In this document: piece after piece, positions 1 to 43,680 of the stretch
Layout: each line of letters opens with the position of its first letter
Numbering within the stretch: the first letter of the stretch is position 1
Assembly (NCBI GenBank): GCA_051439505.1
Contig: JBFRWI010000057.1
Span: 1 to 43,680, forward strand
DNA length: 43,680 bases
From: Hormoscilla sp.
Lineage (GTDB): Bacteria; Cyanobacteriota; Cyanobacteriia; Cyanobacteriales; Desertifilaceae
Direction: 5' to 3'
Translations under genes and position numbers: made by a program
The notes under the pieces: generated by a model
Seen by the model: only the letters and a program-made list of their open reading frames with translations
Databases searched by the model: none
Told to the model about the DNA's origin: nothing

Positions 1-343
1 AATATTATTGAGAGTGCGGGCTTCCCCCTTGCGATCGCCCACTTCCCGCAGAATCGGTAAAGCTTGGTTGAAGTAATCCAACGCCTGCTGCCGTTTCCCG
101 ATGCCAGAGTAGACACTCCCAATATTAGTGAGGGTACGGGCTTCCCCCAAGCGATCGCTCACTTCCCGCAGAATCGGCAAAGCTTGGTTGTAGTAATCCA
201 ACGCCTGCTGCTGTTTCCCGATGTCAGAGTAGACACTACCAATATTATTGAGGGTGGTGGCTTCTTGTAAGGGAGCGCCCACTTCCCGGCTAATCGGCAA
301 AGCTTGGTTGAAGTAATCCAACGCCTGCTGCTGTTTCCCGATC
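1..343. repeat. 120-bp coding tandem repeat (TPR units, about 3 copies in the window)
   Basis: Units start with AATATTA at 1, 121 and 241 and share AGCTTGGTTG.AGTAATCCAACGCCTGCTG. Confidence 0.9.
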
Positions 344-615
344 TGGTGATAGTTTTTACCAAGCCCAAGCAGTACCAATGATTCAAGTTCTCTATCTGGG
401 ATTTGTCGAGCAATGGCTAGAACCTGCTGGAATGTTTCTATCGCCTGTAGTGATTGCCCTCGCTGCATCTGTTGCTCTGCAAGCTGTAGAAGTCGCAGTG
501 CTTCTTCAACCCGGGATTCTTGAGATTGCCCCCAGCCCGGTTGAGCCATCAGCGTCACCGTCACGGGAGTCATCCAAACCCCCAAAGCAAAAACACTGCT
601 TCCAATTCGTTTCAT
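1..615 (-). CDS. Tetratricopeptide-repeat protein with N-terminal signal peptide (5' part; runs off the left edge, absent from the ORF track)
   Basis: ATG at 615 preceded by GGCAGGAGAG. The frame MKRIGSSVFALGVWMTPVTVTLMAQPGWGQ... is open down to base 1. The 120-bp units translate as 40-aa TPRs (GSVYSGIGKRQQALDYFNQALPILREVGDRKGEARTLNNI). Confidence 0.9.
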   Translation of the reverse strand, partial: MKRIGSSVFALGVWMTPVTVTLMAQPGWGQSQESRVEEALRLLQLAEQQMQRGQSLQAIETFQQVLAIARQIPDRELESLVLLGLGKNYHQIGKQQQALDYFNQALPISREVGAPLQEATTLNNIGSVYSDIGKQQQALDYYNQALPILREVSDRLGEARTLTNIGSVYSGIGKRQQALDYFNQALPILREVGDRKGEARTLNNI

Positions 616-625
616 CTCTCCTGCC

Positions 626-1234
626 TTAATTTTGCCGTTGCCTTGATTGTGCCGTTGCTGTAATCTCCATCCGTCCCTCTTCTGGGTTAAACCGCATCTC
701 CTTCACCACATAGCGGCTGTAACCACTGAGGATAAGTCCCCGCATTGCACGAGGCATCCCCGATCTCCCATCGACTTCCATCACCGCTTCTGGCAATATC
801 TTGACAATGCCACGTTCGGAGTTTTCCCATTCCAATCCATCTATGCCGACTAGAAAGACCTTGTTCTTACCCTCTGCTGGCGTATCCTCTCCCCGCATGA
901 CCAAGTACCCAGTCGAATTAGGCCACCATATATCACCTTCCAGCTTGACATGGTCAATTTGGTCAATGGGAAGTGAGCCACGGCTACTCCCTTTCTTAAT
1001 TCTTAACTTTTGCCCATCCATCCCTACCACCTGACCCGATCGGGAGGTTCCATCCTCCAGCCAAACTCGTGCCTTGTTCGGCAAGGACAGGGGAATAGGG
1101 GGTTTTTCTCGTCTATTCTGGGCTACAGTGAGGATGTTGCCGTGGCTGGATGCTTCCCTGGCATCCCCCACTAGCCCCGTTACAGTCCCCAGCAGGACAA
1201 TGGCGGCGATCGTCGTCTGGAAAAATCCTTTCAT
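626..1234 (-). CDS. Hypothetical secreted protein, probably co-transcribed with the TPR gene
   Basis: 202-aa ORF with a hydrophobic signal-like N-terminus; 10-bp gap to the TPR gene. Confidence 0.75.
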   Translation of the reverse strand: MKGFFQTTIAAIVLLGTVTGLVGDAREASSHGNILTVAQNRREKPPIPLSLPNKARVWLEDGTSRSGQVVGMDGQKLRIKKGSSRGSLPIDQIDHVKLEGDIWWPNSTGYLVMRGEDTPAEGKNKVFLVGIDGLEWENSERGIVKILPEAVMEVDGRSGMPRAMRGLILSGYSRYVVKEMRFNPEEGRMEITATAQSRQRQN

Positions 1235-1324
1235 GATATTGACTTGCCTTTACACTACTATGCCCCGGACAGGCGAGACGCCCGTCCTACGAAACTGTTT
1301 CTAATATAGATTATTATTCCTTCT

Positions 1325-2197
1325 GTGTCAACATCCAACCAATCCTCGAATCTCTTAGGTAAATTTGCCAGTATCGTCGGCTTACTGGCAGCTGCCCTCT
1401 ACTTTACTGGCTGGATATATCGCTGGGTCTACTTCGGCTTTTTCCAAGTAGAGGTTACCAGCTTCGAGCTGCCCATCGAGTCATTTTTTCTCGTTCCCAT
1501 CCAGGTATTCTTTGGCAAGCTAGAGTTCGGCACCCTCTTCAGAACTATCGGAGCGCTGATTTTAACACCATTACTAATTAAACTGACCTTAGGGGTAATT
1601 CAGTTCGTCACCACCAAACCAGCCATAATTTTCATGCAGTGGCGGTGGACCCTCAGCCAATGGAGTCTGAACCAAGGACATCGTCGGATAACTCGCCTAC
1701 TGCAAAGGTTGCCACAAGTCCAGCCCATCAGTTACGATCGAACTTTCTGGAGCGAGCTAGTGGTAGTAGCTTGGGTATTAACTGTCCTATTTTTACTCGC
1801 CCGTACCCAGGGATCTATTGACGCCCGACGGGATGCGGTCAACGATACTTCTACCTTACCCGTTATCACTCTCGTCAGCAAAGAAGATAGTTTAGGATTA
1901 GGACGCCAACTCAACGACGAAACAATAGACCCCTCTGCGAAAAACTTCCGGGTAATAGGGGACAGGGGATTATACGAAAAGTTGATAGGACGAGAACTAA
2001 ACAATACAACTGACTCCAGCTCCTCCGATATCATTGTGTGGCGCTTACTGATATACAGCGACAGTCAGTTTTATATTTTCCCTACTCTTCCCAAAGACGC
2101 CCCGTCCGCAGCGCGTCCCCCAGTAGTAGTAATTAAGCACAGCGCTAGAAGCAACCAACTCATGATTCTCAGCCCCGAACCCTCCCCGCCAAAATAA
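1325..2197 (+). CDS. Hypothetical membrane protein
   Basis: 290-aa ORF (GTG start) with several hydrophobic segments. Confidence 0.75.
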   Translation: MSTSNQSSNLLGKFASIVGLLAAALYFTGWIYRWVYFGFFQVEVTSFELPIESFFLVPIQVFFGKLEFGTLFRTIGALILTPLLIKLTLGVIQFVTTKPAIIFMQWRWTLSQWSLNQGHRRITRLLQRLPQVQPISYDRTFWSELVVVAWVLTVLFLLARTQGSIDARRDAVNDTSTLPVITLVSKEDSLGLGRQLNDETIDPSAKNFRVIGDRGLYEKLIGRELNNTTDSSSSDIIVWRLLIYSDSQFYIFPTLPKDAPSAARPPVVVIKHSARSNQLMILSPEPSPPK

Positions 2198-2224
2198 TAC
2201 CAGACTGGGTTGCATCTCTTCGCT

Positions 2225-2479
2225 GTCAGCCCGCCGGGGGTTAAAACCCCCGGCTAATAGCTTAAGTGGGTTAAAACCCACTGGAAACATTGTATCGGGT
2301 GGGAGCCCTTGAAACCGGGTTTCTTTAAATATCTCGGTCCCGATGGGAAAAATCTTCATAGAAACCCTGTTTCTGGTCTGGTGATGCGATCGGGGATCGG
2401 GGTAGATCGCCCAAGAAACCGGGTTTCTGCTACAATTTAAGCGATGGAGACGATAATTTGTAAAAGAAACCCGGTTTCT
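2225..2479. repeat. Cluster of short palindromic intergenic repeats (GGGGGTTAAAACCCCC-type hairpins and four (A)GAAACC.G.TTTCT palindromes)
   Basis: GAAACCGGGTTTCT-like copies at about 2311, 2360, 2414 and 2465. Confidence 0.7.
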
Positions 2480-2600
2480 GGCCCCCACGCGATCTGTCTA
2501 CAAAAGTGATCTTGAAAATCGCCACTCCCATTTGCTTATTGTTGCCCAATAGCTACAAATTAGATCCTGGAAATTCAGTTAATACTATCGAGCCACGTAG

Positions 2601-2987
2601 TTACCACAATCGCGTAACCCTATAGGAATCAAATACATAATCCCTACTCAGAATAGGTATCTGTTCCACTATAGCCTGCGCTATAATCATCCTATCAAAA
2701 GGATCTCTATGATGCAGAGGCAGCGTAGCTACAACATCTATGTGAGCTAAATTGATAGTCTGCAACTTGATGCTGTTAGCACTGAGTTGGTGCTCTATAA
2801 ACTCTCTAAAAGGCACGCCCAAACTCAACTTGCCCGTACTTTGCTTAATTGCCATTTCCCAGACACTCGCTATACTTAGGATAATTTCGCTATCGGAATC
2901 GGAAATTAAATTCCGCGATCGCTCACTAAGTTTAGGACTGTCCGTAATGTACCAAATAAAGGTATGGGTGTCCAGCAGTAGCTTCAT
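2601..2987 (-). CDS. vapC: VapC family PIN-domain toxin
   Basis: LLLDTHTFIW start and LPLHHRDPFDRMIIAQA...ILSRD motifs. Confidence 0.93.
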   Translation of the reverse strand: MKLLLDTHTFIWYITDSPKLSERSRNLISDSDSEIILSIASVWEMAIKQSTGKLSLGVPFREFIEHQLSANSIKLQTINLAHIDVVATLPLHHRDPFDRMIIAQAIVEQIPILSRDYVFDSYRVTRLW

Positions 2988-2992
2988 TAAAT

Positions 2993-3298
2993 CTAGTCCA
3001 CAAGCGTTTTGTCACCAGTCTCCGATCTTGTCACCACCTCAATGCCTGTCGCTAGATCGCAGGCTAGCTTAACCTGAGACGATGGCACCAACTCTAGGGG
3101 CTCATCAAAATCATCGGATATCCAAATTAAACCTTTAGCACTTCCTGCTTGGCGGCGGCGTTTAGGCAAAATCGGCACTAGCTTGACCACTGGTTGGTTA
3201 TCTTTCGCAATCATCACTTCTTCGCCAGCGATCGCCTGTTCAATTAGTTCTGACAAACAAGCTTTCGCCTCAGCTATATCTAATTGGGGCATAATCAC
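2993..3298 (-). CDS. Phd/YefM-family antitoxin
   Basis: EAKACLSELIEQAIAGEEVMIAKDNQPVVKLVP...GSAKGLIWISDDFDEPLE; lies directly upstream of vapC. Confidence 0.88.
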   Translation of the reverse strand: MIMPQLDIAEAKACLSELIEQAIAGEEVMIAKDNQPVVKLVPILPKRRRQAGSAKGLIWISDDFDEPLELVPSSQVKLACDLATGIEVVTRSETGDKTLVD

Positions 3299-3817
3299 AT
3301 CCTCTCCTGGTTCTTATCTCATATCATAGCTCATTTCTACACTGATTGTACCACTCAATTCCGTTTTTGACTTGATTATTTCATAATCCCGACCATAATC
3401 AGTTTCTTGTGCTCTCTAGCGCTGCACAAGCAATACAGAGTTCGGAGTTATTTTTTTAATTACCATTATTTTTTATTCTACCACAAGTAGACAATATTGT
3501 CAAATAAAAGCCCGATCGCCCGAACCTAAAGTGCTGAGGACAAACGGAGCGATCGCCTTTTTGCAGGGCAGCAACGAAGATGCTTGTCATTAGTCCGGCG
3601 GGTGACCTTTCCGGAGTGGCAGCTGCCAAGATACCGGTCTGGGGGGCGATCGCCCCCTAGCCAGTTAGGCCGCGCAGTATCCTCGACAGAGGTGATATAA
3701 TTAGGAGACTAGCAGATTGTGACTAACTAAGGAAACAGGGCCCGATCGGTTGCGATCGCCTGCCAAAAATGGTAGTATAGGTTAAAGGCAGTTGACAAGC
3801 ACGCATTCAGAGGAATC

Positions 3818-4339
3818 ATGACTAGAACAAGTATGAATCGGAGATCCACCAAACAGGAATCTTTCCCAATCAATTATACAAATATGGCAATTATGGCAGG
3901 TATATTTATTGTGGGAATAGGCGTGGGCATTGCCGTTTCCTCTACAACTACCTTTACCCCAGAGAATGTCGCGTCTCGTGACTTTATTGACCGCAGCGTG
4001 GCCAACCCGGAACTCTGCGTTCAGTATGGCGCCAGTGCTATGGTAATGGATTCTAGACTCTATGTTACGCTCAATCCTTTCAGTGTCTATATTTCCCAGC
4101 CAATTATGCAGCCAGGATGTGTTTTGCGCCGCAACAACTGGGCAATTCTAGAGCAAAGAAAGCTGGTGACGCGAGAGCAAGTGAGTGATTGTAAAAATCG
4201 GATGAACACTTTTGGTTTTACTGGCAATATTGAGGCTTCACCCAAAATTAGTTGCATTTACCAAAACGATAACGCCGAAAACTTCTTCCTCAATCAACCT
4301 GGCACGGGAATACCGGCATCGGAAACTCAAAACTTCTAG
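3818..4339 (+). CDS. DUF3172-family cyanobacterial protein
   Basis: N-terminal TM helix and NPELCVQYGASAMVMD...GCVLRRNNWAILEQRKL...CKNRMNTFGFTG. Confidence 0.85.
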   Translation: MTRTSMNRRSTKQESFPINYTNMAIMAGIFIVGIGVGIAVSSTTTFTPENVASRDFIDRSVANPELCVQYGASAMVMDSRLYVTLNPFSVYISQPIMQPGCVLRRNNWAILEQRKLVTREQVSDCKNRMNTFGFTGNIEASPKISCIYQNDNAENFFLNQPGTGIPASETQNF

Positions 4340-4577
4340 TGATAAGGGCGGCGATCGGGGCTGACTGGATAAGCTGTCGCGCATTTAAATTGCATGGAGC
4401 CAAATCCTGAAACCCTTGCACTCAAATATTTTCTCAATTTTGAATTCTGAATTTTGAATTTTGAATTGCTTAGACCGGTGTTAACTCAGCTCCCGAGGGG
4501 CGATCCCCATATACCCCCTCAACGGCGATCGCCCTTCACAGTCAAACAGGGAGATAGTACATAAACCAGATTATTTA

Positions 4578-4593
4578 CGTGATCTAGCTCACA
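4578..4593. promoter_or_regulatory. Candidate CRP-family binding site
   Basis: CGTGA-TCTAGC-TCACA has one mismatch to TGTGA-N6-TCACA and lies about 100 bp upstream of the PAS kinase. Confidence 0.4.
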
Positions 4594-4691
4594 GGTAAGA
4601 GCACAATAGATCACAAAGATTTGATGAAAAAGTCACGAAGGGGTGAAAAGAAAAGTAGAACAATGAGATTAAGAAATATAAATCAATAAAA

Positions 4692-6161
4692 ATGCGGTTT
4701 GCCATGTTAATCAGCAGAAGTGGTACAAGAGACTGCCCTCAGTGGATGAAATTATTAAAAGAAGTACGAGAGATCCTCCTAGGTAGCCCCAGGCAGCTGA
4801 CAAGGGTAAAGCAGGAATTAGCTCGTGAAAGGGCTCGAAGGCAGCGGGTAGAAGAGGCGCTGCAGGAAACAGAAGCAAAATATCGCAGTATTTTTGAGAA
4901 CGCGATCGAGGGCATGTTTCAGACAACGCCTGCCGGTTACTATATGATCGCCAATCCGGCTCTGGCCCGCATTTATGGCTACAGTTCCCCAGAGGAACTG
5001 AAAACTCATCTGAGGGATATAAACCATCAACTCTACGTCGATCCCAACCGGCGTGCCGAGTTTATGAAGTCCCTAGAGCAAGACGGCTATGTATCGGGAT
5101 TTGAATCTCAAGTATATCGCGCGGATGGCAGCATCATCTGGATTTCAGAAAGTGCCCGTGCAGTTTGTGGTGCCACGGGTGAATTACTATACTACGAAGG
5201 CACTGCGGAAGATGTCACAGATCGCAAGCAGGCGGAAGTGGTATTAAGGCGATCGGAAGCAAAATTTAGAGAACAAGCAGCCCAGCTAGAGGAAGCTTTA
5301 CACCAACTCCAACGCACCCAGGACTCACTGGCGAAGACGGAAAAAATGTCCTCTCTGGGGGAACTGGTGGCGGGTGTGGCTCATGAAATCAAAAATCCTG
5401 TCAGTTTTGTCTGCGGCAATATTACCCACGCAATTGACTATGTCCAAGATCTACTTTACCTGATTAGCCTCTATCAACAGCATTATCCTCGGCCAGTAGA
5501 GCCGATCGCCCAGGCGAGTGAAGAGATGGATTTAGAATTCGCCATGTCAGATTTACCCAAAACCCTGGAATCTATGCAAGTGGGGGCAGACCGGATCCAC
5601 CAGATAGTCCTGAGTCTGCGGAACTTCTCTCATAATGATGAAACTCTCAAGAGACCAGTCGATATTCATCAGGGGATTGACAGCACCTTACTAATTCTGC
5701 AAAATCGCCTGAAACGCACATCAGGTCATCAAGAGATTGAAATTTGTAAAGAATACGGCGACCTCCCCTTGGTGGAATGTTATGGGGGGCAAATGAATCA
5801 GGTATTTATGAATATCCTCAGTAATGCTATCGATGCCCTAGAGGAGGCCCAGGATAGAAAGGACGTACAATGCCCCAGTCCCAAGATTAATATTCGCACT
5901 AGGGTTGTGGATGGACATAGGGTGCTGATTTCAATTGCTGACAATGGACCGGGGATCCCACCAGCGGTCAGCCAGCGGCTATTTGATTCCTTCTTTACAA
6001 CTAAACCCGTGGGCAAAGGTACTGGTATGGGATTGTCAATTAGTCACCAGATTATTGTGGAAAAACATGGCGGTAAATTAAATTGTATTTCTACACCCGG
6101 GCAGGGAGCTGAGTTTGCGATCTCGATTCCCATTAAAGCAGAATCAAAAGAAAAGGAGTAA
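4692..6161 (+). CDS. PAS-domain sensor histidine kinase
   Basis: PAS (YRSIFENAIEGMFQTT), H-box GVAHEIKNP, N-box NILSNAIDA, G-boxes DNGPGI and GKGTGMGL. Confidence 0.93.
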   Translation: MRFAMLISRSGTRDCPQWMKLLKEVREILLGSPRQLTRVKQELARERARRQRVEEALQETEAKYRSIFENAIEGMFQTTPAGYYMIANPALARIYGYSSPEELKTHLRDINHQLYVDPNRRAEFMKSLEQDGYVSGFESQVYRADGSIIWISESARAVCGATGELLYYEGTAEDVTDRKQAEVVLRRSEAKFREQAAQLEEALHQLQRTQDSLAKTEKMSSLGELVAGVAHEIKNPVSFVCGNITHAIDYVQDLLYLISLYQQHYPRPVEPIAQASEEMDLEFAMSDLPKTLESMQVGADRIHQIVLSLRNFSHNDETLKRPVDIHQGIDSTLLILQNRLKRTSGHQEIEICKEYGDLPLVECYGGQMNQVFMNILSNAIDALEEAQDRKDVQCPSPKINIRTRVVDGHRVLISIADNGPGIPPAVSQRLFDSFFTTKPVGKGTGMGLSISHQIIVEKHGGKLNCISTPGQGAEFAISIPIKAESKEKE

Positions 6162-6165
6162 ATCC

Positions 6166-6831
6166 ATGAGCGATAATCTGGATGCCAGCAGTCTGACTCT
6201 GGAAGAAGTTTATCAGCTGTTCAAGTTTGAAGAGAGTTTAAATGACGATATCTCTTCAAAACTTTCCCTGGAACCTCTCGCGGAGTTTGAACAGCAGGAA
6301 GTCTTGAAACTCCGCGAGGTTTTTCGGAGTTATTATAATGCTGGTAAAGTTTCTGAAGGACAAATAAGACTACTTCCTATTGCTCAATTACTGTGGTTCT
6401 CTGGTTTCTATCATCCTAAAATAAAAATCATTCTGGAAGAGGATATTACACAAACTTACGTCGAAGATATAGATACAATTATTAAAGGAAGAATGGATAT
6501 TTTGGCAGTAACCAGAGTCCAGGAAAATATGAAAGTTACGCCTTTGTGGATTTTGTTGATAGCAACTAAACATAGTACGGTTAATACCTTAGAGGGTTTA
6601 CCACAACTGCTGACTTATGCCTATAAAAGCCTGTTAGAACAAGCATCTGTCTGGGGACTGACTACCAACGGACTAAATTATCAGTTCGTTTATCTCGAAC
6701 GAGGGGATGAACGATCGACCTATCAACTATTTCCAGAACTTAGCCTGATACGCCCCCAACAGTCAATCCAATTGCTGCAAGTTCTCAAGGCTATCTGTAA
6801 GTTACACTTGATGAGTCCTATCCGGGTTTAA
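6166..6831 (+). CDS. Stand-alone HsdR-N-like / PD-(D/E)xK restriction endonuclease-fold protein
   Basis: ATG at 6166 after AAGGAG; motifs IIKGRMDILAV...GLPQLLTYAY...VWGLTTNGLNYQF. Confidence 0.75.
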   Translation: MSDNLDASSLTLEEVYQLFKFEESLNDDISSKLSLEPLAEFEQQEVLKLREVFRSYYNAGKVSEGQIRLLPIAQLLWFSGFYHPKIKIILEEDITQTYVEDIDTIIKGRMDILAVTRVQENMKVTPLWILLIATKHSTVNTLEGLPQLLTYAYKSLLEQASVWGLTTNGLNYQFVYLERGDERSTYQLFPELSLIRPQQSIQLLQVLKAICKLHLMSPIRV

Positions 6832-9800
6832 ACCACTGATAACAAACCAGTTCGATGTCCCGTGCCTTAATCATTGCCAAGGGGCTCACATTATCTTCAT
6901 CTTCCAACGGATAATAAAGCTCTTCGTCAACAAACAACTCATCCAAATCAGAAAGTAGCCCGTAAAAATCCCCATTGTCCACATATTTTTCCCAGATCGG
7001 CTTCATGTCTCGCTCGTAAGTACGGATATTGCCAGTTTTGATTAATTTCAGCACCCGTGCTTTAACTTCCTGATATTCTGGATCTAGGTTCTGTTGAGTC
7101 AGAACGTAGTGAATTTTTTCCAACAGTTTGGTCAACTTAGGAGCTATTCTACTGCTAGTTTGTTGCCGCTTGCAGTCCTGTAGTAAATTATCCACCGCTC
7201 TTGGTAAAATGTCAAAGATGGCGTTATCAAAGGGTACCGGCTCCATCCGATCGGGATTGGGAAAGTCGGAAGCGTTGCATCTCAGCCAATTAAATATTTT
7301 CCGCTTCTGACTCAGGCGATCGCCTATTTTAGTAGAGATAGTCCCGTTAATGCGAGGGTAGAAGTGCCAGAAATGTCGGTCTCCCACGCGGAAGGCAAGA
7401 AACAGACCATCTAGATCCGGAACGTCGGTGCGGGTGCTGTGAATTCCCAAAGGAATCTCCTCCGCAGCTTCCGCACCAACCTGTTGCAGAAACTCGATTA
7501 AAGGAAAGCGCATTTCGTCGAGAGAAACCAAATCTGCTGCTAACTCCAATTCTTCCAGAATTTCTGCTTTCTCCGCATCAGTTTCTGCTTGCTTGAGTCG
7601 CCGCAGTTCTTCCAGAGATTTCTCCGAGATTACTTCTCCCAACACGCTGCCATCTAATCCTACTGTTTCGTCAATGTCCGCAATCCGTTTTTGCAATCTG
7701 GCGACCAATCCCAACAATTCCTCTAGACCTTCTTCGGGAAAGCAGTTATAAATGAATAGCTCTTCATAGTTGGTGCCGATGCGATCGATCCTACCAGCCC
7801 GCTGAATCATCCGCACCGGGTTCCAGTGCAGGTCATAGTTCACCAAAACTCCCGCATCTTGCAGGTTTTGTCCTTCGGAAAGCACGTCGGTACAAATTAG
7901 GATATCGATTTCTTTACTTTGATATTCTTTTAGTTCCTCGTCGTTTTCACAGTTAGACAAGGGCGCAAAACACTTGACTTTTTCCTGTCGCTGCTTGCTT
8001 TTCGTATCGCCAGTCAGCAGGTCGATGGTTAGTTGTCGTCCCTTTACCTGCATTGACTCTAACCATTCTCGATCTTTGAGCAGTTGACCGTGCAAATATT
8101 TAGCAGTATCCTTGAAGTAACTGAACGCCAAAATTTTCTGCCCCTGGAGGCGACCCTTCAACAACTCTTTGAAGGCTAACAGCTTGCGATCTGACTCTTG
8201 AGAGCGTTCCACTGCTGCTTTAATCTGCTTCAGGACGTCTAGGATGCCTTCGAGAATTTCCATATCAGAGGCGATCGCCTGTTGCAGTGCATCAGTCCGA
8301 TATCCCTGGGGGTCAATTTCATCCAGAGATGAAATCAACTCCTCAATAGCGGTCGTTTCATCTTCATCCGTCTCCACTGCCAAAATCTTGCGAAACTTTT
8401 TACTTTCCAGCAGTTTCCCCTCTTGCAGGTATTGCTCGAACCTTTGCTGGAACTGCATCTGATAGCTGAGGCTATTTTCAAAAGCAATCAGCGAACTTTC
8501 CAGCCGCTTCAAATACAGAGTTTTCATCAGCGCCACCACAGCTTCATTCCGCTTTACCCGCGCTCGATCCTGCCGGTCCTTGCTTTTCTTAAAGTACCGG
8601 ATATTGTAAGGAGCAAAATGTAGTCTATCGATCTGATTGGCGATGCCTGCGTATAGTCCCTGGAAGCTGTCTTCAAAATTATAGGTAAAATTGGACAGTT
8701 GGCGCTTAGGAAAATGAATCTCCTGGCCACCGATTGCAATTTTATCTCCTGCCTGCTGTCGCTTAATCACGTCTTGGCGACTGCGCCGCACCATTGTTTG
8801 CAGCAGCAGTTCCGTGATGTCCATAACCCCTTTATCCACCAGTTGGAAGTAGCTTTTGAGGTTAGTAATGCCCCATTCGCGGTAGTAGGTTTCGCTGTTG
8901 CGGGTTAACAGTAGCATTTGGTGATAAAGGTCATAGATGCTGTTGTTAATCGGCGTAGCAGTCAGCAGCACTACCCGTTTATTGCGCTTGCCACTGCTGA
9001 TTAACCGCTGGAGATTGCGATAGCGATTTGTGGCCGAATTGCGGAAGTTGTGGGATTCATCGACAACCATGATATCGTGCTTGCTGTAGCGACGGACATT
9101 GAATTCTTGGCGACTAATCTCTTCCTGGGAAACCACATCAGCTTTGATGCCAAATTCATCTAATTTCTTCAACCACACTAGCTGTCGCAGTTGTGCCGGG
9201 CAAACTATCAGGGCGCGGGGGATATAACCTTGGCCTTTGTCTTTAGCCAGATAATGTTCGATCAATCGCAAGGCGATGTAGGTTTTCCCTAAACCTACAG
9301 AATCTGCTACCATAACCCCTTGATGGCGTTCCAATAGTTTGACCGATCGTTCGTAGCCTTCCTGCTGGAAACTAGCCAGTTCCAGGACCGTGCGATCGCC
9401 TGCTTCCCTTGCCGTATCTGACTTAAATAATTCGTACAAAGCCTTGATAAATATCTGATAAGGGGTATAGGGCTTGCTGCCAAACTTCGAGCTTTCCAGG
9501 GTATCTATCAGCTTAGTTTTGTAATCTTTGTCAACCGTCGGATGATTCCAGAATTTATCGAACCAGTTGTTGCGAAGGTCTTCAGCAATACTTGGCTGTT
9601 TGTTTACCACATTCAGCTCCGTGTTACCATTTAAACCCGATGGGGTAAAGTTACTGGAACCGATAATGCTATAGTTGTCAAAGATGTAAGCTTTGGCGTG
9701 AAAAAATTGGCTGTTGTCATAGAGGCGGACGTGAATACGATCTTGACGCAGATAGGCAATCAGTCTGTCAATTCTCTGCTTGTATTCTCGATTATAGGGT

Positions 9801-10069
9801 TCTCCTTCCAGCAGCAGTTGCTGTTCGCGGCGGTAGTATTGTTGCAAGTCAATGCGCGATCGCTCTGCGGGTTGAATAGCGGGGTCGCGCCCAATAAGCA
9901 GACGCAAGCTAGTCAGGTTGTAAAAAGCTGCTTCGACCCTTACCCATGCTTCCATGCGGAAAAATCCCGTAGCAATGTCCAGGCGAGTCTGGTTCTCGTG
10001 CAGAATAAATTCTCGGAGAACAGCTTCTAGTTTATTTTGAACGTTGTCTATGTAATCTGGAATTGCCAT
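6818..10069 (-). CDS. PLD-nuclease / SNF2-type superfamily II helicase fusion (restriction/defence-associated type)
   Basis: HKD-like FHAKAYIFD...GSSN; Walker A ADSVGLGKT; Walker B VVDESHNFRN; TATP; SEGQNLQ...YDLHWNPVRMIQRAGRIDRIG. Confidence 0.92.
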   Translation of the reverse strand: MAIPDYIDNVQNKLEAVLREFILHENQTRLDIATGFFRMEAWVRVEAAFYNLTSLRLLIGRDPAIQPAERSRIDLQQYYRREQQLLLEGEPYNREYKQRIDRLIAYLRQDRIHVRLYDNSQFFHAKAYIFDNYSIIGSSNFTPSGLNGNTELNVVNKQPSIAEDLRNNWFDKFWNHPTVDKDYKTKLIDTLESSKFGSKPYTPYQIFIKALYELFKSDTAREAGDRTVLELASFQQEGYERSVKLLERHQGVMVADSVGLGKTYIALRLIEHYLAKDKGQGYIPRALIVCPAQLRQLVWLKKLDEFGIKADVVSQEEISRQEFNVRRYSKHDIMVVDESHNFRNSATNRYRNLQRLISSGKRNKRVVLLTATPINNSIYDLYHQMLLLTRNSETYYREWGITNLKSYFQLVDKGVMDITELLLQTMVRRSRQDVIKRQQAGDKIAIGGQEIHFPKRQLSNFTYNFEDSFQGLYAGIANQIDRLHFAPYNIRYFKKSKDRQDRARVKRNEAVVALMKTLYLKRLESSLIAFENSLSYQMQFQQRFEQYLQEGKLLESKKFRKILAVETDEDETTAIEELISSLDEIDPQGYRTDALQQAIASDMEILEGILDVLKQIKAAVERSQESDRKLLAFKELLKGRLQGQKILAFSYFKDTAKYLHGQLLKDREWLESMQVKGRQLTIDLLTGDTKSKQRQEKVKCFAPLSNCENDEELKEYQSKEIDILICTDVLSEGQNLQDAGVLVNYDLHWNPVRMIQRAGRIDRIGTNYEELFIYNCFPEEGLEELLGLVARLQKRIADIDETVGLDGSVLGEVISEKSLEELRRLKQAETDAEKAEILEELELAADLVSLDEMRFPLIEFLQQVGAEAAEEIPLGIHSTRTDVPDLDGLFLAFRVGDRHFWHFYPRINGTISTKIGDRLSQKRKIFNWLRCNASDFPNPDRMEPVPFDNAIFDILPRAVDNLLQDCKRQQTSSRIAPKLTKLLEKIHYVLTQQNLDPEYQEVKARVLKLIKTGNIRTYERDMKPIWEKYVDNGDFYGLLSDLDELFVDEELYYPLEDEDNVSPLAMIKARDIELVCYQWFKPG

Positions 10070-11567
10070 TGCTCAAACACTCTGGATAAATGTAATCCTT
10101 GAATAATTCTCTATGTCGGCGGAGTTTTTGTAAAGATTTATCTTCGATCTGCCGCACTCTTTCTCGGCTGAGATTAAGGCGATCGCCAACTTTGGCCAGC
10201 GATAACGCTTCCGCATCTTCTAGACCAAAATGCCAGTACAGCACCTCTCTTTGCTCGGGTTTCAGGTTGTCGTTCATCACCTGAAACAGGTCTTCTCTGA
10301 GACAGGACTGCACCAGATCCTCCTCTAGGGAAAAACTTTTGTCTGCCAACACCTCTGCCAGTGATGTCTGTTGGTCATCTAGCACAGACAAATCGAAAGA
10401 TATAATCCGATCCCCCGATTTCAGGTAATCTTGGACTTGCGTGGAAGTTATTTCTAGTTGGGAACCTACTTCAGCATCAGTAGCAGTCCGTCCCAACTGT
10501 TGAGAAAGTTGGCGGTGGGTTTTTTTGATTTTGTTCAACTTTTCCGTAACGTGAATGGGCAGGCGGATGAGACGGGACTGATTGGCGATCGCCCGTGTGA
10601 TCCCCTGACGAATCCACCAGTAGGCGTAGGTGGAAAATTTACAGCCCTTTTCAGGGTTAAACTTTTCTACCGCTCGTATTAAACCAATATTTCCTTCCTG
10701 AATCAAGTCTTGGAACTCCACACCTCGATCTTTATATCGTTTGGCTATCCATACTACTAGCCGAAGGTTAGACTCAACCATTTTATTCTTTGCCTTTCGA
10801 CCTGTGTGGAGGCAATGACGAAACTCTGGCAACGACATCCCAACAGCTGATGCGCATTCACTATCTTCAGTCTCTCTACCTAACTGCTTGCATAATTCTT
10901 CGGCAACCGATTCCAATACCAGTAAATCTTTAATTTTGCGAGCCAGTTGAATCTCCTCGTCCGCCTGCAGCAGGGGTCTGGGCCCTATTTCTTGCAGGTA
11001 AATGCCAATCGAGTCTCGGGGTTCGACCTGTTTAGAGGACTTATCTTCGAGCAATTCAAAGGCGTCGCACTGAACCTTGTAGAGTTCTTGGGGGTCGGAG
11101 GTGACTGCCGCGATCGCTTCTAACCGATGTCTGTCATCGTAAGTAGGATTAGAGATGTCAACCAACCAACTTCTGATTTTAGTTTGGAGATTATACTCAT
11201 CATCCATACTCTGGTCGGCGTTTACCAAGATTAGCTGCTTATAGTCCTTCGTGCCCAGTAGCAAGAACTTCGAGGGACGCTGGCAGATACTTAAGGCGAT
11301 CGCCTTCATCCTCATTTTCGCCTCCGAGTCCGAACTCCACTCAGACGATCGTAACTGGAACAGCAAAACCTGCAACTCACCGCCACCCTGGTCTGCAATC
11401 AAGTAGACATCTTTAACCGATCGCTTGCTGCGTTCTGGTAGTTCCAATTCTTCTACATTCAGCCTTTCTGCTGCGGCATTATAGCCCAGCTTTTGAAACA
11501 AAGCCGCTATCCTATCCTGGTTGTCCGCCCTTTTTATCTTATCATGTGTCAAGTCATATACTTCCAT
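10032..11567 (-). CDS. RpoD/SigA-like (group 2-like) sigma-70 factor with an extra ~170-aa N-terminal domain
   Basis: Region 1.2 DSIGIYLQEIG..PLL; region 2 NLRLVV...DLIQEGNIGLIRAVEKF...KFSTYAYWWIRQ; region 4 LSRERVRQIE. Confidence 0.9.
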   Translation of the reverse strand: MEVYDLTHDKIKRADNQDRIAALFQKLGYNAAAERLNVEELELPERSKRSVKDVYLIADQGGGELQVLLFQLRSSEWSSDSEAKMRMKAIALSICQRPSKFLLLGTKDYKQLILVNADQSMDDEYNLQTKIRSWLVDISNPTYDDRHRLEAIAAVTSDPQELYKVQCDAFELLEDKSSKQVEPRDSIGIYLQEIGPRPLLQADEEIQLARKIKDLLVLESVAEELCKQLGRETEDSECASAVGMSLPEFRHCLHTGRKAKNKMVESNLRLVVWIAKRYKDRGVEFQDLIQEGNIGLIRAVEKFNPEKGCKFSTYAYWWIRQGITRAIANQSRLIRLPIHVTEKLNKIKKTHRQLSQQLGRTATDAEVGSQLEITSTQVQDYLKSGDRIISFDLSVLDDQQTSLAEVLADKSFSLEEDLVQSCLREDLFQVMNDNLKPEQREVLYWHFGLEDAEALSLAKVGDRLNLSRERVRQIEDKSLQKLRRHRELFKDYIYPECLSNGNSRLHRQRSK

Positions 11568-11636
11568 TTATCTGCTAATTTTTCATTGCCTATCTCTGTT
11601 TTAATTTTTCCACTAACCACTAACCACTTTCATTCC

Positions 11637-12683
11637 TCAAACCGCGCCCGAATTTTTCCTAAACAAGATGGCGATCGTCTTAATAATCAGCTTAATATCG
11701 TACATCAGGCTCCAATTTTCTTGATAACGTAGATCCATGGAGATCACATCTTCAAAATCCCGGACTTTCGAGCGGCCATTCACCTGCCACTCCCCAGTCA
11801 TACCAGGTTTAACATCCAAGCGTCGCCACTTAGCTATTTCATAGCGATCGATTTCATCTGGCGTAGGGGGTCTAGTTCCTACCAAACTCATATCCCCTTT
11901 GAGGACATTCCAAAACTGGGGGAACTCATCCAGACTCGTGCGCCGCAAAAACCGACCCACCCGGGTCACTCGTGGGTCATTATCATTCTTAAAAAATGCC
12001 CCTTTAGCTTGATTTTTGACCTTTCCTTTCAGTGCTTCCGCGTTAGGCACCATCGAGCGAAATTTCCAGATCTTAAAACGCCTCCCCATCCAACCACAGC
12101 GGGTTTGGCCAAAGAATATCGGTCCCCTGCTATCCCATTTAATAGCAATAGCAATGGGAACGAACAACACCGCCGTAATCGACAAACCCACCAAAGCGCC
12201 TACAATGTCAATTAAACGTTTCGGGAGCGATCGCACCGACGGATGGGTGACCGGGACTTCTGGGGTAGTGCCCCCAGCCAGCCCGAGAAGTCCCGGAGGT
12301 GCTTGTTTTTCCTTCACCCGTGGAACTGAGGTCGGTATAATCGCCTCAGTTCCAGCATCTACAGTAAACACCGCGTTCAGCCCTGTGAGTTCTAAAGCCA
12401 TCTTTACCTGAGGATGAAGACTCCAGAATACCACATCTGTTTTGTGAGACCTAGCGATTTTCAGACTACTGACCAGCGATCCTATGCCACTGCTGTCAAT
12501 AAAGGTAGTCTTACCGAAATCCAGAACTATTCTTACTGGTGCTGGTTTCTCTTGGCACAATTCCTTAAAGCTGTCCTTGAAGGCCACCGCCTCCAGCACA
12601 GTCAAGTGCTTGGGCAACTGAACTAAGTATATTTCGTTCAATATTGTGACCGGAAAGACAGCGCCAGTCGTTTGACTATCCAT
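11637..12683 (-). CDS. STAS (anti-sigma antagonist) domain fused to a bacterial sugar (priming glycosyl-phosphate) transferase
   Basis: STAS motif LDFGKTTFIDSSGIG; transferase motifs KRLIDIVGA...FKIWKFRSM...DPRVTRVGRFLRRTSLDEFPQFWNVLKGDMSLVGTRP. Confidence 0.92.
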   Translation of the reverse strand: MDSQTTGAVFPVTILNEIYLVQLPKHLTVLEAVAFKDSFKELCQEKPAPVRIVLDFGKTTFIDSSGIGSLVSSLKIARSHKTDVVFWSLHPQVKMALELTGLNAVFTVDAGTEAIIPTSVPRVKEKQAPPGLLGLAGGTTPEVPVTHPSVRSLPKRLIDIVGALVGLSITAVLFVPIAIAIKWDSRGPIFFGQTRCGWMGRRFKIWKFRSMVPNAEALKGKVKNQAKGAFFKNDNDPRVTRVGRFLRRTSLDEFPQFWNVLKGDMSLVGTRPPTPDEIDRYEIAKWRRLDVKPGMTGEWQVNGRSKVRDFEDVISMDLRYQENWSLMYDIKLIIKTIAILFRKNSGAV

Positions 12684-12739
12684 ATATCCCTCAAATTGGC
12701 TTACACATCACTTGACATGCTCCACGTCCTCAGCAGCCG

Positions 12740-13204
12740 TCAATCCCCCCTTGACACCAGGGACATAGGAAGGGAAATCCTCTGGGGTGAAGAGAGGAAC
12801 CTGACCAAATCTCCCGGACACCAAGCAACAGGGAGCCCACAAGCAGCCAGTTGGGCTCCTAGTTCAACTTGACGATCGTCCATATGCTCATTATATGATG
12901 AAGTCCGGGGCACCAATATGTATGGTTTCGCGGTACTATCGAGCAACTTCAGTCCAGCGGCATCACAGTCGCTGATAATCAGACTCGCTCTATCGCTCAG
13001 TTCGGTCAAGCAACTGGCGGTGAGAGCAGTCGCACCGCTCTGGGTACTAGACTCGTACCGCTTGAGCGCCGGTGGTATTTGGGTGCTGTTACCAGATAGC
13101 ACCACTACTTCTTCTTGAATAAACCCGCGAGCAATCAGGGCATCAATCCAGGTCATCAGGCGGTTAAAGGGATACTGTGGGCTACCTTCAGTGGCTATAA
13201 TCAT
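12740..13204 (-). CDS. Glycosyltransferase family 28 C-terminal (PssE/Alg13-like) protein, divergent
   Basis: YPFNRLMTWID...KPYILVPR...EHMDDRQVELG. Confidence 0.7.
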   Translation of the reverse strand: MIIATEGSPQYPFNRLMTWIDALIARGFIQEEVVVLSGNSTQIPPALKRYESSTQSGATALTASCLTELSDRASLIISDCDAAGLKLLDSTAKPYILVPRTSSYNEHMDDRQVELGAQLAACGLPVAWCPGDLVRFLSSPQRISLPMSLVSRGD

Positions 13205-13557
13205 CTGCTGACTTATATAATATCTTCTCGTGTGTTCTCACTATTTATCGGACCATCCCCCAATTCAGCCGTCGCGATCGCCGGAGGGTCGGTCTACATC
13301 CAGTCGAACTACCGAGAGCGTCCAACAGGCGTCAGCCATGCGTTTAGCTAGTGGAGCGGTTCAAGCTATTCTTGTTGCTATACTAGCAGAGTCGGGCGCG
13401 AACGGCTGTACTCCGTTGGGCTAGCGCCGCTGCCCGGACTGCACTGCCGAGCTGAAGCCGCACAAGGTATCTATACCCTTGCCATTTCCGGTAAGTTCGA
13501 TCTACTATCATATCCGATTACCCATTTTTAGCTCAAACTATTCTGACGGAACGCATT

Positions 13558-13881
13558 ATGAGTAAAGTTGTTAAACAGGTTCAACTCTCTGGGATTTTAG
13601 ACAGCACTAAGGCACATCAATTTCGCACCGACATTAATAATATTGTCACAGATGGGGCCGATGTCGTGCTCATCGATCTTAAAGACGTGACCTTTGTCGA
13701 TAGTTCTGGCTTAGGTGCTTTGGTATCAGCTCTGAAAACCGTTCGCTCCGCTGGCGGTAAATTATGCATCTGTTCGATCAACGAACAAGTGAGAATGTTG
13801 TTTGAATTGACCAGTATGGACCGGGTCTTCGAGGTGTTTAATAACCGGGAGGAGTTCGAGCAAAAGGTAGTATCATCGTAA
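13558..13881 (+). CDS. STAS-domain anti-sigma factor antagonist (RsbV/SpoIIAA-like)
   Basis: IDLKDVTFVDSSGLGALVSALK with the phosphoacceptor Ser motif. Confidence 0.93.
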   Translation: MSKVVKQVQLSGILDSTKAHQFRTDINNIVTDGADVVLIDLKDVTFVDSSGLGALVSALKTVRSAGGKLCICSINEQVRMLFELTSMDRVFEVFNNREEFEQKVVSS

Positions 13882-13930
13882 AGCAGCTCGCTCGCAAGAG
13901 GCAATTTCCTCCTACGCTGGCTGCACTCCC

Positions 13931-15070
13931 TCAGACTCCCTCAAAGTTAATTTGCAGTAAAGACAAATCATCATCCAAGGCTTCTTTGGCGCTCAAACTC
14001 TTGATCTGGTTCAATACCCGATCTAGATTATTGCTATCCGTTTGTGGCTGGGATGCCAGTAAATTGGTGAAAGCATCTAGACTCCAAATGCTGCCGTCCG
14101 GCTGACAAATCTCGTAAGCTCCATCGCTGAAAACATAGAGGGTGCTGTTGGCGACAATCGGACATTGATAACAGACATATTCAGCTTCAGGAAACATACC
14201 CACGGGCATACCAGGAGTTTTCAGGCTTTGAACTTGCAAGTCTGGGGTCTGGTTCGGAGAAAGCAAGATGGCTGGTGGATGACCTGCGCTCGCGTAAACC
14301 AGTTGGCGAGCGCTCTGGTTATACACCCCATACCAGATGGTAAAGTATTTATCGGTTTGATCCATCGGAAATTTGTCATTTAATGCCGTCAGAACCCGAT
14401 CGGGTTCTGAGAAATTGACACCATTCAGGGATTGCGATCGCAACACATTCAGCACCGAAACCGATAGCAGGGCCGAGCCCACCCCATGACCGGCAGCATC
14501 CACTACATAAATCGCCAACTCATCGGAGTTTAACCAGTAGTAATCAAAGCAATCCCCTCCCAGCTGCCGCGATGGGATAAACCGGGCATCAATGGTCACC
14601 TTTCCAGTTAAGGGAGAGGGCAGGAGACTGCGGACATACTCAGCCGCCTCGGCCAATTCGGCCTCCATAATTTTCTTGGCGGTTTGTAAATCTTGGTTCA
14701 GCTGGTGCAACCGGAGTCCTGCTCTCACCTTAGCCCTTAACTCATTCATCTCCACAGGCTTAGAGAGAAAATCATCCGCCCCCGTATCCAGCCCTTCCAC
14801 CCGGTCGGATACTCCTTCGCGGGCCGTCAACAGCACAAAAAATGTGGTCGCCAATTCCGGATCCGCCTTAATATGACGACAGACTTCCAGTCCATCCATG
14901 CGAGGCATCATCCAGTCACACAGAATCAGCGCCGGTCTAAGTTCTCGGGCTTGTTGCAGTCCCTCCTCGCCGTTGGCTGCCACCATGACATCATATCCCT
15001 GATTTTTCAGCGATTTAGTCAGCACCAACCTAAACAGCGGATCGTCTTCTATAACCAAAATTTGATACAT
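13931..15070 (-). CDS. Response regulator receiver + SpoIIE/PP2C phosphatase (RsbU/RsbP-like)
   Basis: REC motifs ILVIEDD and CDWMMP; SpoIIE motifs GGDCFDY, DAAGHG, SDG, DDLSL. Confidence 0.93.
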   Translation of the reverse strand: MYQILVIEDDPLFRLVLTKSLKNQGYDVMVAANGEEGLQQARELRPALILCDWMMPRMDGLEVCRHIKADPELATTFFVLLTAREGVSDRVEGLDTGADDFLSKPVEMNELRAKVRAGLRLHQLNQDLQTAKKIMEAELAEAAEYVRSLLPSPLTGKVTIDARFIPSRQLGGDCFDYYWLNSDELAIYVVDAAGHGVGSALLSVSVLNVLRSQSLNGVNFSEPDRVLTALNDKFPMDQTDKYFTIWYGVYNQSARQLVYASAGHPPAILLSPNQTPDLQVQSLKTPGMPVGMFPEAEYVCYQCPIVANSTLYVFSDGAYEICQPDGSIWSLDAFTNLLASQPQTDSNNLDRVLNQIKSLSAKEALDDDLSLLQINFEGV

Positions 15071-15099
15071 GTTACCTATTGTATAAATAAGTTAATTGC

Positions 15100-15128
15100 T
15101 TGACAAAAAAGACGTTCCTCGGTATAAT
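15100..15128 (+). promoter_or_regulatory. Perfect sigma-70 consensus promoter
   Basis: TTGACA (15100-15105), 17-bp spacer, TATAAT (15123-15128). Confidence 0.75.
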
Positions 15129-15384
15129 ATGGCAACAGGCATTGCGTCCAGTACGCTCCTAAGTACCCGCTTTGCCTCGCGCCCCAGCCCGTGACTTAGA
15201 CCTGCTCGGCCACAGCCATAGCGCGATATTTCGATCGCGTGGTTGCTCTTAATGATTCTATGTTATGATCTATTTTATCAATTAAGTCAAAGATCTGCCG
15301 ATTGTCTGGGAAACTCAACTACGCGGAAAATCACGCGATCGCCGATGGGAAAACAGGACAATCAGTCGGCAGCCGTGCTCGGGG

Positions 15385-15852
15385 TTGGAAAAATTGACTA
15401 AGCCAAAAAAAACCCATCTTCAAGTTCCTTCAGACCTAGAGTACAACGCCGAAGTGTTGTCCTGGTTTGATCGGTTGCCTCATGGCACCATTGACAACGA
15501 AACTTGGATCAAGTGTAAAACGGCCTTGGCTGAAGGTTGGACTAACGCTGCTCGCCACGGTCATAAAGATCTCCCTCCGGAGACACCGATAGATATCGAA
15601 GTCGTGATTTTACCTCAATCGATAGAAATTAGGATTTTCGATCGAGGGCCAGGCTTTGATTTCGAGAAAAAGCTCCAAGAGCGCAAAGCTCAAATCAAGC
15701 CAAAAGACGATCTAGGTGGACGCGGTTTGTTGCTGATAGCGAAGATCGCAGATAGGTTAAGTTATACCCGCACGATAGATAACAGAAATTGTCTATCATT
15801 GGTCAAACATTGTCAGATATATCGAGAGGGAACAGATGCAGACTGTCGCTAA
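15385..15852 (+). CDS. Anti-sigma factor Ser/Thr kinase (RsbW/SpoIIAB-like HATPase)
   Basis: ALAEGWTNAARHG, IFDRGPGFD, GGRGLLLI. Confidence 0.9.
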   Translation: MEKLTKPKKTHLQVPSDLEYNAEVLSWFDRLPHGTIDNETWIKCKTALAEGWTNAARHGHKDLPPETPIDIEVVILPQSIEIRIFDRGPGFDFEKKLQERKAQIKPKDDLGGRGLLLIAKIADRLSYTRTIDNRNCLSLVKHCQIYREGTDADCR

Positions 15853-16131
15853 AGTTGGAGAAGAAGGCACGGAGGAAGTTCCACTTTGACGGCAGTAGAG
15901 AGCATTCACGCGACGCCGGGCAAATTCAGAAATGGTGAAGGATACACATTGTTGGTGACAATATTAACCCAATTAACTGGTACCATCGGATGATTTGAGG
16001 CGATCGCCCCATAGTGGCAGAGAAAAAATAGGTATAATTACTCAGTTAGGGGGTCAAACATAAAATTGGTTCATTGCCAGAAGTTCGCTAAGATTGACAA
16101 AGGTTTGTTTCGCCACAATGTGGATATCCTA

Positions 16132-16881
16132 ATGGTGCTGACTACTCTATTGGCTGACTTTCGGATTATATTCGATCGCGACCCGGCGGCTCGTAACTGG
16201 CTAGAAGTTTTATTTTGCTACCCAGGGCTACAGGCCCTAGTATGCCATCGATGGGCCCACTGGCTGCGGAAACTGGAAATTCCCTTCATTCCCCGATTAA
16301 TTTCTCACCTGGCTCGCTTGTTGACCGGCATAGAAATCCACCCCGGGGCCACCATCGGACAGGGAGTTTTTATCGACCACGGCATGGGGGTGGTGATTGG
16401 TGAAACGGCGATCGTGGGAGATTATTGCTTAATTTACCAGGGCGTCACCCTCGGCGGTACGGGAAAGGAATCTGGCAAGCGCCATCCTACCATTGGAGCA
16501 AATGTAGTTGTTGGTGCCGGTGCTAAAGTGCTGGGTAATCTCCAAATTGGCAATAATGTCCGCATAGGCGCCGGTTCTGTGGTCCTGCGAAATGTACCTT
16601 CCGATTGCACGGTGGTGGGCATACCCGGTCGCATTATTTATCGTTCTGGCGTCCGCGTCAATCCCCTGGAACACGGACGCTTGCCGGATGCTGAAGCTGA
16701 GGTGATTCGGACCTTGGTAGACCGGATAGAACAACTCGAACAACAAGTTCAATCTCTGCAACGGCAGCAGTCAGTTGTGATGACAACCGTATCATCACAG
16801 GAAAGCTTAGCCTCGGTTGGCACCAGTTGCCGCTTAGAGGATAAGGCGATTAAAGAGTTTTTAGATAGTTCGCAGTTTTAG
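16132..16881 (+). CDS. cysE: Serine O-acetyltransferase
   Basis: [54 protein letters not shown]; likely start is ATG 16132 or GTG 16135. Confidence 0.96.
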
Positions 16882-17465
16882 GGATTAATCGCCTTGCTAG
16901 ACCAGAGGAGATCCCGATCGCGTAGGTAGATCCATCGCTTGTGGCGATCGCCCATCAACTCCAAGCGATCGACCATAACTGGATCCAGCAACAACAAGCA
17001 AAAATGCTCCTCTGGATCGGCTGGGTCTGCCAGTGAAAAGGCCGTAGCGCCAGCGTCCCCGCCGGCGATGTCTGTACCGGGATGAGGCCAGAGAAATTGC
17101 TGGCGAGCCTTATCGGACAGCTCTTGCCACAAGATCGACCTTGCCGTTTGGAGTTCTGGGTCGGGATGGGCAGCTCCCACAAGCGTCATCTGACCGGCGA
17201 TGCGGAATTGTTCGCGGGTTTCAGTGAAGTACCAGCAAATTTCTCCCCAGGGCTGGCCGTAGATTTGGCCAGCTTTTTCACTCCGGCCATCTGTGACCAT
17301 TTTCAATTGGTTGGTTTCTCCCAAAAAGCCTCGAAAGACGACAGTGCGGTTTGCTGGATGCCCGTCGGTTCTGACGGTGGCCAGTTGGAAGTAACGGGAA
17401 TGAGGTTGGTGGCGATCGCGTTCGATCGCGCAGTCTAACGGTTCGCGCCAGCTAGCAATAGGCAT
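16878..17465 (-). CDS. FMN-dependent pyridoxamine 5'-phosphate oxidase-like flavoprotein
   Basis: [23 protein letters not shown]...TDGRSEK...[13 protein letters not shown]. Confidence 0.9.
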
Positions 17466-17483
17466 AGTAGGAAAACAACGATT

Positions 17484-17499
17484 ACGCTATATATAGTGC
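17484..17499. promoter_or_regulatory. NrdR box upstream of nrdJ
   Basis: ACGCTATATATAGTGC matches the ACACWATATATWGTGT consensus at 14/16 positions; a weaker candidate (CCACTAGATG...) lies 42 bp downstream. Confidence 0.65.
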
Positions 17500-17598
17500 A
17501 GCCAGGGAATATTATCCAGCTTTGACCACTAGATGCAAGATAGTCTATACTCATTAATCTGACGCAAACGAGCAAACGTAAGAGGAAAACTGCACGCT

Positions 17599-20190
17599 AT
17601 GGTTCAACAGCTGGAACGAAACCACCTGGCAGCGAGCGAGGTGGTCCCTGAGCCTAGTCGAAGGGTAGAACCACAGACTAACCAATTTCCACCGGAAGCA
17701 TCTGTGAGCTTACCGGTGTTTTATCGGACTTACAGCCGGCGTACAGCCTCCGGCAAACGAGAGTCCTGGAAAGACGTGTGTTCGCGGGCGATCGCCGGAT
17801 TGACAGAATTGGGTAAGTTAACTCCCGAAGAATCAGACCTGCTTTACCAGATGCAGCTACAGCAGAAAGCCTTATCTTCTGGTAGATGGCTGTGGATAGG
17901 AGGTACGGAGTGGATTAAGCAACCGGAAAATTTCCCCGGTGCTTACAATTGTTCTTCTACCAATATCCTTGACTGGCACTCCTTTGGCTTGCTGATGGAT
18001 TTGGCCATGATGGGATGCGGAACCGGTGCCGTTCTCGAACCCCGCTACATCAATCAACTACCACCTATTCGCAATCACCTGCAGGTGAAATTGCAGGGCC
18101 AAATTGGTGTGACTCCCCCAGAACGGCGACGGGAAGAATCTGAGGTGGAAATATCGGGAAACAAGGTAATAATTCACGTCGGCGACTCCCGCCAAGGTTG
18201 GGTAGGTTCTTATCAAGCTTTGTTAGAATTATCTACTGATGAGCGTTTTACCTCGGCAGTGGAGGTAGACATAGATTTGAATGATGTTCGCGCTGCTGGG
18301 GAACCTCTCAAAGGCTTTGGCGGTGTAGCAAACCCGGTGAAATTGCCAGACCTATATCTACGCTGTGCCGCGATCTTAAATAAAGCTGTCGGACGGCAAT
18401 TGAACTCGGTAGAATGCTGTTTGTTGATAGATGAAGCGGCTGTAACAATTGTGGCAGGCAATATTAGGCGCAGCGCGGGGATTCGTCAATTCGCATTTGA
18501 TGATGAATTGGGTGGGAATGCCAAGAATAATCTCTGGCAACAAGATGAAAATGGTAACTGGCGCATAGACCCCGATCGGGATGCCTTGCGGATGGCAAAC
18601 CATACCCGGGTGTTTCACCACAAACCCAGTTTAGAAGAATGTATCGCAGCAGTTCGCAAGCAGTATTATAGCGGCGAGGGGGCGATCATGTGGGCTGGGG
18701 AAGCTGTAGCCAGAGCTAACGGCGATCTGCTGCCAAGTCGCGAGAGCAAACGTAAGACTGATTTTCTGCAAGCTTACAGTCAAGGAAAATCACAAGAGTG
18801 GTTGCAAGAACGCTATCCTCATATAGAGTCGGAGGAATTAGAACATCGGTTAGCCCGTGTGGGACTTAACCCGTGTGGTAAGTGATTTTGCCTCACGTTA
18901 AAAACCCCGCAAAATCGGTAGAAGCTGAGATGCTAATACCGAGGTAAGTAGAGGAACTAAAAAGCCTTTACCACCGTAGAGCGTACCAGGTGAAACTTAG
19001 AAATTAACTAAGAATATAAACTGGCAAGAGTGTGGGGCATTTACTGAGATAAGTATGTGAAAATGTACGCCGATCTACAGGAAAGATGAACCTGTAGAAC
19101 TAAAGGATAAAAAGCCTTTAGGATAACAAGACTGGAAATCATCGGGGCGAATTTTTTCTGTAATTTGTCAGAGATTCACCTGAATCAAATTGACCCGTAT
19201 AATTATCAAGAACAGGCGGACGCATTCACCGCTGGGGCCCTTTCTGTGGCGACGCTGCTGAATCATAAATTTGTCGAGCCTCGCTACCGGTACAGTCGGG
19301 AATTAGACCCAATTGTGGGCGTATCTTTCACGGGACTGTTTGATTTTTTTGTTAATGCTTTTGGAGTTGATTGGTTGCGCTGGTGGGCAGAAGGACGCCC
19401 TCAAACTGTACAAGGTTTGGAGTTTAAGCAGCGGGAGATAGAATATCTGAGTCGCTGGAAAGAAATTGTCCATCGGGTGGTTTGGGATTATTGCGATCGC
19501 CATTCCTTAAAATGCCCAAATCGCTGTACAACGGTGCAGCCTAGTGGTACGAAATCTTTACTCACAGGGGCGGCCCCAGGATGGCATCCTCCCAAAGCTC
19601 AACGCTTTATTCGGCGCGTTACTTTTGCCAAAAACGATCCCGTAGCACTGGCTTGTATTGACTACGGTTATAATGTGGTTCCTTCTCAGTCGGATAAGGA
19701 TGAAAATGGCAATCTTTTAGATGACCCGTTTTCTCCCCTGTGCAATGAATGGCTTGTAGAAATACCGGTGGCTGTACCTTGGGCGGATTTGCCGGGGGCT
19801 GATGCAATTGATATTGCTGGTTTTAGCGCGATCGCCCAAATGGATTTCTACTTAACGGTGCAGCGTTACTGGACGACCCACAATTCTTCTGCTACCATAG
19901 AACTGCGGGAAAACGAAGTCGCAGCTTTAGGGACTCGGATATATGAGGCGATCGCCCTTGATGAAGGATACATCTCAGCGGCCCTGTTGGCGAGGTTTGA
20001 CGACCATCAAAGCTTCCCGCGCTTGCCATTTGAGCCCATTGACAAGCAGCAGTATGATAAGCTGATCTCAGAAGTGGAAATGCGACGTCAGACAGATGAT
20101 TTTCAGGCAGCTTTGAGTCGCTATGATAATGGCTACTCCGCTGAAGGCCCCGCTGGATGTGACTCTGATAAATGTCTGTTTCCGAATTAG
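17599..20190 (+). CDS. nrdJ: Adenosylcobalamin-dependent (class II) ribonucleotide reductase, two exons: join(17599..18879,19135..20190), 778 aa
   Basis: AYNCSS, VAGNIRRSA, GLNPCG|EIIGANFFCNLSEIHLN, TTVQPSGTKSLL and C-terminal GCDSDKC; the exons are in frame once 18880-19134 is removed. Confidence 0.95.
18880..19134 (+). ncRNA. Group I self-splicing intron (255 nt, no ORF) in nrdJ
   Basis: The 5' exon ends in U paired to G in P1 and the intron ends in G. P3, P4, P6, P7, P9 and P10 can be paired by eye (see findings). Confidence 0.92.
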
Positions 20191-20207
20191 GGCGATCGCG
20201 AGAAAAT

Positions 20208-20389
20208 GTAGGGTGGGCATCGCCCACCATCAACGGGCATGCTAGCGAAGAAAATGTAGGGTGGGCATTGCCCACCATCTACTTCGCTGATTTTTCTGAA
20301 ACAGGAGGAGTAGGCCCCGCTGGGTAGGGTGCGGTCTTGCACCAGTTGGTAGTACCACACCCGCTCATGGTGGGCGGTGCCCACCCTAC
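20208..20389. repeat. GTAG-type REP-like palindrome cluster
   Basis: GTAGGGTGGGCAT(C/T)GCCCACC at 20208 and 20256, a degenerate copy at 20324 and an inverted copy at 20369-20389. Confidence 0.8.
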
Positions 20390-20432
20390 CCATGCAACTT
20401 CGTGCTTACTACAAACCGAAGGAGAAAGGAAG

Positions 20433-20642
20433 ATGTTTATGGATGAACTGATGCCGATTTTCAAAGAATTAACTAAGCAACCGATCGCATTTTTAGGCGG
20501 CTTTTGCTCTGGAATACTCGGGCTTTCTATCTATGAAGAGCCACTCTCTAGCTGGCTAGCAAAGCAGGTGGATGCTGAGTCGGATGTTTCTTCTTCTCAG
20601 CCAAGCAGCAACGCCGGTCCTCAGTCAATTTCAATTGAATAA
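20433..20642 (+). CDS. Small conserved cyanobacterial hypothetical protein
   Basis: MFMDELMPIFKELTKQPIAFLGGF...GPQSISIE after a purine-rich RBS (GGAGAAAGGAAG). Confidence 0.8.
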   Translation: MFMDELMPIFKELTKQPIAFLGGFCSGILGLSIYEEPLSSWLAKQVDAESDVSSSQPSSNAGPQSISIE

Positions 20643-20685
20643 GCTTTCGACGTTGGTTGGGGTAAAATTAGGGGCACCCGCCTCG

Positions 20686-20720
20686 TTACTCGTTCCCAGC
20701 CAGAGACTGGGAACGAGTAA
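20686..20720. terminator. 14-bp inverted repeat between convergent genes (terminator or REP hairpin)
   Basis: TTACTCGTTCCCAG-CCAGAGA-CTGGGAACGAGTAA. Confidence 0.6.
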
Positions 20721-20738
20721 AATATTCGGGATTGAAAT

Positions 20739-21809
20739 TCAGGGATAGAAACTCAATTGAGGCAGGCCCAAAGTTTCATCCCAACCCATCATCAAGTTGA
20801 GACATTGAATGGCTTGACCCGCTTGACCTTTGATTAAGTTATCGATCGCCCCCAGGACGATCACCCGATCGGTGCGGGAGTCAACTTCGACGCCGAGATA
20901 ACAAAGATTAGTGCCACAAGCCCATTTAGTCTGGGGATAGACACCGCTGGGCAATACCTTTACCCAGGGACAAGCCCGATAGAAGGCTGAGTAAATTGTA
21001 ATCAAATCTTCTCGCTTCAGCCCTGGATCGTTCAAAGTGCCATAGACCGTAGCTAAAATCCCCCGCACCATCGGGATCAGGTGGGGGGTGAATTGCACCA
21101 TTACCTCATGACCAGCTAGATCGCTACAGACTTGCTCAATTTCGGGAGTATGCCGGTGGTGCGCGACGCCATAGGCTCCGAGGGAACTATCCGCTTCCGC
21201 TAGCAACAGATGGGTTTTCCCCTGTCTCCCGCCCCCAGAAGTGCCCGATTTGGCATCGACGAGCGCTGTCTCTGGTACAATTAATCCTTGCTTGAATAGT
21301 GGTGCTAGTGCTAGCATGCTAGCCGTAGGATAGCAACCGGGACAGCCCACTAATGAGGCTTGAGCGATGCGATCGCGATACAATTCCGGTAAGCCATAAA
21401 CTGCTGTCGCTGCTACTTCATCGTCCGCGCGATCGCCTCCATACCAAGCTTTATAGACCTGCAAATCGGTTAACCGGTAGTCAGCCGAGAGGTCGAGAAC
21501 CTTACAACCCTTTTCTAACAATGTCGGTGCCATCTTATAGGCGAGACCATTGGGTAGACCCAGAAAAACAACTTGACATTTGCCAGCAATTATGTTAAGG
21601 TCTATGGGTTCGACCTCTAGCTGGACGCGATGACCTAGATGAGGATAGATATCGCCATAGTCTTTACCGGCGCTACTGTCACCTCCTAAATAAACCAGTT
21701 CCACCTCTGGATGCTCCACCAGCAGTCGCACGAGTTGCACGCCTCCATAACCTGATGCGCCGACAATCCCAATCTTTAGTTTGCTTTTGCTTTTGCTCCG
21801 TTCGCCCAT
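20739..21809 (-). CDS. argC: N-acetyl-gamma-glutamyl-phosphate reductase
   Basis: [55 protein letters not shown]. Confidence 0.97.
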
Positions 21810-21885
21810 TATGCTCGCTCCTCAATAATTATCTTCTCAGCTCAAATGCTTTAACATTTGATGTATTCTAGTACCTGGGACAAAT

Positions 21886-23556
21886 TTGGCGGTGAAAAGC
21901 ACGGAACAAAGTCTGTTTAAGTTTGATTCGATCTCCGAGGCCCTCTCAGAACTGAAGGCCGGTCGGGCGCTCGTGGTCGTGGATGACGAGAACCGGGAAA
22001 ACGAAGGGGATGTGGTCTGCGCGGCCCAGTTCGCAACGCCGGACACGATCAATTTTATGGCAGTCCATGCCCGGGGACTGATTTGTTTGGCCATGACGGG
22101 CGATCGCCTGGATGAACTGGACCTCCCCTTGATGGTCAACAATAACACCGATAAAAACCAGACTGCTTTCACCGTCAGCATTGACGCCTCGCCAGAGACG
22201 GGTGTGACCACGGGAATTTCTGCTGAAGATAGGGCCCGGACGATCCAAGTGGCCCTTAACCCAACTACCCGTCCCCAAGACTTGCGCCGTCCCGGTCATA
22301 TTTTTCCTCTGCGTGCCAGAGAAGGGGGGGTCTTAAAACGCGCTGGTCATACGGAAGCGGCGGTTGACCTGGCTAGACTGGCGGGACTTTACCAGGCGGG
22401 GGTAATTTGTGAGATTCAAAACCCCGATGGTTCCATGGCCCGCTTGCCCGAGCTAATAGAGTATGCTCAAAACCACGGACTGAAAATTATTTCTATTGCT
22501 GATTTGATCGGTTACCGACTCCAGCACGAACGGTTCGTTCGCCGGGAGACTGTCACCAATTTTCCCAGTCAGTTCGGCTACTTTCAGATCTATGCTTACC
22601 ACAATACCCTGGACAATGAAGATCACCTGGCGATTGTTAAAGGAGATCCGGCGGAGTTTCCAGACCAACCGGTGATGGTGCGCATGCATTCGGAATGCTT
22701 GACTGGTGATGCCTTGGGGTCTCTGCGCTGCGACTGTGGTTTGCAACTGCAAGCTGCCCTTAAAATGATCGAACATGGGGGCCTGGGTGTGTTGGTGTAC
22801 CTGCGCCAGGAAGGTCGGGGCATTGGTTTACTTAATAAGATTAAGGCTTATTCTTTACAGGATATGGGTCTGGATACGGTGGAAGCTAATACTCGGCTGG
22901 GTTTTCCCCCTGACCTGCGAAATTACGGCGTGGGGGCCCAAATTCTCAACGATCTGGGGGTGAAAAGGTTCCGCCTGATTACGAATAATCCTCGCAAGAT
23001 TGCTGGCTTGAAGGGCTATGGTTTGGAAATGGTCGATCGGGTGCCTTTGCTGATTGAGGCGACACGGTACAATTCTATTTATCTGGCCACTAAGGCGCAA
23101 AAACTGGGTCATTTTTTGTTGCAGACTTACTTGGTGATGCTTGCTATCCACTGGCGCAATACTCTATCGGTGAGAGAACGCTACCTCTGTTTGGAGAAAT
23201 TGCGTTCAATTGCTCAAACCCACGAAGTGGTATTGCAAAAGGAAACTCGTCCCGTGGCGATCGCCCTTTTCTCCCAGCCCGACTTAATTGTCAACTTGGG
23301 TTTGGACCAACCCGAAGCTGCGGACCCACTATGGTTTAAGCAGATTAATCATCCTTATCTGGGGGCGATCGGGTCTATCCTCGATGAAATAGCTAGTTGG
23401 CAGGAGATAGATGGCCTGGAATTTTTGGTATCGAGTGGTGCCGACCCCCTTACTAGCTTGCAGGTGAAGTCCGATCGCCAGACCTGCGATCGGGCAATCT
23501 TGCCTTCAAAGGTATGCTACGAAACCCAAACCATCTACAGCTTTACTGCGAATTAA
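21886..23556 (+). CDS. ribBA: Bifunctional 3,4-dihydroxy-2-butanone-4-phosphate synthase / GTP cyclohydrolase II with cyanobacterial C-terminal extension
   Basis: [38 protein letters not shown]...[22 protein letters not shown]. Confidence 0.97.
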
Positions 23557-26500
23557 TGGGAATAGAAATTGTCAACTCTGTCCCCTGACCTGGCGCGGAA
23601 ACACAATTGAGTTGCCCGCCATGAGATTCTACCACAATCTGATAACTAATAGATAAGCCCAAACCAGTACCAGAACCCACTGGTTTAGTGGTAAAGAACG
23701 GGTCAAATATCCGCTGTCGGACTGACTCTGTCATCCCAGGACCATTATCTGCAATTGATATCTTCACCCAGTCATTAGCAGTCACCTCAGTCCGAATGGT
23801 AATTGTTGGCGATTGTTCATTTTGTAAGGCGTAGATCGCATTACCGATAACATTCATAAACACTTGATTCAGTTGAGAAGCGAAACAGGTTACCGGTGGC
23901 AGTTTCCCATACTCTTTAATCACCATTATCTCATTGGGCCCCTCCTCTCGGGAGATCCGACTATGCAACAGCATGAGGGTACTTTCTATGCCCTGATGAA
24001 TATCTACCTGCTTTCTTTGAGATTCATCCAGGCGCGAAAAATTTCGCAGGGACAGGACTATATTACGAATGCGTTCTGCCCCCACCTTCATTGATAAGAG
24101 CAGTTTTTGCAGGTCAGTTACCAAAAAATCCAGGTCCAGATCTTCAATTGTTTCCTGAATTACAGCTGGAGGATTGGGATATTCCTGCTGATAAATATTA
24201 ATTATATCGAGGAGGTCTTGTACATAGCCTCTGGCGTAATCGATATTGCCATATATGAAACTGACGGGATTGTTAATTTCGTGAGCAACACCGGCTACCA
24301 TTTGCCCCATGCTGGACATTTTTTCCGTTTGAATTAGTTGCGCTTGGGTGCGTTTTAGTTCGCGCAGGGTTTGTCTCAGACTCAGATTTTTTTCGTTGAC
24401 TTCCTGAGTCCGATCTGCTACTTTTTGCTCTAAGTTTGCATAAAATAATGCATTTTCTAGGGATATAGCTGCTTGGGCAAAGAGGACTCTTAAAATCTTG
24501 ATGCGATCGGTCGTAAAGGCGTTGGTCGTTAAATTATTCTCCAAGTACAGAATGCCTATGAGTTGGCCACCCTTCAGGATCGAGGTACATAAGAGAGATT
24601 TTAAATTTTTGGCCGCTATGTAGGGATCCTTGACAAATCTGCCAGCAACTGCTGCATTACTTAATACTACATCAGAACGAGTGCGCTCTACATAATTGAT
24701 TACTGTTAAGGGTAAGTTATGCAGGGGCTGCGATCGCCGCACGACTACAGTCTCTGGTTCCACCGATATTTCGGCTTCCATCAGCATTTTCCCGTCTGTT
24801 GGTAAGATCAGCACTCCTTTTTGGGCTCCCGCATTCTCGATGATAATCTTCATTAACTTTTCTAGCAACTTATCCAGCACGATTTCACCAGAAATTGCTT
24901 GAGAGGCTTTGATCACCGTCGTTAAATCCAGGGCTTCTGGAGCTTGCTTGGTGGTAGCAGATGCTGTATTTAATTCCGACTTGCTGTTCAACAGCTGTTC
25001 GTAGCGTTCCTCCAAGTCTTTTACCTTGCGCGTCGCGCCCCATATCCGATAGCAATACCGCGCTTCCTGCATATAGGCTTTGGCGATCGTGTATTTTCCT
25101 TTAGCCAGATAAAAATTCGCCGCACATTCATTCCCCAGGGCCGCTTCGTTAATATATTCATTTTCTTTCGCTAAGGCGATCGCCCGATCGTATAATTCCA
25201 TTGCTCGGGCGTCTTTCCCGAAAACCTTGTGCCGTTCTGCCTCCACCAGATAAAATTTATGCAAATAATTCATCGGGCCGTGATGGGCCCATAGCTGCAT
25301 TTTTTTCTGGTTAGCTTTCACCTGACGGCGAACACTGTCCAACTCCTGCATCCGGTTATTATCGGACTCACTATACCTTGCTAGCCTTGTCAGAGAATCG
25401 TAGAAATAGAAAATGGGTACCAGTGGCGTTCCCGTCAAGCTGTAGAGATATTTTTCTGCCCGCTTGGCATTTGACACAGCTCCGGAGTATTCTCGATCTA
25501 GATAACATACAACCAGCTTATTGATATATAATATTCCCCACCATCCATCTCGATCTTCCGCTGCCGCGTCTAGATCATTTAATCGACAATATTTTTGGCT
25601 TTTATCCCGGAAAGGAAAAACTATCTGGTGATATATATTTTCACCTATGGCTTCGCCGGAGGCCGCCATTTCTTTTTCCAGTATCCCCAATTCCGCTCCA
25701 CTATAATATGAGTATAACCAGTAATGGCGAGCCGCATAAGCTGCAAATTCTAAATCTCCCATTGACATGCTGCTCTGATAGCCCAGACGCAAAGGTTCTA
25801 ACGTTTCTCTCAGAGGATGTTGCCAATGCTTGATAAATAGATTAACATTTACGATCGTCTTATTTTTGATTTCTGGGTAATTTACCTGGGGCAACATATT
25901 TAATGCCAACTGCCCAAATCGATAGCCAGCATCAATATCTCCCAACCCACAGAGGATGAGGCCGTAATTAGCATAGGCAAAGGCCGAAACGGCAGCATTC
26001 CCATATTTTGCCGACATCCCCAGCTGCTTGAAGACAATTAGAGGCATAAGTTCGGGGACCGCTAAATAGGCAGGATAAAATATCCCGTGTAATATCCTCA
26101 TGGCTGCCAGTTGCCGTTCGTCAGTCATTGACGGCATGTTACTTAAAGCGTCTAGGGGTTTTCCTAGTAAAGCTAATTTTGTTTGCACCAAAGCCAGACA
26201 AATATCAAATTTCCTGGGCGTAGATGGTAACTTCACTCCCAACTGCTTCAGAATCTCAGACCCAGTCTTTACAGCTGCCAGGAGTTTTTTCTGGGCATTA
26301 TAGGCTTGGATCTTCACTTCATAGACTTTCACTTTTTCCAGAGTCCCAAGGGCCCGTGCCAGCACCACAGCAGCCAATTTCTCCATCTGCTCGAAATCCC
26401 CGCTGAGGTAAGCTATTTCTGTCCCTTCTACATACAGCGCCAGTGTCAGGTCATACTGGCTATTCCAGCTATCGGGATCCAGTAGTCCCAGACCCACCTT

Positions 26501-28870
26501 CAGGTACTCGAACGCTGCCCGATAATCTGCCCCCATTTTTGCTTTCTTCCCCGCAATCAGATTTAACCTTGCCAGTTCATCTCGCTGTGACTGACGATTG
26601 ATTAATTGGACCCCTAAGTTGAGTTGGTAGACGATCTCAAATATTTTTTCCTCTAGCTTCTCTGGCGCTGTATTCCGCAGCAGCAGTTGCCCTACTAAAA
26701 AGTGAATGGTTCCCTTATCCTCTTCTGGGATCGCAGCATAGGCCGCTTGCTGAATCCGTTCGTGGGCAAACTTGTATGCGATCGGACTTTCTGCTGGAGT
26801 GACTGACGAGCCCTCGATCGCTGGCACGTAAATTAGACCTGAGGCGATCGCCTCGGTGAGCAATTGTGCTGTTTCTTGCGAATCTTTACCTGACACCCTT
26901 GCCAAGCTTGACAAATCAAACTGATTGCCTATACAGGCTGCCAGTTGCAACAGATGTTGTCCGGACGGGGTCAGCTTTTGCATTTTATCTGCCATCAGGG
27001 TGACTACATTGTCGGTGATGTCATGGGATTTAATTTGCCGCATATCCCACTGCCAACTGCGACTCTGTAAGTCAAAGTATAGCAAATTTTTAGCATATAG
27101 CGCTTGCAAAAACTCTTTCATAAAAAAGGGATTGCCATGGGTTTTCTGCTGCACCAATTCCGCCAGATATTTGGCCCTTTCCGGGGCGCATTTGAGGGTT
27201 TCGCAGAGCAGTTGCGTTACAGTAGATAAGGACAAAGCCGACAGCTCGATATATTCTACCCTTGCCCCGGACTTTTCCAGATCCGCGATCGTCAACATCA
27301 AGGGATGTGCTGCCGTTACTTCATTGTCCCGATAGCCTCCAATTAAACACAGATGTTGCCTCGGGGCAGTTATCTGTGGCGCAGTCATCAGCAGCTTCAT
27401 CAGTTTCATGCTGGCAGCATCTGCCCACTGTAAGTTGTCCAGAAATATCACCAGGGGATGTTCCGGCTGGGCAAATACACCAAGCAAGTTTTGCCACACT
27501 TGATGGCAGCGATTTTCTGATGCCGCCGGAGGCAGTTCTGGCACCGGTGGCTGCTGGCCGACAATCAGTTCCAATTCCGGTATCACATCTACTATTACCT
27601 GACCGTTATCCCCCCAGGCAGCTATTATGTGCGATCGCCAGTTTTCTAGCTGTTCTTCACTTTCTGTTAACAGTTGCTTAATTAATTCCCGAAATGCTTT
27701 AATCAGTGCCGAGTAACTGCTCTTGAGATATTGGTCGAATTGGCCATCAATAAAATATCCTCCCTGCTGGCTAATTTTGGGAGCGATTTCCTGCACCAGC
27801 GCTGACTTGCCCATGCCAGCATCACCCTTAACGAGAATGAGATAACGAGTGTTAGTTATCTGTGCTTCTGGCTCCAACGCTGCCAGTAAAATTTCAATTT
27901 CTCGCTCCCTGCCATATATTTGAGGCGGAATCTGAAATTTTTCATCAACATCATTCTCCCCAGGAATAATTTCTTCAATCTCATCATTGGCCTCTAGTTG
28001 CATCAAGCAAATCACTAAATCTGCTTGGATACCCCAGGCACTTTGATATCGATCGTCAGCCGCCTTCGCTAACAATTTCATCACAATATCTGAAATGCTT
28101 TTGGGGATTTCTGGATTGACTGCGTGGGGTGGCACTGGCTGTTTGGCGATGTGACAGTGAACCAACTCCATTGTATCGGTAGTATTGAAAGGCAGCTGCT
28201 CCGTGAGCAGTTCGTATAAAGTCACTCCCAACTCGTAAAAATCAGTGCGGTAATCCACAGAGCAATTCATCCTGCCAGTTTGCTCCGGTGACATATAGGC
28301 AAGAGTCCCTTCTAAGACCGTAAGATTTTCACTCCTCCCCGCCTGACCCGAACTAGATTCTATCGTCCCGTGCTTGTCACGTGACAGACTGGGAGTATTT
28401 TGCGGCGAAAATACTGTGGCAATGCCAAAATCGATAATTTTCACCTCGTCAGTGGCGGGGTTAAAAATAATATTGGACGGGTTAATATCTTTGTGGATGA
28501 TATTGGCCGCGTGAATTTCCCCTAAAATTTCCACGATCGCAATAGCGAGGTTGAGAAATTCCGACAGGCTAAACTTTCTGGAGGCCATCCAGGATTTTAA
28601 TGATTCTCCGCCAAAATCCTCCAACCGGATTATCAGGGTATGATGATATTTTTCTAAGCCATATACTTTCACCACACCTGACAGATTCAGAGAGCGCATA
28701 ATTTCATATTCCTGCTGATAGCGATTCAACTGCTCCTGCGTGGGATAAGTTTGGTTGAGAACCTTTAATATAACGGGCAAATCATCTTTTATGCGGATGG
28801 CTCGATAGATTTCCGAAGTTGCACTCTTGGATATTTGGGCAATAATTTTGTATCCGGCGATCGAGAGCAT
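23543..28870 (-). CDS. Ser/Thr kinase-AAA ATPase-GAF-histidine kinase multidomain sensor
   Basis: [23 protein letters not shown]-loop [33 protein letters not shown]. Confidence 0.95.
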
Positions 28871-30353
28871 AGTTTTATCTCGTTAAATGTTGATTTCATT
28901 GTCAGCTATTCGGGAGTCTGTGCGATCGATCGCCACTGCAACTACGATCGACCAGCTAGCCATATTCAGCATAGCCTTTGTGAATCCATTTTGCCTCTGA
29001 TTCAGATCCGGCCATATTGTCATGGATCGCCCCGACCTTTAGCAGAGGAGAAGGGGGTTTCACCCTTTCTCCCTGGCATGACATAATACATGATAAATGC
29101 ACAATAGCTTACTGTCAAGTTCATAAGAGAATAGTTTGTAGATGGCATCCGACGATCGCCTGGTTCGCAAATTAAATATATAGGCGAAATATATATATTG
29201 CTTGACGGTTTAATTTTTAATAACGATTCTTAAACGATCGCCAAACTTCCTGAAGCCAGAAATCACAAATAAGATAATAGCCAGAATTAGGGGCCTGTAG
29301 GGAGCGATCGTCCAGCAGCAATACTGACACCCGAAGCAATCATAAATCTCTTAGTGTAGCGCCTCGGTTTACCTTTAGAGATCGAAAAGAAGCTAAAAGC
29401 ACAGACCGTCACTGGCAAGCACCACAAGATTTCCGAGACACAGGTTAAAATCCCCGAGTATGGATGGTAAAATGTATCTGTAAACATAAATTTAATTTCC
29501 CAACCTTTGTGCTTAACTTTAGCATACACACTCAAGGTTCCCAACAGCAACCGAGTCAGACCATTTAACCACAAAAACCAGAAATCGCGCTGTTTACCTA
29601 TAGCTTGCAAAAAGATTTGCCAGGGACGATCGGTCCAGACAGTCGGTAACATCAAGAATCACTGCATTATCATCATCTCTAGCATAGCCTGGAACCAGAT
29701 AGATCGTCTGCTTCGGAAGAGGTAGATCTCCTTGCCAGCGCGGATCGCTTTTCCCCTTGATTAATTGCTTATTATATACTACGCTGTAGTATATAATAAA
29801 TGAGAGGACGGATAATTATTGGCTTTTCCATCGCAGCACCAGTAGGTAGGGGTCTGATGCATCCGCTGCACTTTGGCCCATGGCAGAACAGCTGGCTTAG
29901 TCTCGGGTTTGCGAGCCGCAACAGCCGATGCCATCTATCAAGCCAAGTTAAAGAGCCCGATCGCCCCAGCCAGCTAGAGGAATGAGGGGTCAAACCCCTC
30001 ATGCTTGAGGATTCGGGAAATATATAATGACTGAAAATCAGTTAAACTGCAACAAGGATTGACAATCGGAGTCTAGTTGACAGCCATGAGATTTTCTCCT
30101 CCGACCCCACTAAGGCCAGACATGACGGATTGATTTGGGTGCTGGTACGGTGCTACCATGAAGACTGCTGGTGCTAGGATGGAATAGCCATATAAAACTT
30201 GAGCAAACGGAAAACGAAAAAACGAAAAACCAAAAAATGGCATAATGACACCACCGAACCAGGGAGTCGCGGTTGTTGCGATTGCCCGCTGATTCCATCT
30301 CGTCGGACAGATCGCGGTGTAAACTGACACACCGATGCTGACGGGGACAAGGG

Positions 30354-33300
30354 TTGATGAGGAGAATAACAAGTTTGAGAAATCACGCCCAAGGATTACC
30401 AATGCTGATTTTTCCAGAACAGTGCTCCCTATTTTTAGGTGCAAATATATCGATCGCCCTTTTGACAGGAGCGATCGCCTGGCTAATTTATCGCCACCAC
30501 TGGCGAAAAACAGCTCTTCACCAGTATGTGGTGGCACTGCTATTAATGCTAGTCGCATCGGGTTTAGGACATTTGGGGCAAGTTGGCGCAAGCATATTAC
30601 TGGGTCGCGAGTATATAGCCAGTGCCATTATACCTCAGGTAAGTTTAGATTTACTTAACAGTCTCGCCGCTGGATTATATTTGGCATTGTGGCAATGGGA
30701 TTCAAGATTGGGTAAGCTGGAAAAGTCATATGTGTTGGAGAAACCGGAAAATTCAATAGCACGACAAGACGAGAAGATTCAGCCGGAAACGAAAGACTCA
30801 GATCTGCTATCATTATATGAAGCTGGACAGCAACAAGTACAACGATACAAACTGATCGGACAAATTACTAAAGAAATTCGCGCGCAGCTAAACAGTGACG
30901 AAATTTTGCAGACGACGGCTAAGAGCATAGGTCAGGGGTTAGCAGTAAATCGCTGCGCCATCTACAGCCTCAAATTAGCAGAAATGCATAGGATGGGGGA
31001 AAAATCGGAGTTGCCCTGTGTCGCCCAGTATTGGGAAGCGGGTTGGCAGTCGATTAGGGATGTGAATATGCCGATCGCGGGCAACGCAATGGCGGAAAAA
31101 TTACTCTCCGAAGATCGGGCGATCGCCTGTAATGATGTGAGCACAGAACCCCTGTTGGCACCAATAGCTGAACTCTGTCAGCAGATGGAACTGAAATCTC
31201 TGTTAGCAGTCCGCACCTCCTTTCAAGGAGAAGCAAACGGCATTATCACCCTACAGCAATGTGACGCCTGTCGCCACTGGACAGAAGATGAAATCGAACT
31301 GCTAGAAGAGGTGGCCGCCCAAGTGGGAAGTGGACTGGCACAAGCACGACTGCTAGAACAAGAGAAGCGACAGCGCCAACAATTAGCACAGAAAAATTTA
31401 GAACTAGAGTATGCCACCAGAGAGGAGGCCGCATCTAACCGGGCCAAGAGTGAATTTCTGGCCATGATGAGCCACGAAATTAGAACGCCCATGAACGCCG
31501 TGATCGGCATGAGCAATCTGTTACTGGATACGCCCCTGAACGGAGAGCAGCAAGAGTTTGTCGAAACCATCCGCAACAGTAGCGACGCCCTCTTGACTAT
31601 CATCAACGACATCTTAGACTTTAGCAAAATAGAGTCGGGTAAGATGGAGCTAGAAGCAGCACCATTCGACCTGCGAGCCTGCATCGAAAGCTCTCTAGAC
31701 CTGCTAGCCCCCAAGGCAGCGAGCAAACAAAAAGGATTAGAGCTTGCCTACCAGATCGCACCAGGGACACCCGAGATGATAGTCGGTGACGTGACCCGCC
31801 TGCGGCAAATCCTGGTGAACCTGCTCGGCAACGCCGTTAAGTTTACAGAAACAGGAGAAGTAACAGTTTCCGTCAGGGCCCGGCAACTGAAGAATCTAGA
31901 CAAGTATACTATCGGATTTACCGTCAGAGATACGGGCATCGGCATACCCAGCGAGCGACTCAATCGCCTGTTTAAGCCCTTCACTCAGATAGAATCCTCC
32001 ATCACCCGTAAGTATGGCGGCACCGGCTTGGGTTTGGTGATATCTCAGCGCTTGACAGAATTGATGGGTGGCAAAATTTGGGTGGATAGCATTGTGGGGC
32101 AAGGTTCAACCTTTAACTTCACAATTGTCACCACTCAAGCACCCGCAACGACACAGACCAGGTCTGCCAGTGAATCACAGTTAGCTGGTAGTCGGCTGCT
32201 GATTGTGGATGATAATGCTACTGTGGGCAAAATATTAACCGACCAAATTCATGCTTGGGGAGGCACGGGCAGGGCAACTTGCGAACCGAGTGAGGCTCTG
32301 GTATGGTTGCGATCGCCCGAGCAATTTGATTTAGTAATGGTAGATAGGCAGATGCCTCAAATGGATGGGCTCACCTTGGCTAAAGAAATTCGCACCCTGC
32401 CTGGATGTAGTAACTTGCCTTTGGTAATGCTGACTAGCTCCCATGACGGGCAGCACGCTCTAAGAGAGGTAGAGGGCCGGGTTTTGTATAAACCAATTAA
32501 ACAATCTAAACTCTACCAGCTATTGACAGAAATCTTGGTAACAGGCGTGGGGGACTCTTACCATTCTGGTAACGGTAACAAAATGGTACCAGATTTAAGG
32601 GTGAGCGTGAGCGATGGGCGATTAGCCCAAGCCAACGTCAACTCAAAGCCAAAATCCACATTACCCCAATTAGCTCAAGAGCTGCCATTGCGGATTTTGT
32701 TAACAGAAGACGATCTTACCAATCAAAAAGTAGCCTTGTATACCTTGGCGAGACTGGGCTATGAAGCAGACGTGGCGAACAATGGTCTGGAAGCATTGTC
32801 GGCTTTGCATCGGCAGTCCTATGATGTAGTCTTGATGGATGTGATGATGCCGGAAATGGACGGGATGACTGCTACCCGCCAGATCTGCCAAGAATGGTCC
32901 CAGTCAAAACTCAGTTATAAACCTCGGATTATTGCAATGACGGCTAATGCCATGCAGGGCGATCGGGAGACCTGCTTGGCAGCTGGAATGGACGACTATA
33001 TCAGTAAACCTCTGCGGGTAGAGGAACTAATCAAGGCCCTGAAAAATAGCGCCTCCCAAAGGATAGTTGACGGCGAAATAGATGTCAAGAATAAAGAGGA
33101 ATTGAGAAATGAAACAAAGACAGAAATCTCTGTGGTCACGTCCGCTCGCCGAAGTGAGGAAAAGTCAGCGATCTCAAACTCGCACGCAGAGGTGCTTGAT
33201 GTCAAGGCATTGCAAAATTTATCTGAGATGCTAGGCCCGGAGGCTCAAACAGTAATGCAAGAAGTGATAGAAAGCTACACGGCAGATGCGCCCAAGCTCC

Positions 33301-33551
33301 TAGAGGCGATCGCGACAGCGATAAAGGAGTCCGATGCGGATTCTTTGCACCGGGCAGCTCATACCCTCAAAGGCAGCAGTGGCACTCTCGGCGCGATGAG
33401 GCTTTCGAGTCTGTGCAAAGAACTCGACAACCTAGCTAGATCTGGTAGCACATCACCGGCTCCGGGGTGGAAGCAGCAGATAGAAGATGAGTATGAGAAG
33501 GTAAAGAAGGCTTTGTATTCCCTGATGCAAAGCAACTCAAACATACAGTAA
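30354..33551 (+). CDS. Hybrid sensor histidine kinase: TM region, GAF, HisKA/HATPase, two receivers, Hpt
   Basis: [30 protein letters not shown] motifs VDRQMP and MDVMMP; Hpt AAHTLKGSS. Start codon uncertain. Confidence 0.94.
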
Positions 33552-33760
33552 ATAGGTGGCATAAACTCACCAGATAATAGTTGTCAGTTGTTACAAGTCA
33601 TTAACCACATAGGCTAGTCTCCGATGGCAAGCTTTCGTGGCTTAGTTATCATCGGTGGAGTTGTGCAACGCCAAATATGTTAATTGAGTTTTTGCCAGAA
33701 TTTTTGATGATGAGAGCACCCTGACAGCTTTGACCAATATCTGCACTAATTGAAGTCAAA

Positions 33761-34825
33761 ATGATTTCTAATCAACTCAAAAGTACCCTGGCGGCGAGCC
33801 CAGACGAAGAATCGCGCGATCCCCGATCGCTAGTCGAACCCGGCGGCGATCGTAGTCGAACCGCGCCATTAATCTTGATCGTGGATGACGAAAGAACTAT
33901 GCGCATGTTGTTGCGCCGGGCAATGGAAAAGGAGGGGTATCGGGTGGCGGAGGCAGTAAATGGCGAGCAGGGTATAGAACTCTACAAATCTCTGAAGCCG
34001 AAAATTGTCTTGCTCGATGCTATTATGCCCGTGCTGGATGGCTTTGCCTGCTGCGAGAAGATGATGACTCGATCGACAAGTGAAAGGATGCAGGACCACT
34101 GGCAGGCCGATCGCACTCCCATTTTGATCATCACTGCCCTGGAAGATCCCGAGTCCGTTGACCGTGCCTATGCTGCCGGTGCAGCCGATTACGTCACTAA
34201 ACCAATTCACTGGCCAGTCCTGCGTCAGCGGGTGCGGCGTCTAATCCAACAAGTGGAGCTGTTCGAGCAGCTGGAGGCAGCGAACCAGCAGTTGCAGCGT
34301 CTGGCTTCTTTAGATGGCCTGACTCAGTTGGCAAACCGCCGCTGCTTCGATCGGGTGCTAGAACGGGAGTGGCACCGAGAAATCCGCGAAAGCTGGGGCG
34401 CTCGCGAACCTGCTTTTGTTTCCCTGATTATGTGTGATGTCGATCATTTTAAGCTCTACAACGACACCTATGGCCATCAAGCTGGGGACGCTTGTTTGCA
34501 ACAGGTTGCTCGGGCCCTGCAAGCTGCCGCTAGGCGCGCATCTGATTTGGTTGCTCGTTACGGTGGCGAAGAATTTGCCCTCATCCTGCCCAACACCGAT
34601 GCCTCTGGTGCTATTCATGTCGCCGAAGAGATTCGCTCTCACGTCAAAAAATGCGCGATCGCCCATAGCTCTTCTCCCGTTAGCCCTTATGTTACCTTGA
34701 GTTTGGGCGTCGCTACCATCACACCGAAGAGCGATACCGAACCTGCTACCCTCATTGCCGCTGCCGATCGCGCTCTCTATCAGGCTAAAGCTACCGGACG
34801 CGATCGGGTATTCTTTAATGAATAG
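33761..34825 (+). CDS. Response regulator diguanylate cyclase (REC-GGDEF, PleD-like)
   Basis: ILIVDDE, LDAIMP; DGLTQLANRR, DVDHFKLYND, RASD I-site, ARYGGEEF. Confidence 0.95.
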   Translation: MISNQLKSTLAASPDEESRDPRSLVEPGGDRSRTAPLILIVDDERTMRMLLRRAMEKEGYRVAEAVNGEQGIELYKSLKPKIVLLDAIMPVLDGFACCEKMMTRSTSERMQDHWQADRTPILIITALEDPESVDRAYAAGAADYVTKPIHWPVLRQRVRRLIQQVELFEQLEAANQQLQRLASLDGLTQLANRRCFDRVLEREWHREIRESWGAREPAFVSLIMCDVDHFKLYNDTYGHQAGDACLQQVARALQAAARRASDLVARYGGEEFALILPNTDASGAIHVAEEIRSHVKKCAIAHSSSPVSPYVTLSLGVATITPKSDTEPATLIAAADRALYQAKATGRDRVFFNE

Positions 34826-35088
34826 CTGATTGCTAATTGCTAATTATTAATTGTCATCTGGCAAACATCGCCCAATTTACAAGGGTCATCCCACCAAATG
34901 AAGCTTTATATCATATACACTCGTAATTGTCAAGGTGTCGCGTCTGATAGTTGCTTCTGTTGCCGATGATGTTACAACGGGCGTAAGATCTGACAACACA
35001 ACCACTCGGCGACCGGTGACCAGCACAAACCCAGGCTGAGTGACAGCTAACAACCGACAACTGATAACGTTCTAACTGACAACTGACT

Positions 35089-37116
35089 ATGCTGATTTGT
35101 CCCCAATGTGAGTTCTCTAACCCAGACGATAACAAGTTCTGTTCTCGTTGTGGCACTTCTTTGATCGAGAAAAAATGTCATGAGTGCGGCAGTAAGGTAA
35201 AATATGAAGATCTTAACTGCCACAACTGCAATGCCGTGACTGGTACAGTTCGGTGGGCGATCGTCCGCAGCGTCCCGGGAGACCCCTATTCCTACCCGGG
35301 GGAGACCGCCCCCTCAAATGCCATAACCAATATTGCCGCCTCCTCGGAAGAAAACTATTCCGGCACGGGGCATGAAGAGCCAGAGGCTACCACGGTAACA
35401 GCTCCAATCTTACCAGCAGAAGATGATAATTATTTAGATCCACAGCATCGCTACCAATTAATATCGACGTTGAAATTAACTGATGAGAGCGCAACTGACA
35501 CCGAAGCAACTGACACCGAAGCAATGGTTTTAGACCGACGGCCTCTCCAGATATCCCTTTTATCAGCCTTGGAAAGGCAGTCGTCCGAAGCAGATTCTCT
35601 GCCATTAGATAGGGTAATTCCCAAAATGGCTCAGATATATTGGCAGCTCCAGTCTCATTTATATGAGGGGGTATTGCCAAAAATATACGATGCCTGGATA
35701 TCAGACTCAAGGGAGGTAGTGCTGCTAGAAGACCGCTCGGATTGGCAGCCGCTTGCTGACTGGTGGAGTACGGAACTTATGCCCGGAGAGCAGATGTTGT
35801 TCGCTCTCGATAATCTAGTGGAATTGTGGGAGATATTTGCATCATTTTCTTGTCGCCAAAGCCTGCTGGTGATGTCAAATTTGCTTGTAGATGAAGATGA
35901 AAGAATAGGCATCAAAAGGCTATATTTGGAAGAAGAAAACTCCCAGATTACTTTGCCTGATTTGGGGATATTGTGGGAAAAGTTATTCTCCCAATCCCAA
36001 GAAACCCAGGAGGGTGCTTTGATTTTACTCACCGGACAGCTAGCGTCTGGGAAAATTGACACAACTGAAGAACTGCGATCTCGTCTGAGAGCCCTCGCCC
36101 CGGATGATGATGAACCCGATCGCGATCGACCCTTTTCTAATACAGGATTGGAGTCCGACAGCGAGACCCAACCCCCAATGTCCGCAGCCCCTACCCGCCT
36201 ACAAACATCTGAGCAGCCGCAGACAGACTCTCAGGCGATGGATGACATGCCCACAGTGGTGCTGCCGATGCAGCTGTTCAGCCTGGAGGATGCCGGTTTA
36301 ACTGATACCGGTCGCCAACGAGACCATAATGAGGATGCTTTTTGCATTCACACGCAAATCGAGCGATTTGAAACCAAGATGGGTCGCACTATTGAGGCTC
36401 AGGGTCTCTATATTCTCTGCGATGGCATGGGAGGACATGCAGGTGGTGAGGTTGCTAGTGCTCTGGCAGTTGATACTCTGAGAAATTACTTTCAGAATCA
36501 TTGGCTCGGTGTATCCTCCATGGAGGCTACACTGCCCCCAGTAGATATCCTCCGGGAGGCAGTGCTGGAGGCAAATCAAGCGATCTACGACCTCAACCAA
36601 GATCAGGGTCGCACTGGTAGCGGACGGATGGGCACGACTTTGGTCTTGGTTTTAATTCAAGATACAAATGTCGCTGTTTCCCATGTGGGGGATAGTCGCG
36701 TCTATAAGTTCACCCGCAAGCAAGGTCTTACGCAAGTTACTCGCGATCACGATGTGGCTCAACGGGAAATTCAACGGGGCGTGGCACCGGAAATCGCTTA
36801 TTCCCGCCCGGACGCTTACCAACTTACTCAAGCCCTCGGACCCAGGGATTCTGATTTCATTAAACCTGATATCCAGTTTCTCGACATCAATGAAGATCTG
36901 CTGCTAATTTTGAGTTCTGATGGTTTAACCGATAATGACCTGGTCGAACAATATGCTAACACTCACCTGGAACCATTGATCAGTTCTCGCGCTAGCCTGG
37001 AGCGTGGGGTGAATGATTTAATTGACCTTGCTAACGAGTATAATGGACATGATAACATTACAGCTGTTATTATCCGGGCTAAGGTCCGACCAAACCTCGG
37101 TTCTTTACGCGATTGA
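35089..37116 (+). CDS. Double zinc-ribbon / PP2C Ser/Thr phosphatase
   Basis: Four CxxC motifs at the N-terminus; GRQRDHNED, CDGMGGH, HVGDSR, SSDGL, GHDNIT. Confidence 0.93.
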   Translation: MLICPQCEFSNPDDNKFCSRCGTSLIEKKCHECGSKVKYEDLNCHNCNAVTGTVRWAIVRSVPGDPYSYPGETAPSNAITNIAASSEENYSGTGHEEPEATTVTAPILPAEDDNYLDPQHRYQLISTLKLTDESATDTEATDTEAMVLDRRPLQISLLSALERQSSEADSLPLDRVIPKMAQIYWQLQSHLYEGVLPKIYDAWISDSREVVLLEDRSDWQPLADWWSTELMPGEQMLFALDNLVELWEIFASFSCRQSLLVMSNLLVDEDERIGIKRLYLEEENSQITLPDLGILWEKLFSQSQETQEGALILLTGQLASGKIDTTEELRSRLRALAPDDDEPDRDRPFSNTGLESDSETQPPMSAAPTRLQTSEQPQTDSQAMDDMPTVVLPMQLFSLEDAGLTDTGRQRDHNEDAFCIHTQIERFETKMGRTIEAQGLYILCDGMGGHAGGEVASALAVDTLRNYFQNHWLGVSSMEATLPPVDILREAVLEANQAIYDLNQDQGRTGSGRMGTTLVLVLIQDTNVAVSHVGDSRVYKFTRKQGLTQVTRDHDVAQREIQRGVAPEIAYSRPDAYQLTQALGPRDSDFIKPDIQFLDINEDLLLILSSDGLTDNDLVEQYANTHLEPLISSRASLERGVNDLIDLANEYNGHDNITAVIIRAKVRPNLGSLRD

Positions 37117-37207
37117 CTCTCGTGTTGTCACGTTGTCAGCTGTTATTTGCCAATGCTAATTGGCAATTTTCGAGGGATAAGATTTTACTTTTTAGTTGGC
37201 GAAGCGC

Positions 37208-38482
37208 ATGATCGCACTCATTCTCCTCAACGAACAACTCAGGGAGTTGCAACGGTGGAACTTCCCCAGTGAAACGATTGTTAAGATTGGTCGATCGCCC
37301 GATAATGACGTTGTGTTGAAAGACAACCTGGTTTCCCGGTATCATCTGGAATTGCGACAAATAACCAATTCCGGCGTTACTACCTGGCAACTGTTTAATC
37401 AGGGCACTAATGGCACTTTTCTGAACGATGTCGGAGTTGAGCAAGCTATGGTATTTGATGGGTCTTTGATTCAGTTAGCCCAGGGAGGACCGGTGCTGAA
37501 GTTTCAAGTCTCCTCGCCAGTCCCAACTCCGACTCCGAATTCCTCTAGTTGCAACCACCCGGGCAATAAACCAGATAATCTGTTCTGCATTCACTGCGGT
37601 GGGGGCAATAAATCAGATAATCTCTTCTGCATCCACTGCGGTCAACCCCTGAAGGTCCAACAGGTTATCCGCCAGTATCAGGTATTGCGGACTTTGGGTC
37701 GTGGCGGTATGGGTACTACTTATTTGGCCTGGAACCCCGATCGCGTAGCGGCTGCGCAGCAGCATCCTACTCCCATAGGCACCCGGCCCATCTCCCTGTT
37801 CGTGCTTAAGGAAATGAATGCCGATCTGGTCCAAAATCAAAAGGCTAGAGAACTTTTTGCCCGGGAGGCCGATACCCTGCAAAAACTCGACCATCCAGGT
37901 ATTCCCCAGTTTTTTGATTCCTTTATCGAAGATAATAAAAAATACCTGGCAATGGAGTTGATCCACGGTCAGGATTTGGAAAAGCGGGTGTTCCAGCAGG
38001 GCCCCTGTACTCTGGAACAGGCCGTTGATTGGATGGCGCAGACTTGCGATATCTTATCCTATCTCCACAATCAGAAGCCGAAGATTATTCACCGGGATAT
38101 TAAACCGGCAAATCTGTTGAGCCGCCGCGTGGACGATCGCATTTTTCTAATTGATTTTGGCGCTGTTAAGGAAATTGGTACTCCTCAAGGTACTCGCATT
38201 GGCGCTGAGGGCTATAGCGCCCCGGAACAAAATCTGGGTAGTCCTGTGATTGAGTCCGACCTCTATGCGATCGGGCCTACTTTGATCTTTCTTTTGACTA
38301 GCGAAAGTCCCCATAAGTATTATCGCAAGTCCCATAAAAATCGGCCTTACCGCTTCGAGATCGAAGATATTCCCACTATTACTCCTCAATTGCGTTCCGT
38401 GATTGAAAAAGTTACCGCCCCCAAACCTCGCGATCGCTTTCGATCTGCCGCCGAACTTAAGCAGGCTTTGGAAAATTGCTAA
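37208..38482 (+). CDS. FHA-domain Ser/Thr protein kinase
   Basis: FHA IGRSPDND...VSRYH...TNGTF; kinase GRGGMG, HRDIKPAN, IDFG, YSAPEQ. Confidence 0.94.
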   Translation: MIALILLNEQLRELQRWNFPSETIVKIGRSPDNDVVLKDNLVSRYHLELRQITNSGVTTWQLFNQGTNGTFLNDVGVEQAMVFDGSLIQLAQGGPVLKFQVSSPVPTPTPNSSSCNHPGNKPDNLFCIHCGGGNKSDNLFCIHCGQPLKVQQVIRQYQVLRTLGRGGMGTTYLAWNPDRVAAAQQHPTPIGTRPISLFVLKEMNADLVQNQKARELFAREADTLQKLDHPGIPQFFDSFIEDNKKYLAMELIHGQDLEKRVFQQGPCTLEQAVDWMAQTCDILSYLHNQKPKIIHRDIKPANLLSRRVDDRIFLIDFGAVKEIGTPQGTRIGAEGYSAPEQNLGSPVIESDLYAIGPTLIFLLTSESPHKYYRKSHKNRPYRFEIEDIPTITPQLRSVIEKVTAPKPRDRFRSAAELKQALENC

Positions 38483-38583
38483 TTGCTAATTGCTAATTGC
38501 TAATGGAAAATTGCGAATTGCGAATTTACAATGGTGCCGTTCTCAATTTTCCATTCTCAATTTTCCATTCTCAATTTTCCATT
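38476..38583. repeat. STRR-like short tandem repeats (AATTGCT heptamers; TTCTCAATTTTCCA 14-mers)
   Basis: Directly visible between the convergent kinase and DUF4327 genes. Confidence 0.8.
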
Positions 38584-38589
38584 AACATT

Positions 38590-38823
38590 TCAATCGTCAT
38601 CCCATGCTTCTACTGCTAGCAGTTCGCTGACTGGATCTTGCATTGTGAAGTCATATGCATGCAGTTCCTTTTTCCAGTACGACCACTCGTCTCCGTACAG
38701 GAACGCCATTTTCCAAATGCTATCCGTTGGTTTCATCGCGTTTGATTCTACAAGCGATCGCACTTTTCTTTGCAGCTTAAACATTGGATGAATAACCTGT
38801 TGCTTCATTCCCGTTTTCACCAT
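38590..38823 (-). CDS. DUF4327-family protein
   Basis: QQVIHPMFKLQRKVRSLVES...WKKEL...MQDPVSELLAVEAWD; alternative start at ATG 38808. Confidence 0.85.
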   Translation of the reverse strand: MVKTGMKQQVIHPMFKLQRKVRSLVESNAMKPTDSIWKMAFLYGDEWSYWKKELHAYDFTMQDPVSELLAVEAWDDD

Positions 38824-38936
38824 TTTTGATTTTCTTGAATTCTTTCAACAATAACTGAAACTTGCTGTTTTTTCTGCCCTCGATCGGGCTTTTGCTTCTA
38901 CCCAGTGTAGCGCTATTGCGGGCTTACCACTCACAA

Positions 38937-40553
38937 CTAACCACTCACAACTACTGGCGCTTTTTTTGACAGCAGCAGACCATATTCTAGCCCTTCTACT
39001 ACTGCCTGATAGGAGGCATCTAATATGTTAGTAGATACTCCCACTGTTGTCCAGCGTTGATGACCGTCACTCGATTCTACTAGCACTCTGGTTTTGGCGC
39101 CAGTCCCTGCCGAACCATCCAGGATTCTCACCTTGTAATCCGTGAGATGAAATTGCCCGAGCGCGGGGTAGAATTGTACTAAGGCTTTGCGCAATGCTGC
39201 ATCTAGTGCTGCTACTGGACCATTTCCTTCGGCACATTCCAGAATTTCCGCGTCCTCTACTCCTATTTTAACAGTTGCTAGGGCTTTGGGAGCTTCCAAT
39301 TCCTGAGCTTGTACCATGTCGCAGTGGACTTGAAACCCTTTGATGGCAAATAGCTGCTGCCTTTGCCCCAGGGCCGATCGCATCAGCAAATCAAAACTTG
39401 CCTCTGCGGCTTCAAATTGATAGCCTTGACTTTCTAAGTCTTTCAGATTTTGCAGGATTTGTCTACAGGCCGGATCCTGTTTTTCCAATTCTATGCCAAA
39501 GCTGCGGGCTTTTGCCAAGACATTCGAGAGTCCTGCTTGGTCTGATATTACTATGCGCCGGCGGTTTCCCACCCCTTCTGGTTGGATATGTTCGTAGGTG
39601 AGGGGGTTTTTCTCCACTGCGGACACGTGGATCCCGCCTTTGTGGGCAAAGGCCGATCGACCTACGTAGGGCGCATGTTCGTCCGGGGCCAGATTTACTA
39701 TTTCGCTAACTTCCCGACTGGTTTGAGTCAGCTTCTCTAGCTGAGTTGGGGCTATACAATCATACCCTAACTTCAGTTGCAGATTGGGGATTAATGATAT
39801 CAGGTTAGCGTTCCCGCACCGTTCTCCATAACCATTGATCGTCCCTTGGACCATCTGGGCCCCTTCCCCTACTGCTGCTAGGGCATTTGCCACTGCCGTT
39901 CCCGCGTCGTTGTGAGTGTGAATGCCTAGTTTTAATTCTTCCTGGGAAGCTATTTTGCCTTTCACCTCTGCCACTATTTGGCCAATTTCGTGGGGTAATG
40001 TCCCCCCATTCGTGTCACACAATACTAACCACTCGGCACCGGATGCCAGGGCCACTTCTAAGGTTTTCAGGGCATATTCTGGGTTTTGCTTGTACCCGTC
40101 AAACCAATGTTCGGCATCGTAGATTACTTTTCGCCCCGATACCCGGAGGTAGGCGATCGTATCCCGGATCATGGCCAAATTTTCATCGAGACTTGTTTTC
40201 AACCCCTCGGTGACATGCAAGTCCCAAGATTTGCCAAACACTGTGACCCAGCGGGTTTGGGCCGCCAGGATACTTTGCAGCATTTCATCTTCTGCGGCCA
40301 GTTTGTGGGGGCGACGAGTGGAACAGAAGGCGACTATTTCTGCTTGCTTGAGAGGTTCTTCCTTTATTTGCCAGAAAAACTGTACGTCCTTAGGATTTGC
40401 CCCGGGCCATCCGCCTTCAATAAAGGGGATGCCAAGATCGTCGAGTATTCTGGCGATTTTAATTTTGTCTTCTATGGATAATGATAGACCTTCCCGCTGG
40501 GAGCCGTCTCGCAGGGTCGTGTCGTATATCCAAATTTTCCTATCTCCGTTCAT
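38937..40553 (-). CDS. cimA: Citramalate synthase
   Basis: YDTTLRDGSQREG, EGGWPGANPKD, FGKSWDLHV, HTHND, GYGERCGNA, AFAHKGGIH. Confidence 0.93.
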   Translation of the reverse strand: MNGDRKIWIYDTTLRDGSQREGLSLSIEDKIKIARILDDLGIPFIEGGWPGANPKDVQFFWQIKEEPLKQAEIVAFCSTRRPHKLAAEDEMLQSILAAQTRWVTVFGKSWDLHVTEGLKTSLDENLAMIRDTIAYLRVSGRKVIYDAEHWFDGYKQNPEYALKTLEVALASGAEWLVLCDTNGGTLPHEIGQIVAEVKGKIASQEELKLGIHTHNDAGTAVANALAAVGEGAQMVQGTINGYGERCGNANLISLIPNLQLKLGYDCIAPTQLEKLTQTSREVSEIVNLAPDEHAPYVGRSAFAHKGGIHVSAVEKNPLTYEHIQPEGVGNRRRIVISDQAGLSNVLAKARSFGIELEKQDPACRQILQNLKDLESQGYQFEAAEASFDLLMRSALGQRQQLFAIKGFQVHCDMVQAQELEAPKALATVKIGVEDAEILECAEGNGPVAALDAALRKALVQFYPALGQFHLTDYKVRILDGSAGTGAKTRVLVESSDGHQRWTTVGVSTNILDASYQAVVEGLEYGLLLSKKAPVVVSG

Positions 40554-40577
40554 GCAGATATTTGGTTTTACAAGTCC

Positions 40578-40661
40578 GTTTGTAGTAAGCGCTTTAGCGC
40601 TTGAGGGTTTGTAGTAAGCGCTTTAGCGCTTCGGGGTTTGTAGTAAGCGCAAAGCGCGCTT
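40578..40661. repeat. Three tandem 29-bp REP-like palindromic units
   Basis: GTTTGTAGTAAGCGCTTTAGCGCTT at 40578 and 40607, with a variant at 40636. Confidence 0.8.
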
Positions 40662-40749
40662 GCCTCCCGCCAAATGTTTCGCCTGTCCTAGGACAAGGGT
40701 CGGTTTGGTGGATATATTTATCAAGGTAAGCATTAATTTTCCATCATAC

Positions 40750-41088
40750 ATGCCCAACGTACAAGCTCAAGGCCAGACTTTCAGCTGCGCACCAGATGCC
40801 AATTTACGTCAGCTGCTGCTAGCTAATGCTATCGACCTTTACAATGGTAAGGCTAAATTGATTAACTGCCGTGGTATCGGTACTTGCGGTACCTGCGCTG
40901 TTCTAGTTGAGGGGCAAGTTTCCGAACCTAACTGGCGGGATACTGGCCGGCGATCGCTCCCTCCCCATTCTCCCACGCGCAATCTCCGTTTAGCATGTCA
41001 GACTAAGGTAACAGGAGATGTCAAGGTTACCAAGTTTGATGGCTTTTGGGGACAAGGTTCTCAGACTGTTTGGACTCCTGAAGTTTGA
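40750..41088 (+). CDS. 2Fe-2S ferredoxin
   Basis: NCRGIGTCGTC...RLACQ. Confidence 0.93.
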   Translation: MPNVQAQGQTFSCAPDANLRQLLLANAIDLYNGKAKLINCRGIGTCGTCAVLVEGQVSEPNWRDTGRRSLPPHSPTRNLRLACQTKVTGDVKVTKFDGFWGQGSQTVWTPEV

Positions 41089-41567
41089 TTATATTTTACG
41101 CTCGGGTTTTTCCCTAGCGGACGATCGCCCGCTGGTGCCGTCTAGCTACAGCAGCCAATCTCTATACCTTAGCTTACCTGATTCTTTCTTGTCAAGCATA
41201 CCTCTGATATTTTCTTTGCGCACTCTTACGTGTGCTCGTGTGCTCGCTTGCTTTTGCTTTTGCTGCCGGTTCCTGCTTTCGTTTCGAGCCGTGAGGGCAG
41301 CAGCCAGGTTGCTCTGCACCGGGGTATAAGGCTCGGTAAGGTGCGGTGGTTATCCCTGCGAGGTTATTAGGAGCAGTCGCCACCTGTTGGCACCGGCGTA
41401 CTGGACGATGCTCTCGCACTCTGCGAGGTTATTCTCCGGTGAGTGGCACCTTATTGATGGCGAGCGCCAGGTTGCACCGCACCGGTGTATACAGGCTCGG
41501 TAAGGTGCGGTGGTTATCCCTGCGAGGTTATGGGTGTGGCGCAAGCGCCCGTTAGTAGGAGACGGAG

Positions 41568-41718
41568 GGGTGTGGTCAAAACCCGTTGATCGTTCGGGCG
41601 GCCCTCCCAGTCGCCGGATCCCCCCAAACCCCCCTTTATTGGGGGGCTTCCGGAACCCCCCCCCTTTTGGAAGGGGGGGTTTGGGGGGGATCGGATCCAA
41701 CTACTTTTGACCACACCC
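41568..41718. mobile_element. MITE, 151 bp, 14-bp TIR, 9-bp target-site duplication
   Basis: GGGTGTGGTCAAAA...TTTTGACCACACCC flanked by GAGACGGAG at 41559-41567 and 41719-41727. Confidence 0.88.
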
Positions 41719-41874
41719 GAGACGGAGTAGCCCGGCTACATGAACCAACGCGAAAGCCTGCGCGGGCTATATACATGTATCGGGCAATGCAGCTGGCGAT
41801 CGACAAATACATGACCACAGCCCTACTCTATCGCTGTTATAATTTAAGTATGTTACCCGATCGCGCGTCCAACT

Positions 41875-42147
41875 ATGCTACTTTTATCCAAACTGCAAAG
41901 TTTGCCAAACAGTTTTCCAGTTGAAGGGGCTGTCAAGATCGAATTAGTTGAAGGCATCCCCATCTTTCATGCTTCTAGTACAGTTAAGAGACGGATTAAC
42001 ACATTATTGGAAAAAGAGAACAAATTACTCCTCAATCATGAAGAAAAACAATAACTCTATCTGTATGAATAAATCGATGATTATCTCAGCTCGTTAAATC
42101 GAACTGTTCGCAAGATTTACTTGCATCAGAACCAATCAGATTTATAA
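41875..42147 (+). pseudogene. Pseudogene of a small cyanobacterial hypothetical protein (two in-frame stops)
   Basis: MLLLSKLQSLPNSFPVEGAVKIELVEGIPIFHASSTV...EEKQ*LYLYE*IDDYLSSLNRTVR; TAA at 42052 and 42070. Confidence 0.65.
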
Positions 42148-42206
42148 ACCATGCCTGTTCGTCGTTAAATTTCCGAGCCGTGCAGTCGTTACCTGGTCGA
42201 AAAACT

Positions 42207-43088
42207 ATGGATTTCATTAACCCTAAAACTGATTTCGCCTTCAAGAAAATCTTTGGTTCATCGGATAGTAAGGATATTCTGATTAGCTTCCTGAATGCCC
42301 TCCTCTATCAAGGGGAAGCAAGGATTAAAGATTTGGAAATCATCGATCCCTATTCTCCTGGGAAGGTTGCCATTCTCAAGGATAGCTATTTGGATGTGAG
42401 GGCCACCCTTAAGGATAATACTATGGTTATCGTGGAAATGCAGGTGTGGCGCGTGGCAGATTTTGAGCAACGAATTTTGTATAATGCTGCTAAAGCTTAT
42501 GCAAATCAACTGGGCAAAGGAGAAGGATACAGTAAGTTAAAGCCTCTCATCGCTCTCACTTTGACGGATTTTGTCTTGTTTCCAGAGCAAGATATGGTTA
42601 TTTCTAACTTTGTCTTCAAAGAACGATCGCGGGAATTAGATTTTTCTACGAACCCCTATATAGAATTGCTATTCGTGGAATTGCCCAACTTTAAGAAAGA
42701 ATTGTCCCAGTTGTCAAGCTTGACGGATAAATGGATTTATTTTATGAAACATGCGATCGATTTGCAAATGGTGCCGGAAACCATGGCAGAAGTGTCGGAA
42801 ATTCAGAAAGCTTTTGCGATCGCCAATGAAGCTAATTTTAATCGCCAGGAGTTAGAAGATTTAGAAAAGCGGGAAATGTTTCTTGAAGACCAAAGAAATC
42901 TCAAGAGGGGAGGACAACAGGATTTACTTATCCGTCTACTGGGACGTATAATTGGTCCTGTGGAACCCCAACAGGAAATTCGCATCCGCCATTTATCTTT
43001 GGCACAGTTGGAGAGTCTGGCAGATGCGATTCTGGATTTTACTACGGCATCGGATTTGTCTGCTTGGCTGGATAATGTTAAGAATTAG
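42207..43088 (+). CDS. Rpn family recombination-promoting nuclease / putative transposase (PD-(D/E)xK) with DUF4351-like tail
   Basis: FINPKTDFAFKKIFG, SYLDVRA, VIVEMQV, FVELPNF, DKWIYF; C-terminal LSLAQLESLADAILDF. Confidence 0.92.
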   Translation: MDFINPKTDFAFKKIFGSSDSKDILISFLNALLYQGEARIKDLEIIDPYSPGKVAILKDSYLDVRATLKDNTMVIVEMQVWRVADFEQRILYNAAKAYANQLGKGEGYSKLKPLIALTLTDFVLFPEQDMVISNFVFKERSRELDFSTNPYIELLFVELPNFKKELSQLSSLTDKWIYFMKHAIDLQMVPETMAEVSEIQKAFAIANEANFNRQELEDLEKREMFLEDQRNLKRGGQQDLLIRLLGRIIGPVEPQQEIRIRHLSLAQLESLADAILDFTTASDLSAWLDNVKN

Positions 43089-43219
43089 AAGGGGCGATCG
43101 CACCGAGTGGCCTATCCTGGGGCGGAAGTGCGCGCAGCGCTACTCCGAACTCCGATTTTTCCGGAACGGTACTTTACCCCTCACGTTGACCGGTAGTGGG
43201 CAGATCCGGGGTGAGGGGG

Positions 43220-43354
43220 CAATACTTCTCGGTATGCCGCGAAATTCCTCGGGAGTGGGGAGTGGCCAGAGAGAAGTGGAGAGTGGGGAGTGGCCCCCGC
43301 GTCCGGTGCGTCCCCGCGTCCGGTGCGTCCCTTCTCCCTAACCGAGAAGTATTG
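43220..43354. mobile_element. MITE, 135 bp, 14-bp TIR, 10-bp target-site duplication (Nezha/IS4-like)
   Basis: CAATACTTCTCGGT...ACCGAGAAGTATTG flanked by GGTGAGGGGG at 43210-43219 and 43355-43364. Confidence 0.88.
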
Positions 43355-43428
43355 GGTGAGGGGGTATAAAAGGTAATAAACAGAGCGCCCCGGATAGACA
43401 ATTATGACAAAATGCCGCTCCCTCAAGG

Positions 43429-43650
43429 GAAAAGGTTCTTTTCTCATAGCGGAAAAGGTTCTTCTCTCGGCGAGAAAAGGTTCTTCTCTCGGCGAGAAAA
43501 GGTTCTTCTCTCGGCGAGAAAAGGTTCTTCTCTCGGCGAGAAAAGGTTCTTCCCTCGGCGAGAAAAGGTTCTTCTCTCGGCGAGAAAAGGTTCTTCCCTC
43601 ATAGCGGAAAAGGATCTTCCCTCATAGCGGAAAAGGATCTTCCCTCATAG
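43429..43650. repeat. Tandem array of about 10 units of 22-23 bp
   Basis: GAAAAGGTTCTTCTCTCGGCGA and the variant GAAAAGG(T/A)TCTTCCCTCATAGCG, with no spacers. Confidence 0.92.
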
Positions 43651-43680
43651 GGTGTGGTCTACGTGAGGGAAGTGATTATG

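Follow-up and report, generated by a model that had tools for sequence, protein, structure and literature searches.

A family of group I introns at the catalytic NPCGE codons of nrdJ, examined from an endonuclease-less copy in Hormoscilla sp.

In Hormoscilla sp., the gene for class II ribonucleotide reductase (RNR), nrdJ, is interrupted within its catalytic motif by 255 nucleotides that contain stop codons. Is this gene broken, or is the insert removed from its RNA? And how is the insert kept at a site where congeners do without it? These questions were addressed in a stretch of 43,680 nucleotides of contig JBFRWI010000057.1, here called the window, to which all coordinates refer. The genome has about one HIP1 octamer per kb and a cyanobacterial gene content.

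The split nrdJ gene and the fold of its intron

All features of the locus lie on the forward strand. Exon 1 (17599-18879, 427 codons) ends with LNPCG and matches positions 15-378 of TIGR02505 (E 8e-97), the model of monomeric B12-dependent ribonucleoside-triphosphate reductase. Exon 2 (19135-20190, coding 19135-20187, 351 codons plus stop) begins with EIIGANFFCNL and matches positions 379-723 (E 3e-115). The two exons score 325 and 386 bits on contiguous parts of the model (cut-off 340), and this full-length match together with NPCGE makes the product a monomeric class II RNR (RTPR). We take NPCGE to hold the catalytic Asn, Cys and Glu of the reductase. Exon 2 also matches PDB 1L1L (E 5e-10), and a 60-residue query matched no solved structure.

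When 18880-19134 is removed, 778 stop-free codons and a terminal stop remain, encoding HRLARVGLNPCG followed by EIIGANFFCNL and joined at NPCG/E; the joined DNA reads CCGTGTGGT followed by GAAATC. The unspliced frame meets TGA at 18883-18885, and 10 stops lie within the insert, whose G+C content is 39.6% vs 49.4% in the exons. The sequence-only reading of this DNA had placed the ends of the insert at 18880 and 19134, and with the stop-free join and the contiguous TIGR02505 match they are exact.

That reading had also claimed that NrdJ depends on splicing, and the genome bears this out, as NrdJ is the sole reductase found. The exons match nothing but themselves in the 93%-complete assembly, and the profiles of class I large, class I small and class III RNRs, which matched 12, 8 and 6 of 14 control genomes, respectively, had no match in it. 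A further reductase could lie in the part of the genome that this assembly lacks.

A promoter scan gave 7 sites vs 3.5 ± 1.9 in shuffles. Incidentally, some 50 bases of the nrdJ N-terminal coding region (window 17621-17674) are absent from the contigs of two relatives. Downstream of nrdJ lie REP-like palindromic repeats (20201-20282 and 20353-20389) with a 12-base core that occurs 467 times in the genome, and the minus strand at 6818-10069 encodes a 1083-residue protein with PLD and SNF2 helicase parts that may belong to a defence system.

The insert (18880-19134) was described as a group I intron in the sequence-only reading, and all helices named there were found. It is 255 nt long without an ORF or P2, and its ends are identical in 35 genomes. 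P1 (18872-18897) places U18879.G18890 at the 5′ splice site, with U.G in 42 of 42 alignment rows. P10, pairing 18883-18889, a segment shared with P1, to 19135-19141, is readable from the sequence and lies outside the covariation count. The 5′ strand of P3 (18905-18911) pairs with 19031-19037, and P4, a short P5 of 3 pairs, P6 and P6a (18915-18975) were assigned by helix pairing and alignment. P7 consists of G(A)GCGUA (18979-18985) and UACGCC (19066-19071), the latter from the covariation count. Its pair G18981-C19070 is presumably the guanosine-binding pair expected of group I introns in general. Between P7 and P3 lies a P7.1 and P7.1a extension (18986-19024), found by the covariation count and by RNAalifold. 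The 3′ strand of P3 and P8 follow (19031-19059), with the loop L8 (19045-19052) at the position of an endonuclease ORF in relatives. Two P9 hairpins and the terminal G19134 complete the intron (19074-19134), and the last codons of the long relatives' ORF overlap the RNA here. The terminal G is set by the codon join; in relatives a G was sought before Glu by the script, so that tally is not independent.

The fold was tested with an alignment of the window copy and 41 homologues (31 cyanobacterial and 11 Bacillota rows), picked by hand from 80 distinct short copies and aligned by sequence only. Over these 42 rows, 96.7% of 2629 cells are paired and both sides have changed in 39 of 63 pairs, including 6 of 7 in P3 and 3 of 6 in P7; these figures are not probabilities because the structure comes from one row and the rows are kin. 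Covariation is seen in P3, P4, P6, P7 and P8 and thus in the core with its P3/P7 pseudoknot, although the counts in P4 and P6 are lowered by a shift of the Bacillota rows there. P7 occurs in seven paired versions among the rows, three adjacent pairs co-varying, while the G-C pair after the bulge stays constant (42 of 42). None of 500 shuffles reaches any of the covariation measures, and slid controls pair 34-43%. P1 is almost invariant and therefore covariation says little on it. An independent RNAalifold consensus recovers P1, P3, P4, P5, P6a, P7.1, P8 and both P9 hairpins, and the fold of the single strand has a z of -5.4, with 0 of 200 shuffles equally stable.

Subgroup IA is characterized by a P7.1 extension between P7 and P3. 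Such an extension is present, and assignment to this subgroup would fit the anatomy of the intron.

A search with covariance models had been proposed as a check, and here the expectation failed: Rfam RF00028 does not match the window intron at the gathering or E-value level. The window P7 reads GAGCGUA/UACGCC vs AGACUA/UAGUC in the Rfam consensus. With 12 further loci, two members of the nrdJ intron family stayed below the cut-off of 50 bits, with 31.5 bits (E 4e-5) and 29.3 bits (E 2e-4), and both have the usual P7 letters with the same P3-P9 assignment as the window copy. The Rfam group I model and the subgroups are called incomplete in an excerpt of PMC11878797. A match of the Rfam family SAM_alpha (22 bits, cut-off 36) was rejected, being the P1 hairpin.

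The loops of P6a (18955-18964) and of the last P9 hairpin (19105-19116) have alike A-rich sequences closed by GG/CC, and the latter sequence is almost invariant in two phyla and in other core types. The genome holds a second group I intron (L159, G000:C41:16117-16335) with 70 bits for RF00028, where ARAGORN finds no tRNA.

Probable splicing of the intron

From the observed ends, fold, conservation and family, we infer splicing: the insert is almost certainly a functional, endonuclease-less group I ribozyme that undergoes the two usual transesterifications. By general group I chemistry, free guanosine in the P7 pair G18981-C19070 would attack the bond after U18879. G19134 would next occupy the guanosine pocket, P10 would align the exons, and ligation would restore NPCGE. 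Ribosomes would be released from unspliced RNA by the stop at intron codon 2.

RNA runs bear on the ends. In three RNA runs, 8-18% of words were present. One metatranscriptome contig of run X1, belonging to a relative with about 93% similarity, passes directly from 18879 to 19135 and skips exactly 255 bases; depth is similar over neighbouring DNA, and no contig lies over the intron. This contig may be an intron-less allele; given this depth, the lack of contigs over the intron and the commonness of such alleles, it confirms the ends only. A 10-kb contig of run X3 retains the intron, and run X2 does not cover the site.

The ribozyme could be real but require a host protein or maturase, a possibility that is compatible with ribozyme splicing and that we consider rather unlikely. 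The 3-pair P5, the lack of P2 and a P7 off the usual sequence would suit such help, but the changes in P7 compensate each other and its G-binding pair never varies. The intron ORF itself cannot be the helper because this genome contains no homologue of it.

Distribution of the family and the ORF of its long members

In the sequence-only reading, introns of this kind in bacterial chromosomal protein genes were said to be rare. An intron-only DNA search gives a different picture, matching 43 of 401 genomes of the phylum. Forty of them were inspected, leaving out three weak ones (G074, G165 and G191): 35, window included, have the intron in nrdJ, in every case at NPCG/E, 4 matched only via a sister intron in rtcB, and 1 has it in a phage-like gene. 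Genus g23 has the intron in 97 of its 127 genomes, and these copies cluster with named Nostoc records; genus g5 has it in 50 of 79. An uninterrupted NPCGE site is found in 71 of the 401. The codons CCG TGT GGT, required by P1, stand immediately before the intron in all 34 junctions listed, vs 8 of 71 uninterrupted alleles.

A pattern scan of named genomes, with at least 120 matches, extends the range to Nostoc, Microcoleus, Microseira, Phormidesmis, Chamaesiphon and others; about a quarter of 120 were chance matches without an RNR and were excluded. Among the matches listed, Bacillaceae, Paenibacillus and Maledivibacter have the intron in dimeric NrdJ, at the identical codon. In the intron tree, the window copy groups with those of Microseira wollei and 253-nt copies of Microcoleus (95/91), all without an ORF. 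An in-frame stop lies within the first five intron codons in 68 of 69 cyanobacterial copies.

Other elements were seen on the way. Two other group I core types occupy NPCG/E in Bacillota nrdJ (L039 and L120, 257-259 nt; L082 and L115, 176-177 nt), with an identical guide sequence, and the 176-nt copies are very small; a Bacillota intron of other core type at this site scores 83.5 bits with RF00028. Bacillaceae nrdJ genes seem to hold further insertions at 13 loci (L039, L042, L045, L052, L067, L071, L072, L082, L083, L108, L114, L115 and L117), where the frame is open for only about 220-250 codons upstream, and the second insert of L052 has a Cys-rich ORF. An A+T-rich repeat is inserted in the P7.1a loop of L178. 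The sister intron of cyanobacterial rtcB (RNA ligase, PF01139; L179, L180, L182, L183 and L219, in G107, G366, G083, G166 and G035) sits at MGSLGGG/NHF and has a LAGLIDADG-like ORF after P9, which L182 and L183 keep in full and L179 and L180 only in decayed form. G107 contains both the rtcB and the nrdJ intron.

The claim that the window copy has lost a homing endonuclease gains from its relatives, for which an alignment of homologues had been recommended. In the set of loci L009-L118 for which both intron ends were located, 8 of the 69 copies from cyanobacteria are long (1153-1200 nt, one of them repeating the sequence of another) and have a full ORF of about 320 residues in L8, extending through the 3′ strand of P7 and P9. 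Among Bacillota copies, 6 of 19 are long and 2 of them have a full ORF, homologous to the cyanobacterial one. Deletion remnants of the ORF remain in L035 and L038. In the window, a P9-region peptide, PVELKDKKPLG, equals the C-terminal end of the relatives' ORF; it was not counted as a remnant because it is also structural RNA.

At E 0.001, 1078 relatives of the ORF protein are found among 50%-identity representatives. A 51-row profile picks up T7 endonuclease I at E 1.7e-5 and, at E 0.008, the DNA-binding domain of I-TevI. The protein carries RSxxE...PDF...EIK and NUMOD3, with invariant E22, P53, D54 and E64 and four Cys, so that it combines the PD...ExK motif with DNA-binding modules as a PD-(D/E)xK homing endonuclease does. 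Its Pfam nuclease match is below the cut-off, and NCBIfam has no model for it. The structure model reached a pLDDT of 88.9 with 51 rows (35 and useless from the single sequence), and a fold search with the 51-row model returned nothing at E 0.001 or better, the weak matches being R2, Bax1, I-Bth0305I and TnsA. Phage records contain no homologue at E 1e-5, and a limited literature search found no paper on an intron endonuclease of such build. The L8 ORF is thus a candidate homing endonuclease by its sequence, sharing the PD-(D/E)xK motif with T7 endonuclease I and I-Bth0305I and NUMOD3 with I-TevI, and is absent from the window. The family would have spread by homing with this PD-(D/E)xK endonuclease encoded in L8. 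The window copy would be immobile and inherited, kept because only its exact removal leaves the active site intact.

The intron belongs to a known class and probably to an already published family. Meng, Zhang and Liu (2007), as cited in excerpts of PMC2853384, PMC12702839, PMC1995217 and PMC3984707, reported that the class II RNR gene of Nostoc punctiforme PCC 73102 contains a spliced group I intron with an insertion element; the same excerpts treat group I introns of this type as rare. The window intron is probably of the same family: the host is likewise a cyanobacterial class II RNR gene, and named Nostoc records carry the window's family at NPCG/E, although PCC 73102 has no record among the 80 named rows of the pattern scan. 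In three g23 copies (L175-L177), L8 contains a nested, G+C-rich insert of 60-86 nt whose flank is repeated, recalling the insertion element in the 2007 title; the window copy lacks one. An excerpt of PMC2795772 puts the number of group I introns curated in reductase entries at over 100, and copies of the nrdJ family may already stand in databases or supplements.

Introns of class I RNR genes, in Arthrospira platensis (PMC2853384) and in nrdE and nrdF of the Bacillus cereus group (PMC2248736), are similar in that they interrupt chromosomal RNR genes and have a stop just inside the intron. As far as the excerpted descriptions allow comparison, they differ in their class I hosts and in the GIY-YIG endonuclease in nrdF. 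Phage introns (Bacillus phage PJN02 and Clostridium phages) are 66-72% identical over 72-85% of the intron and have the P7.1 extension, but split other genes (RecD-like helicase and tail genes). Such look-alikes are unannotated in L172 (PJN02), L173 (phiCD211), L174 (phiCP39-O) and L181 (G120), their hosts being genes for a RecD-like helicase, tail proteins and a tape-measure-like protein, the last with an HNH-like ORF.

Could the intron be retained because it adjusts NrdJ synthesis to GTP, light or the growth state of the cell? Endonuclease-less copies with an intact fold do persist, in the 97 of 127 genomes of g23 and in most of the 50 of 79 of g5, but persistence follows from the need for exact removal. 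The early stop in similar introns is read in an excerpt of PMC2853384 as a sign of translational regulation. Against a regulator, intron-less alleles are common, also among near kin (71 of 401 genomes of the phylum, 4 of 4 congeners and 28 of 79 in g5). Group I introns usually bind guanosine with an affinity below cellular GTP levels, which counts against it as well. We regard retention for regulation as improbable, and the sensing of GTP pools suggested by the sequence-only reading found no support. A dead or non-splicing insertion, leaving nrdJ a pseudogene or coding for two polypeptides, can hardly be right: the missing Rfam match and an ORF caller that gives two frames, the second from TTG at 19165, would agree with it, but both exons are intact with no other reductase found, a start at 19165 would lose the catalytic Glu and the Cys of FFCNL, and the fold is under pairing selection.

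Neighbouring inteins and a possible route of intron loss

Two intein sites flank the intron. NP/C (18873-18874), 6 bases upstream, is empty in the window; 4 of 4 congeners, all of them without the intron, have a LAGLIDADG intein there. FF/C (19158-19159; FH/C in most relatives) is also empty in the window and holds an intein in many intron-less relatives. Among same-family genomes, one has the intron, one has an empty intron site with an intein at FH/C, 24 bases downstream, and 7 have no match.

In g23, CG/EI is uninterrupted in 26 of 127 genomes, and all 26 have an intein (22 downstream, 3 upstream, 1 both). Intron and downstream intein occur together in 0 of 127, no intron match has room for an ORF, and 4 genomes fall in neither the intron nor the uninterrupted count. 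The single g23 intein that was fully read has two LAGLIDADG-like motifs. An exon tree was built from distant exon sequence of the 26 intein alleles, 18 intron alleles (6 of the 97 in g23 and 12 named Nostoc records) and 3 outgroups. Intein and intron alleles are intermixed with at least 11 state changes, and a tree that puts the downstream-intein alleles in one clade is rejected (p-AU 2e-5). Of the 22 downstream-intein alleles, 18 have a short codon tract upstream, vs 1 of 18 intron alleles.

The g5 pattern is less strict, as 12 of 50 intron alleles also have the downstream intein and the 28 intron-less alleles of 79 divide into 14 with the downstream intein, 6 with the upstream intein and 8 with neither. 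When 30 of the 71 uninterrupted alleles of the phylum were taken, 17 had neither intron nor intein. Strict exclusion of intron and intein as a general rule was rejected by the double carriers of g5 and the alleles with neither. A Fisher value was set aside because it takes no account of kinship. The 8 alleles of g5 with neither element (L260, L261, L263, L264, L267, L269, L272 and L273) all have CCC or CCT for Pro; with these codons P1 would be weaker, and the alleles might resist the endonuclease.

The g23 pattern suggests that the intron is overwritten when an intein homes in from an intron-less donor. The donor's intein would insert 24 bases downstream (or 6 upstream), with the donor's flanking codons copied along, and this co-copied flank would delete the immobile intron to the base, repeatedly and in an essential chromosomal gene. 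Intron copies with the so far undescribed T7-endonuclease-I-like homing nuclease, which is found at this codon across two phyla and two NrdJ subfamilies, would re-invade. As a whole, with intein homing as the exact-loss step and re-invasion from such copies, we give this cycle an even chance of being right. The exon tree gives no direction of change, and simple recombination over a short tract would leave a similar pattern. Targeting of conserved sites, co-conversion and intron loss by exon gene conversion in mitochondria are described in excerpts of PMC2814812, PMC12007492 and PMC4059233. No paper on the prevalence of the nrdJ intron, its endonuclease or intein-driven loss was found in a literature search that covered subscription journals thinly.

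A group I intron in nrdJ is by itself a textbook class in a known hot-spot gene, and its value lies less in the intron than in its unexpected prevalence, an uncurated endonuclease and a testable pattern of intein-driven loss. In many filamentous cyanobacteria and in some Bacillota, an intron that Rfam does not call splits an essential gene, and such NrdJ genes are therefore easily read as broken. The L8 ORF, which belongs to no curated family, is a candidate homing endonuclease whose target would be the most highly conserved codons of class II reductases. With endonuclease-bearing, decaying, endonuclease-less, empty and intein-bearing alleles, the nrdJ locus is a large natural series, which allows a test of exact intron loss, the least understood step of the homing cycle.
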